Assembly (NCBI GenBank): GCA_025594325.1
Contig: JANHCV010000001.1
Span: 2,232,001 to 2,296,000, forward strand
Direction: 5' to 3'
DNA: 64,000 nt
Source: Blastocladiella emersonii ATCC 22665
Taxonomy: Eukaryota > Fungi > Blastocladiomycota
The position numbers and the translations under genes are program-made. The notes under the pieces are model-generated. The model saw nothing but the letters and a program-made list of their open reading frames with translations. It had not been told where the DNA came from and ran no database searches. Below are positions 1 to 64,000 of this stretch, one piece after another (the first letter of the stretch is position 1; each line of letters begins with the position of its first letter).

Positions 1-1386
1 CCTGGAGCGAGGCGAGGGTGGCGGCGACCGAGTCCTCGGTGTGGACGCAGGCCGTGGCGATGGTGGCGGCGGCGCCGCCCTCGGACGACGAGTCGCCGTT
101 GGCGGCGGCGGCCGTGGCGCTGACCTTGGCGAGGGTCGAGCGGCACTCGCCGAGCTCGGCCGAGTGCTTGGCGGTGAGCACGGCGACCTGGGCCTCGTGC
201 GCCTGGGCGAGCTCCTCGCACGCGTGCAGGTGCTGCGTCGCGAGCGTCTGCTTGAGCTCCTCCATCTCGCGTGCGTGCTCGAGGCGGACGGCCTCGAGGT
301 CGACGGTCACGACGCTGACGACGGTGCCGGTCTCGGAGACCTGGCTGGTCGAGTTGTCGTGCTCGCTGGCCGCGGCCGTGGCCGGGCGCGACGCGTCCTC
401 GTGCTCCTCGCCCGAAACCGAGTTGGCGGCCGAGGCGGAGATGAGCTTCTCCTTGAGATCGTGGTTCTGGATGGTGGTTGCAGAGAGTGCATGGTCGTTA
501 GTAAGTTGTCGGGGATTCGACGTAAGGGAGGGAAGAGGTCCAGATCTGGCGACTGCCGACGCGCCGGCGAGACGCGTCGCCTCAGCTGAGCGGGCCGAAC
601 GGGTGGCGCGGACAAGCGGGAACCCGAGATCAGGGCGATCATCAAGCCTCAGCCCACGTTGCGAGCCAGCGCTTGTTCGCCGCCGCTGCTGCGGAACGCC
701 ACCCAAACCGACCGATCGCGCAACAACGCGACGCGACGGCGCGAGGGACGAGAGGAGTAGGACGAAAGAAGACGACGTACCTCCGTCTGCAGGAGCTGGA
801 GCTGGAGCTTGAGCGACTCCATCTGCTCGAGCAGGTGCTTCTCGGCCTCACGCTTCTCGGCGACCGACGAGGTCACCTTACGCGTGGTGGTAGTCGAGCC
901 GGCACCGGGGGCCGACGAGACCTTGCGCGCGGTCAGCGTCGACGAGCTGGTAGCGCCCGGGATGCGGCGGATCGACGAGGCGGCCGTCGTGGTGGTCGAC
1001 GAGGCGACCGAGCCCGAGGTCGGCTTCTTGGCGAGGCGCGACGCCGACGTGGTGGTCGGGCGGGCGTACGACGGCACGGCCGAGGACGACGACGAGGTCG
1101 TGGTGGTGCGCGTCTTGGCGGGACTCGAGGCGGCCGAGGTGGCGGCCGAGTGCGGCGCCGAAGACGACGTGCGGCGCGCGGCAGCCGACGACGCCGAGGA
1201 CGACGACGACGAGCTGGCGGTGGCGGCGGCCGAGTGGGCGCCTGCGCCCTCCTTGGAGGCGGCCACCGACGTGCGGCGGGCCGACGACGAGCTGGCGGCC
1301 GAGTGGGCGGCAGAGGCGCCCGAGGCGGCGGCCGAGCCCGAGGAAGCCGTCAGGCCGGTCTTGACACGGGGACCGGACGACGACAT
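1..1386 (-). CDS. Hypothetical protein, Ser/Thr-rich N-terminus followed by coiled coil (3' truncated by window edge)
   Basis: ATG at 1386 (MSSSGPRVKTG...). High-GC3 codons down to a GTACGT donor at 780. Coding resumes after a CTAAC branch/CAG acceptor near 465 (NHDLKEKLISAS..., E/L-rich heptads). An intermediate exon cannot be excluded. Confidence 0.55.
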
Positions 1387-3221
1387 GGTGTTGGTGGTGT
1401 TGGTGGTGATAATGACCTTGGTAGAAGGAGTGGAGTAGACTGGGCGGGTGCAAGGCTGCAAATCTTACACGGGGCCAGGTAGGAGGGGAGAAGGTGGAGA
1501 CTAAAGAGTACAGAGAGCTCGGCGAGCAGGGTAATACAGGAGAGACGAGAGGGGGAGGGCGGAGGGGGGATGTTCTACGGTTTTCGTTGAGGACGAAGGA
1601 GGGGAGATGGGTAACTGGTGCTGCTGACGGCGCGAATCAGCAGGCAAAGCCAACAGTGTAGGGGAGACGACGAGACAGATGAGAGGACGAGGGGGGGAGG
1701 GCGGGAGGGGGGTTGCACGGGTGCAGGGGGGTGTTGCTGGGTTGGTAGGCTTGGGTTGCGTGTATAGCTAGCGATGCGCAAAGGAGCAGGAGAGCGGGGG
1801 CCGCTCGCGGGGGGCGCTGGCGCTTTGTAGAGGTCGGGCGGTGGCGAGGCCCAACTCGGGCGGCTGCGTGTGGCTCGGCCGCAACCCTTCATCTCATGCG
1901 AGAGGTGCAAGGCGTGCCCGCGGAAATGGCCTTGTTGACGCATTTACCCTGCCCAGCTGCCATAAATAAGATCCCTCGCGCGCCAGACTCGCGGCCCAAG
2001 CGAGCAACCGGCTGTGAGGATCCATCATCAACATCCAACGTGGTGAGCGAGGGCGAGACGAGCGGGCCGCGGTGGTGGAGGTGGTGGTGCCGCGGCCACG
2101 GCCGCAGCGCGTCGCGATCACCGCCGGCATCAACGAGCGTTGTCGCCACCGCCGCGCGACGCGTCGGAGCTCAGGTGGGCGTGGGCAGCCGGCGGCGCGG
2201 GCGGGGACGCAGCGGTGGGGGGCGCCACGATCTGGCCGCGGAGGCGAGGGCTTGCCGGGAGCTCAAGAACTGCGCCCTGACTCGCAGCTCGCGATCTGCT
2301 AGCGGTGATGGCGCAGCTGCTCGCTGCAACCATCTCTCACCATGGCCAGCATGCGACGCTTCACGATCTTCTCTACCCGTTGGGCCTGCTCGTGCGCCCG
2401 CGCCGCGCGAAGCTGCACCACGGCCATCATCCACCGTGGCCGGCCACACACACTCCCGCCTCATCCTCATCGTGCTCGCGATCTTCACCATGGCCACCAC
2501 GGCCACGATGGCCGTCGACCCTGCTCGCGTCGTGGGCTGCGGTAAATGTCTCGCATTGTGGCGTAGCGCTAAATGAAGCAGATTTGCTCGCTGTCTCGAG
2601 GCACAAGCCACTCGCCGCCCGCCTATTCTTGGCCTCCTTGATGTACGCGTCGTCTCGCGCGTCCGTGCACCTCGCGCGACTCGGAAGCCGAGGTCGCTGG
2701 CCACACTCTTCCGCGACGTTCTCCCGGCCACGGCGGTTGATGGCCACCGGCAGCAATACCGAGCTCACCTCACGCCAGTGGCAATGGGACAGCTGGACGC
2801 GACCAAGATCGTCCTGGAACCTGCGCGGCGAGAGTCTCTGGTGAGGCTCACTTCGTGGCGATCAACAACGAGGTCACAGATTCGGACGACGAGCACCGCG
2901 TTTAACGCGAGGGTGGTGGCGGAGCGCTGGGTGCGTCGCGTGGCTCAGCTCCAGCCCCTGCATGAACGAAATGCGCGTTAAGGTTTGCCTCTGCGCAGCG
3001 GCGGCTGATGATGCCACTCGAGAAAATGCTCAGCCGATCGCTGCTCGCGGCTCAACCTCGGCCGCTGCTGCGGTTTTGCGCACGTTTCGGATCACGCCCG
3101 TGGCGCATCGCGTCGCTGCGCATCAGCCTCGCCATCAGGCTCTCACACTCGTTCCGACCTCACGGGTACCGAGGACGTCATGGCAGTTGCTGGGAGCAGT
3201 CCCTTGGAAGCGGGACACGAG

Positions 3222-3245
3222 TGTAGATGTAGATGTAGATGTAGA
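3222..3245 (+). repeat. (TGTAGA)4 microsatellite; short (GATA)n follows at ~3260-3272
   Basis: Read directly from the sequence. Confidence 0.9.
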
Positions 3246-3319
3246 GCGAAAGAAGACAGAGATAGATAGATAAAGATTCTGCCCGTGCATCACAACAAAT
3301 CAAACAACAAAATTGGAGG

Positions 3320-3553
3320 TTAAGTGCACCGGCCGACAATGCGGCCGAACGAGGGTCACCCGGCCCAGCAGGGCAAGGGCACCTCGCAGCTGGGCTCGCT
3401 GCTACTATGCGAGCCACCGCCCCGCCGCTGACTCCTAAGCACAGCGCGTGCTCGTGGTCTTGACAAAGGAAGCACGGACGTGCGGACACGATGCGTGTCA
3501 CACGCTCCGACCCAGCTGGTGGACGGCGAGGGAAGGAGGAAGGACAGCTTGGA
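3320..3553 (-). ncRNA. Candidate Fanzor omegaRNA scaffold
   Basis: Lies immediately 3' of the Fanzor stop. Contains hairpins GGCTCGC-9nt-GCGAGCC (3393-3415) and CGGCCG-6nt-CGGCCG (3330-3347). Ends at TTAA (3320-3323), where the sequence turns T-rich. Position matches known TnpB/Fanzor omegaRNAs; expression not shown. Confidence 0.45.
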
Positions 3554-5994
3554 CTACTCGACCGTGGGCGTGGTGCGGCGCTTGCGGTGGTAGCGGTGCT
3601 TGGGGCGGGCGGCGGGCAGCGGGTTGCCGTCCGCGTCCTTGGCCTGGTCCTCGAAGACGAGCTGCTTGATGGCAAACGAGAGGATGTTGACGGCCGCGTT
3701 GCGGTCGCGCTGGACGCGGACGCCGCAGCGACGGCACGCGCGCGTCTGGTACACCTTCTTGTTGGTCTTGCCGAGCAGGTTGGTCTTGTCGGCCTTGGCG
3801 GCGGCGGGTTCGGCCATAGCGCACGCGGCGCACCACTTGCTCGAGTAGTTCTCGTCGACGGCGTACACGGTGACCATCTCGACCACAGGGCCCTTGTTGG
3901 CCGCCGAGATCATGCCGAAGCCCGAGCAGTTGCGGCCAATGAGCACGACGTGGCCGCGCAGCGCGCGGGCGAGGTCGGCCCAGTACGCCTTGCGGCGGCC
4001 CTCGTTGGTGAACTTGGTGCTGCACACGCCGTGGCTGCAGCTCTCCTCGACCTTGGCCTCCATGTACTCGGTGGCGACACGAGCGACCGCGCGGTGGTCG
4101 CCGGCAACGCACGAGTGCGCTGCATCGCCTGGTACGAGGCCCGCCTTGGCGCGCGACGCCTTGCGCTGCTCGCGGGCCTGGTCGGTGCCGACGTGGTGGT
4201 GGAACTCGCGACTCGACAGCGACCGGAACAGCGGCCGAGTCAGGACGACGCGCGAGACCGCCGACCGAATGTACGCCTTGATCACCTCGGACCACGGGCC
4301 GTCGCCACCCTGCGCCGCCAAGTACGCGAGGTACTGGAGCCGCCGGAACAGGCGCGCGAGCTCGAACGGCACGACGAAGCCGGTGAGAAAGTCGCGCACG
4401 CCGGCGTCAATGACAAACATGCACTGGCCGTAGCGGACGACAATCTTCTTCTTGTGCGACTCGACCTTGTCGCGACCGCCGGGGATCGGGACCTGGACCG
4501 AGCCATGGGGCGCGAGCTTGTCGGCCTCGGCGAGCACCTGGTCGAGCGTGAGGCTGCCTGCGCCGTCGACCGAGACGCCCGCGAACGGCTTGTGGAACTT
4601 GCCCGTGAAGCGACGCCCTTGACGCCCGCCCGTCGTGGCCGTGGTGGTGGTCTTGGTCCCGGCCTTCTTCTTGCCGGCAGCCTTCTTGACCGTGTTGCCG
4701 CCGGCGCCCTCCTCATCCTCCTCCTCGTCACCGCCGTCGCCGACCGTGTCCGCCCTTGGCCGGATGCCGCCTTTGTACAGGTACACGCGGACGACATGGC
4801 CGTCGGTCGAGATGCGGCCCTGGAACTGGTTGATGAGCGAGCCGCCGGGGCCGTCGCGCCGCAGGATGCGCGGGTCGAGGAAGCCGTCGTACAGGTCGAG
4901 CAGCGCCGTCCAGTAGGCGAGGTCGGAGCGGGCGCGCTCGAGGTCGGACGAACCCTTGGGCGCGACAGGTACGCCGTTGATCCTCCTGGCGAGCGTCTGG
5001 CCGTTGGAGTTGATGACCTCGGCACCGAGCACGTCGGACAGCCCCTCGAGGTCGAATGAGAAGAAGCGGTGCGACAGGTCGAGTTGAGGAACAGGACGAG
5101 GTGGATGGCGGGCGCGCCAGGTAGCCGGCTTGGAAATCGGCCTCGGCGTACTTCTTGAGGAGCGACAGGACCAGGGCGTGGCCCGACTTCTTGACGGCCG
5201 TCGCGTACTCGCGCGATGATCTGCTGCGTCAGCGTGACGGCCGGGTCGTCGAGGCACAGTGCCAGGTAGTGCGGGATCAGTAGCTTGACCTCGTTCGTCA
5301 GCCACGTCATGCGCTTGACGGCGCACTGGATCTTGCGCACGGCCTGGGCGCGGACGTGAGGAACAAAGAAGCTGCCCAGTCGGCGCGAGAAGGTGACGAA
5401 GCGGCCCGTGCCCGAGCAGCCGTACTTGGCGGGGTCGGGACCGATGACGGTCGGCCGTGGTGGTGGTGGTGGTCGACCTTGCCGACGAGGTGGTGGTGGT
5501 GGTGGCGGTGGGGATGACGAGGCCGAGGATGACGAGGGTGGAGGTGAAGGTGAAGGTGAAGCGCGTCGTGGTCGCTTCCTCGGTGGTGCGGCGAGAGGAG
5601 CACGGCGGGGGACCTTGGGGTCGTGGTCGACGACGTCGTCGGGCTCGGGGCTCGGGTCGAGCGGGGCCTCATGGCGGCCGACCGAGCTTGGCCTTGGTGG
5701 GCCGAAGGCGCCGACGACAGCAGGACGCGCGGCCGAGCGAGCACGAGGGCGACGGGTAGGCGAGCGACCGCGCGGCGCGCCGTCGGACCCGGACGCGGGT
5801 GCGGCAGCGCAACGGCCACGAGTACCACCACCGCCAACCTGGCCCGCCGACGTGGGCGGCGATGAGTCGGACGAGGAAGATGGCGACGAGTCGGTCGAGG
5901 AGGACGGCGACCTGGTGTACGTCTCCATCAGGGACTCGACCAGCCGGTCGATGTGGAACCCGTCGAGCGAGAGCCACGTCTGCTTGATGAACCG
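3554..5994 (-). CDS. Fanzor1-like RuvC RNA-guided endonuclease (TnpB/Cas12-related); probably spliced, may extend to an upstream exon at 6388-6107
   Basis: Motifs in order: helical IQCAVKRMTWLTNEVKLLIPHYLALCL; PVPQLDLSHRFFSFD; ISTDG; RuvC-I VIDAGVRDFLTG (D 4406-4408); VVLIG; RuvC-II VDENYSSKWC (E 3851-3853); CxxC...CxxC zinc finger; RuvC-III RDRNAAVNI (D 3704-3706). A frame break at 5208-5129 can be bridged by an 80-nt GT..AG intron. Confidence 0.85.
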
Positions 5995-6845
5995 CTACGG
6001 GCGGGCGCGAGATGGGCGGGGTCAGTTCCTGCGTCGCTATACGTGGCGGAGACGAGATGAGGAGGATAGTACCTTTCGTCGTGGTTGTCGCTTGCCAAGG
6101 GCTCACGTCGAGCAACAGCCAGACGCAGCTTTTGGTACGTTGCGCAAGCTCTCTCCGTCGTCGTCCAACTTGACCAAGTTTCGGGTACAACCGCGAGCGA
6201 CGCGACCTCGGCCGGCGCGTCACGGCCATGACGCGACGGTTCGGCCTCCTCCACGTCTTCTTTACCTCGACGCCGAACCTGAACGAATCACTGGCGCTCA
6301 ACATCTGGTGCGGCGGCGACCCAGAAGACCTCGTGGCGTGTCCTGCACACGGGGGCGACCAGCAGTACCGCCACGCGGGAGCGCGCATGATCGCCGCCGC
6401 CGCGTTCAAACTGTCGCCCGAGAAGCTGCCAGCCGCGATCGACCTTCACTAAGGTTTATGGCCGTCGCCGTCCGCGCCTCCATCCCCATAGTCGCGCTCG
6501 AGTCGCGCAAACTGCCAAAGCCGGGCGACGTGTCGGTTCCTCAAGTAGCTGATCCGCGACGGAGATCAAGATGCGTCCTCCAAAGTCACGCGCGACTCCC
6601 TGCAGCTCATTAAGCAGTCATGCGTTGGTAAGAAGCGCGTGAAGCGAGGGGCCGAGCTGCTCGCGTCGGGGTCGCGAGGGTCACCTGCGACTGACCCCAC
6701 GTGTGGACGACGATCGCGCGCGGGCGGCGATCCGGCGAGCGAGTCACCACCACCCGCTCCCGCCTTCGCCGCCGCTCCCTCTTGCAAGCACGATTATCTC
6801 TCCGTGCAACGTCACCCACTCCACGTAACTCAACGCATCGACACC

Positions 6846-8153
6846 ATGAGCACCATTGGCGCCTCGCTTGCGCAGATCGCGTCGCCGGCGGTCAAGGACA
6901 AGGCGGCGGCGTACCGCGAGCTGACTGCGACGGTGTTTGCCGGCGTGGGCACGAACCCGGCCGCCTTCCTCGCGAACCTCAACGACCTCCTGGCGGCGCT
7001 GCTGCTCGAGTCGACGGGTCTCGTCGTGGCGCGCCCCGCGGTCGCCGACATCATGGAGCGCGCGACGGGGCTGCCCGTCACGGTGCCCGAGGAGACGCGC
7101 CACGGCGTGTTTACGGCGCTGATTGCGCACCTGGAGCCGCGCGCCGTGTCGTTCGAGGAGCAGGTCTCGGTCGCCCGCGAGAAGCTTGCCGAGATCCAGG
7201 AGGCCAACGAGGACTGGTCCGACGCCGCGCGCACGCTCATGGGGATCAAGCTCGAGTCGGGCCACCGGTACGCGCGCTTGGCGTGGTTGCATTGCCCCCG
7301 AACCCGCGACTGACCTCGCACCCGTGTACCCCGCCGCCGTAGCGTCGTGAGCGACGAGTACAAGCTCAAGATCTACCTGCACATTGTGCGCCTGCTGCTC
7401 GAGGACGACGACACGGTGACGGCCGACACGATGCTGAAGCGCGCGGGCACGCTGATTGGGCCCGAGCACGACCCGGTGCTGCAGCTGACGTACAAGATGT
7501 GCCACGCGCGGATCCTCGACTCGCAGCGGCGGTTTATCGAGGCGTGCGCCAAGTACGTCGAGCTGTCGTACGCGGCGCAGATCCACCCGGACGAGAAGAA
7601 CCAGCTGCTCGAGAAGGCCGTGACGTGCGCGGTGCTCGCGGGCGCCGGTCCGCAGCGCAGTCGCATGCTCGCGTCGCTGTACAAGGACGAGCGCGTGCAG
7701 AAGCTGCCGCACGTGTACTGGAGCGTGCTGGAGAAGATGCACCTGGGCCGCATCCTGCGCATCCACGAGGTGACCGATTTCGTCAAGCTGCTGAGCGGGC
7801 ACCACCTCGCCAAGCTCGCCGACGGCGCCACGGTGCTCGACCGCGCCGTGATCCAGCACAACCTGCTGTCGGCGAGTCTCATCTACGCCAACATCTCGTT
7901 TGCCGAGCTCGGCCGCCTGCTCGGCATCACGGCGGCCGAGGCCGAGCGCACCGCGGCGCGCATGATCGGCGAGCTGCGCCTGCAGGGCCGCGTCGACCAG
8001 ATTGACCAGGTCGTCTACTTCCAGACGTCGGGCGTCATGGCGTCGTGGGACGCGCGCGTCGCCGCCATGTGCACGCGCATCGACGACCTCGCGGGCGCCC
8101 TCACGGCGCAGGCCGCGGTGACCAGCGACGAGGCGCCCATGCAGCTCGCCTAG
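6846..8153 (+). CDS. CSN4: COP9 signalosome subunit 4 (PCI domain)
   Basis: [83 protein letters not shown]. Intron 7268-7342 keeps the frame. Confidence 0.93.
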
Positions 8154-8241
8154 GCGTGTGTGTGCTGTTCTGTGTCGCGTCGATATGGATGAATAAAGAG
8201 TTTGTATGTACAGATACCGGCCCCGGACCTCGAACACGGCG

Positions 8242-8823
8242 TCAGTTGACCCAGCTCAGCTCGACAATCTCGCGCACGCGCTTGTGGTACTCGTTGATGT
8301 TGTCGCGGAAGAGCTGGGCGGCCTCGACGTTTGCTGGCGAGCTCGGGTTCGGGTCGTGCAGCAGCGACTGGATGGACGTGAGGATGGCTAGTGACGGAGA
8401 GTTAGGGGGCGCGACAACGAGAGAGCGTCAGAAGTGAGCAACGCACCAGCAACGTCGAAGGTGGGCGACCAGCGGTTCTGCAGAATGTCGAGGCACAGGT
8501 CGCCGTTGGCGTACACGTTCGGGTGGAACATCTTGGACACGAACTTGACCTTGGGCGGCTTGTTCGGGTACGTCTCGTCAAACTCCATGACCAGCTTGAA
8601 GGTGCCGTCCTCGAACGGCGTCTCGGGCGGGCCGAAGATGACCGCGTTCCACGTCATGATGTTGTCCGGGTTGGGCGCGCCCGAGACGCCCGCGGGCGGG
8701 TCGTTCTGCAGGCGCTTGAAGTCGCTACAGGGAGGGACCGGGTGGCGGGTGAGGTTTGGGCCTGGCGGGAGCGTCGCTGCGAGGAATTTACCGCATGAGA
8801 CGGCGGCGAGTAGGGGTCGACAT
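8242..8823 (-). CDS. UBC2: E2 ubiquitin-conjugating enzyme Rad6
   Basis: [28 protein letters not shown]...[23 protein letters not shown]. Introns 8725-8791 and 8388-8446. Confidence 0.97.
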
Positions 8824-9066
8824 GGTGTTGCTTGAGCGGAATCGGTCTGTTGCAGCAAGTTACGTTGCAGATTTGGCGTTGTACGATGGAGAGCCAGGGG
8901 AGGGGAAGCTCGAAGGCGCAAGTCGAGCGGCGCAGCCAACGCCCATGTGATGAGTCGAATCACGCGGGGACGCGCCGATCGCGTCGACCACGCGTGCGCG
9001 TTTCGGCTTCCTCTCCTCGCGCCCTGCCCCCTCCGTTCCCGCAACCCACCGACATGCAGCGCCACC

Positions 9067-10525
9067 ATGGACTCGAGCGTCTCGCTCCGATGCAACTTGC
9101 TCGTGTGCCGCCGGCCCATCTCGGCCCTGACCCAGGCCCAGGCCATCATCACGTCGTGCTCGCGTGCGTGCGATCCCTCGCCGAGTGCGCGCGCTCGTGT
9201 CGCTCACGCCGGCGACGACCGGTAGACCTCTTTTGTGAGGAGTGCGCGACGGCGGCCTTCTCGACCAACCTCATCTGCCCCGCGTGCGAGACGCCGCTGC
9301 CCGATCCGTACGCGTCCATCGGTAGCCTCCCTGTCGACGGAACTGACCCGGTGGAGCGAGTAGAGACGACATTGCGCTCATGGTCCTCAATCCGACCGAA
9401 AAGTACAAGTCGGTGCGCCTCCCCTCGCCCGCTGCTCGCCCGTGATGGCCATTGTGATCTGACACTCGCAGCCCGGCACTTTGCGCAGGCCGTCCTCGCC
9501 GGCCTCCCACCCGAGACCATTCACGACATCTCGGGCCGCGCGCTCGACTTCTGGGTGTACCAGATCACGCAGGAGTGTACGCTGCTCGAGATGATGCGCA
9601 CCGAGGCGTCCGAGTCGGCGCAGGCCGCCGAGGACCGCGCCAAGCTCACGGCGCAGACGGCCGAGGACGAGATCCAGGGTCTGCTTCATACTGCTCGCCG
9701 CTCCCCTCACCCACGAAAGACTGACGCCGTGCTGTAGTCATGCGCGAGCGCATCCGCGTGCTCGAGCTGGAGCGCGAGCAGGAGAAGCAGAAGAGCGCCG
9801 ACCTCGTCAAGCAGTGCGCCGAGCGGTCGCACCAGCTCGCGCAGCTCCAGCAGCAGCTCGACCGGCAGCGCCGCCGCGGCATCGTGCCGCCGCCAACGAG
9901 CGCGGGGCCGGCCATGGTCGCGCAGCAGCAGCAGCAGCACCAGTTCGCGGCGTACCCTCGACAGCCGCCGCCTCCCCCACCACCACAGCAGCAGCAGCGC
10001 CGTTCGGTAACGTACCCGTCGCCGCCGGCCCTTGGGCAGCACCCTCACCCGCAACAGCGTCCGCCGACGGCGTCGCAGCACTCGGGCTCCCGGCACTCGC
10101 TCAGCTACCCACCGCCGCCGCAAGCGCCGCGGGGAGGCCACGGATACTCGCCGTACCCGCAGCCGATGGCGGGGGCGACGCAGGGCCGGTCGCGGTCGCA
10201 CCCGCAGGCCCCGCCCGAGTCGCGCCAGCAGCAGCGGCCGTCGGGCCACTGGCCGTCGCCGCCCACGGGCGCATCGTCACAGCAGCAGCAACAGTTCCGC
10301 TCCACAACCACGGGTCGCAACAGCGGGGGCGGTGGTGGCGGCGGCGGCGCGCAGAGCGGAGGGAGCCACTGGACGAGCCGCGTCGGGCATCCCATGGGCG
10401 GCGGCAGTGGTGGTGGCGGTGCAGACCCATCGGCGCGGCGGACGGCGAGCGTGTCGTCGACGGGGATGAGCGGCGACGGCGGCGGCGGGGGCGGGCGAGG
10501 CGATGGTGCGTGGTTCCAGCGCTGA
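9067..10525 (+). CDS. HEI10: HEI10/CCNB1IP1-like meiotic RING E3 ligase with coiled coil and Q/P-rich tail
   Basis: Spliced N-terminus [12 protein letters not shown]...TSCSHLFCEEC...CPACET, then [24 protein letters not shown], typical of HEI10. Several short introns; last exon ORF 9740-10525. Confidence 0.85.
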
Positions 10526-10635
10526 ACGGGACGAGTGTTGGACTGTACTATAGTCATTTGATTTTGGACCGGCGTGGGGAGGGACAATACTAGCGAAGGA
10601 AATGAACAAAACGGAGAGCGAGATAGTCTACATCA

Positions 10636-11589
10636 TTACATCATGCGAATGTCTCCCGCCCAGCCGTCGAGCTCAGCTGGCTCGTGCTCGGCAGCGATCC
10701 GGTTAGCGTCGCCCGCGCGGTTGCGGTTAGCGGCGACGGCGGTGCGCTTGGCCTCGTCGAAGCCGTCGCGGGCGGCCTGGGCGAGGGTGCGTGCGATGGT
10801 GGCGACGGACCGCAGGTTGTCGTCGTTGGCGGGGATCGGGTAGGTGACCCAGCGCGGGTCGACGTCCGTGTCGACGAGGGCGACGGTCGGGATGTTGAGC
10901 TTGCGTGCCTCCTTGACGGCCTTGAGCGAGGCGCCGTGGGTGATGTCGAGGACGACGACGAGGTCGGGCTTGGGCGCGGTGGCGGGGAGGGCCTGGTCGA
11001 GGTCGGTGATGGCCTGGCGCTTGACGACGACCTGCTGGGCGTTGGTCAGGGTGCCAGGGACCCACGAGGTGACGTAGTAGGCGGCGCCGTGGACGGCGGC
11101 CTCGGTGGCGATCGGGTGCAGCTCGGCGTTGTTGGCGACGAACAGGATCACGCCGTTCTGCGCGGCAACGAGCTTGGTCACGGTGGCGGCGCGGCGCAGG
11201 TGCGCGAGCGTCTGGTTCGGGTCGATGATGTGCACGCCCTGGCGCGTCCCGAGAATGTACGGCAGGTTCTGCGACGTCCACCGCGACCGCGCGTGCCCGA
11301 CGTGCGTGTTGGCGACAATCAGGTCCTCGGTCGTGAGCTCGTGCGCGCGCGGGAACGCATCCGCGTCCTGCGCCGCGGCGCGCAGCTTGGGCACGCCGCG
11401 CACCGACTCGGGCGCAGCCTCAGGAGCGGCAGAGGTGGCGGGCTCAGCGGCAGCGGTAGCACGGCCGGCGCGGGTCGTGGACAGGGCGCGCAGCGGGGTC
11501 CACGCAGCGGGCGCAGCGGTCGGGCGAGCGATCGCGGCCCCGGCGACGGCGCGCCGCACGAGCAGCGAGGCGGTGCGGACAGAGTGCAT
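10636..11589 (-). CDS. MRP4: Mitochondrial ribosomal protein uS2m
   Basis: R/A-rich presequence-like N-terminus. HVGH...PYILGTRQGVHIID, WVPGTLTN, PDLVVVLD, EARKLNIPTVALVDTDVDP..TYPIPANDD. Confidence 0.92.
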   Translation of the reverse strand: MHSVRTASLLVRRAVAGAAIARPTAAPAAWTPLRALSTTRAGRATAAAEPATSAAPEAAPESVRGVPKLRAAAQDADAFPRAHELTTEDLIVANTHVGHARSRWTSQNLPYILGTRQGVHIIDPNQTLAHLRRAATVTKLVAAQNGVILFVANNAELHPIATEAAVHGAAYYVTSWVPGTLTNAQQVVVKRQAITDLDQALPATAPKPDLVVVLDITHGASLKAVKEARKLNIPTVALVDTDVDPRWVTYPIPANDDNLRSVATIARTLAQAARDGFDEAKRTAVAANRNRAGDANRIAAEHEPAELDGWAGDIRMM

Positions 11590-12684
11590 GGTGTTGATTC
11601 GTTGCAGCAGGTCGGTGGGCGCGGCCAGTTGCTCGTCGGGGGTCGCTATGGCAACCAGCAAGTCGAGAGCAGCCGGGGCAGCAGAGCGAGAGAAAGTTGA
11701 ATTGCAGCGTCACATGAGGAGCGACGGGAGTGGCGGCCGCCTGATCACCGCGGATCGCGCTCGTGGTGGCGCACGCTCGACGACTTCAGCGCGCTCCGGC
11801 TGCAAGGGCTGCGAGATTGGGCGGCGCCGGCCACCGTCGGGGCCGCGGCCATCGTCAGCTCGAGCGAGAGCGTCGCGGCAGAGCGCTAGAGCGAGCTTGC
11901 CAGCTCGCGCGCCACGTCCCCCGCGTCCGCGTCGGCCGCGGCGGTGCGATGAACTGCTTGGGCGGCGGGGATTTTACGCTTAGCGGCGGGCAATGGACCC
12001 TGGTTCGGTGATGGCGATGGCTGACGGGCTTGCGAAGCACTGGCGGCGCCCCCGCTTCGCCGCCGTGGCGCCTCAGTCGTCCCTGACCGCTTCTCAACGT
12101 CCTCTTCGCCTCGCCGCCCCTCGAGCACCTCGCACATACCCCGGGAACTTGATGCATTAGACCCGCCGAGTCGCCCGACGCTCCGCTAGGCCATCCGCGC
12201 TCGATTTCTGCTCTCCCGGTTGCTCGCCTGCCCGTCCATCGCTCGGCCACCCTCAACCGCTCCCCGCTCGTCCGCCAGCGGGCTGCCATGCCAGATTGCT
12301 CCCCATAGACTACTCATAGACGAACCTGGGATCGCCCGTGCGACCTCCATCAACGGCTTCCCCCCTTCCCCGCTCCCTCGCTTGTGCTCCATCGCTCGCG
12401 GCGGCCCCAGCGACCGACCTCCACCCACCCCGTCGGTTTGCACCTCGCTCGCGGACACGCACCTCCTGCGTTTGCGCTGCCTTGTGGCCCGGCCCCCGTG
12501 CTCGATTGGTCCCTGCGCCGCCAAAAACAATACTCGGCGTCGTTTCAGGTCGGGTCGGCCCCACCGCCGCACCGCTCTTCATCCGTCGTCGCCTCTGCTT
12601 CTCCTCTCGCGACCGCGCTGGCGCCCGCTTGACACCGCGCCACCCATCGCCACCACGGATCCATCGGCCTTTGTGTTTGACGAG

Positions 12685-14435
12685 ATGGCCACCTTCCTTG
12701 GGTACCGCTCGCTCGCTCGCCTGCCGCGCGACCATCCGCGGATCTGACTGACCCCGATGACCTCCGTGTGTGTAGTGCGCCACTCGCCGCGTCGTTCGCG
12801 ATCATGCCGAGCCGGCCGCTCGGGGACCTGTTCCTCGACCTACTGATGCAGCTCATGTCGCTGCCGCTGCTGTGGCACACGTTTGCCGCCATGGAGCGGT
12901 ACGACGACCTGCTGTTCCTCGGCGCCGTGACCATCAACCGCGCCGTGGCGCTCTTCGACACGCTCATGATCCTGTTCATCGACAACTCGGCGTCGGCCGC
13001 GCTCATCTACTTTTCGCTGACGCGGTCGCTGATCCGCCACCTCGCCTACGCCGTCGCCATGGGCTACATCTCGCAGCGCCGCCTCGTCCGCGTCAACAAG
13101 CTCGTGGTGCGCGACCGCGCCGCTTTCCTCAGCTACTTTGTCATGGGCGTGACGCTGCTCTCGGTGATTGTCGGCGCCGGCATCGTCGTGAGCTTCTTCA
13201 TCTCGGGCATCTCCATCAAGACCGTCGGCGACAATTTTCTCGCCGCGCACCCGCGCGCCACCAACGCCGAGCTCGCGCGCGCCACCAACGCGGCCGTCTC
13301 GACGATCCCGGCCAAGCTGTGGCAGCTGATGCAGGCCGTGTCGCTGCCCATGGTGCATGGCCTGCACATGGCGTGCGACGTCTTCTTCTACGTGATCATC
13401 TCGGGCCTGTGGACCACGACTTTCATCAACGTGCGCAAGCTGACCACGTCGAGCTGGCTGTCCGTGTCGTGGCCGTACGTGGTGTCGATCGTGCTGCACC
13501 TGAGCTTCCTGCTCATCACGGCGCTGTCGCGGACCGCCATGCGCCGGTCGCCGCTCGGCTTCGTCCTCGAGCTCGGCCAGTTCTGCACCGCCTTCGACTG
13601 GTACACGTTCTTCGTCAAGACGAGCCCGCTGCTCGTCGACGTGACCGTGCAGCAGGTCGAGGTCCCCTCGGGCTCCGGCTCGCGCACGCGCAGACGCACC
13701 GTCTACATGAAGACGTATCGCCAGCCCAACCTGTCGTCACCGCAGCACCCGGTCCCGCCGCCGTACCAGCAGCAGCAGCAGCAGCAGGACCAGTACATGC
13801 AGCAGCAGTACATGGCCGCGCAGCAGCAGCAGCAGCAGTCCGCGTACACGCACAGCGAAATGTCGTCCTACCAGCAGCAGTACGGCATGGACCCGTCCGC
13901 GATCCCGGCCCTGCCACCTCCGCTCCCTGCCGCGCTCCCGCCACCGCCCGCCGCCGCGAGCACCAACACGGCGTTCGCCGGATCGCACAATGGCGGTCCG
14001 TCCGACTCGTCGTCGTCGACGCAGTGGCGGCCGCGGCCGCCGAGCGGGTCGACGTTCACGGCGTACGCGCACAGTGCGGTGCCCGCGACGGCGTCGACGG
14101 TCACGCCGTCGCCGCAGCTGCAGGATTTCCGCGCGCCGCCGCGTCGACAACACCACGCGCAGCAGCCGTACTCGCCTCACGCGCTCGTGTCGCCAACCTC
14201 GGCGGCGGGCTCGACTGGCTACCCGTTCAGCCTCGAGCAGCTGCAGGAGCGGCGGTGGCAGCGCGCGCGCGAGGACCTCGATTTCAGCGCCGCCGTCGAG
14301 GAGCAGCAGCGCCAGCAGCGCTACGTCGTCGAGCAGTATCAGCAGCGGCGGAGGCAGCAGCAGCAGATGCAGCGGCAGCAGTTGGATGCGACGGCGCCGC
14401 CACCAAGGTCCCAGTACGCGCAGCGGGTGCGGTGA
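12685..14435 (+). CDS. Multi-pass membrane protein with poly-Q disordered C-tail
   Basis: Short exon MATFLG plus an intron (GTACCG...CTGAC...TAG) joins ORF 12768-14435. About 6-7 hydrophobic segments, then a Q/P/S-rich tail. Start site uncertain. Confidence 0.65.
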
Positions 14436-14472
14436 TGAGATGAGATTAGATACACTTAGAAGCATACTACTC

Positions 14473-14538
14473 TGACTTTGCGGGAGGGAGAGGATGACTT
14501 TGCGGGAGGGAGAGGATGACTTTGCGGGAGGGAGGGGA
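14473..14538 (+). repeat. 22-bp minisatellite x3 (TGACTTTGCGGGAGGGAGAGGA)
   Basis: Two exact units and one 1-mismatch unit, head to tail. Confidence 0.92.
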
Positions 14539-14877
14539 GGTGCCAAGTGTCCCGCGCCTCGCACGTGAGTGGCTCGACGCGCTGCGAGACGCGTCCCGTC
14601 GCAAGCGCTGTGTGATCACCCACGCGCGGTCCATCGTGCGCGCGCGACTCGGCATCGCCCGATCGAAACCGCCCCTCGCCGGCGCAGACGCGGGTCGCGG
14701 CCGCGGGCGTGTCCCCCAACCCAATCACACGACAACCTGCTCGTTCGCCGCTGCTCCCTTGCGCGCGCGCCTCGGCGGGCGACACCAGCGGGGGCCGATA
14801 TAGCTCACTTGGCCGCGGCTTCTGCTCCCATGTAACGTGGCCCGCCTAATGTAACCGCTACCCGGAACTGGCCGCAA

Positions 14878-16281
14878 ATGATCCACACGCTCGCGCTCGC
14901 GGTGCCGCGCCTCATGACCGTGGTCCTGCTATGGTCGCGCGCCGCCCCACCACCACTGCCATCGAGACAACCGACGGCAGCGGCCACGATCCCGCCACGC
15001 ACGCTGTGGCTGTCGGCGTCCGCACTGCTCGAGCTCGCCGCGTGTTTCGCGGGACTCGCGGATCCCGCGGCCGGCGCCGCCGCGGCCGTGATCCACGCGG
15101 CGCTGTTCGTCGCGGTCCACGGGACGTGGTACCTGTCGACGCTCGCGCCGGCACCACCGACGCCGTACGCGAATAGCGCGGGTGGCGGCGGCGTGTACCT
15201 CCTCCGCTCCGCGTCATCGTACGGCGACCTCGTCTCATTGCCCTCGACGCTCAGCCTCGCCACCTCGACCTCAACCTCCTCCTGCGCTTCATCCACGACC
15301 GCGTCGACCGCGCAACTCGCGCGCCTGCTGTCCGCGTCGGACCCGGACCTCGAGCCGCCGCCGGACCCGGACCTCCGTCTGCGCCGCCGGCGACAGGTGC
15401 TGCTCGCCGCGGCCGACCCGGCGCTCGCGGCGACCGAGGACCCGCAGCCGCCGCTCGTCGTGGTCCGACCGCGCGGCGGAAAGCCGGCGAAAGCCATTCA
15501 GGAACAGCAGCCGGCGCCGCTGCGCCGCGCGCGCACGCTGCCGCCGGCGCTCATGATGGTTGCGGGCGGGGATGTGGCAGCTGGTGGCGGGTTACTCGAC
15601 ACGCCGCGCGGCGTCGGTGTCGGCGTGCCGCTGCGTGCCGGGACGCGGACGGCGAGCGTGGATGACGGGTCGCGCATGACGGCCGCGGGGGCCACGACTA
15701 TGACGACCGCGCCGTCGCGCCGCGTGTCGCTGCTGCAGCAGCACCACCGCAGCTACTCGGACTCGAGCGCGATGCCCGCGTCGCCGAGCGCGATACCCGC
15801 GTCGCCGAGCGCGGCGGGGTCGCCGACACCCACGGCGGCGTCGGTCGGCGGGTTCGTGTGGCGCGTCGAGGACGGCGACGACGACGAGGCGCACGAAGGC
15901 GGCCGCGGTGTCGGCGGCGGGATCCCGGAGAGCAACAGCGTGTACTTCTCGCTGTCCGACCTCACCAACACCGTCGAAGCAAGTCCGTCGACCCCGACGC
16001 CGCCTTCGCCTTCGCCACCGCCCGTCGTCATCGAGCCGTTCAAGTACATCCCGCGGGCCGTGGTGACGAAACCCAAGCGCGCGGCGGCCGCGCACCGCGT
16101 GCTCGAGATCGCGGTGCAGGCGCCGTCCGAGTACGCCCTGCACGAGGACCCGTCCGCGCCGTCGCCCGCTGACCACTGCGGTGGCGACGGGGTCGAGCTG
16201 ACGACGGCCGCTCCGACGCTCGTGCCCGTCCGGATACCGGGCCGGCGAGCTGTGATCGTGCGAGCGCAGGTGCCCGGGTGA
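14878..16281 (+). CDS. Hypothetical protein, N-terminal hydrophobic helices plus disordered region
   Basis: 467-aa ORF with GC3-biased codons, ~3 hydrophobic segments at the N-terminus, an AT-rich 3' flank and no recognised domain. Confidence 0.6.
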   Translation: MIHTLALAVPRLMTVVLLWSRAAPPPLPSRQPTAAATIPPRTLWLSASALLELAACFAGLADPAAGAAAAVIHAALFVAVHGTWYLSTLAPAPPTPYANSAGGGGVYLLRSASSYGDLVSLPSTLSLATSTSTSSCASSTTASTAQLARLLSASDPDLEPPPDPDLRLRRRRQVLLAAADPALAATEDPQPPLVVVRPRGGKPAKAIQEQQPAPLRRARTLPPALMMVAGGDVAAGGGLLDTPRGVGVGVPLRAGTRTASVDDGSRMTAAGATTMTTAPSRRVSLLQQHHRSYSDSSAMPASPSAIPASPSAAGSPTPTAASVGGFVWRVEDGDDDEAHEGGRGVGGGIPESNSVYFSLSDLTNTVEASPSTPTPPSPSPPPVVIEPFKYIPRAVVTKPKRAAAAHRVLEIAVQAPSEYALHEDPSAPSPADHCGGDGVELTTAAPTLVPVRIPGRRAVIVRAQVPG

Positions 16282-16613
16282 GCGCAAGCGTGACGGGGAT
16301 GGAATACACTACTAGCTAGTCCAAAAAAAAATGACGGTGTGTGTATTGGTCCCATTACATGAGGTAGGGGCGGATGCGCTGCTGGTCGGAGCGCGGCCTG
16401 GTGGGGGTATCCGAGGGAGAGGGGAGAGGTGAAGGGTGTGAGCTAGGTGTGAGTGAGGAAGGAGAGGGATTAGGGCGAGGGCGGACGGGTACATGGGGGA
16501 TGCGCCGGCGACGACGGCGTGGCAAAATGACCCTCTGACTACGGGGTAGGTTCTGGTACTGGTACTGGGTGTGGGGTAAAGAAGAGGAGGAGGAGAAGAA
16601 GGCGAGCGAAACG

Positions 16614-19600
16614 CTAGTCGAGCGCTCGCTGCGCGCGCGGCCCGCCGACGAGCATCACGGGCGTGGCCATGGGCGAGGGCAGGTGGATCGGTGGGAGCCA
16701 GGTCGAGGCGGCACCGACGGCGGCGGCGGCGGCCGACGCGTTGTGGGCCGGGACGGGGAGCACGACGGGCTCACCCGCGCGGAAATACTTGCTGTTGCTG
16801 TTGTTACAGTTGGAGGAGGCGGCGACGCGCCCCGTCGTTCCTAGTGACGCCAGGAACGACGGCGGGAAAGCCGCGAGCTTGGTCGGCCCGGACCCGGTCG
16901 CGGCGGTCGGCGAGACCGGGGCCGAGCGCAAGTGCGTCGTGGCCGATGGTGGCGGAGGAGGGAGTGGCGGGACGGGCGGCAGCGGCAGCGGGAGCGCGAG
17001 CGTACCGTGGGCGTCCATGAGCGACGGGATCGAGGGCAGAGGCAGGTTCCACCGCGGCGGTGACGCGTGCGCGTGCACGACGGGCGCGAGCTGAACGCGC
17101 TCGGCCGACGCGGGCGCGGACCGCACGACGTGCGACGACGGCGGTGGCGGGAACGAGTCGGGCCGCTGGGCGAGCAGCTCGGCGGGCGACGGGAGCCGCG
17201 TCGTAGGTGAGGTAGTGGCAACGGGGTTGAGCGGCGGGAGCGCCGCCGACCGCATGGGCCCGAGCGCGGGCGCCTGCAGGACGGCGGCGTCGGCGGCCGA
17301 CTTGGTGCCGGTCGCGAGCATACCCTGGACCACGGAGCACCGGAGGTCCAGCGCGCGGATCCCCTGGAGGACCATGGGGCTGGGCGGGAGCGACGACGAC
17401 ACAGGCGGCTCAGTGATGGTCGGGTGGTCGGCGGTGGGCGGAGCGGGAGCGGCGGCCGCCGTGGGGTTGGCGGCGCGCGCCAGGTACTCGCGCATCGCGC
17501 ACAGCCGCGCCGCGGCTTCCTCGACGGACATGAGCTCCTCGGCGGCGGTGCCAGCAGCAGCGGTGGCAGTCGCCTGGTCCTCGAGCGGCACGTCGGACGG
17601 AACGTGGACGCTCGAGGTCCAGTCCATGCGGTCGACGGGGGTCACGGCGCCGCCGCCGCCGACACGGTCCTTGCACCGGCGGTGGTGCGCGACGCGCTGG
17701 CGGCCGCGGATGGCGGGCGACACGGAGCCGGTCGCGCGGCGGCGCAGAACGGGCGCGGCGGCGATCGGGGCGAGCGTGAAGGCGTACACGCCGGGCGTCG
17801 GGTACGACCGCTGCAGCTGCACATCCACGTCCACGTCCATGCGGTGGACCGACTCGGCGGCGCCCGAGTTGAGGTCAGCGGGCCGCGACGGCGACCCAGC
17901 CGAGCCCGACGCGTGGTGGTGGTGGTGATGGTCGACGGGGCGGAACCCACGCGACGGGGACCACGGCGAGATGAGCGACGCGGCCGCGGTCGTGGGGCTG
18001 GTAAAGGACGGGACCATGGGCGGGCTGCCGGGGAGCGGTGCGAAGCGGTGCGCATTCCACGACGACGTCGACGGCGGCACGGACGAGTGCGGGTAGACTG
18101 GCGGCGCGTGCACGGCGGTGCGGCGGCGCTTGGGCGCGGGTCCGTGGTAGTCCCCGTCGTCGGCGTCGTCGCGGTCGTAGAGGTCGAAGCCGACATCCTC
18201 GCCGCCGCTGCCCGAGTCGGAGAAGGCGGAGATGGCGCGCAGCGTCGACGACGAGGGCGGCGAGGGAGCCGCGATGAGGTGGTCCGAGGGCGGCGACGTG
18301 TGCATCGGCGGGGCGTAGGTCGACGAGTTGGTCGAGGAGAGCGACGACACCGAGAGGGAGCGGCCGAGCGTGCCAGGCGGCGAGACGGACGCGGCACGCG
18401 ACGGCGGCGCGGTCGAGGTGGGCGGGGTGATGGTGCCCGTCGACGACGATAGGGACGACTTTGGCGGGCGCTTGCGCGAGCGCTGGTTGGCGCGGGAGCC
18501 ACCACCGCCACTGCCGCCGCCGCCGCGGGACGCGCGGCTCGAGGTCCCGTCGAGCTTCTGCATGAGTCGAATTCGCAGATGTGAGCGGAGGATTCGACGC
18601 AGCGGAGCGGTGCGAAGCGTACCAAAGTGTTGTACTTCTTGCCCGTGTTGTTGGAGTTGGTGGAGGGCCCCTGGTTGTAGGGCTCGGTGGCGGGGTCGTA
18701 GTCGATGATGATCGGGGTGGTGGTCTGGGCGCCGTGGACGTTCTTGCCGTGGGTGCGCAGGTTGGGCAGGGTGGAGAAGCGCTTACCGCACGTCGGGCAC
18801 TAGACGGCGCGGGTTGATGGGCGGGGTGATGAGCGAATTTGATCGACGCGTGGAGGTGAAACCAGCGAACGGGGGCACACGCGCCCGCGCGTCAGCGCAC
18901 GTCATCCGCCCGGGGCTGCCGCATCGGGCAGGTTGGCGCGCGCGAGGCGGCGAGGGCGAGGACAGCACGGGGGGATAGAGTTCGAGGCGGGCGGACGAAC
19001 GCCGCCGCCGATGGCGCACGACCGACCGAATTCGGAGCAGACCGAGGCGAGCGAGCGTACCTCGTAGGGGCGAGCGCCCGTGTGCGAGTTCATGTGGAAG
19101 AGCATGTGTCGGCCGCCCTCGAACGGCTGGGCGCGCCAGCAGCCGCGCCAGAGACAGCGCGCGCTAGAGACACGCAAGAGTCAGCGGCGGAGCGCACGGG
19201 GGCGAGATCGCGCGTCAGCGTACCCGCGCGAGAAGGTGTAGTGCGAGTCGACGTGGCGGACGAGGTCGCCGAGGACGCGGAACCGGAGGCAGCAGGTGTC
19301 CCACTGGCACAGGAACGGCGCGGTCTCGTCGTCGGTGGCGCCGGTGTTGACGAGGCCGTCGGCGCCGCGAGTTGGCTTGGCGGAGGCGCCGGATCGAGAT
19401 GCAGGGGAGGTCGAGGATGGAGAGGAGGAAGAGTCGTCGCCGTTACCACCACTCCCGTCGGCGGCCCCGTGCGCCGCCGTCTCGCCCTCATCCGCGCTGC
19501 CGTGGTGATGAGGGTGTCCGTGCTGGTGCTGCTGGTGTGGCGGCGAGCAGGGAGGGGTATCCTCGCGCGGGTGGGCGCGCATGGACGCGGCCGAGCCCGA

Positions 19601-19678
19601 GCCAGGGCCCGGGTCGGGGTCTGGGATATAGGGCGGCGAGCGCGGCGAGGACGAGGCGTGGGCAAGGGCGGCGGACAT
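16614..19678 (-). CDS. C2H2 zinc-finger transcription factor (3 fingers, tandem CWCH2-like) with long P/S-rich C-terminus
   Basis: ATG 19678. Spliced fingers CQWDTC...HVDSH, CLWRGC...HMNSHTGARPYE and CPTCGKRFSTLPNLRTHGKNVH. A phase-0 intron (GTACGC...ATGCAG) joins the 16614-18563 ORF as the last exon. Confidence 0.8.
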
Positions 19679-20983
19679 GGGCGGAGTGGTGGTGGTCGTG
19701 CACGGGAGCAGGCGGGTCGGATCCGCTGGGCGAGTCAAAGGTCGTGAGTCCTACGGGGGAGAGCGAGCGAGGGAGGGAAGGGCGAGAGGAAGCGGGTCGA
19801 ATTCGGTCAGCCAAGTCCGGCCGATCGCGCGCATCGAGTCTGCCGGGCGGGCGTCGCCACGCGCGCGGAGCGTACAGTCGTCGTGGTGGAGGGCCGGGCG
19901 GCGATGTTGCAGGGAGCGGAGTGGGGGTATCAACAACGGGTTAGGCGCGAATTGGAGAGAGGAGGGCGAGGTCGGGGCGAGCGGAACGAGCCACGGCGGC
20001 CACACACGCGCGCGCGGCCGTGTTGTTCGAGCCGGAACGCCTCTCCGCGCCTCGACGCCTCCGATCCACGCCGCGGGGCGCGCTCATCCCTGCCTGCTGG
20101 CCACGCTGCCCGGCGTCAGTCACGACGCCAGCACAGCGAATTCGGATCGCGGGCGCGCGACGTGCATGGCCGAGCGACGAAGACATGCAGGCCCCCTGCG
20201 GGCGCGGGTGGTGCGGCCCCGGCGAGTGGCCCCACGGCGCGGTTGCTCAAAGCGGCAGGTGCGTGCGGCGCATCGAATTTGGTCGCCGGCCGGCCGCGCG
20301 AGGCAGGCGAGTTTGCTGGTGCTGCCGACCCCGCCACACGTCGCGGCTCCTCGCACGTCGCGACACACAAGTCTAGCAAGGCCTTCTGCAATGGATTCAT
20401 TCGCTGTGCATGTGCGGCCGCTGCGGAACTTGCGGGGTGAGGGGAGCGCGCAACGACGAGTCTTTTCGCGCCCGAGAAGGCATGCGGCCGCGGAGACGCG
20501 CGTCCAGCCTGTTCTCGCCCCCCTCAGCACGTTGCAGCGAGACGCGACCCGCCATGCACACGGACGCGACGCGAGGAACAAGCGGCTGCATGTGAAACGC
20601 GCGCGGAAGCGTGTGGGCGCGCCACCGCCACGCGCACGTGACGCGCGGCACTGCTTCTTGTTCCAAGGTTTCGCCGTGCGCCACCGCTCCCGCGGCCGAC
20701 CCCCTCGAGATTCACGGCCCCGCCCCGGTGCCTAGAGTAGACGTAGCGCGCATCGCACCGATTGCACTGTGCCGGGCTCCCGCTCCTCTGCCCTTCCTGC
20801 CGGCGCGACCACGACCTCCGCCGCCGATTGCATCAACCCCCTGCGGTGTGCGGTGTTTGCACTGCCTGATTGCGACCCCCGCCCGCCCCCTGTCTTGGCG
20901 CCCTCCTCCCCGACCAAGATCGCTGTCCTCGGACCTCCTCTCCTCTCTCTCGCGCTACAGTCGACCAGCAAGCGATCGCCGCC

Positions 20984-23208
20984 ATGGCGACCTTCTACTG
21001 CTCCCGTACGCCGTCTCGCACCGCCGTCGCCAGCGCACATCCGCTCACGATCCGCTCTCCATCCATCTAGTCACGGGCGCGCCCTGCGTCGAGCCCGTCA
21101 TCTCGCGCACCGGCTACGTCTTTGACCGCGCCGCCATCGTGCAGTTCCTCAACGCCAACCCGGGCCGCTGCCCCGTCACAGGCGAGCCCCTGACCGTCGC
21201 CGATCTCTACTACCCGGGCGCCCCGCCCGCAGCATCTGGCCCAACGGGCGGCCCCACGCCGTTCGCCGTACCCGCGGGCGTCGTGCCCATGGCGCCATCG
21301 CCCAACACGGTCATGCAGCAGCAGGAGCACCAGCTCGTGCACCAGCACGTTCCGCTCAACGGCGACCTGCACGCTCAGCAGACGGCCGCCGTCGCCGCCT
21401 CGTATGCGCCCTTCTCGGGCGCCAACTCGGGCGCCGCTGCCCCCGCGCCGTCGACCGCGTACCTCTCGATGCCGCACCGGTCCACGTCGCCCATCGACTA
21501 CGACCAAAACGCACCACCTGTCCCTGTCGGCGCCGCGGGCAGCGTGCGCTCGCACAGCGTCCGGTCCGCCGGCGCCGCCAGCGCGGGTAATGGGGGTATG
21601 CCGGCCGGTGCCGGCTCGGTCCTCTACGTCCCGACGCCCTCGAGCTACCACGCCTCGCTCTACGCCGTGCCCGGCGGCACCACCCCCGAGTTTGCCGCGA
21701 CCGGCGCCCCCGGCAGCCCCGAGTTCCTGCCCGACCAGCCCATGCTCTACGCCAACAACAACGGCCAGTACCAGAACCAGGCCGGCAACCGCGTCGCGGC
21801 CCGCGCCGAGTCGTACTACGCGCAGCAGCCGAACCGCAGCTCGTGGCACGAGTCCGTGGGCGGCGAGCCCGCGGTCCCGTCGGTCCCCTCGCACCGCAAC
21901 AGCGTCATGATGAACGCGGCCATTGCCGACGACGTGGCCCTGACCGACGCCCTCGCCCAGCAGGACCACCGGTACTCGGCCGCCCTCGCCGCGCCCGGCG
22001 GCGTCTCGACCCACGACCGCCTCGTCGCCCAGGCCTCGGCCGTCTCGTACCGCCCGTGGTTCGTGTGGCTCGTCACGGCCCTGCAGGTCGCCGGCCTCGC
22101 GCTCTCCATGGTCGTCAACTACAACACGCTCGGGTCGCCGATCCAGACCTCGCCCAGCTTCAACTACATGATCGGCCCCGCCCCCGAAATTTTGATCCAG
22201 GTCGGCGCACGGTTCGTACCGTGCATGAAGCCGTCGACGGTGCTCCCTGCATCGGGCAACCCGCCCACGCCCATCGCGTGCCTGATCCCGCCAAGTGCGG
22301 GCGGTGGTGCCGCCGTCAACGCGACGGGCGCGAACGGCGTGCCCGTGGCGGGGCAGTACCTGTGCAACTGGGGCACCTTCTGCGGCAAGCTCGCGCCGAC
22401 GTCGTCCACGTCCATGGCCAACGTCGCGGCCGCGGGCCAGGACTCGGCGGCCGCCAAGCCGACGCAGTGGTTCCGGTTCATCCTGCCGCTGTTCCTGCAC
22501 GCGGGCGTGGTGCACTTCGTGATGAACATCACGTTCCAGTGGACCGCCGTCAAGTCGCTCGAGCGCGACTGGGGCTGGTTCCGGATCGCGCCCGTGTACC
22601 TGTGCTCGGGCATCGCCGGGTTCGTGTTTGGCGGCATCTTCTCCGAGGAGCTCGCGCCGTCGGTCGGGTGCTCGGGCGCGCTGTTCGGCATGGTCGCGCT
22701 GCTGCTCATCGACCTGACGCTTGCGTGGCGGCTCATCCACCACCCGACGCGGCAGCTGATGCGCATGCTGCTCGTTATCGTCGTGACGTTCGCCCTCGGC
22801 CTGTTCCCGAGCATCGACAACTTCGCGCATATCGGCGGGTTCGTCATGGGCGGGCTCGTCGGGCTCGTCGTCATGCCACGCAGTCTCGGGCTCAGCTGCT
22901 GCAGCTCGCGGTCGCGGAAACGGAATGGCGGCATGGGCGCCTCGTCGTCGGCCACGCTCACCAACGGGAGCAGTAGCGGTGGGCGGCAACCGGGCGGCAA
23001 GGGCGGCGCGAAAGCGAGCGCGGGCATGTTCCACGGGTACTCGACTGCCAACCTCGCGGTGCGCGGGACCGCGCTCGTCCTCAGCATCGCCCTGTTCGCG
23101 ACGCTCTTCTCGCTCTTCTACAAGGGCAACGGCGACCAGGTGTGCTCATGGTGCCGCTACCTCGACTGCCTCCCGGCGCTCGGCCAGTGCTCGGTCGGCG
23201 GCAACTAG
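20984..23208 (+). CDS. Rhomboid intramembrane serine protease (S54) with N-terminal U-box-like domain
   Basis: ATG 20984, intron 21006-21070, giving MATFYCSLTGAPCVEPVISRTGYVFDRAAI...CPVTGEPLT. Rhomboid core FLHAGVVHFVMN, LERDWGWFR, GCSG (Ser 22672-22674), DNFAHIGG (His 22828-22830). Confidence 0.88.
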
Positions 23209-23470
23209 ACGCCGCTCGCGCGCGTGTGTGTGTATGTCCCTCACTCTCTGTGTACTACTTGATACAATCATGGCATCCCAAGTTATAGACGAATCTGAAC
23301 CTTGTCGGGGACCTCAAATGCGCGTCAGGAGCCACGAGTGCGCGCCCGCGATGTCGACCACCTCACACGCCTCGCTCCTCCTCGTTCCCGGTTCACCGCC
23401 CTCTCAGCTGGCTCATATGCAGCGATCCTTACAGTAAGCAGCTTTTACTTGGTCGCACTGAATACAGTGT

Positions 23471-23900
23471 ATCGAGCTTGATTGCGGTAGCAACGCGCTC
23501 GCTGGTGGTGGCGGCCATGCTCCCGCTGGCGGCGGCCACGGCCATTTTCCTCCTCTCCACCACGGCTCCCTCAACGACCATCATGGCCTGGTTGAAGCAT
23601 TGTTTAGAGCCACGAGTGAGTGCGCGCAGCAGAGAGCCACGAGCACACGCCCACGATGCGGGACACACCATCAACTCGTCCGTCGTCACACGTCTCGTTT
23701 CCGGCTCTCCAAACTCCGAGCAGACTCACGCAGCGCTCTTTAAGTATTTCCACTCAGTTTCGCTGTCCATCGTGCTTGATCGCGGTGGCCACGCGCTTGC
23801 TGACGGTGGCGGCCAAGGCCCCGTTCACGGTGGCCGTCGCCGTTTTCCTCCTCGCCACCACGGTTCCCTCGACGGCCACCACGGTCTAGGCGATGATCAC
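23471..23900 (+). repeat. Imperfect ~125-bp direct repeat pair (~23471-23595 and ~23770-23895)
   Basis: ATCGAGCTTGATTGCGGTAGCAACGCGCTCGCTGGTGGTGGCGGCCA... aligns by eye with ATCGTGCTTGATCGCGGTGGCCACGCGCTTGCTGACGGTGGCGGCCA... Confidence 0.8.
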
Positions 23901-25122
23901 GGACAGCGCGCATCCAGCCATGTACAGGGTTGCGAAAGTCCACGCAAACTGTGGCCGCTAAGGCACGGTCGGCGCGAGTCGACACCTGTCGTCGCGCACC
24001 AACGCGCCGCTGAACAGAGCCGGGTGCCGCCGGTGGTTCGGCCCATCGGCCGCCGGGGCCAAGCACATGGCACCGATCTTAGTCGCCGGTGTGGAGGTGT
24101 GGTGCTGCCGAGGCGTCCCTCGTGGCCGTCGGGGAAGGCTTGGCGAAGCCTTGGCACGGCCGCGAGCGCGGGCCCCGCCTTGGGTGCTTGCATCCCATGT
24201 CATCATTCGCCGTGCATTGACGAAGCTTAGCTCCCGCTCGCCGACACGTTCGTGGGCGGTAAGAGAGACGCGCTCGCCGCGCCAAGGCCACGAAGGTCAC
24301 GCGGCAACGGGATGATTTCCGGTTGAAGAGCCGTTCGAGAAGGAGCCGCGAACGTGTTCACGCGCCACATCAACGGGGCCCGGCAACGCAGCGCGGCGAG
24401 GTCGGCCAGTCGAGTCGTCCGGGACGACGTGTACGAGGGCCATGGCAAGACCGGAGGAGGACTGTACGTCACGGTAGCGACCCCGACGTCCACATGGGCG
24501 CGTTCTGGAGCGGGGAGGGAAACATTCTAGAATGGGAGAGGGATCGGGGCCGATGTGGCGCGTCGCAACCCGAAGCGTCGGAGCGACCCACCAGGTCAAG
24601 CCCAAGATCTTTGTCACGTGCCACGCCAAGAGGGCGGCTAAAGGAAAGGATCGAGAAGGGGAGGGGAAGAGAAGCAGAAGGCGAATTCGCGCCCATTTGA
24701 AGACCGCGGCTGCCCGCGCCCCTCCCCCCCTCTCTCCCCGCCCAACACCCGCCATACCCCACACCCACACCATCGCCCTCTCAACCAACGAGCGCACGCT
24801 CTCGCTGCCCCACGCGCACGCACGCACGCACGCACCCACATTCGCGCCGTGCACCGCCTCCCCGCCCGCATTTCGCGCTCTGCTGCCCTCGGCCACCGCC
24901 CCGCCAGTGTACGTAATCGAGCGTCGCGGCGCGAACCGCTCTCGTGCGGGGACGCGCGCCCCCGACCGTGAGTTGATCCAAGCATCGCTAATCAGGGACC
25001 GGTGCTTCGTTCCAGGCCCCGTCTCGCGCGACCCCCCGTGGGCCACTCCTCTCCTCCCCTCTGGACGCGTCTCGCACCCATCTCCGCTCTCTCCATCGTG
25101 ATCAACCATCACCACCAACAAG

Positions 25123-27072
25123 ATGTTCGGCGGATCGGCCACGTTTATCCAGAAGCTGTACGCGATGCTCGAGGACGACTCGAACGCCGAGCTGATCGCG
25201 TGGACGCCGACCAACGACGGGTTCCGCGTCATCTCGCCCACCGAGTTCTCGCGCCGCGTGCTGCCGCAGTGCTTCAAGCACGCCAACTTCTCGTCGTTCG
25301 TGAGGCAGCTCAACATGTACGGCTTCCACAAGGTATCCGAGCAGCCCTTCACGGCCCTCGCCGCGGCTGCCGCCGCCAAGTCGGCTTCAGCCGCCGACAA
25401 GGACAAAGCGGCGTCCAGCGGTTCCGCTTCGTCTTCGACCGCTGCCGCCGACAACAAGGACAGCCCCGCGCCCGTGTCGGGCATGTCGTCGTTCCACATG
25501 GAGCAGGCCTGGGAGTTCCGCCACCCGTCCTTCAAGAAGGGCGAGCTGCACCTCCTCACCCAGATCAAGCGCAAGTCGCCCAAGTCCAACGCCGCCGCTG
25601 CTGCTGCCGCCGCGGCCGCCAACGGCTTCGGTAACGCGGCTCCGGCTCCGGCGCCCGCGCCACAGCAGCCGCAGTCGGTTGTGCCCCCGCCCGTGCAGCC
25701 CGCCGCCGCGTCCGCGCCCTCGGCCGGCTACCACTACGCGCACGTCCCGCCGCCCGCGGCGCCCGCGCCGCATCATCACCATCATCACGGCCACCACCAC
25801 CACCAGACCTCGGTGCCCGTCAAGCGGTCGCGCAGCATCAGCCCGCGCCGCGACGTGCCGCTGCCGCCGTACCCGTCGTCGTCGGACCGCTACGCGCACC
25901 CGCACCACCCATCGCACCATCATCACCATGTCCCTCCGCCTCCGCAGTCGATTCCCGCCCCGCACCACCCGCACGCGCACCCGCACCACCACCACGTCGC
26001 GTCGCCGCCCAACACGGGCAGCGCCGGCCACACGCCGGCCCTGCACGACCAGATGGTGCTGCCGCCCGCGCCGTGCGCCGACCACGACCTCGTGACGCGG
26101 CTCGCGGGCGCCGTGGTGCACGCGCTCGACCTCGTGGTGCGGCTCCTCCCGCCCTCGATCGCGCCCGCCCACGAGCTCAACCAGATCGCCGGCGTGGTGC
26201 ACGACGCGCGCACGATCCTGGGCCAGCTCGAGGGACACATTCCGATCTCGGGCCCGGCGCCCGCGCCCGCGCCTGTCCAGCAGCCGCAGAACTCGGGCTA
26301 CGCGTACGCGGTGCCTCCCCCGCAGCAGCAGCAGCAGCCGGCTCAGCAGCAGGTATCAATGGCGCCCGCGCACTCGGCTGGCCCGACCCCGCCGCCGCCG
26401 ACTTCGAGCATCCCGCCGCCGCCCCCGGCCCAGTACTACGACCCGCCCGCGCCTGCGCCTCACCGTCATCATCACCACCATGTGCCCTCGGCCCAGTCGT
26501 CGTCGTACCAAAGTCTGCCGCAGGAGCAGCCCGCGCCCCAGCAGCACCGGTACTCGACCTCGTCGTCGCACCGTCAGCAGCAGCCGCAGCCGCAGCAGTA
26601 CCACCAGTACCCGCACTCCAACTCGGGCACCGCGTCGCCGTCGACCCCGGCCGCCTCGATGCCGCCGCCGCCGCCGCTGCCCATCATGTCCGTGTCGCAG
26701 CACCAGCACCACGCGCACCACCCTCACCACGGCGGCGCCGCGTACACGTCGCCGCACCTCGCGCCCACGTCGTCGGCCTCGCTCACTGCCTCGGGCTACT
26801 CGACGCCCGGCTCGACGTCCGCGACGACGGCGGGCACCACGCCCGGCGCGACGCCGCCCGCTACTGCCGCTGGCGGCGGTGGGTCCGCGTCGCGGTCGCC
26901 GTACCTCGCCGACTACTCGGCGCCGGTGCCGGGGCCATCCGCTGCGGGCCAGCGGACGTACCCGCCGCCGACGACGGCCGAGATGGGCGGGTCTGCGTCG
27001 AAGTGCACGGACCCGCACTGCACCGAGTGCGACGCGCCCGTGTCGCCGGCGAAGCGGGCGCGGTTCGAGTGA
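25123..27072 (+). CDS. HSF-type DNA-binding transcription factor
   Basis: FIQKLYAMLED...LIAWT...FSRRVLPQCFKHANFSSFVRQLNMYGFHKV...WEFRHPSFKKG...LTQIKRK. H/P/Q-rich remainder. No receiver domain seen. Confidence 0.92.
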   Translation: MFGGSATFIQKLYAMLEDDSNAELIAWTPTNDGFRVISPTEFSRRVLPQCFKHANFSSFVRQLNMYGFHKVSEQPFTALAAAAAAKSASAADKDKAASSGSASSSTAAADNKDSPAPVSGMSSFHMEQAWEFRHPSFKKGELHLLTQIKRKSPKSNAAAAAAAAAANGFGNAAPAPAPAPQQPQSVVPPPVQPAAASAPSAGYHYAHVPPPAAPAPHHHHHHGHHHHQTSVPVKRSRSISPRRDVPLPPYPSSSDRYAHPHHPSHHHHHVPPPPQSIPAPHHPHAHPHHHHVASPPNTGSAGHTPALHDQMVLPPAPCADHDLVTRLAGAVVHALDLVVRLLPPSIAPAHELNQIAGVVHDARTILGQLEGHIPISGPAPAPAPVQQPQNSGYAYAVPPPQQQQQPAQQQVSMAPAHSAGPTPPPPTSSIPPPPPAQYYDPPAPAPHRHHHHHVPSAQSSSYQSLPQEQPAPQQHRYSTSSSHRQQQPQPQQYHQYPHSNSGTASPSTPAASMPPPPPLPIMSVSQHQHHAHHPHHGGAAYTSPHLAPTSSASLTASGYSTPGSTSATTAGTTPGATPPATAAGGGGSASRSPYLADYSAPVPGPSAAGQRTYPPPTTAEMGGSASKCTDPHCTECDAPVSPAKRARFE

Positions 27073-27281
27073 TGGGACGATTTGTTGATAGTCAAGTAAT
27101 GTACAGCTCTTATATCCATCCATCCGACTTGCTTTCGTGTGCCCTGGATTCAGTGGCCGAGGAGACAGGGCTCATCCGATCAGAGTCCCAGCAGCGTATG
27201 GCGTGCTATATGGCGTGTGTATTCGGTTCGGTTCGGTTTAAAAAGGAGTGATCACTTGGGCAGGGACGAAGTCTTCTTCTA

Positions 27282-29878
27282 CTACAGGTCCATGGCGCGC
27301 TTGAGCTGGTTGAGCTTCTTGTGCAGCGTGTCGCGGTCGCTCTCGGACTCGGCGAACTTGAGCTTGGTCGTGACCAGCTCGTCCTGCATCTCTTGGAGCT
27401 GCAGCGCGAGCATGTCGTTTTGTTCCTTGAGCGCCGCCTACGCCATCATCGAGAGTCGAGTCAGTTGGAGGGGGGAATCACGGAGCGTATAGTGTACAGC
27501 GAGCGAGCGAGGGAGGGGGTGGGAGCCAAAAAGCGAGCATGGCCATGGCCACGACCGCGGCCACGGTCCAGGTGGAATGAGAGGAAGCGTCAACTACTGC
27601 ACCTTTTCCGCGTCGCGGTACTTGACCGCCTCGACATGCCGCGCGTCGCCGCGCTGGCGCTCCTCGAGGACGAGTGCGCGGAGCTCGGCGAGCTGCTTGG
27701 CCATGGACTCGTTGGCGTCGCGGAGCCGGGCCTGGTCCATTTTCGTCTGGATGAGCTCGTTGGCGAGATCGACGTGCTCCTGGTTGATGAGCTCGAGGTT
27801 CTTCTCAAGCGTCTTGATGCGGCCCTCGAGCCGCTTGTTGGTCTCCTTGAGCTCGTCGAGCGCGGCGACGTGGCCGTCGGGCCCGAGCTTGACCTCGGCG
27901 TCGTACTGCGCGGCAATCGCGTCGAGCTGGCGCTTCGAGAACCGGATGCGCAGGGCGTCCTCGACAAACTCGGTGCCGCCCGTCGCCGTCGCGTAGTGGT
28001 CGAAGACGCCCGTCTTGAGGTAGTCGAGCAGCGTCTCGAACTCGAGCGTCAGCAGCGTCGCCTCGTGCCGCTTGATGAGCGCGAGCGCGAACTTGAGCAG
28101 GATATCGGCTACGCGTTCGATTCCAAGTCAGCGTGTGTCGCGGAAGAGCAGCCGACGCGAAACAACGTACAGCCCTCGGCAAAGATCATGTCAAACACGC
28201 GCAGGACGAGGTCGAGCGGGAACCGGTACGCGAAGAGCGTCATGAACCACTGGCTCGCGTACATGGTGGACCGGACGCCCTCGCGGGTGAGGTGCGAGTG
28301 GACGTGCGGCATGAGCTCCTGCAGGAGCTTGTCGAACTGGAACATGCGCAGGTGCAGGCCCTCCATGTGCGGCGTGTAGTGCCCGCGCAGGCCGTAGCTG
28401 GTCAGCAGCTTGACGAGCACGCAGAAGGCCTCCTCGTCGGGCAGCTGCAGGAGCAGCGGGCCCGCGACGAAGGCGATCCCCTGGCAGTACCCGACCTCGG
28501 TGTCGTACAGCGAGTACGCCTTGACCACGTTGTACAGGGCGTCTTGCCCCGGCCCGCCCGGCTCGGCAAAGAACGGGTGGCCCGGGAAGGTGCGCGGCAG
28601 GTCGCGCTGGATCAGCTTCTCGAACGGGGAGGGGAGAGGGAGCAGCCGCTGGAACTCGCGCTCGAGCGCCGCGGTTCGCGCACCGGACATGAGCAGCCAC
28701 ACGGGCCCGCGCAGCTTGCTCGGGATCCCAGCGCACACGGCGCGGTGCAGGTTCTTTGGGTGCTTGCGCGACACGGACTCGTAGTCCTGCATCAGCTTGC
28801 CCCAGAACTCTACATTCGGGCGGGCGAGAGTAAGATTCTGGGTCGCGGACGAGTAAGGTAACGGAAGCGTACCCCAGTCGACATCGTCGTCGAGACTCGC
28901 GAGCGAGTCGGACGACGCCTGGCCCGTGTGCGGGATCCCGGCGCGCGATGGAGACCGCGGCGCCGGTGCCACGGGTTCGGCGGTGATCGGGACGGGCGGC
29001 GGGACCTCGTTGCGCGGCGACGCGGCGGACGAGGACGGCGAGGGTGTTGCGCGCTGCGAGGCCGAGGCGGCGGCGTCGTGCGGGCTGTCGGGGCTCGGCC
29101 CGCGCGACTTGGACGAGGATCCCCAGCGAAACTTTTCGAGCGAGGAGCGGAAGAAGGACGAGTAGCTGGTCGTCGACGAGGCCGCGGACACGGTGCTCCC
29201 GGCGGCGCCCTGGTGCTGCTGGCGGTGGCCGTCGTGGTCCCGCTGGTTGAGGCCGCGGTCCATGGCCGACCCGGCGGACCCAACCGAGTCGAAGGAGCCC
29301 ATGGACGACAGCGACGCCATGGACTCGACGTCGAGCCCGCCGAGCAGCGACGCGGCGCGGCTCACGGACGAGTCGGGCGTGATCCCGTCGCCCGCGGCCT
29401 CGGTGTCGGCGGCGGTCGCGACGGCGGGGACCGTTGGTTCGGGCGCGGGCGACGCTGTCGGTGGCGGCAGCCGCGGCGCCGCCGGGACGGGGACCTGCAC
29501 GGGCGGGACAGCGACCGACGCGGTCAGGATCTGCGACAGGCGCTTGGCCTCGACGTCGGCGGCGGCTGCGGCCGAGGCGACCGAGTCGCCGCCCGCGCTC
29601 CGCTGCGTGCGCACCGTGCCCGCGAGCGACGCCAGCGACGCGCGCGAGTCGGACACCTCGGCGCTGGTCGCGAGCGGCGAAGCGTAGCCGGCGGGTGCGG
29701 GTGCGGGAGCCGCGGGTGCGTCGGACGCGGATGCGGACGCGGTGCTGAGGCGGAAGGTCGAGGAGCGCGGCGACAGGACCGTGGCGCCGGCCACGGGCGA
29801 CGACGGCAGCTGGGTGGCGGCGGCGACGGCCTGCAGCTGCGGCGACAGCGGGTTCGTGGCCGCGGGTGTCGATGCCAT
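27282..29878 (-). CDS. TBC-domain Rab GTPase-activating protein (Gyp5/EVI5-like) with C-terminal coiled coil
   Basis: GIPSKLRGPVW, IQRDLPRTFP (Arg finger), YCQG (Gln finger), YASQWFMTLF. Intron 28810-28872 plus further introns near 28.1 kb and 27.5 kb. Confidence 0.92.
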
Positions 29879-30464
29879 GGCTGATCTGGTTGATTCGTAG
29901 ATGTGCAATGGGGAGGATGAGGAGGAGAGTGTGCGATGGGCGCGAGGAGAGCAGCGGGCGCGTGGATGAGATGCGTTGCGCGAGGTGCCAAGGTCGGGGG
30001 CGCCTCGGTCGCGAGCGGCCACGTTCGGGTTCCGTCGTCGACGGTGGTGGTTGATTCGTTCCGGCACTGAAGGGCTTCGGCGTCGCCGTCGACGAGCGGG
30101 AGGGAGCAAGAAGGCGAAGTCGTGCGGCGCCGAGGGTGGCGCTGGCGCGGGCCGCGTCGCCGGCCAATCAGCGGTTTCCACCGCGAACCTCGCGCATCCG
30201 GATGGGCAACAAGAATGCGGCCGATGGATCCGCTCAGCCATCCACGTGGGCGCGCGCTGAGCGACGCAAACTCGCGTCAGGTGACGCGCGCGGAGTCCAT
30301 TTCAGGGGAGCCGGGGCAGCGCTGCTGTGAGTCCGCGGGCAGCAGGGCGACGCGTTGCGGCCGATATAGCGGTCGCCTGCTCGCCACCCCCTCCCGCCCG
30401 CGCCGCGCACCCGTTGCTCGAACCGAAAGCCGACTTGCTGCAACGCATCAACACCAACGAAACC

Positions 30465-31350
30465 ATGGCCATGCTCGTCGCCTCGCTCACGCGCCAGCTG
30501 CGCACCCTCTCGCTCGGCACCCCCGCCGTCGCCGCCGCCGCCTCCACGGCTGCGCTGCGCCTCGGCGCCGCCCGCGGGTTCTCGGCCTCGGCCTTTGCCC
30601 GCGCCGACGCCCCCACCGTCAACGACTACGTCTTCGAGGGTCCGCTTGCTCATCCCAAACACTGTCCAGGACTTGTCCTCACTCCATCCCATCCAAACAG
30701 GCATCAAGCTCCCGCCCCCGCCGCCCAAGCGCCCCGCCAACGGCTACGCGCTCTTCACCAAGGACATGATGCAGCGCCGCCCCGACAACGTCACGCCGCA
30801 GGACTGGTTCGCCAAGCTGCCCGAGACGTGGAACTCGCTGCCGCCGCACGAGAAGTCGCAGTACGACAGCCTGTACAAGCAGCACAAGGCGACCTTCGAC
30901 GCCGAGCTCGCCGCCTACAATCAGCAGTACTCTGAGCTCGAGCGGTCCGCCTACGAGCGCTTCGCCGCGGCCCAGCACCTCGCCAAGGTCACCAAGAAGG
31001 GCAACCGCCTCGCCAAGGCCACCAAGGTCAAGACGGTCCGCGCCAAGACCTCGTACCAGCAGTTTGTCGCCGAGTTCAAGAAGTCGCCCGCCGTCCCCGA
31101 CTCGGTCAAGAACAGCGTCACCGAGCTCGCCAAGCTCGCCTCGGTCGCCTGGGCCAACATGACCGACGCTGACAAGGCCCCCTACGTCCGCCTCTACGAG
31201 CAGGAGAAGGCCAAGCTCATCGCCGAGGGCCACTACGGCGACAACCCCAACGCCGCCGCCAAGCCCGCCGCCGCCAAGAAGAAGCCCGCCGCTAAGAAGG
31301 TCGCGTCCCTCTCGGACGCCCACGACCTCCTCGCCGAGCAGCAGCAGTAA
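30465..31350 (+). CDS. Mitochondrial HMG-box protein (Abf2/TFAM-like)
   Basis: Presequence-like N-terminus, intron 30640-30700, two HMG boxes (PPKRPANGYALF...WNSLPPHEKSQY; KTSYQQF...WANMTDADKAPY). Confidence 0.8.
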
Positions 31351-31654
31351 GGACGCCGCGCGGCACGGCACCCCTTTTTGTGGATGGAATCCCTCTGCCC
31401 CGACTCTGTCCAAGAGCCCTCCCTCATCCTCTCTCCCCATCCCTCCATCCCCTCCCCTCTGTCTCAATTCATTCGCCTTGATCCTCTACGCGCGTGGATG
31501 ATTGTTGTCAGTCGAAGGAAGCCCGCCGCCGCCGCCTGTTTTGAATAAAACCATTCACGCTCGTGACGCCTGGCCCGCTCTCCTCACCACACCGACTTCC
31601 ATGCATCTTGCCCGCGCCTGAGCCCGCTCGCGCCCCACGTCACTCGCCGCAACC

Positions 31655-32304
31655 ATGTCCACACGCGTCCAGAAGCTCCGCAAGGGCGTCATCGAGGTCC
31701 AGGAGGCCGGCGACAAGATTCAGCTCGGCGAGGGTCGGTTCTGCTCTCGCTTGTGAGCGCGCTTCTTGCTCGGACCTGACGTCTGGTCTCTGTGTAAATA
31801 GAGCTCCAGGACGCACGGTGCCTCACCGTGTCCGAGGTCCACTTCTTCCTGAGCGAGAAGAAGACGGCGCGCGCGTCCGACTACGCGCTCGCGCGGTCGG
31901 TGCCCGCGAGTACCGCGCTCGCAACGTACGTCCGTGTGCGGCCGTGTGGGGAACCGGTGGCTGACGCGATGTGGGCACAGAAACCTCGCCAAGTTTGAGG
32001 CCTACTGCGAAAAGTTCAACAACTTTAGCAACTCGTCAACCGTGGTCGAGCTGCGCAAGTCCGTGTCGTCTCTCCCTCCACCCGAACCCGCGCTAATCTA
32101 ACGCCGCGCGTGTGTAGGCTCATCGAAGAGTTCCCGGGTCTCGGCGAGGAGCTCCTCGAGTTCGAGATTGCGCAGATCGCCAACTTCCGTTGCGAGACGT
32201 CCGAGGAGATGAAGGTGCTGGTCCCGAGCCTGCACCGCGTCGACGACATGCAGCTGCAGGAGCTGCTCGACCACCTGCGCAACCTGACCAAGTTTGCCAG
32301 CTAA
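31655..32304 (+). CDS. RPB4: RNA polymerase II subunit Rpb4
   Basis: IQLGE|ELQDARCLTVSEV, YCEKFNNF, FEIAQIANFRCETSEEMKVLVPSL, LQELLDHL. Three introns. Confidence 0.85.
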
Positions 32305-32330
32305 AATTTATCACTTTCAAATACAAACAT

Positions 32331-34781
32331 CTACTGGTCAAGATACCTCCGCAGCCGCGCCGCGCCCTCAACCCCGAGCACGCCAGCGACACACGTCCAC
32401 GGGTCGCGCCCGCCGCCCCACCCGAGAAACTCCTGCCACAGGCGCGTCCCTCCGTGGCGGAACTCGCGCAGGTCGCGCACGCCCGCGAGGTGCCGCTCGT
32501 ACACGGCCAGCGCCACCACGCGGCTCCACAGGTACGAGTAGTACCCGCCGCTGTACGTCGCCAGGTGCTGCAGCCGCAGGTGCGGCGCCCACGCCGCGTG
32601 CCAGGGGACGCGCGTCAGCCACGCGCACAGGTGTGGGAACGGGGCGAGCAGGGGGAGGGAGGCCGGGTCGGTGCGGAGCGCGGTGACGAGCGCGTGTGGC
32701 GTGTGGTTCGAGATCAGCGAGCTGTGCAGGACCTGGTCCATGGCCGCCAGGTGCACCTGCGACCACAGGTCCATGTCGCGCGGTACGTCCGAGCCCACAC
32801 CGCTCGACTTGACCGTTGGGAGGAACGGCGACGTGGTGCACGGCGCGATCGCCGGCTGGTGCGCGCGGAACCGCGCCTGGACCGCCGGGTGCGCGAGGAC
32901 GAGCTCCATGAGGATCGACGGGACTTCGGACACGTCGAGCGCGCACCGCGTCCCCGACACGTTCTGGTAGTGCGTGAACGATAGCAGCGAGTGCGTCGCG
33001 TGCCCGAGCTCGTGCCACAGCGTCTCGACCTGCGTCCACGCGAGCGGCGCGCCGCGCCGGATCGACGTCGCGAGGACCACCACGGGCCGCTGTACCGCGT
33101 CGTTCGGCGTCAAAAGCGCGGCCTGCATCGCGGCGCCCGACGGCGCGGGCTCGCCCGCGTCACGCTGCCCGGGCATCGCGGCGTGCGGAATGCGCCGGCC
33201 GCGGACCGTGAAGTGCGCGGCGGCGGCGAGCTTGGCGGGGGTGCGGTCGACCAGGTCGCAGTACATGGTGCCGAGGTCGGTGCCCTGGTACCGGACGGCG
33301 ACCTTGACGACGTCGGGGTGCCACGCCTCGCCGTTGGCGACGGGCAGCGTGACGAGGTCGACGCCGTACATGGCGTGGACCGTCTCGGCGAACACAGTCA
33401 TGGCGGTGGCCAGCGTCGGCAGCTCGCCGGGCACGCCGCGCCGCTGCTCGAGCTGCCGCTGCAGGTACACGCGGTCCCACTCCTGGACGGGTTTTGAGTC
33501 AGCGAGCGACTCGAGGGCGGCGAAACTCGCGTCGAGCGCGGGCGTCATCTCGCCGGCGAGCCGGTCGAGGAACCTTAGCACGCGCGACTGCGAGTTGACC
33601 ATCTTGTCGCGCAGGAACATGCGGGCGAAGCTCGGGAACCCGACGAGCGACGCGAGCTCGTGCCGCGTCGTCAGCAGCGACTGCAGGTTCGCCTCCTGCG
33701 CTGGGTACGCGGCGTGCACGACGTGCAGGGCCTTTTCGCGCACGCTCGGGAGCGGGGAGGAGTGGACCAGGTGCGACGCGAGCCCCTGGTCGCACGCGAG
33801 GACGGCGCCGTTGGGCTCGGGCGGCGCGTGGTTCGGCAGCGTGTAGTGCTGGCGGATCGCGCGTGGCAGGGTGCCCGCCTCGGCGGCCGTCAGCGGCACG
33901 GCGATGGGGGCGAACTTGAAGGAGAAAAAGTCGCGCGCGTGCACGGTCATGGCGTCGGACAGGGCGACGTGCTTCTTGCGCTGTGCGTCGGGCAGGTGGA
34001 TGCCCGACTGCTCGAAATCGCGCAGGAACACGGCGGCGTTGCGGGCCTCGAGGTCGTCGAGGTCGGCGACGTTGGCGTCGACGGCGTGGCGCAGCACCGC
34101 GTACAGCTCGGCGTTGGTGTTGAGCGTGTGCAGCAGCGACGACAGGTCGGCGTAGACGCGGTCGGCGGCGCCCGCCCACGCGCGGTCCGGGTGCACGTTG
34201 CGCAGGAACTCGGCCGTGTCCGTCAGCTGGCACAGGTAGTTGGACAGCGCGTCCAAGTCGTCGATCAGCGCCCGCGTCTCGTCCGCGCTCAGCATCCGCG
34301 ACTCGGCGTGCCGCGCAATCAGGCCGTCGACCAGCCGCGTCGCCTCGCCGATCATCCGCCGGCTCGACGCGACCATGGAATCGGGGCTCGTCAGCGCCGC
34401 GTCACCGAACATGCCCGTCGCGGGCGCTGCCGCGGTGTCGGGCGTCGCCACGCGGCGGGAACCGCGTGCCACGCGGGTCGCGGGCGACGGCGGCGGGATC
34501 CGCGCAAAGTCGAAGGCGCGGACCATCTGCGCGAACCTTGCCGTCTGCGCGGCCACATCGTCGGCGGACTTGATCCCACCGAGTGGCGGCGGCGGCAGGA
34601 CCGGTCCCGCGGCAGTCGTGCGAGCGGCCGCCGCGAGATCCTCGGCGGGCGCCGACGCCGCCGTGGCGAGGGACCGAGAAGTCGGCCGCCGCGCCGGGGC
34701 GAGCGGGTGGCGGCGGGGGTGTAGGATCGCGCGCGGCGGGCGGGCCACGCGGAGCATGGCGGCAGCGCGCTGGAGTGACAT
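32331..34781 (-). CDS. OCT1: Mitochondrial intermediate peptidase (M3 metallopeptidase)
   Basis: Presequence; LCQLTDTAEFLRNVHPD, FEQSGIHL, HELGH zinc motif, GTRCALDVSEVPSILME, HLATYSGGYYSYLW. Confidence 0.93.
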   Translation of the reverse strand: MSLQRAAAMLRVARPPRAILHPRRHPLAPARRPTSRSLATAASAPAEDLAAAARTTAAGPVLPPPPLGGIKSADDVAAQTARFAQMVRAFDFARIPPPSPATRVARGSRRVATPDTAAAPATGMFGDAALTSPDSMVASSRRMIGEATRLVDGLIARHAESRMLSADETRALIDDLDALSNYLCQLTDTAEFLRNVHPDRAWAGAADRVYADLSSLLHTLNTNAELYAVLRHAVDANVADLDDLEARNAAVFLRDFEQSGIHLPDAQRKKHVALSDAMTVHARDFFSFKFAPIAVPLTAAEAGTLPRAIRQHYTLPNHAPPEPNGAVLACDQGLASHLVHSSPLPSVREKALHVVHAAYPAQEANLQSLLTTRHELASLVGFPSFARMFLRDKMVNSQSRVLRFLDRLAGEMTPALDASFAALESLADSKPVQEWDRVYLQRQLEQRRGVPGELPTLATAMTVFAETVHAMYGVDLVTLPVANGEAWHPDVVKVAVRYQGTDLGTMYCDLVDRTPAKLAAAAHFTVRGRRIPHAAMPGQRDAGEPAPSGAAMQAALLTPNDAVQRPVVVLATSIRRGAPLAWTQVETLWHELGHATHSLLSFTHYQNVSGTRCALDVSEVPSILMELVLAHPAVQARFRAHQPAIAPCTTSPFLPTVKSSGVGSDVPRDMDLWSQVHLAAMDQVLHSSLISNHTPHALVTALRTDPASLPLLAPFPHLCAWLTRVPWHAAWAPHLRLQHLATYSGGYYSYLWSRVVALAVYERHLAGVRDLREFRHGGTRLWQEFLGWGGGRDPWTCVAGVLGVEGAARLRRYLDQ

Positions 34782-35157
34782 GATGCACGGCGTGATGAGT
34801 TGCGAGTGTTGTTGATGCGTAGCAAGTGGGGCGAGTGCGTTGCGGCAAGAGTGCAGAGTGTGCGAGCGCGAGAGTGTCGCGGAGGGCGGCCAGGAGTGCG
34901 CGGGGGAGCGGCGGGGGAGCGGCGCGATGGCCGCGGCCGCGGACGGTGACGCTGACGCTGACGTTTGGCGGGAGGAGACACGCATCGCGAGCACGCACGT
35001 GTGGCGGCGCGCCACTTTCGGCGAGGGCGTGGCGGTCGGTCGCTGCCGAGCGTCGTGGCGACTTGCTTCTCTCCTTCGTCGGTGTCCCATTCAACGAACA
35101 CGGAACGCTACGCATCTCTACGAATCTCCACGCATCAAGCAACGCACCGAACCCACC

Positions 35158-36285
35158 ATGGCGTCCCTCAAGGACCGCACCAACGAGCTACTGTCGGCGA
35201 TGCAGACCATCGAGGGCCGCAGCATGGACCACCTGCGCCAGAAGCCCGGCCCGAGTGGCCGCCCCGCCGCCAACGAGCTGAGCGCGCCGCTGCTCGGGTC
35301 GTCCGCCGCCTCTTTACCGCCACCACAACAGCATCCGCGCGGCACGCGCCCCAAGACCGAGTTCTCGCAGCGCGCGGGCTACATTGCGCGCGCCATCCAG
35401 CAGACGGCCGCCAAGCTCGAGAAGCTCGGCAAGCTGGCCAAGCGCCGCACGCTGTTCGACGACCGGCCCGTCGAGATCGCCGAGCTGACCGCCGTCATCA
35501 AGCAGGACATTACGGCGCTCAACACCGAGATCCGCGCCCTGCAGGCCCTCTCGCAGGCCCACAACGCGCGGTCGCGCGCCGGCCAGCACGAGGAGGAACA
35601 CTCCAAGTCGGTCGTCGTCGGCCTCCAGAGCAGCCTCGCCCGCGCCTCGCAGGGGTTCGCCGAGGTCCTCGAGATCCGCACCGAGAACATGAAGGCCCAG
35701 AAGGAGCGTCGCGACCAGTTTGCCGCCGGCGGGCCCGCGTTCGCCCTCGCCGGGCCTGCTGCCGACTCGCCGCTCCTCTCGTTTGACCAGCCCGCTGCCG
35801 CCGCCTCCGCTGCTGCGCCCAACGTGTTCGGCCACCCACCAGGACCCGCGTTCGGGAACGGCAACGCGGCGTACGGCTTCGGCATGAACAATGGCTTCGC
35901 ACCACCAGCTTCATCCGCGAACGGCGCCGGGACCAAGGACTTTCTCGCCATCGACATGGGCATGTCGGCCGACCAGCAGCAGCAGTTTGCCGCCCTGGAC
36001 CAGAACACGGCCATCATGGAGCAGCGCGGCACCGCCATCGACACCATCGAGTCGACCATGGCCGAGCTCGGCCAGATCTTCCAGCAGCTCGGCATGCTCG
36101 TCGCGCAGCAGCGCGAGCAGGTCATCCGCATCGACGACAACGTGTACGAGATCGAGAACAACGTCGACCTCGCCCGCAAGGAGCTCTTCAAGCACTGGAC
36201 CTCGGTCTCGTCCAACCGCCTGCTCATGGCCAAGGTCTTTGCCGTCGTCCTCGTCTTCTTCTTTCTCTTTGTCATGTTCTTGTGA
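35158..36285 (+). CDS. SED5: Syntaxin-5 (cis-Golgi Qa-SNARE)
   Basis: N-peptide MASLKDRTNE, LAKRRTLFDDRPVEIAELTAVIKQDI, SNARE motif IESTMAELGQIFQQL, C-terminal TM helix. Confidence 0.96.
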   Translation: MASLKDRTNELLSAMQTIEGRSMDHLRQKPGPSGRPAANELSAPLLGSSAASLPPPQQHPRGTRPKTEFSQRAGYIARAIQQTAAKLEKLGKLAKRRTLFDDRPVEIAELTAVIKQDITALNTEIRALQALSQAHNARSRAGQHEEEHSKSVVVGLQSSLARASQGFAEVLEIRTENMKAQKERRDQFAAGGPAFALAGPAADSPLLSFDQPAAAASAAAPNVFGHPPGPAFGNGNAAYGFGMNNGFAPPASSANGAGTKDFLAIDMGMSADQQQQFAALDQNTAIMEQRGTAIDTIESTMAELGQIFQQLGMLVAQQREQVIRIDDNVYEIENNVDLARKELFKHWTSVSSNRLLMAKVFAVVLVFFFLFVMFL

Positions 36286-36334
36286 TTCCATCCTTGCACT
36301 CCCATCACATACATACATTCCCATAGCCACTGGT

Positions 36335-39300
36335 TCAATCGCTGTCGTCGTCGAGCAGCGATATGGTCATGATCGTCCCCGCCGTCGACGGCCGCTGCGA
36401 CACGACCGGCGCCGGCACCTCGCTGACCACCGTGATCTCGGGCGACGACCTGACCTCGAACCGGCTCTCCTCCCCCTCCCCCTCCTCCACAAACTCGGCC
36501 GGCACCCTCCGCGGGTCGCCGTACACACACTCGTCGAGGTTCTCGATCAGCGCCGCGATCTCGAACGCGCCCGCGACATGTCCCGGGTCCGCGAGCGGGA
36601 GCAGCTGGTGCGCGATCACCCGCTCGACCGCTGCCGCGCGCTCCGCGTACAGCGGGTCGTCCTCGTCGCGGTCGCGCACCAGCGCTGGGACGGGCTCACC
36701 GCGCGCGAAACACGCGCTCGCCTCCACGGCCCGCGCCACGATCGCCTTGGGCACGCCTGCCGCTAGCGCGCACTCGGCCGCGAGTGACGTCGCGCACGTC
36801 CCGCGGACTACGCAGTACAGCATCACGACGGACGAGGACGACGCGTGCGCTGCGCCCTCGCGCGGGTGGTGGTGCTGGTGCACCTGCATCGTCAGCCGCG
36901 TGAGTGCGAGCGGCGGCGACGGGAGCAGGTTGTGCGTGTCGATCTCTACGCACGGCGTCTACGGTCAGCGCGAGTCCACCGGCTCGCAACTCCAGTGCGT
37001 ACCGTGGAAGTGCGTGACGGCGAGCACCAGCGGCGCGTCGGGCCCGAGCTCGGCAAAGTACCGCATCACGCCGACAAACAGGCCGACGCCGTCCGGGACC
37101 CGCGTGCCTTTCCCAAACTCGTCGATGAGCACCAGCGACGACGGCGTCGCACGCCGCGTCGCGTGGCTCATCTGGTGCAGGTCCAGCAGGAACGCGCTCT
37201 GGCCCTGCACGCACGGCGGTTAGTCGTGGCCGACAGCTGCGGTGCGCAGAACGAACCTTGGACACGGACTCGCGCGCCGACACGCGCGTCAGGATCTTGT
37301 CGACGACGGGGAGCCGCGACCCGGGCGCGGCCGCGACGTAGCTGCCCATTTGGGCCATGATGACGGCAAGCGCCGCCGACTTGAGATACACGCTCTTGCC
37401 CGCGGCGTTGGGCCCCGTGAGCAGCGCAACGCGGTCGGCGCCAAACCCGCCGCCGAGCTCAATGTCGTTGACAATGAAGCTGCCCGCGGCCCCGCGCTGC
37501 ACGCGCTCGACGATCGGGTGCCGCGCGCCGCGCACCGCGAGCTGCGAGCCGGGCACAAGTTCGGGCCGCACGTAGTCGTAGCGCGCGGCGGCCTCGGCGA
37601 GCGACTGCAGCACGTCGAGCGTGACCAGCTGGCGGTGTAGCCGGACCAGCGCGGGTTGCAGGTCCTGCAGCAGCGCGCGCAGCTCGACCACGATCTCGAG
37701 CTCGCGGTCCACAATGTGCCCGAACACGTCGCCCACCGACTCGTCGAGCTCGCGCATCGCCGCCGACTTGAAGTACCCGTACGACGGTGTGTAGAACAGC
37801 AGCTCGAGGTTCGGCACCGCGTACGTCGCGAGCGACGCGCCGCCTCCCACCAAACTTGGGTCGCCCGCCTCGTCTCCATCGTGTCCCGGCGCGAGCGGAG
37901 CGCCGAGGAACCGGTCGAGCACCGCGCGCGGCAGCAGCGTGAGGAACCCGATCTGCGGAATGTACACGACGTTGACGTGCGCGGCGACGGCGGGCGGGAC
38001 CGTGGTCGCGAACGACTCGGCAACGCCCGTCAGGAACTCGGGCAGGCTGTCGAACTGGTCTTTGAACTCGTCGAGCACCGCGTCGAACCCGCGCCGGACG
38101 ACCGCGCGCGCCTCGGCTTTCGTCGCGGCGAGGTCGATCACGCCCTCAATCAGCGCCACGGCCCGCATCGCCGCGGCGCGGCTCTCATCCGCCTGTACGC
38201 CCGCGAAGCACGTCAGGTGCGGCGACGGCACGTCGCCCGGCGCGTGCTCGAACCCCGCCAGCGCGTCGAGCAGCTTGACCATGGCGCCCGCCGACCCGAC
38301 GAGCGCGCGCCAGTCGCCCGGCAGGAACACGGGCCGCGCGAAGATCCGCGGGACCGACCGCACGTGCAGCAGCTGCGCGCGGATCAACCGCACGCCCGCC
38401 GCGTTGCTCGGGAACAGCAGCGTCGCCACGGCCGCGTGCCGGTGCGCGATCGCCGCGGGGTCCGCCAGCGGCCGCGCGAGCCACCGCCGAAGCTGCCACT
38501 TCCCGTCGCCCATCTTGGTGTGGTTCAGCAGCTCGAACAGCGACGTGCACGAGGCCGCGAGCGATGTCGCGGCGGGGTCGCCGAGCGCCGGCTCGAACAG
38601 CTCCAGCGCGTCCATGGCCGCCGCGCCGAGCTCGAGCGAGTCCGCCGGCGTCCATGCCGCGACGGACGTGACGCGGAACCGGCTCGTGCGCGGCGCGTGG
38701 CGCGGGTCGACGACGCGTGGTCCGTCACCGCGCGGATGGCCTCCGGCTGCGCTGACGACCGACATGGACGCTAGGAACGGGTCGAGGTACGGGTCGTCGG
38801 CCATCGCGCCGCCGCCCGCCGCGACGCTCGACACGCCGAGTCCCGAGACCGCCGGGTCCTGCAGGTCCTCGAGCGCCTCAAGGTACGTGCACAGCGCGCC
38901 CGCGGCGATCAGCGACAGCGCGTTCGACGTGGTGTCGCCGCCCACAAGCGCCGTCAGGTACACGTGCGCCTGCTCCAGCGGGTCTGCGAGCACGCGCGAT
39001 GGCGGCGCGGGAGGTAGGCCGGTACGCCCACGGCGCGTCGGTGGACGTTCGGGTTCGGCGGCGGATGACGACGCGAGATCGTCGAACGCGCGCGACCGCA
39101 GCCGCTGGTCGACCGCCGAGACCGTCGCGAGCAGCCGCGTGCGCGCGGGGCCCGGTGCAAAGTCGGCGGCGGGGCGCAGGTCGACGACGGGCGGCGCGCG
39201 CGAGACTGGGGCAACGGTGCCCGCGAGCACGTCGCGCAGCGAGTCCGGGGCGCGGGACGACAGGATGGCGACGGCGGGCGCGAGCTGCGCGGCCAGCGCG

Positions 39301-39527
39301 TCGGCGCGGTCGTGGAACGGCGCCGGGTCGCAGTCGTCGCGTGAGCCCACCCACAGCGTGCCGTCGCCGTGCGCGTCAAAGTATGCGAAACCGAGCATCC
39401 CGCGCTCAAAGTGCAGCGACAGGATTAGCGGGCCCGCGGGCTCCGCGTCGTCGAGCTCGGCGTCGCCGCCGACGCCGCCGCCGAGGCCCGGGGTGCTTGC
39501 GAGGTCGGATCGGTGATGGGTTGACAT
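36335..39527 (-). CDS. MSH5: MutS homolog 5 (meiotic crossover factor)
   Basis: LLTGPNAAGKSVYLK, VDKILTRVSARESVS, SAFLLDLHQM, SLVLIDEFGKGT, VTHFH, SAALECALAAGVPKAIVARA. No mismatch-binding domain seen. Several 3' introns; alternative ATG at 39542. Confidence 0.88.
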
Positions 39528-39906
39528 GGTCGTGTGATACATGATGGTGGGCCAGCGAGGGTCGGTTCGCGGCGTCGACGATGACGCTGCCGCGCGATGA
39601 TCATCGCGGCGAGACACGGCCGCTTCCGCGCGCCGGACGTGTCTCTCGCGTATCCATGGTAAATGCATGTAGACGGGCAGGGCCCATGACTCGATGGAGA
39701 GCCGTCCGCGCCACCATGGAAGGAGGAAGGCGAACGGCGGCGCGTCTCCCGCGAACGTCCGCGGCGCCGAGTGTGTGCACCGGATTGCGCCGCGCGCCCA
39801 AGTCGGGTCTCGTACTCGCCGCACCGCAACGCATACACACGCCAGAGGGCAAGAGGAGCAGCCCTGGTTCAGGATGCTCTCTCTCCTGCTCGTCAACCTC
39901 ACTATC

Positions 39907-40868
39907 ATGTACACTGCCGCCCTTCGCGCTGCGACGCTTGCTCGCTTCACCGTGCGGCCCGTGGCCAGGCCACTTGTCGCGCGCTGGGCAGCGCCGCTTG
40001 CGCCCGCTCGCCGCGCTCTCTCAACGGCGGCCGCTCCCACCGTCGACGCAGTGTCCGCGGCGACGGCTACTGGGACCGCTGAGCCAACAGCGACGACAGC
40101 AACTGAAGACGATGGAGACGACTTCCTCGAGCGTGCTGGCCCCATCGCCCTGCTCCCGGTCATCGTGTCCGCCATCCCGCCGCTTTTGCTGCCCGTCACG
40201 TACTTCTTTGGGACGCCCGAGATCATCCACTCGACCGAGGTCCTCTCGGCGCAGTACTACGCCTGCATCACCGCCGCGGCCGGCGCGTACAGCTGGGCGA
40301 GCTTGACGCTCAGTCCATGTACGGCACAATTCCGCTCCTCTGCTCTCAACTCGTGCTCTGACACTCCCCGATCGACGTAGCCAGCCAAGCCGTGTGGTGG
40401 CGCGTCTACGCCTCGACCCTCCCCGCGGCCAGCGCCGGCATGATGATCGGCCCGAGCGCCTATCCAGGCGACGCGCTCCTCAACCTGACCATCACCAACG
40501 CCATCATGCTCTTCGCCTACGCGCGCGACGACAACGACACCCAGACCACGACGCAGACCGGCATGTACGTCATCAGCGCCAGCTTCTGCGGGCTCTCCTG
40601 GCTCATGTACCAGGCCCGCCAGCGGTACCTCGACTACACGACCCCGCCCGAGGCGCTCGCGGTCGTGGATGCGGCGGCGGCCGTCAAGGCCGCGACCGAC
40701 GATGCTGGTAGCAGTCCGGCGACGAGCGAGACGGTGACTACTGAGAACCGGCTGCTCGCGTACCTCACGGACGATGCAGACGCGGACGCTGATGAGACGG
40801 AGGTCGCGAAGCAGCAGTCGGAGGAGGAGGGCACGGACAGCCGTTCGGCCGTCTCGGCCAGCGAATAA
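39907..40868 (+). CDS. Hypothetical, probably mitochondrial, membrane protein
   Basis: R/A-rich presequence-like start (MYTAALRAATLARF...RRALSTA), intron 40319-40380 keeps the frame, ~4 hydrophobic segments, acidic tail. Confidence 0.65.
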
Positions 40869-41093
40869 TGTGGAAGGACGAGATGTTGCGCAGAATGAAT
40901 AGAATGCATCAAGTTGCGACTCGAAGGAGCGATTATTGAAAGAGCTGATGGCTGAAGCGATGAAGGGCACGAGATGAACGACGCGTCCACACCCGTGACC
41001 ACGGCGCACAGTGCAGCCAGCCGAATGCGACTGCAAGTCGGATCTGTTGAACAAAAATCATGTATTCTTACTTCAGCGGATGACGTCAGTGCT

Positions 41094-42169
41094 TCATTCA
41101 CCATCGCTGTCGAGCAGGCTGATCACGGTCGACCTGACGGCGCTGGACGCGGACGATGGCTCCGTCTTGATGGGCAGCTTGCGCGGCGCACGCATCTGCT
41201 CCTCGTCGCCGCTGTGGTCGAGGTACACGACGGGCGTCGGATCAGCTGGTCCATCGTTCGTGCGGCGGCGCTTGTGGGCGGTCGCGTTGGCCTCGTCCTT
41301 GATCTTGACGATCTCGTGGGTCACGTCGCGCTCCGAGCTGTTGTTGGTCGAAGCCGAAGGAATGTCGCTTGCAACGTTCGCGCCGGCGGCCGTGCTGGTG
41401 TACCCGCGAACGTCAAGCATGTCTGATTGCACCGTCCACTGTTAGTCCAAGTCTGGTTGCAAGAATGCTGCCGAGGTACATTCCTCGGCTCATATAGTCG
41501 AAGAGAAAGACGTGCTGACGCTTGATCCTTGACATCTTGAGTTTGCCTGTCGTGTGGCCCGCCAACGGCGCGCCAAAACTAAGAGACCGAGGTGTTAGCG
41601 TTCTCACAGGCACGATCATTGTAGCAACGATGGTGCACCGACCCAGCTGTATGCGTGACAAGCGCAGTCTTCTTCTGCTTCTCGTTGAGAACGACCTGGC
41701 GATGAGTCCGATGCTCGGACGCGGCCTTGATGACCTCCTTGGGCTCTCGGCGACCAGTCCAGATCTCGACGCGGATCTGGCCAACGTTCTTCAGCGCGCC
41801 ATTGTCAATGGACACCTGATCCGGCGTATCAACGGTTTCCCCCTCTTCAACCGGCTCCATGGCCGCAAAGATGAACGGGACCCGCTCCGTGCCACCACGG
41901 ATCGCGCTGCCAAGCGCGATTGGTTCCGACGCGAGGAACCGCCGCGTGATCACCATGCTTACGCCGTCAAGGACCAAACACGCGCAAACATTGGGGAAGA
42001 CGTCTGGGTCGCACGAAGCGAGCGCTTGGAAGCGAGCGCCCGAGACCGCTTCAATTGCGCAAAGAGTCTGCTGGACGCCATCCGAGCGCGTCGTGGTCTG
42101 GACCTTGTACTCCTCAGCTTTGGCGCCGGCGACGTCGACGAAGACGCGAAGGCCGTTTACCTCAGGCAT
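41094..42169 (-). CDS. Tandem family copy A (DUF7918-like beta domain plus SUMO-site/SIM tail); second splice donor mutated
   Basis: Paralogous to copies B-D (V.G.KAEEYKV, CAIEAVSGARF, GQIRVEIW, LNEKQKK). The equivalent of intron 2 (41423-41483) starts GAATGT rather than GT. DUF7918 assignment is from memory of the motif and unverified. Confidence 0.65.
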
Positions 42170-42449
42170 CTGTCATCGATCATAAATCATTTAGCGATTG
42201 AGGCTCACGCCAGTGATCTGTAGTAGAGATCAGACTACCTTGCATGCAGTTACATTCAGGGATTACACACATGTATGCGCTGTTCGGAGAGCGAGAGAGA
42301 GAGGAGAACGGCGCGGAGTGAGCTGGGAGACCCGCCTGTGCATGGCACAGCGCACTGTTTCCGGCTTCACCCTGCACAGCGGGACCTCGGAACCTGCACA
42401 ACGGATCGATGATACAGTGTAAATAGATTTGTCGCAATCAACGGGTGCG

Positions 42450-43519
42450 TCACTCGTCGTCGTCGCTGAGCAGGCTGATTACAGCGGGCATTGGGTTGCC
42501 TGACGACGACGACGGCTCCGCCTTGACGGGCAGCTTGCGCGGCGCGCGCGAGGTCTCCTCGTCGTCGCTGTCGTCGAGGTAGACGACGGGCGTTGGGCGA
42601 GCGGGCCCCTCGTTCGGCCGGTGGCGCTTGTGCGCGCTTGAGTCGCCGCCGCCGAGACTGGTGAGGTCGATGAACTGCGTGGTGCCGCGCTCTGGCTTGA
42701 CTCGAGCTGTCGAGGGCGAACCAGTGAGGGCTGTCGCTGTCACGTCGGGCGTGTCAATGTACTTGCGGACCTCGAGCATGTCTAGCGAAGAACGTCGCAT
42801 TAGCACGGGTCCACCCTTCCAAGGACGACTGGTGCACCGTACCGCGACTCAGATAGTTGAAAATAAAGACGTGAACGAGCTTGGTCTTCTGCATCACGTT
42901 CTGCGGAAGCGTGTGCTTGCGAGTCGGATTGCCGTACCTGCAAGATGCAAGAATAGTCAGTACGTGCCGCGCGTGTCGCAATAGAGGAAGAATGAAGCAA
43001 CCCAGCCGTATGCGTGACAAGCGCGGCCTTCTTCTGCTTCTCGGTGAGGACGACCTGGCGGTGGGCATTGGTCACCACCGTGTTCCGCCGCGGCTCCAGG
43101 TAGCCGGTCCAGACCTCGACACGGATTTGACCAACGCCATCCAAGGCGTCATTGTCGATGAGCGTCTTGCCCGGTTCGTCCACGGCCGAACCCTCAGCGA
43201 CAGGCCGCATAGGAGCAAAGATGAGAGGGACCTCCTTCATACCAGGCTGCACGGCAAAGTTAAGATGGGCTGGTGTGGTGGACAAGAAGCGGCTCGTGAT
43301 GAGCGTCGACTTGCCATCGACAAAGAGTACCGCGCAAACGTTTCGGTGGATATGGCCCACGTTTGACACGAGTGCGCCAAAGGGAGCGCCAGCGATGCTC
43401 TCAATGGCGCAGCGGGTCTCGAAGACGCCGTCGTCGCGGGTCGTCGTCTCGACCTTGTATTCTTCGGCCTTGGTGCCGTTCACCTCGACGAAGATATTTA
43501 GTCCGCCTACCACGGGCAT
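42450..43519 (-). CDS. Tandem family copy B (apparently intact, 2 introns)
   Basis: ATG 43519. Splices HTAG|YGNP and YLSR|DMLEV (intron 42782-42842). Ends VISLLSDDDE*. Confidence 0.75.
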
Positions 43520-43570
43520 CTGCCGTCACGCCGCAACCCGCATTTAGTCTCTGCAGCGCTTTCTAGGTGA

Positions 43571-43613
43571 CATAATAGCTTCAGCATTTAACTTGCATCA
43601 AGTTACATTCAGC
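43571..43613 (-). promoter_or_regulatory. Conserved upstream motif of the tandem family (core CTGAATGTAACTTGATGCAAG)
   Basis: 39/43 identical to 44964-45006; a 2-mismatch core at 42236-42259. Each lies ~70-95 nt upstream of its ATG. Confidence 0.6.
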
Positions 43614-43832
43614 GCCTAGCGAAACTGTGTGTGGGCCAGGAGAGGCGACGTCGGCCTTGAGGTGGGGGCTTCAAAACGAGGGAGTCAACCCAGGCATCAG
43701 CCCACGGCTCAGCTGATCGGCGTGATGTGGCGCAGCGCGTCCACAGATCCGCCAGATGATGACAGAGGCGAAAAATATATGATACTGAGCCGGAAACGTC
43801 TGAAGATAAAATTACACAATGGTCAGAGCAGC

Positions 43833-44914
43833 TCACTCGTCATCGTCGCTGAGAAGGCTGATCACAGCCGAGTTGACAGACGACAAGGGCTCCGGTTTGA
43901 CGGGCAGCTTGCGCGGCGCACGCGACTGCTCCTCGTCGTCGCTGTCGTCGAGGTAGACGACGGGCGTCGGACGCGCTGGGCCCTCGTTCGGGCGGCGGCG
44001 CTTGTTGGCGGCCGTGTCGCCGTCGCCGCTGCTCAGGTCGATCACCTGCGCCACGCCGCGCTCTGGCTTGACGGCGGCGGCGGCCCGAGTCGAAGAGGGA
44101 GAAGCGCCGAGCGTGGTTGACGTGATGGCGGGCATCGGAATGTACTCGCGAACCTCGAGCATGTCTACGTCGTCGCGAGCGGTGAGTAGGCGCGATGGGC
44201 CACACAGAAAAGGGGATGAAAAACGGCACCGCGGTTCATGTACGCGAAGTAGAAAACGTGGACGAGGCGTTCCTTGATGAACGTCGTGCCGGGCGACTGG
44301 TATTGGCCGATAGGCGCGCCGAATCTGGAGGAGGGCGGGCGGGACGTGAGTTCAAGCCGTTCAACCCGGCCACACGCGTGAGTGTAGCGGACGTACCCGG
44401 TCGTGTGGGTGATGTGCGCAGCCTTCTTCTGCTTCTCGTTGAGGACCAGCTGGCGGCGCGCGACGCCTCCAGTGTTCCCGTACTGGACGGTCTCGCGTCC
44501 ACTCCAAATCTCGACTTTAATCTGGCCGATACCCTCGAGGTTGTCGTCGCCCGCCATGGTCTTGTCCGCCGTGTCGACGACCGTGCCCTCGGCGACTGGC
44601 GTCATGGTGGCGAATATCAGCGGGACCTTGACGTTGCCGCTCTCCACGGCGTAGTCAAGCATGTGCGGGTTCGCGTTCATGGCGGTGGCCGTCATCAGCA
44701 CACTCACGCCGTCGACAAATAGGACGCCGCAGACGTTCTGGTGAACCGTGCGGTCGTTGCTCATGCGGGCGCCAAAGCGAGCGCCGCTGACCGACTCGAT
44801 GCCGCAGCGCGTCTCCTTGACGCCGTCCTGACGGACGGTCGTATCGACCTTGTAATCCTCGGCTTTGGCGCCGGCGACCTCGACGTGGACCTGTAGACCG
44901 TCAATGGTGGGCAT
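43833..44914 (-). CDS. Tandem family copy C (apparently intact, 2 introns)
   Basis: ATG 44914. Splices HTTG|FGAP and YMNR|DMLEV (intron 44165-44229). Ends VISLLSDDDE*. Confidence 0.75.
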
Positions 44915-45188
44915 CTGCCACCGCGCGGCACGCTATTTAGTCTCCGGGGTGCTTCCGAAGTGGCATAGTAGCTTCAAAATTTACCTTGCATCAAGTTACA
45001 TTCAGCTCTCAGAGAAACTGTGTGGTGATCGGGGAGAGGCGGAGTCGGAGGCGAGACGAAGACGAAGTCGAAGGTGGGAGTCAGCTCAGCTGCCCCGTGT
45101 GGCGTGGCGCAGCGCGACCCCGGACGACCCTTGCACGGGATATCAGCTAACGTATGCTTCAAAAACGCTCCAAATTGTCCCGCACAGA

Positions 45189-46564
45189 TCAATCGTCATC
45201 GTCGCTGAGCAGGCTGATCACGGTCGAGATTACAGTGGCCGAGGGCTCCGACTTCGGGGAGTTTGCGCGGCGCCCACGAGGTCTCTACGTCGTGGTACGC
45301 GGCGCTTCGCCGACCGCGTACAAATGGTTTCGGTCGCGTGATCGGTTTCAGCCCCGGTTCTGACCCACGCGGTCCCGCTCGCTTCGACCAACGATCCCGC
45401 TCCCCCGACCGGTCGCTGGCCAAACAGCTCTCGCTCCCACACCAGGAGATGCTCCTTACTCTCGCTTACCAGGACATCTCAGGTGTGTGGATCATCCTCG
45501 CTTCCTTCTGCCCTGCTCTGTTGCTCTTCCTCTCCATCCTCTGTTATCGTTATAAACTCTCGCTTACCAGGACATCTCAGAACGATTTCCGGCTAGTGAG
45601 TGGTCAGCCGACCGTCGCGGTCCCCCACCTCTCGCCGTACTAGTCGTCGCCATCGTCAAGGTAGACGACGGGCGTCGGACGAACGGGTCCCTCGTTTGTA
45701 CGGCGACGTTTGTGCGCGCTCGAGCCGTCGCCGAGCTTAATGAGCCCCTTGATCTCCGTCGTGCCGCGCTCGAGCTTGATGGCTTGAGCAGAAGCCGTTG
45801 CGGAAGCAGGTGGAGGCACGCCGAGTGCGGTCGCCGTCGTGTCGGGCGTCGGGATATAGTTGCGAACCTCGAGCATGTTTCGGTTCATGTATGCAAAGTA
45901 AAAGACGTGGACGAGCTGCTCCTTGACAAACTTGACGGAAGAGGGCTGGTACTGGCCGATGGGCGCGCCGAATCTGGTGGGACAAGGCGTTAGTGCGGGT
46001 CCTCCGTGATTTCAAGAGCCAAAGTACAGCCGCACCCAGTCGTATGCGTGATGTGCGCGGCCTTCTTCTGCTTCTCATGAGAACAAGCTGGCGGTGTGCA
46101 AGTGCAAGGCCGATGGCGGCGTCGTGCGGATACTGCGGAGTTTCATGCCCGTGCCAAATCTTGACCTTGATTTGTCCAACGCCCTCAAGATGCACGTTGG
46201 TCGCCATGGTCATGTCATGCGTGTCGACGACCGTATCCTCGGCGACCGGCTTCATATCAGAGAAAATCAACGGAAGCTTCTTGGTCCCGTTCTGAATGGC
46301 GTAGTCCATCTTATGTCAAGTGGGCTTCAAGGATGTCGCCGTAATGAGGACGTTCACGCCATCGAGCACAAGCAGTCCGCCGACGCAAGCGTGAGCGGTC
46401 TGCTCGTTCTTGAGGACGGCGCCAAAGCGAGCGCCGCTAACCGACTCGATGCCGCAGCGAGTCTCCTTGACGCCGTCCCGGCGAACCGTTGTCTCGACCT
46501 TGTACTCCTCGGTCCGTCCGCCGTTCACCTCGACGTGGATGCGTAGAGCGTCAACGACAGGCAT
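45189..46564 (-). pseudogene. Tandem family copy D (pseudogene)
   Basis: In-frame TGA at 46316-46318, 1-bp deletion near 46077, ~350-bp insertion (45292-45642) splitting the tail, and a further frameshift near 45255. Intron 2 is absent. Confidence 0.8.
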
Positions 46565-46811
46565 GTCTCAAAGTTTGCGTGCAGTTTCCATTAGTTGCGC
46601 TTCAGCAACGCCGGTGTTGAGAGCTGGAGCGAGAGCGTCGATGCGGCTGGCGGAGGACCTCGGCCGAGGCGCTCGCTTCAGAGTCCGCGAGATCCCGTGG
46701 CCGCGGCCAGCGAAGGTCGACGCTCGCCCGCTCCCATAGCGCTCCCCCGCTCCCATAGCGCTCCCCCCTCACCTGCACTAAACGCACTCTCACGCATCGA
46801 AAGTCTATGCA

Positions 46812-48125
46812 ATGGCCAAGAAGAAGAAGAAGACCTTCCGCCCGTGGTGCTGGTGGGTCCTTCTGATGCATCGACGTAGATGAAGACGACAGAGCTCAAA
46901 CGGCTCGCTCGAACGCTGGTAGGTACTGCGACCGCGACTTTGAGGACGAGAAGGTCCTGCTGCAGCACCAGAAGCAGAAGCACTTCAAGTGCGACTGGTG
47001 CTCCAAGAAGCTGAGCACGGCGAGCGGCATGGTCATCCACGCCGCGCAGGTTCACAAGGAAACAATCAAGAAGTGCGTGCTCCCGCTCCTCCCCGTAGTG
47101 TCCGTTGCCGCTGACCCTTGGCTGCCGTGTAGAGTGCCCAACGCGCTGCCGGGCCGCGACTCGCCCGACATGGACATCTTTGGCATGGACGGCATTCCCG
47201 AGGCGGACCTCGCCGCTCACCTGGCCGCACTCGAGGCGGCAAACCCGAAAAAGAAGCAGAAGGTCGACTCGGGCGAGGCTGTGGCCGTCGGCGGGAGCAG
47301 CAATGGGTCCGCCGGTCCGTCGTCAGCGACCGCGTCCGCGCTGCCGCCCGCTCCGCTCGGCTTCCACCCTGCCCCGCCTGGGTTCCCGTACTTTCCTCCT
47401 CCTCCTGGCATGCCCGGCGCTCCCGGCATGCCCGGCTACATGTTCCCGCCGCCGCCGGTCGGCTTCCCTGCGATGCCACACGGCCTCCCTCCTCCGCCGC
47501 CCGGGATGCCGCCCTTCATGCACGGGTTCCCGCCGCTTCCTCCCGGCGCCACGCCGCCCATGGGTGTGCCCGGCTACCCTTTCCCTCCCCCTCCTCCGCC
47601 ACCGCCGTCGTCTTCGTCGGCGGGTGCTCGACCGGCTTACCCGATCCCGCCTCCGCCGCCCAGCTCGACGGGCTCGCACCGTCCCCGCTCGACCTCCAAC
47701 TCGCAGGCACCTTCACCTGCCATCGCGTCGCTTCCCGCCAAGCCCGCCATCGCTCCTCCCTCGCCATCGTCCCGTCGCCCGCGCAGTCCGGCCCGGTCCG
47801 CCGTCGCACCTCGGCCGCCCGTCCCCTCGGATCCTCAGGTGCGTCGAACCCCTTCACCACGCAGGCGCTCGCCGAGGGCTCCGTCACCGCACGCCGCCGC
47901 CAACGTGGCGCCTTCGGTCCCGGCAGGAACTGCCTCGCCCGGCGACGCCGCGCAAGCTGCCTCCGCGCAATCCGACGCCGGCGACAAGGAGACCGTCCTA
48001 GTCTACGACGACGCCGAGATGTCCATGGTACGCGCTCGTGCTCGGGGTCCGTCATCGCCGTGATCTTACGCATACCACCGCTCCTGTAGGAAGAGCGATG
48101 CGCCGCCGCGCTCGGCTCGAAGTGA
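46812..48125 (+). CDS. BuGZ/ZNF207-like C2H2 zinc-finger protein
   Basis: Spliced MAKKKKKTFRPWCW|YCDRDFEDEKVLLQHQKQKHFKCDWCSKKLSTASGMVIHAAQVHKE...VPNALPGR...DIFGMDGIP, Pro-rich middle, C-terminal LVYDDAEMSM|EER. Confidence 0.88.
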
Positions 48126-48311
48126 ACCCTCGTAGCGTCCGCACTCCGTTCCTAATGAATCATGGTTTTGATCCACTGCTGGCGATGCTTGAGGTTTTTG
48201 GAGACGCGGTTCTCCGGCACGTGGCGGAGAGCTTGGCCACCAGGGGGACTTGTTCGCCACCGCCAAGTCGCCCTCTCTCCCCCGCTCCTCAACTATACAC
48301 CACAATTCGCA

Positions 48312-49293
48312 ATGGCAAAGAAGTCTGGACCTAATGCATCGCCCGCGCCCAAGCGCAAGACGGACAGCTCCGCGCCCGCGACGGTGAAGCCGACCGAGGG
48401 CGACGACCCGGTCCGCCCGAACCTCACCTACCGCGAGCGTTCGACGTCGCGCACCTACCGCCTTGCCAACCTGTTCATGACCTTCTTCTTCATCTACGCG
48501 ACCTACGTGCAGCAGAATGATCCCGACTCGTTCGCGTGGATGGCCTTCTACTCGCTGTGCGGCCTCTGCGCGTTCCTCAACACGTTCGACAGCATCCCGG
48601 TCGACCCGCCGCTCCTGCCCGCCAACCTCATCGGTACGCGGACCCTCGCTGGTGCGCTACAGGCCCTGCTAACCTTCCCCGCGCCCGCCAGGCATCTACC
48701 TCTTCACCCTCTCGCTCCAGGCGAGCGGCATCATCCCCGACGGCGAGGGCGCCTTTAACAAGGCCGCCTTCAAGACCTTCTTCGACGTGCACGACGAGAA
48801 CGGCCGCGAGCGCGCCGGCATCGCCATCTCGCTCTTCTGGATCACGACCGCGCGCCTGAACCCGAGCATGACCCGTAACGTCGCCCTCGTCGCGGCCGCC
48901 GCCGGCGCCATCACCGCGGCCTACTACGTCCCCAAGTACGCCATGTCGTGGAACGATGTCAAGGACGTGGCCCACTGCCACGGGCTCGGCGCGACTCCCG
49001 CCGACGCGCCCGCCTCGGGTCTCCCCGCTGGCCACGCCGCGCTCATGGGCAGCGAGGAGAAGCAGTGCCCCTTCACCGGCCGCAAGGCCGCGCCCAAGGC
49101 TGCCGCTCCCAAGGCCGCCCCTGCCGCCGCCGCCGCCGCCGCCAAGTCCGAGGACGAGGAGGCTCGCAAGCGCGCCGAGGAGGCCAAGGCGATCATCGAC
49201 GAGATCGTCGCCAACACGCCGCAGAGCATCCTTAAGTCGCCCATCCCGATCCCGACCGACCCGACCAAGCGTGTCCATGTCGATTTGAACTAA
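48312..49293 (+). CDS. TMEM220-like membrane protein with soluble C-terminal extension
   Basis: YVQQNDPDSFAWMAFY and ENGRERAGIAISLFW resemble TMEM220 motifs. One intron (GTACGC...CCAG) near 48634-48690. Confidence 0.65.
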
Positions 49294-49574
49294 TTAGTAT
49301 CGATGTATCCCCTCCTTCGAGAAACACGGCGAAAAAAATGTCTCCCGTTCTGCGGTCACGTTTTGATGGGAGACGCGAGACGCGACGCGTCGCGCTTTCG
49401 CTCGCTCGCTCGGACGCACTGTGCTGAAGGCCATCGCGCCGTCAAAATCGACTTCGGCCTGCTCTGGCTCGTTCCGCCTCCTAGCGCAAGATCCTCGCAC
49501 ACTTGCATAGCCTTCCTTAGCCCCGCATCCTCCCCGACTAGACCAAGAGCGACCCGATCACACATCCGCACGCC

Positions 49575-52500
49575 ATGTCTGCGACCCCTGGCCGCGATCC
49601 GCGCGGCACCGGCGGCGGTAGCGGCGGCCTGCCCGCCGACCTCGCCCAAGATCTACCCGAGGTGACGCTCGACTCGGTCGCCTTCGCCCTGGCCTCGCGC
49701 TTCGCCGGCAACGAGTGGGCCGCGCACGTTGGTCCCGGCGGCTCGGCCCTCGCCTCCGTCTCTGCGCCCAGCCTCCCCGTCCTGCAGTCGAGCGTCGCGA
49801 CGTCGGCTATCCGCGATGCGTGGAAGGACGCGTTCCGCCGTACCTACGAGGGCAACACGCGCGACGCGCTCCCGCTGCCCGTCGGCTCGAGCGCCGCAGC
49901 CAAGCCCGCCGAGTCGGCCACGGCCCCGCCGACGCTCTCGCCTCATGTCTTCTCGATCGTCAACGACACGCTCATGGAGGCGCGTCGCGCCGGCAAGAGC
50001 CAGTCGATCGTCTTCCGGTACGCCGCCGCGGTCGCCCGTAGCCCCTACGAATCGATCACTAACGTGCGCGCGGTTGTGTAGTGGCAAGGACGCCGACACC
50101 CAGACCGGTCTCGCGCTGTCGCACCTGCTCGACATTGCGCGTCTCGACAAGAAGAACGACAAGTTCCAGCGCCGCGTCCATGCCGGCCGCACGCTGATCC
50201 AGTTCCTCGGCCAGACGGCGACCACGTCTACGTCAAGCGCCGCGCCGGGCCAGGTCACACTCACTCGCACGCCGCGCTACGCCGAGTTCATGGAGCTGCT
50301 CCTCGACGCCGAGTCGTCGTCGCACCGCGCGTGCGGGTTCCGCTTCAACCCGCTCAACTTCGACTCGCGCCACGTCTTTGCCCCCGAGGCCGGCAGCCCG
50401 ACCTTCCTCGCGTTCCGCTACCTCCTGACGGGCCTCGACCTCGAGACGCGCACGTCGCTGCTGCTCCCGAACGGCTTCACGGCCAAGGCGTGCGCGGCCG
50501 TGGTCGCGGGCGACGCGCCGACGCGGCCCGACGAGGCCAGCGAGTTTGCCGCGTTCACGGCGGCCATGGACACGCTCAACATCTCCAAGCGCCAGCGCGA
50601 CGCCGTGTGCCGCACGCTCGCCGCCATCCTGCACATTGGCCAGCTCCAGTTCGGTGAGGGCGGCGACCGCCACGGCGCCAACAAGCACGACGCCATGGGC
50701 AGCAGCGCATTCGTCGTCAACACGGACGCGCTCGACGCGGCCGCGGGCCTGCTCGGCGTCTCGCCGCAGATGCTCGAGTCGTCGCTCACGTCCGAGATCC
50801 GCCTCATCGGCCCCGACCGCGTCAGCGTCTTCCTCAACGCCGAGCAGGCGCTCCGCCGCGCGAGCCACGTCGCTGCTCACGTCTACCACGTCGTGTTCCT
50901 CGCCATGGTCAACGTCATCAACCGCAAGCTGTCGCCCGATCGCGGCGACGAAGCGGCGGCCAAGGACAAGCCCGAGAAGACCGACAAGGCCGACAAGCGC
51001 AAGTCGGAGAAGCTCGGCGGCGACAAGACGCAGACGCCGACCATCGCGATCCACCTCATGAACGTGCCGCTCGCGGTCACCGAGGCCGACACGGTGCACA
51101 GCCTGATCAATAACTACGTCGTCGAGTGCATCGAGCGGTACCTGCAGCACGCACTGTTTGAGGAGCGCATCGAGACCATGCGCCAGAGCGGGTACACTGG
51201 GCTCAACCAGACGGCGTACATCTCCAACGCCGACGTCTTCTCGCTGCTCGACGACCGCAAGTGGGGCCTCGTGCCGCTGCTCAACGCCGCGACCAACTCG
51301 CAGTCCCGCCCGCTCGTCGCCGGCGCGCCCAGCGAGGACTCGGAGTACACGTGGCTCGCCAACGCGTGCACCCGGCACCAGGCCCTGTCGCGCGAGCACC
51401 ACCGGCTGTCGCGCATCACGCAGCTCAGCCCGACCACGTCCACGGTCCAGCACACGTTCGGGCTCGCCACGTACCGCGTCGACAACCTCGTCCGCGAGAA
51501 CTGCGCGCTGCTGAGCGAGGACGTGGTCACGCTGTTCCGCGGGTCGGCTATCTCGTCGCTCCGCGACATGTTCCGCGACGAGATCGTGTCGCAGATCGCG
51601 GCCACCACGGCGGCGGCCGCCGCCAAGAAGCGCGCCAAGTCGAAGCGCAAGTCGGACATCCCCGACGCGCCCGCCACGGCCGCGAGCCTCGTCACGGGCC
51701 GGCTCGTCCAGATCCTCGCGTCGCTCGCCGGGTCGACGCCGCGCGTCGTCTTCTGCCTCCAGCACCACCCCCAGCCCACGTCGACGGCGTGCGACGCCAA
51801 GTTCCTGCAGGCCCAGATGGCCGAGCTCAACATTGTGCCGCTGTGCGAGCAGCTGCGCCAGCCGCTCCTCGACCTGACCATCCAGATGGCCGCCGACGAG
51901 TTCACGGCGCGGTACCGCCCGCTCACGCACGTCAACGGCGTCCCCGTGCCCGGCGCACTGAACCTCGACGCGTACCAGTTCCTCGCGGCCGCCGGGCTCG
52001 TCCCTGGCCGCGACTGCCACATGTCGTCGGGCAGCCTGCTCATCCCGATGCGCACCTGGCAGCGCCTCGAGGGCGCGCTCCGCCGCTGCGAGCGCGAGAA
52101 GAAGGCCGCCATCGCCAGCGCCAAGCACGCGCGCCGCGGGTCCGCGGCCATGTCAGACTACGCCGACAGCGAGGCCGGCGACTCGGACGTGGACTCGATC
52201 ATGGACGGGAGCGTCGACGACAACGAGAGCGTGTTCCGCCAGAGCACCGACCTCGGCTCCAACGCGCGGCTGCTGCTCGGCGACAAGCCCGCTGCGGCTG
52301 GCGCCGTTGCCCCCGCGCCGACGGGCAAGGACGCCGACAAGAAGGGCAAGAAGCCGGCCGTGGAGGAGATCCCCGTCTCGGGCCAGCGCCGCCGCTGGGT
52401 CGCGTACACGTGGCTCCTGACGTGGTGGATCCCGTCCATCTTCCTCAAGTGGTGCGGCGGCATGACGCGCCCCGACATCCAGATGGCGTGGCGCGAGAAG

Positions 52501-55500
52501 GTGGCGACGTGCATCACCATCCTCTTCTTCTGCGCGGCGCAGCTGTTCATCATCATTGGCCTCGGCCCGATTATCTGCCCGAAGCAGAACATCTACAACC
52601 TCGAGGAGCTGTACTTCAAGACCAGCTCCGACAAGGCGTTTGTCGGCATCTACGGCGCCGTGTACAAGCTCGAGGACTTTGTCGCGTTCGGCTCGTACCA
52701 CCCGGCGAGCCTGCTATTCACGTACGCCGGCCTCGACGTGACGGCCGGATTCCCGCGCACCCCCGCGCACTACTGCCAGTACGCGGCCGAGCAGCTGCCC
52801 AACTTCCCCGCCTTCTACGACACGGCCAAGACCATCGCCAACGGCACGCTGATCCAGGTCCGCCATGCGCAGTTCTACAACCAGGACCGGTACGCGGCCG
52901 AGGTCTCGATCGACCGCCGCCTCAAGGGCATGGCCGTGGCCAACGTCGGGTTCTCGTACGGAGAGGTCGCCGGCATGTCTTCGAGCAGCCTCGAGCGCCC
53001 GCGCAAGATGTTCATCATCAACGACGTCGTCTACGACATCCAGCCCTACCGCGACGTGCTCGCCGACGACCCGAAGCTCGATTTCCTGCCGCCCAGCATC
53101 CTCGACTACCTCGTCGCCAATGCGGGCAAGGACCTGACCTCGGACAAGAAGTGGATGTCGGTGTGGAACGGCGACGCCAAGCTGCGCACCTGCTTCCGCA
53201 ACCTCATGGCCGTCGGCGTTGTCGACTACCGCACCAGCGCGCGGTGCCAGGTCACCAACTACGTCCTGCTCGGCTTCTCGTGCATCCTCGTCGCCGTCAT
53301 CTTCGTCAAGTTCCTCGCGGCGCTCCAGCTCGGCAGCCGCCCCGCGCCCGAGGAGCTCGACAAGTTTGTCATCCTGCAGGTGCCGTGCTACACCGAGGAC
53401 GAGCAGTCGCTGCGCAAGACCATCGACTCGCTCGCCGTGACCCGCTACGACGACAAGCGCAAGCTGCTGTTCATCGTGTGCGACGGCAACATCATCGGCG
53501 CCGGTAACGACCGGCCCACGCCGCGCATCGTGCTCGACATTTTCGGCGTCGACCCCGAGTACGACCCCGAGGCGCTCTCGTTCCAGTCGCTCGGCGACGG
53601 CATCAAGCAGCACAACATGGGCAAGATCTACTCGGGTCTGTACGACGTGGACGGTCACCTCGTGCCGTACATTGTCGTCGTCAAGGTCGGCCGCCCGTCC
53701 GAGACGAGCAAGCCGGGTAACCGCGGCAAGCGCGACTCGCAGATGATCCTCATGCGATTTATGAACAAGGTGTACCTCGACCAGCCCATGTCGCCCCTCG
53801 AGCTCGAGATGTACCACCAGATCAACAACGTGATTGGCGTCAACCCCATGTTCTACGGTACGCGTCGCTAACGTGATGGGCCGCTGTGATGGCCAGCAAA
53901 CTGATGTGGTTCCTAAACTGTAGAGCTCTGCCTCATGGTCGACGCTGATACCGAGATCTACAAGGACAGCCTGACGCGCCTGGTCGCGACCATGGTCCAC
54001 GACACGACCGTCATGGGCTGCTGCGGCGAGACGCGTGTCGCCAACGAGAAGGATACCTGGACGACCATGATCCAGGTCTACGAGTACTGGATCTCGCACC
54101 ACATGGCCAAGGCCTTCGAGTCGCTGTTCGGCACCGTGACCTGTCTTCCCGGGTACGTCATCTGCTCCACCGACATTCATTTCCGCGACTGATTGTTGTC
54201 TCGATGTCTCGTAGTTGCTTCTCCATGTACCGCCTCCGCACGCCCAACAAGAACACTCCAGTTCTTTGCGCGACGCCGATCATCAAGGAGTACGGCAACG
54301 TCCACGTCGACACGCTGCACATGAAGAACCTGCTCCATCTCGGCGAGGACCGCTACCTGACCACGCTCATGCTCAAGTACCATCCCAACATGCGCACGGT
54401 ACATTTCTGCGTATGAGGATACGTGAACCGCAATGCTCACTATCTCGGTGCCCTAGGTCTTCACCGCCGATGCGATTTGCGAGACGGTCGCGCCCGACCG
54501 CTGGAACATCCTGCTCTCGCAGCGTCGTCGGTGGATCAACTCGACGATTCACAACCTGGTCGAGCTACTTGACATTGACGAGCTCTGCGGTTGCTGTCTC
54601 TTCTCGATGCGCGCGGTGGTCTTCCTCGACCTGATTTCGACGTTCTTGCAGCCGGCCATCGTCGCGTACCTCGGATGTACGTGCAGCGCTCATGCGCCGG
54701 CGAACGATCGCGGAACTCACTGCGCGGCCCCCACGTCTAGACCTCGTCTACCTCATCGTGGACTCGATGCACAACGAGGAGTACGGGCGGTTCCCGCTGC
54801 TCTCGCTGATTCTCCTCGCCGCCATGTACGGCGTCCAGGCCATCATTTTCCTGGTCAAGCGCGAGTGGTCGCACATCGTCTGGATGATCATCTGTACGTC
54901 TCTCCACCATTTAAACTACTTTGGTCTATCTAACCTCTCCCTGAAAACGTCTAGACCTGATCTCTATCCCTATTTTCAGCTTCGCGATCCCGGTCTACTC
55001 GGTACGCGCTCACCTTCGCGTCAAACTTCGCGGCGTCGCTCCCTAGCTTCGCCGCATCACTCCCAAACCTTTCTAACCTCTTTCCCTATAGTTCTGGCAC
55101 GGCGATGATCTTTCCTGGGGCCAAACAAGGCTCGTTCTAGGTGAGAATGGCAACAAGCAGGTCATCCACGCCGAAGGCGAGGAATTCGACCCGTCCATGA
55201 TCCCGCTCAAGAAGTGGGCCGACTACGAGCAGGAGCTCCTCGAGCTCGAGGCCAAGCAGTCGGACGACAACGACAACGTCTCGGTGATCAGCGATCTGTC
55301 GTTCAACTCGCGCGGCGGCAAGGCTATGAGCGCGTACGGCGGCTACGGTGCCGTCGGCGGCGCGTACGGCGGCGGCATGGTCCAGATCCCGATCTCGCCG
55401 GCGACCGGCGTCCGCCCGCAGAGCATGCCCATCATGTCGCCCATCATCACGTCGGGCCAGCTCGCGCCGGGCGTACCCATGAGCCCGTCGATCACCACGG

Positions 55501-55853
55501 GGTTCGCCGCGAGCCCCATGTCAGCTACGGTGCAGAACCGCCGCTCGTTCCAGCCGCAGCAGTCGCTCTCGCAGGTCATCGCGTCCAACGGCCGCCCCGC
55601 GTCCATGTTCGTGCCCTGCTCGGCCATGCCCGGCACCCCGCTCTCGGCCTCGCTCGCGTCGCCCGCGCTCAGCCCGTCGGACGCGGTCCTGTTCACGGCC
55701 GTCCAGGAGATCCTCGCGCGCTCGGACCTCATGACCATCACCAAGAAGCAGGTCCGCGAGGAGCTGTCGCAGATGTTCGGCGGCGTCGACCTCCGCGCGC
55801 GCCGCGACCAGATCAACCGCATGATTGCCGAGATCCTCTCGACCATGCAGTAG
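49575..55853 (+). CDS. Myosin-motor-like-domain chitin synthase (class V/VII) with cytochrome b5-like region and DEK-C tail
   Basis: [41 protein letters not shown]|[34 protein letters not shown]-like [13 protein letters not shown]...RRDQINRMI. Multiple introns in the 3' half. Confidence 0.95.
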
Positions 55854-56215
55854 CGAGCAGTTGTGTGGTTGTGGCCGTGGTTGTGGCCTGTTATATCCAG
55901 TTAATCGACTTTTATTTCCTTTGCAACCGACTTGCACTCCTGACCTGCGCGTCAAAAACTCAGGCTCGCCTCGCCACCTTCGCTCCTCTCGTCCGCGCGT
56001 CTCGCTCCCCAACGTTCTCGCGAGACGTACAAATTCTCTGCTGGAAGCGCACAGAATGCTCAATCTCCACAGAGGTTTAGGAGGCCCTGATACGCGCACT
56101 GCGTGCCGTCTGCTTAACGCGTTGTGAAAACACGTGACGGGCGTGAGACAAACTGCGAGACACTTTTCGCCGCGCAAACCCATCAGTATCTATTGAGGTC
56201 CCTGCCACAGACTCT

Positions 56216-57058
56216 TTACGACGACGACTTGGCCTGTTTCCGAATCAGCGCGCGACTCTTGAGATCCGCGAGCCGGATCGGCTCAGGGATACGGAACTTG
56301 CAGCACGCGAGGACGAGCGCGACCGCCGTCTCGAGCGCGACGCGGTGCCCGACCGAGACAAAGACCGGGTTCGTCGTCGAGTCCAGCGGCAGGACCGCTG
56401 CGCCGTACACATGGTTCTCGGGCGGCTTTCCGCAGAGGAGAAAGTAGTCGCCGCCGCGCTCGAGTTCCACGCGCGCCCTTTCCTTGACGTGGTTCATGGT
56501 CAACTCCTTGCCCTCGCCGCGGATCTCGAGAAAGTTCTTGCCGACGCCCAGCGTCGGAATCCCGCTCACGACGCCGAGATGGCACGCGAGCCCGAACCGG
56601 CGCGGGTGCAGTTTCCCGTTGCCGTCGACCATGATGAGCTGCGGGGCGAACTTGGTCGGGATGCGCTGGATCACAGTCATGAGCGGACCAATCTCGCGGA
56701 ACGCGAGGAAGCCCGGGATATACGGCAGGTCGAGCTCGACGGCCTCGTAGTCCTCGTACACGGACTTGAGCGAGGGCCACGCGCACACGATCACGCAGGC
56801 AACGGCCGACTGCGTGGTCTGGCCTGAGATCGGGTCCTCCTTGTCGACAAAACTGATGTCGACGCCGGCCAGGTATTTGAGGTCGGGAAACTGTCCGTTG
56901 CCCGACGCGGTGAAGCTCGGGTCGTCCGCTTCAACCATGAGCGCGCGGAGCGACTCCTGCTCTCTAAGTGACAGCGAGCTCTCATCAGCAAGCGGTTTGG
57001 GCTATCATCGCATCGTGGTTTCATACTTGATCCATTTAGCGCGAAAATCAGAATCCAT
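56216..57058 (-). CDS. ENDOV: Endonuclease V (deoxyinosine/inosine 3' endonuclease)
   Basis: First exon MDSDFRAKWIK, intron 56964-57026. GVDISF, PYIPGFLAFRE, VDGNGKLHPRRFGLACHLG, GVGKN, PVFVSVGH, RIPEPIRLAD. Confidence 0.94.
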
Positions 57059-57259
57059 GGTCGCGATCAGCAGGAGAGCGAGAACCCGCCGCGACCTCGC
57101 GCGCGCTCTTGAGCCCTTCCCCCCTGCGTCAACCCCGCGCGGCATGACTCATTTGCTATGCGAAACGTGGCGCGTTTATTCGTTCGCGGGTATTTATTCG
57201 ATGCGATTCCAAAAGAGTCGAAAGCTGCATGTTTTGGTGGTGGGTGTGCCGGGTGCTTG

Positions 57260-60167
57260 TCAACGGGTTCGCGTCCGTCCGCGCTGGACCTGGGACGTAT
57301 CCTCGTCCTCGTCGTCCTCGATCTGGAGCACGGTCCCTTGCCGCGCGCTTGGCGACCGGCGCGACCCGGCCTCGTCCTCCTCGTCCTCGTCGTCGAGGAA
57401 CCCGTCGAACAGGACCTCGCGGTCGTCGAGCCCGACGCGGCTCCCGCCGCCGCCGCGGAGCTCCTGGAACTCGTACTGCCGCGGCCCGTTGCGGGTGTGC
57501 CACCACTCGACCAGCGGGTTGTTGGTCAGGCGGCCCGACCGCACCAGCTTGACGAGCGCGCCCATGGCCGCGCCGCCCGCGAATAGGCCCGCGACGAGAG
57601 CGATCGCCGTCGTGTTGCCCATGCCCTCGTCGGTCGGCGGCGTTGGTGTGGTCGAGATGGGCGCCGAGGTCACGGTCGAGGCGGCCTTGGATGACGATGA
57701 TGCGGTGCTGGCGAGGGAGGAAGAGGGGCTTGGTGGCGGCGAGGGTGGTGCAGAAGTCGGGCGCGGGCTCTCGGACAGGGACGGCGCGAGCGTGCCCGTT
57801 GGCCGGGACGGCGAGTCGGTCGGACCCGCGGTGCCCGCGCGCGTCGGCACCGCTGTTGGCTGTAGTGGCGGCACAGGACTTACGGGATCGGTACCGTTGG
57901 TGGGACCGCTCGGCATCACCTCCATGGACACCTGGAGCGACCATCCGACAAACGTGCCGTCCTCGTCGGGGTTGGTCCAGTCGCTGACGACGAGCGTCCA
58001 GTCGCCGACGGCGGCCTCGTCCCAGTGCTGCACGGTCGAGAGCGTCCAGTTGCGGAACCCGAAATCGCTCATGTCGTAGGGCCGGCGCGTCATGAGGTTC
58101 GACACGACGCCGGCGGGCGACACGAGGTCGATGAGCACGTCGCCGCGGCGGTCGTGGTCGATCTCGACCGTCACGGCCACGTACTCGGTGCGGTTCGCGT
58201 TGCCGCGCACCGCCGTGACCATGTCGGGGGTGACGGTGATGGTCGAGTTGACGGACCCGAGCCCCGCCGCGGGCACCTCGGGCGGCGGGGGCGGCGACGT
58301 GATGGCCTTGTCGACGCGCACCCACGGTGTGGACAGGAGCACGTTGGGCCCGACGTTGCGCGACACGTTGCGCGCGGCGAGAACGAGGCGCTCCGCGTCC
58401 AGCTTGCCGTAGCCGAACTTGTGCGCAAACTGGCGGCCCGACGGCAGCTTGGCCCACGTCGTGCCCGCACCGGTCGACGACGACTCGAACGGGACCGCGT
58501 TCTCGATGATGAGCCGCTGCACGGTGCGCCACGTCAGGTCCGGGCGCTCCGACAGCACAAGAGCGATGATGGCGGCGCCGATGGGCGCGGCCGCGGACGT
58601 GCCGCTGTGCGTGTCGACGCACTGATCGGTACCAATGTCGGTCGTGAACTACATTTGGCAAAGGTGAGCGATGCGGACCACGAAACCGTGGAAGCTGATC
58701 GTACGATGGCGTCGTGGCGCGCGCTGCCACCACTGTACGTGACAGCGAGCTGAGCGGCGCAGTTCTCAGCGTACCACGGCGACGTGTCGTTGCGGTCGAT
58801 GGCGCCGATCGTGAGCGTGTAGTTGGAGTTGGCGTAACCGTCAGCGTTGCAGTCGTCGAGGTGCTGGCCGCCGTTACCCGACGCGAACACGTAGATGGAC
58901 CCGAGTCCGCCGCGGCCCTTCTCGACGGCGCGCGCGAGCGCGGACTGGACTAGGTAGGACGGGCCCTCGACGGCGGTGCCGTCGTCGCTCGGGCCGAACG
59001 AGCAGCTGTAGATGCTGTTGACCTGGTCGGCGTGTGTGTAAGCGCTGGCCTCGTCGGCCGTCGATAGCGGGCCCGACAGGATGCGCAGGCCCGCGACCTT
59101 GGCGTCCAGCGCCACACCGACACCGCACGCGTTGTTGACGGCGGCGGCGACCTCGCCCGCGCACCGCGTCCCGTGGTAGTCGTCGCTGAGGCGCGGGCGC
59201 GGCAGTGGGTCGTGGTCGTTGAAGTCGTAGGAGCCCGCGGGCTCGAACTTGTCCTTGAGGTCGAGCGCCGTGAAGTCGAGGCCGTCGTCGACGAGCGCGA
59301 CGGTGACGTTCTTGCCCGTGGCGCCCAGGCGCCAGGCGGGGAGGACGTTGATGTCGGATTGTCGGCGTTGCGTATTGTACTAGGCGGGCAGCGCAGCGAC
59401 AGGCAGGAATGAGTAAAACAGACACTCCATTGATCGATCATGAACGGATTCGGCTCGACAGGCAAGTAGACGATATGGGCGGGATAGACGGGTTGGAGGA
59501 CGAGCGAGCGGGGGCACGACGACATGGACCAAGGAGCACGGCGGCGCGCAAGGATCAATCAACGAACCAGATGCCACTGCCGCGGGAACCCCGGGTCGTG
59601 GATACCGAGCTGCTCGACAATGGCGCCGGCCTCGTCGGTGCTCAGCGTGGTGCGCTTGTGCAGGCGCCTGTGCGGCACCTGCGGCTCGATCTCGGCGACG
59701 GCCCGGTGGCGGGCGAGCTGGTCGCGCTTGTGCAGGATGTGCATCTCCTCGTCCTCGGGGTGCACGGGCGACCGGCCGTGGAGCGAGACCGCCTCCCACT
59801 CGCCAGCACCGTGCGCGTGTGGCCGCGGCGCGCGAGAACTGCGCCGCGGCGCGCGGACCAGGTAGTGGTGGTCGAGGTTGCCGACGCGCGCGACAAACTC
59901 GAAGCCGTGCTGGTGCGCGACGGCGCGCGCGGCGGCCTCGGACGTCGCGTACTCGCCGCCGCCGACCTGGTGCGGCGCAATGGCGACCGAGTAGTAGAGG
60001 AAGTTGTCGTGGTCGAGGCGGTGCGGCCGGTGGCCGTCGACGGGCGCGGCGACCTGGAGCGACCTCGCGTGCAGCGCCCTTGCCTCGGCGCGTGGCACGG
60101 CCAGCGCGACGGCGAGGAGGCACAGCAGCGCGACAATCGACGGTCTTGGTAGGCGGAGCAGCTTCAT
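57260..60167 (-). CDS. KEX2: Kexin/furin-like proprotein convertase (S8B) with P-domain and TM anchor
   Basis: Signal peptide, prodomain ending LHKR, triad VDDG / HGTRCAGEV / HSGTSAAAP, oxyanion ASGNGG, P-domain HDRRGDV...WTLSTVQHWDE, S/T linker, TM helix, acidic tail. Several introns. Confidence 0.95.
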
Positions 60168-60897
60168 GGTGGGGTGATGCGGTGCAGGTGTGTGGGGTTG
60201 ATCAGGCGCGTGAGCAGCAGGCCCGCGCGACTGATGGACTCTAGGCGGAGAGCGACTTGACTTTGAAGAAGGTGGGCGGGCACGAAAGAGAGAGGGAGGG
60301 CGGGCGGGCCGGCGCAGGCGCGTGCGTGGCGCGGCTCGAGACGGGCGCCTTGGCGAGCGTCACGTGGTGCGAGACGTCTGCTGCACGTGCGGCGCGGCGC
60401 GTCTCGCAGCTCGCGTCGCCGACGCGTCGCGCCCGGCCTCGCGCCCTGCCTCGCACCGATCGCGTCACCGCCGCTTCCGCGACCATGTGCGGCGCAGCGG
60501 GGCGTGACTGCACGGATCGAAAAGGCCTCGTGGCCTCCGCCGCCGCGTCGCCCTGATCGCCCCGCCCCCGCTATCGTCGCCATCGACCGTGGCCAGCGAT
60601 GGCGGTCCGCGAACACGTGTCGCCGGGAGGAGACGAATACTGTCTCCAACCGCGCCCCCGCAATGCATCGACGGCGGCCGCCTCCGTGTTTGCGTCACGC
60701 GTTGGAGACATGCCCGCACTTGAAAGTGAAATGTTCGATCTGTTGCCGCCCTCGTGCCAGACAATCAACGCTCATGAAATAGTCTCCACTCTAGAGCCGG
60801 CCGTCGCGACTCTCGACTTCCTGCAACACTGGCCCTCTCCACAACTCGTCCTTGGTGACGACCAGGACGACGACTGTTTCCCTCTGCCGCCACCACC

Positions 60898-63800
60898 ATG
60901 CCATGCTTGCGCCTATGTTTCCCCGGATCGGTTAAGCAGCGTGACGCGCTGCTGCAGCCCGACGAGATCTTCCGCCTCGTGTGTGACGCCGTCAAGGCCG
61001 ACGATGTCGCCACCGTCCTCAAGTACCCGCAGACGTGGGCCCAGCGCAACGCCGACGGCAGCGCGCCCGTCCATCTCGCTGCACTCCTCGCCACCCCGAC
61101 CGTCCTGCTCGCCATGATTCGCGCCTACCGCGAAACTCCGTCGGTGGCCGCTGCCGCCGGACCCGGCCTCTTCGACCTGATCGACCGCCAGGGCCACTCG
61201 GCCCTCCACTGGGCCGTCATCCGCCAGCCCGAGCTCGCACCCGCCCTCCATGAACTCGTCGGGTCAACGCTGTGCAACCTGCAGACGCTGACCGGCGGCA
61301 CCCTGCGCAACCTCGTCAACCTCGCCGCGTCGTGCCCGATGGTCGAGGGCCTGCAGCTCCTCCACGACAAGATCAGCGGCGACCTCTTCATGGAGATGGC
61401 GCTCGCGACCAACTCGACGGGCATGGACGCGCTCGACCTCGCCATCGCGTGCAACCACGCGCCGCACGCCCGGCTCCTGGCCGGCTTTCTCGAGGCCCGG
61501 TCCAAGCTCGACACGGCGCGCCGCGTCTTCGTGTGCATCAACCACGGGTCCGCCATGGGCCTGCAGCTGCTGCTCGCCATGGACCACGCCGGCGTGCGCA
61601 AGGCGAGCGACGCGCGCGGCCTCGGCCCGTTGCCCGCCATCTGCCGCCAGCCGTCCGAGGCCGCCATCTCCATGCTCGACGCGTGGAACGTGCGCGGCGA
61701 CGCCGACGGGCTCGACGTCGACCCGCAGCTGCCGCCCGCCCTCATGGCCGCCGTCGAGGCGGGGCACCACTCGGTCGTCGAGTACCTGCTCAAGCTCCCG
61801 CACGCATCGGCCGCGTGCAGCAGCAAGTCGCCCTCCGGGTTCACGCCGCTCCATGTCGCCGTCGAGGTCAACCAGGCCCACCTCGTCGAGCTGCTCCTCC
61901 CGAGCACGCCGTCGCTCCCCGACAAGCTCGGCCGGCACCCGCTCCACCTCGCTGCCGCGTCGGGCAACATGCAGCTCGTCAACAAGCTCATCAACCACTA
62001 CATGAACGTCAACGTCCGCGGCGAGCACGGATACTCTGCACTGGTACGGTTCTCCCTCCCCGTGTGATCGTACAGCGGCTAACCATTCGTCATGTAGCAC
62101 GTCGCGTGTATCGAGGGCCACGCGCACATCATCTCGATCCTCGCGGGCCACCGCGCCAACGCGAACCAGCTCGACGACCACGGGTACGCGCCGCTGCACC
62201 TCGCGTACCGCGCCAAGCAGTTCGAGGTCGCGCACGCGCTGATCCTCGCCGGCGCCCGCGGCGACGTGCGGTCGCGCGAGGGCAAGCGCACCCCGCTGCA
62301 CACGGCATTCCTGCACCCGCCATCCGCGCCACCATCCGCCACGGCGACGTTCAAGACGCCGGTCCAGCTCGTCGCCGCGCTGCTCAACGCGCCGGGGACT
62401 GACCTCGACGCGCAGGACGACGCGGGGAACACGGCGCTCCACGCCGCCGTCGCGCAGGGCAACGTGCCGGTTGCCCGGTTCCTCCTCGAGCAGTCCAAGA
62501 CCGCCGCGGGGTGCATCCTCAACACCCTCGGCCTCGCGCCCGCGCACATTGCCGTCGCCAACGCGCAGGCCGCCGCACTGATCCCGCTCTTCTCGTCCAA
62601 GGCCCTCTGCACGCTGTCCGCACATGGCCGCACCGCGTACGATCTCGCGGCAGCCGCGGGCAACGCGGATCTCGCCAAGCTGATCCGGTCGCACGGCGGG
62701 CTCGACGGCGTGCAAGCCGCACAGCTCGGCAGCGCACTCACGCGGCCCGTGGAGTCGGACGTCACCATGACCAGCACGCTCGGCCGCGATGGACCCGGGT
62801 CGCCGCGCCAGGTCCACATGGGCGGCGGCAAGACCATGGACGCCGAGTCGACGACGACCACGGCGACCGGCGGCGTCCACGGGCCAGGGTCGCACCTGTT
62901 CAGCAACGACACGGACCTCGTCACGGCGTACGCGCGCTCCCACAACGCGTCGCGCGAGACGGCGACGCATGAGGCCGGGCTCGCCGCGGACGCGCCGCTC
63001 AAGGCGGCTGCCGAAGTCGCGGGCGCGGCTGCGTCGACCGTGGTCGTGGCCCAGGTCCTGCTCGACGCCGACGTTGACCCGATCGCGGCGTACATGGCTG
63101 CGGCGCAGCCGCCCGCTGAGAAGTCGGCCCAGCTGCCCGTCATGCTCGAGGAGGAGGACCCCATCGCGGCGTACCTCGGCGGGAACAAGGCGCCCGCGGC
63201 TACCGAGCCCGAACCGGCTTCCGCTGCGGTCGTAACTCCGCAAGTCGACGCCGTGGTGGCCGACGACTTTGACCCGATCGCCGCTTACGCGTCGGCCAAC
63301 GCGCCTGCCCCGACACCCAGCGTCATCCGGCCCAGCACCCCGCCGGCTGTCCTCACGCCCCAGATGCCGCAGCGCGACGGGTCCGCGAGCTTCGAGGTGA
63401 TCGAGCTGGCGGCGCTCGCTCCATCGAGCCCCTCGGCCGTCGCTGTCCCTGCAACACCGACACGCGCGGCCATCGCGGTCGCACCGCACTCGCCGCCGTC
63501 GACGCAGCGCAAGGAGCTCGAGTCGCCGGCGCTGATCCAGCTCCCGTTGACGGGCCCGAGCCTCGCCACACCGACTGTTCCGCATGCACCCTCGGAATGG
63601 GTCATGTCCGACGCAATGACCGACGCAGTAGCGGCGCTCATCCCGCCAGAGCACCCGATGCGCACCGTGGCTAGTTTCCCTGAGCAGCTCGCGAACTCGC
63701 CGAGCGCCAGCGGCCGCCATGAGCCCCTTCCCGTCGCGTCGTCGGTGCCTGCTACATCGCTCGGCGACATGGGTCTGCTCGATGTCATCGCGGCTACCTC

Positions 63801-64000
63801 ACTGGCGCCAGCGCCAGCGCCAGAAGCGGGGGCCGAGACCGTCGAAGTGCAGCCGTCTGCGCCCATGGAGCTCTCGCTGCCGCCGCTCGCGGCCGAGGCC
63901 CTGTCGGACATCAACCTCGAAACCACGTCGCCGCGCCTCACGCACGTCTCGACGGCGGGCCACGCGCTGTCGGTGGACCAGCTCACGTTCGGCACCGAGC
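60898..64000 (+). CDS. Ankyrin-repeat protein with low-complexity C-terminus (start uncertain; runs off window)
   Basis: Repeats GHSALHWAV, GFTPLHVAV, GRHPLHLAA, GYSAL|HVAC (intron ~62044-62097), GYAPLHLA, GNTALHAAV, GRTAYDLA. Confidence 0.85.

Follow-up and report, generated by a model that had tools for sequence, protein, structure and literature searches.

A probably decaying Fanzor1-type gene and its 5'-truncated relatives in Blastocladiella emersonii

Fanzors are the eukaryotic homologues of TnpB. They cut DNA under the guidance of an RNA and are under development as compact genome editors. The eukaryotic transposons that carry Fanzor1 genes include Mariner, Helitron, Sola, IS4-like and MuDR elements. 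Fanzor proteins are recognized by the motif D-X(125,275)-[TS]-[TS]-X-X-[C4 zinc finger]-X(5,50)-RD (Bao & Jurka 2013, PMC3627910). In TnpB2 and Fanzor proteins glycine or proline takes the place of the canonical RuvC-II glutamate, and an alternative conserved glutamate is found further on (Jiang et al. 2023, PMC10530073).

Three described systems are most relevant here. SPu-1, the element that carries Spizellomyces punctatus Fanzor1 (SpuFz; PDB 8GKH, 9CEU-9CEZ), has terminal inverted repeats (TIRs) of 33 bp and TA target duplications, and it exists in numerous full-length copies (Bao & Jurka 2013, PMC3627910). The CRe-1/2/3 families of Chlamydomonas reinhardtii are Fanzor1-only, non-autonomous Helitron2 elements that have no transposase of their own. 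Their copies are frequently 5'-truncated with intact 3' ends, and the truncated copies often have direct flanking repeats of variable length, 7-19 bp (Bao & Jurka 2013, PMC3627910). Within the Blastocladiomycota, Fanzor1 has been known since 2013 from the AMa families of Allomyces macrogynus (Bao & Jurka 2013, PMC3627910, Table 1).

The gene studied here, H9P43_000824 (protein KAI9189391.1) of Blastocladiella emersonii ATCC 22665, occupies positions 5994-3554 on the minus strand of the 64,000-nucleotide stretch of DNA that was analysed (the window). Its public model adds a short 5' exon upstream of 5994. The gene lies on a 5.14-Mb B. emersonii contig and thus belongs to a eukaryotic genome, as expected of a Fanzor. 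SpuFz, which is also fungal, is its best structural match. In both, the N-terminus is extended by a long segment and the 3' end of the gene has a candidate omegaRNA region, and their RuvC and zinc-ribbon folds align over about 220 residues with Z-scores of 12.4-13.2. However, they are only 15-17% identical in sequence, and a profile of the B. emersonii family barely detects SpuFz (E 0.27). Unlike SPu-1, this family lacks TIRs and has one full-length copy, with the remainder 5'-truncated.

Family membership, fold and relatives

A first-pass annotation had proposed that this DNA encodes a Fanzor-type RuvC nuclease with a zinc ribbon from an early-diverging fungus, and both a profile search and superposition on Spizellomyces Fanzor1 bear this out. 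Pfam domain PF07282 matches H9P43_000824 with E 7e-9 and 36.2 bits (cut-off 26.3), and it exceeds the cut-off in all 12 family members. ORF 5326..3554 is detected with E 3.5e-92 by a profile for which only sister families from this genome were used. By these two comparisons, the motifs of H9P43_000824 are far beyond a chance match. When solved structures are searched with the family profile, TnpB, Cas12f and LaTranC chains are found at E 2.5e-5 to 4e-3. The family profile is needed for this purpose: single-sequence phmmer yields a weak match to LaTranC (E 0.31) and none to SpuFz. The protein also carries the complete Fanzor motif, with 187 residues between D321 and SSKW-C513 (P0001:185-788 numbering), a CxxC...CxxC finger, and an RD that begins 5 residues past the last cysteine.

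Structure comparison agrees with these results. The RuvC half of the AF2 model of H9P43_000824 is confident (pLDDT 75-90) and shows the RNase H-like RuvC fold, interrupted by a C4 zinc ribbon (TNB domain), that defines TnpB and Cas12 proteins. SpuFz is the top Foldseek match (E 2.5e-5) and the closest fold in VIA-align (Z 12.4), followed by PpFz (10.2) and by Fanzor2 and TnpB (both 9.6). The ranking is unchanged for the model of a paralog (SpuFz Z 13.2), and matches to Fanzor, TnpB and Cas12 chains together span Z 8-13. On profile and model evidence H9P43_000824 is a genuine TnpB/Fanzor-family gene, and the model ranking of SpuFz and PpFz above Fanzor2 and TnpB points to the Fanzor1 type.

The family is as divergent as had been supposed. 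A single-sequence phmmer search of 1.84 billion representative proteins finds relatives from B. emersonii only, and a profile search of a word-indexed database, which was swamped by low-complexity words, returns only the same paralogs. No Allomyces proteins are among the phmmer matches at E <= 1e-3, which suggests that the Blastocladiella clade is far from the Allomyces families in sequence. Because the nearest relatives are other B. emersonii proteins, the family appears to belong to a divergent, lineage-specific radiation. The Fanzor families in this nuclear genome number at least ten; they are very divergent, with a GC content like that of the host, and single-sequence searches link none of them to other organisms. 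New enzymes and omegaRNAs might therefore be obtained from this genome.

Layout and active site

The coding region is distributed over three frames of the minus strand. In the first frame, the N-terminal segment (5994-5209) consists of a Ser/Pro/Arg-rich disordered region, which contains a basic NLS-like sequence (PPRKRPRRA, 5586-5560), followed by the start of a helical domain (RFVTFSRRLG ... TLTQQIIAR) that aligns with sister family P0012. A coding-like stretch in the second frame, EYATAVKKSGHALVLSLLKKYAEADFQAGYLARPP (5210-5106), is collinear with sister family P0014. The main frame (5107-3554) is supported by the sister-family profile, the alignment and the AF2 model. It encodes, in order, a WED-like TDG/KGGIRP block, a disordered acidic/basic linker, RuvC-I, a helical insertion, the RuvC-II region, the zinc ribbon, RuvC-III and the stop codon. 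Thus, the N-terminal helical block of the first-pass annotation is present, but its frame differs from that of the nuclease motifs.

All of the quoted motifs are found on the minus strand in the single frame of ORF 5326..3554. The ISTDG motif (4813-4799) is followed by an acidic run, DEEEDEE (4729-4709), and a basic one, KKAAGKKKAG (4687-4658). These runs had been read as an insertion that marks divergence; they prove to be part of a variable disordered linker, and sister families carry such linkers too.

The predicted catalytic triad is present at the sequence level. The RuvC-I aspartate (VIDAG, codon 4408-4406) lies within VIDAGVRDFLTG (4414-4379). Glycine occupies the canonical RuvC-II glutamate position (VVLIG, 3937-3935), as in other TnpB2 and Fanzor proteins (PMC10530073), and the rearranged catalytic glutamate (VDENYSSKWC, codon 3853-3851) lies just before the zinc finger, where it had been placed, within VDENYSSKWCAAC (3859-3821). 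This alternative glutamate is invariant in both alignments, in the context V-x-E-N-[YF]-S-S-K. The RuvC-III aspartate (QRDRNAA, codon 3706-3704), which is covered by PF07282, lies within CRRCGVRVQRDRNAAVNI (3736-3683). Across 12-15 aligned sequences the glutamate and the last aspartate are invariant and the first aspartate is nearly so. The CxxC...CxxC zinc ribbon (3859-3683) precedes the RuvC-III aspartate, and its four cysteines are invariant in the family alignment. In the intact family, a single RuvC site made up of the aspartates of VIDAG and RDRN and the glutamate of VDEN, and supported by this C4 zinc ribbon, would have cut DNA. Presumably, the conserved ~260 nt that follow the stop codon gave rise to an omegaRNA to which the protein bound.

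One feature of this region departs from other TnpB2 and Fanzor proteins. The distance from the glycine to the glutamate, approximately 45 residues in those proteins (PMC10530073), is 36 in the B. emersonii paralogs and 28 in H9P43_000824. The shorter spacing of this copy is caused by a 24-bp deletion.

Frame breaks, a private deletion and the state of the gene

Reading 5994-3554 through its three frames requires that the frame change twice or that one 80-nt intron be removed. The breaks are at ~5213 and ~5105, and the public gene model spans both with a single intron (5208-5129). Over 4951-5447 (4922-5299 for run X3), read-derived contigs from three runs show 0 differences and 0 gaps relative to the window, and consensus error is thereby excluded as the source of the breaks. 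The first-pass annotation had treated 3554-5994 as one gene. This is correct insofar as the gene is of the Fanzor type, but its N-terminal domain is frame-broken.

The 24-bp deletion is in frame (junction 3874/3875, minus strand) and occurs in this copy only. Eight residues, KELRSRGV, are lost at a point 7 residues ahead of the catalytic glutamate, and a 21-residue connector is left. The lost segment is kept in all eight paralogous proteins that read across it and in all ten sister-family proteins. The paralog model shows a helix of 10 residues here (pLDDT 65-89), while the model of H9P43_000824 has 5 residues there with pLDDT 34-41. As the assembly stands, this copy apparently lacks a conserved RuvC helix beside its active site, and the short linker before the glutamate, suggested earlier as a possible clade trait, is confined to a single copy. 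Some residual nuclease activity may persist.

We consider H9P43_000824 to be probably a decaying gene, the only full-length copy seen of one Fanzor1-type family. The three catalytic residues are kept. Since the N-terminal helical domain is broken in frame twice and a RuvC helix is deleted, a pseudogene or a crippled protein is the most likely state of the copy. Its private substitutions (14 synonymous and 12 non-synonymous; 9/2/15 by codon position) suggest past purifying selection, and the decay is therefore probably recent. The proposal of an active programmable nuclease is unsupported for this copy, given its frame-broken N-terminal domain and helix deletion. For the same reasons it is not the copy of choice for expression.

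If the public model were right, the gene would instead be functional as annotated, with a real 80-nt intron, a tolerated deletion, and an active or domesticated Fanzor nuclease as its product. The segment does begin and end as an intron should (GTACGC...CCAAG, with GT...AG boundaries), its length is typical and similar to that of the neighbouring CSN4 intron, and its donor is identical to the one inferred for that intron. The intact D/E/D residues and four cysteines, the synonymous excess among private substitutions (14:12), and the position of the sole full-length copy seen in gene-dense host surroundings also fit. However, the 80-nt segment is open from end to end in one frame, where it encodes a helix-like stretch. 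The second-frame sequence around it aligns locally and collinearly with P0014 (shuffle p 0.002), although this pairwise alignment alone picks up the stretch and the sister-family profile leaves it undetected. In copy L004, AEADxQAGxLA runs in frame directly into the downstream ORF. No CTRAY-type branch site is visible in the segment, which is more probably coding sequence between two frameshifts than an intron. Because all the other copies and families examined also retain the deleted helix, which the paralog model predicts with confidence, a functional gene is unlikely.

The deletion itself, and perhaps other private differences in 3554-4951, might be long-read consensus errors in a repeat of roughly 10 copies, which would leave the copy less damaged than it appears. 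Among read-derived contigs at 99% identity, none crosses 3874/3875 or covers 3880-3975, and all those at private positions 3674, 3713, 4079 and 4282 show the paralog letter. Contigs of this kind drop rare variants, however, so the gap at the junction neither confirms nor refutes the deletion. A single-copy unitig from run X2 carries the letters specific to this copy at 3809 and 3818, and the GTCA microhomologies that flank the deletion fit a real slippage or end-joining event. Such errors are improbable, and the frame breaks, which are confirmed in unique sequence, leave the copy broken either way. Even less credible is an origin of the whole family in a different TnpB-type lineage, either as a giant-virus-derived relative of Fanzor2 or as a recent bacterial TnpB acquisition. 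The family profile does favour LaTranC (E 2.5e-5) and ISDra2 TnpB (E 2e-4) over SpuFz, and the feature-based look-alikes of the ESM Atlas include Nucleocytoviricota clusters. The top look-alike cluster is from Mucoromycota, however, and both structure models rank the two Fanzor1 proteins above Fanzor2 and TnpB. The length of the protein, its disordered, NLS-bearing N-terminus, its helical insertions, and the many divergent families of host-like GC content in one nuclear genome likewise argue for a Fanzor1-type gene.

Copies, the 3' module and movement

At least seven other loci have a common 3' end with H9P43_000824 at window position ~3295-3298, which is 256-260 nt past the stop codon. Their sequences begin at window positions 5148, 4951, 4907, 4830, 4725, 4633 and 4554, and all seven are 5'-truncated. 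Further annotated fragments of the family are P0008, P0011 and P0025. Window positions 4951-6400 fall in single-copy contigs, and the annotated paralogs compared include no other near-identical copy of the N-terminal third. Within this set, H9P43_000824 is the sole full-length copy.

The shared sequence after the stop codon (3553-3294, minus strand) is a conserved non-coding module of ~256-260 nt that ends ...TTTGTTGTTTGATT(GTAA). It is a candidate omegaRNA scaffold or right end. The hairpins at its end are conserved and show one or two compensatory changes, and its folding z-scores are weak (-0.9 and -2.3). A scan of the module against Rfam gives no match, and the 3' ends of two sister families (L008 and L009) have no nucleotide similarity to it. 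The module exists in two unrelated versions, and the coding ends to which they are attached, precisely at the stop codon, are near-identical. If this arrangement is real, Fanzors could swap omegaRNA cassettes. The two types are just 52% identical at one hairpin (A1 columns 137-164), and the strong covariation computed there was discounted because the alignment may pair unrelated hairpins.

Although the family is multi-copy with a defined 3' end, it has neither the recognizable transposon ends nor the transposase expected of a Fanzor1 carrier. Terminal or asymmetric inverted repeats in 2800-7000 are at most chance-level pairs. No transposase ORF lies between the host CSN4/PCI gene and the 3' end, and because CSN4/PCI starts ~850 bp upstream of H9P43_000824, there is no room for one on that side. 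Classic LINE-type retroposition is unsupported: target-site duplications are absent from six of the seven copies, and no poly(A) tails were found at copy 3' ends. Guide-directed homing into flank-like sites was also set aside, since a TAM-distal break gives no 3' end to prime copying.

The family would appear to have spread without its own transposase by a 3'-anchored process that left at least seven copies with one 3' terminus and differing 5' truncations. One doubtful scheme is copy-out primed at this end, either as one-ended rolling-circle replication by a Helitron enzyme that acts in trans or as reverse transcription of the Fanzor mRNA or omegaRNA. H9P43_000824 would then be the master locus, its copies would each receive the omegaRNA module plus a stretch of the gene that differs in length, and omegaRNA cassettes would be swappable.

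The nearest parallel is with CRe-1/2/3, where truncated copies likewise retain the 3' end; one B. emersonii copy even has a 14-bp flanking repeat. Such repeats accompany 10-70% of copies in the CRe families and one of the seven here. Non-autonomous Helitron2 elements of the CRe kind are recognized by a hairpin within 20-30 nt of the 3' terminus, asymmetric terminal inverted repeats (ATIRs), a 5' T and a T-rich target. Unlike CRe-1/2/3, the family shows no Helitron termini: there is no CTRR end, no ATIR partner and no T-rich target, the 5' end is undefined, and the only clear hairpin ends ~45-50 nt from the 3' terminus, with none within 30 nt. Even so, one full-length copy accompanied by 5'-truncated copies that share one 3' nucleotide echoes Chlamydomonas Fanzor1 and bears on how Fanzors move without a transposase.

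A divergent Fanzor gene and its relatives

The Fanzor-type gene of the window (5994-3554, minus strand) is read in three frames and corresponds, by exact database match, to hypothetical protein H9P43_000824 (KAI9189391.1, 788 aa) of Blastocladiella emersonii ATCC 22665. Every motif quoted in the first-pass annotation lies in its long minus-strand frame, 5326..3554. The gene sits in a 5.14-Mb contig of GCA_025594325.1, and a host gene of the CSN4/PSMD12 PCI type starts ~850 bp upstream on the opposite strand; the locus is therefore nuclear chromosomal DNA. With this host gene adjoining, the upstream side offers too little space for a transposase gene. Downstream of the element (window 1-3290) there are long ORFs on both strands without a Pfam match. 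At the 64-72% GC of this DNA, these are probably chance ORFs.

The product matches PF07282 (Cas12f1-like TNB) at 36.2 bits, above the Pfam cut-off of 26.3, and carries the defining Fanzor motif of Bao & Jurka. Fanzor1 has been known in fungi since 2013, including Allomyces of the same phylum (Bao & Jurka 2013, PMC3627910), and the window gene is a new, divergent Fanzor. An exhaustive phmmer search of 1.84 billion representative proteins (E <= 1e-3) returned 16 matches. Fifteen are B. emersonii proteins, those outside the gene's own family being 31-46% identical; the remaining match, from an orchid, carries a serine racemase annotation. The search found no comparable match to the B. emersonii Fanzor-type families in other organisms. 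The B. emersonii genome therefore holds at least ten divergent families, a radiation private to it.

Aligned with each other, these B. emersonii proteins are invariant at the E of V-x-E-N-Y-S-S-K, at four Cys and, in R-D-x-N-A-A, at D and N, whereas the D of RuvC-I is almost invariant. A glycine (VVLIG) occupies the canonical RuvC-II glutamate position, a rearrangement shared with, and described for, Fanzors and TnpB2 (PMC10530073). A profile of this alignment recovers LaTranC, ISDra2 TnpB and Cas12f chains (E 2.5e-5 to 4e-3). It reaches SpuFz, the Spizellomyces Fanzor1, at E 0.27 only, yet SpuFz is the best match in fold. AF2 models the N-terminal half of the window product poorly and its RuvC half with confidence (pLDDT 75-90). 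The top Foldseek match of this model is SpuFz (E 2.5e-5), and VIA-align places SpuFz (Z 12.4) ahead of PpFz (10.2), CasPhi (9.9), and Fanzor2 and TnpB (9.6). The better model, of family paralog P0010, yields an identical ranking (SpuFz Z 13.2). Judged by these predicted models, structural comparison ranks the relatives more clearly than the sequence profile does, and the 'Fanzor1' label derives from structure, architecture and host rather than from clade placement. The first-pass annotation identified the type of gene correctly and was also correct in calling it divergent.

Probable decay of the window copy

The promise seen in this gene as a nuclease is not borne out, given frame breaks and an apparent 24-bp deletion; the window copy is most likely a pseudogene. 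The deletion (3874/3875, minus strand) falls between two GTCA microhomologies and, as assembled, takes out KELRSRGV, seven residues ahead of the catalytic Glu. The segment is retained by all eight paralogous proteins compared at this point and by 10/10 sister-family proteins in the protein alignment A2 (pattern PV-x-EM-xxx-LR-xx-GV). The 'short linker' once proposed as a clade feature is this deletion. In the paralog model the segment belongs to a helix of 10 residues that lies between two RuvC strands (pLDDT 65-89); the window model shortens this helix to 5 residues (pLDDT 34-41). No read-derived contig crosses 3874/3875, and such contigs drop rare variants.

Single-copy contigs from sequencing runs X1-X3 share 30 nt with window 3845-3874 and then enter unrelated DNA. 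They diverge exactly at the GTCA breakpoint, which suggests another copy truncated there.

Read-built contigs from the three runs match 4951-5447 (4922-5299 in X3) with zero differences and zero gaps, so the frame breaks are not consensus errors. In the public gene model the frame change is spanned by an intron of 80 nt (5129-5208, minus strand), whose length is typical and whose donor, GTACGC, is that inferred for an intron of the neighbouring CSN4 gene. However, the third frame is open throughout this segment and encodes a helix-like peptide. Within it, AEADFQAGYL aligns with LAERDFENG of sister-family protein P0014, correctly placed relative to the next conserved block (local score 34; shuffle p 0.002, uncorrected for seven comparisons). 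Homology with paralogous locus L004 begins inside the 'intron', where AEADHQAGQLA of L004 runs directly into the downstream frame, and the window shows a net loss of 2 nt relative to L004 near 5105. The contig match, the P0014 alignment and the L004 reading suggest that 5129-5208 is coding sequence. We consider a real intron unlikely, and two frameshifts in the N-terminal part of the window copy quite probable.

The CSN4/PCI intron (window 7268-7341, plus strand) was read from sequence as having a GTACGC donor, with CTGAC as its branch site, so GTACGC seems to function as a splice donor in B. emersonii.

Substitutions private to the window copy number 14 synonymous and 12 non-synonymous (codon positions 9/2/15). 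These counts suggest that its lineage was under purifying selection until fairly recently.

Proteins P0012-P0020 and P0022-P0024 represent at least ten Fanzor-type families in one genome, with 22-46% mutual identity. Some appear intact, for example P0012 (639 aa, single ORF). Such intact-looking sister families would be better candidates for testing than the window copy.

Family copies and mobility

The paralogous loci L001-L007, seven in all, share 93-95% identity with the window copy and 89-97% with each other. All share one 3' end, 256-260 nt past the stop (...TTTGTTGTTTGATT GTAA), and start at seven internal points (window 5148, 4951, 4907, 4830, 4725, 4633 and 4554). P0008, P0011 and P0025 are additional annotated family fragments. 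Contig depth climbs several-fold toward the 3' end; 4951-6400 lies in single-copy contigs, and the N-terminal third showed no second, near-identical copy. Terminal inverted repeats of the element were not found, and poly(A) tails are absent from the family 3' ends. L007 alone of the seven has a flanking direct repeat (14 bp, ACGCACCGCTGCTG, L007:6033-6046 and L007:7336-7349).

The same 5'-truncated, 3'-intact pattern, with variable flanking repeats, occurs in the Chlamydomonas Fanzor1 elements CRe-1/2/3, which have been read as non-autonomous Helitron2 copied from the 3' end (PMC3627910). In contrast, Helitron terminal features are not visible in the B. emersonii family. Our leading guess, a tentative one, is that the family would move by in-trans mobilisation from its 3' end.

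The 8-12 nt beyond the shared GTAA end, in the flanks of L001-L007 and at window ~3280-3297, are alike across otherwise unrelated loci (ATATGCAT twice, ATACGCAC, GTATGCGG). This likeness could mean that the element truly ends here, that it prefers certain targets, or that short 3' transduction took place.

The 3' module

A family-conserved non-coding module of ~260 nt follows the stop (window 3294-3553, minus strand) and ends at the family boundary. Its terminal hairpins are conserved and show one or two compensatory changes; folding z-scores are weak, and the module has no Rfam match. It fits a candidate omegaRNA scaffold plus right end. Alignment A1 separates type A modules (window and five loci) from type B (L003 and L006). 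Identity between them is 97-98% as far as the stop, 52% over the next ~170 nt and 73% over the last ~95 nt, the drop to 52% falling exactly at the stop codon. The pattern resembles an exchange of cassettes in the candidate omegaRNA region. The two versions, type B lying at L003:8154-8408 and in L006, are joined to near-identical coding ends.
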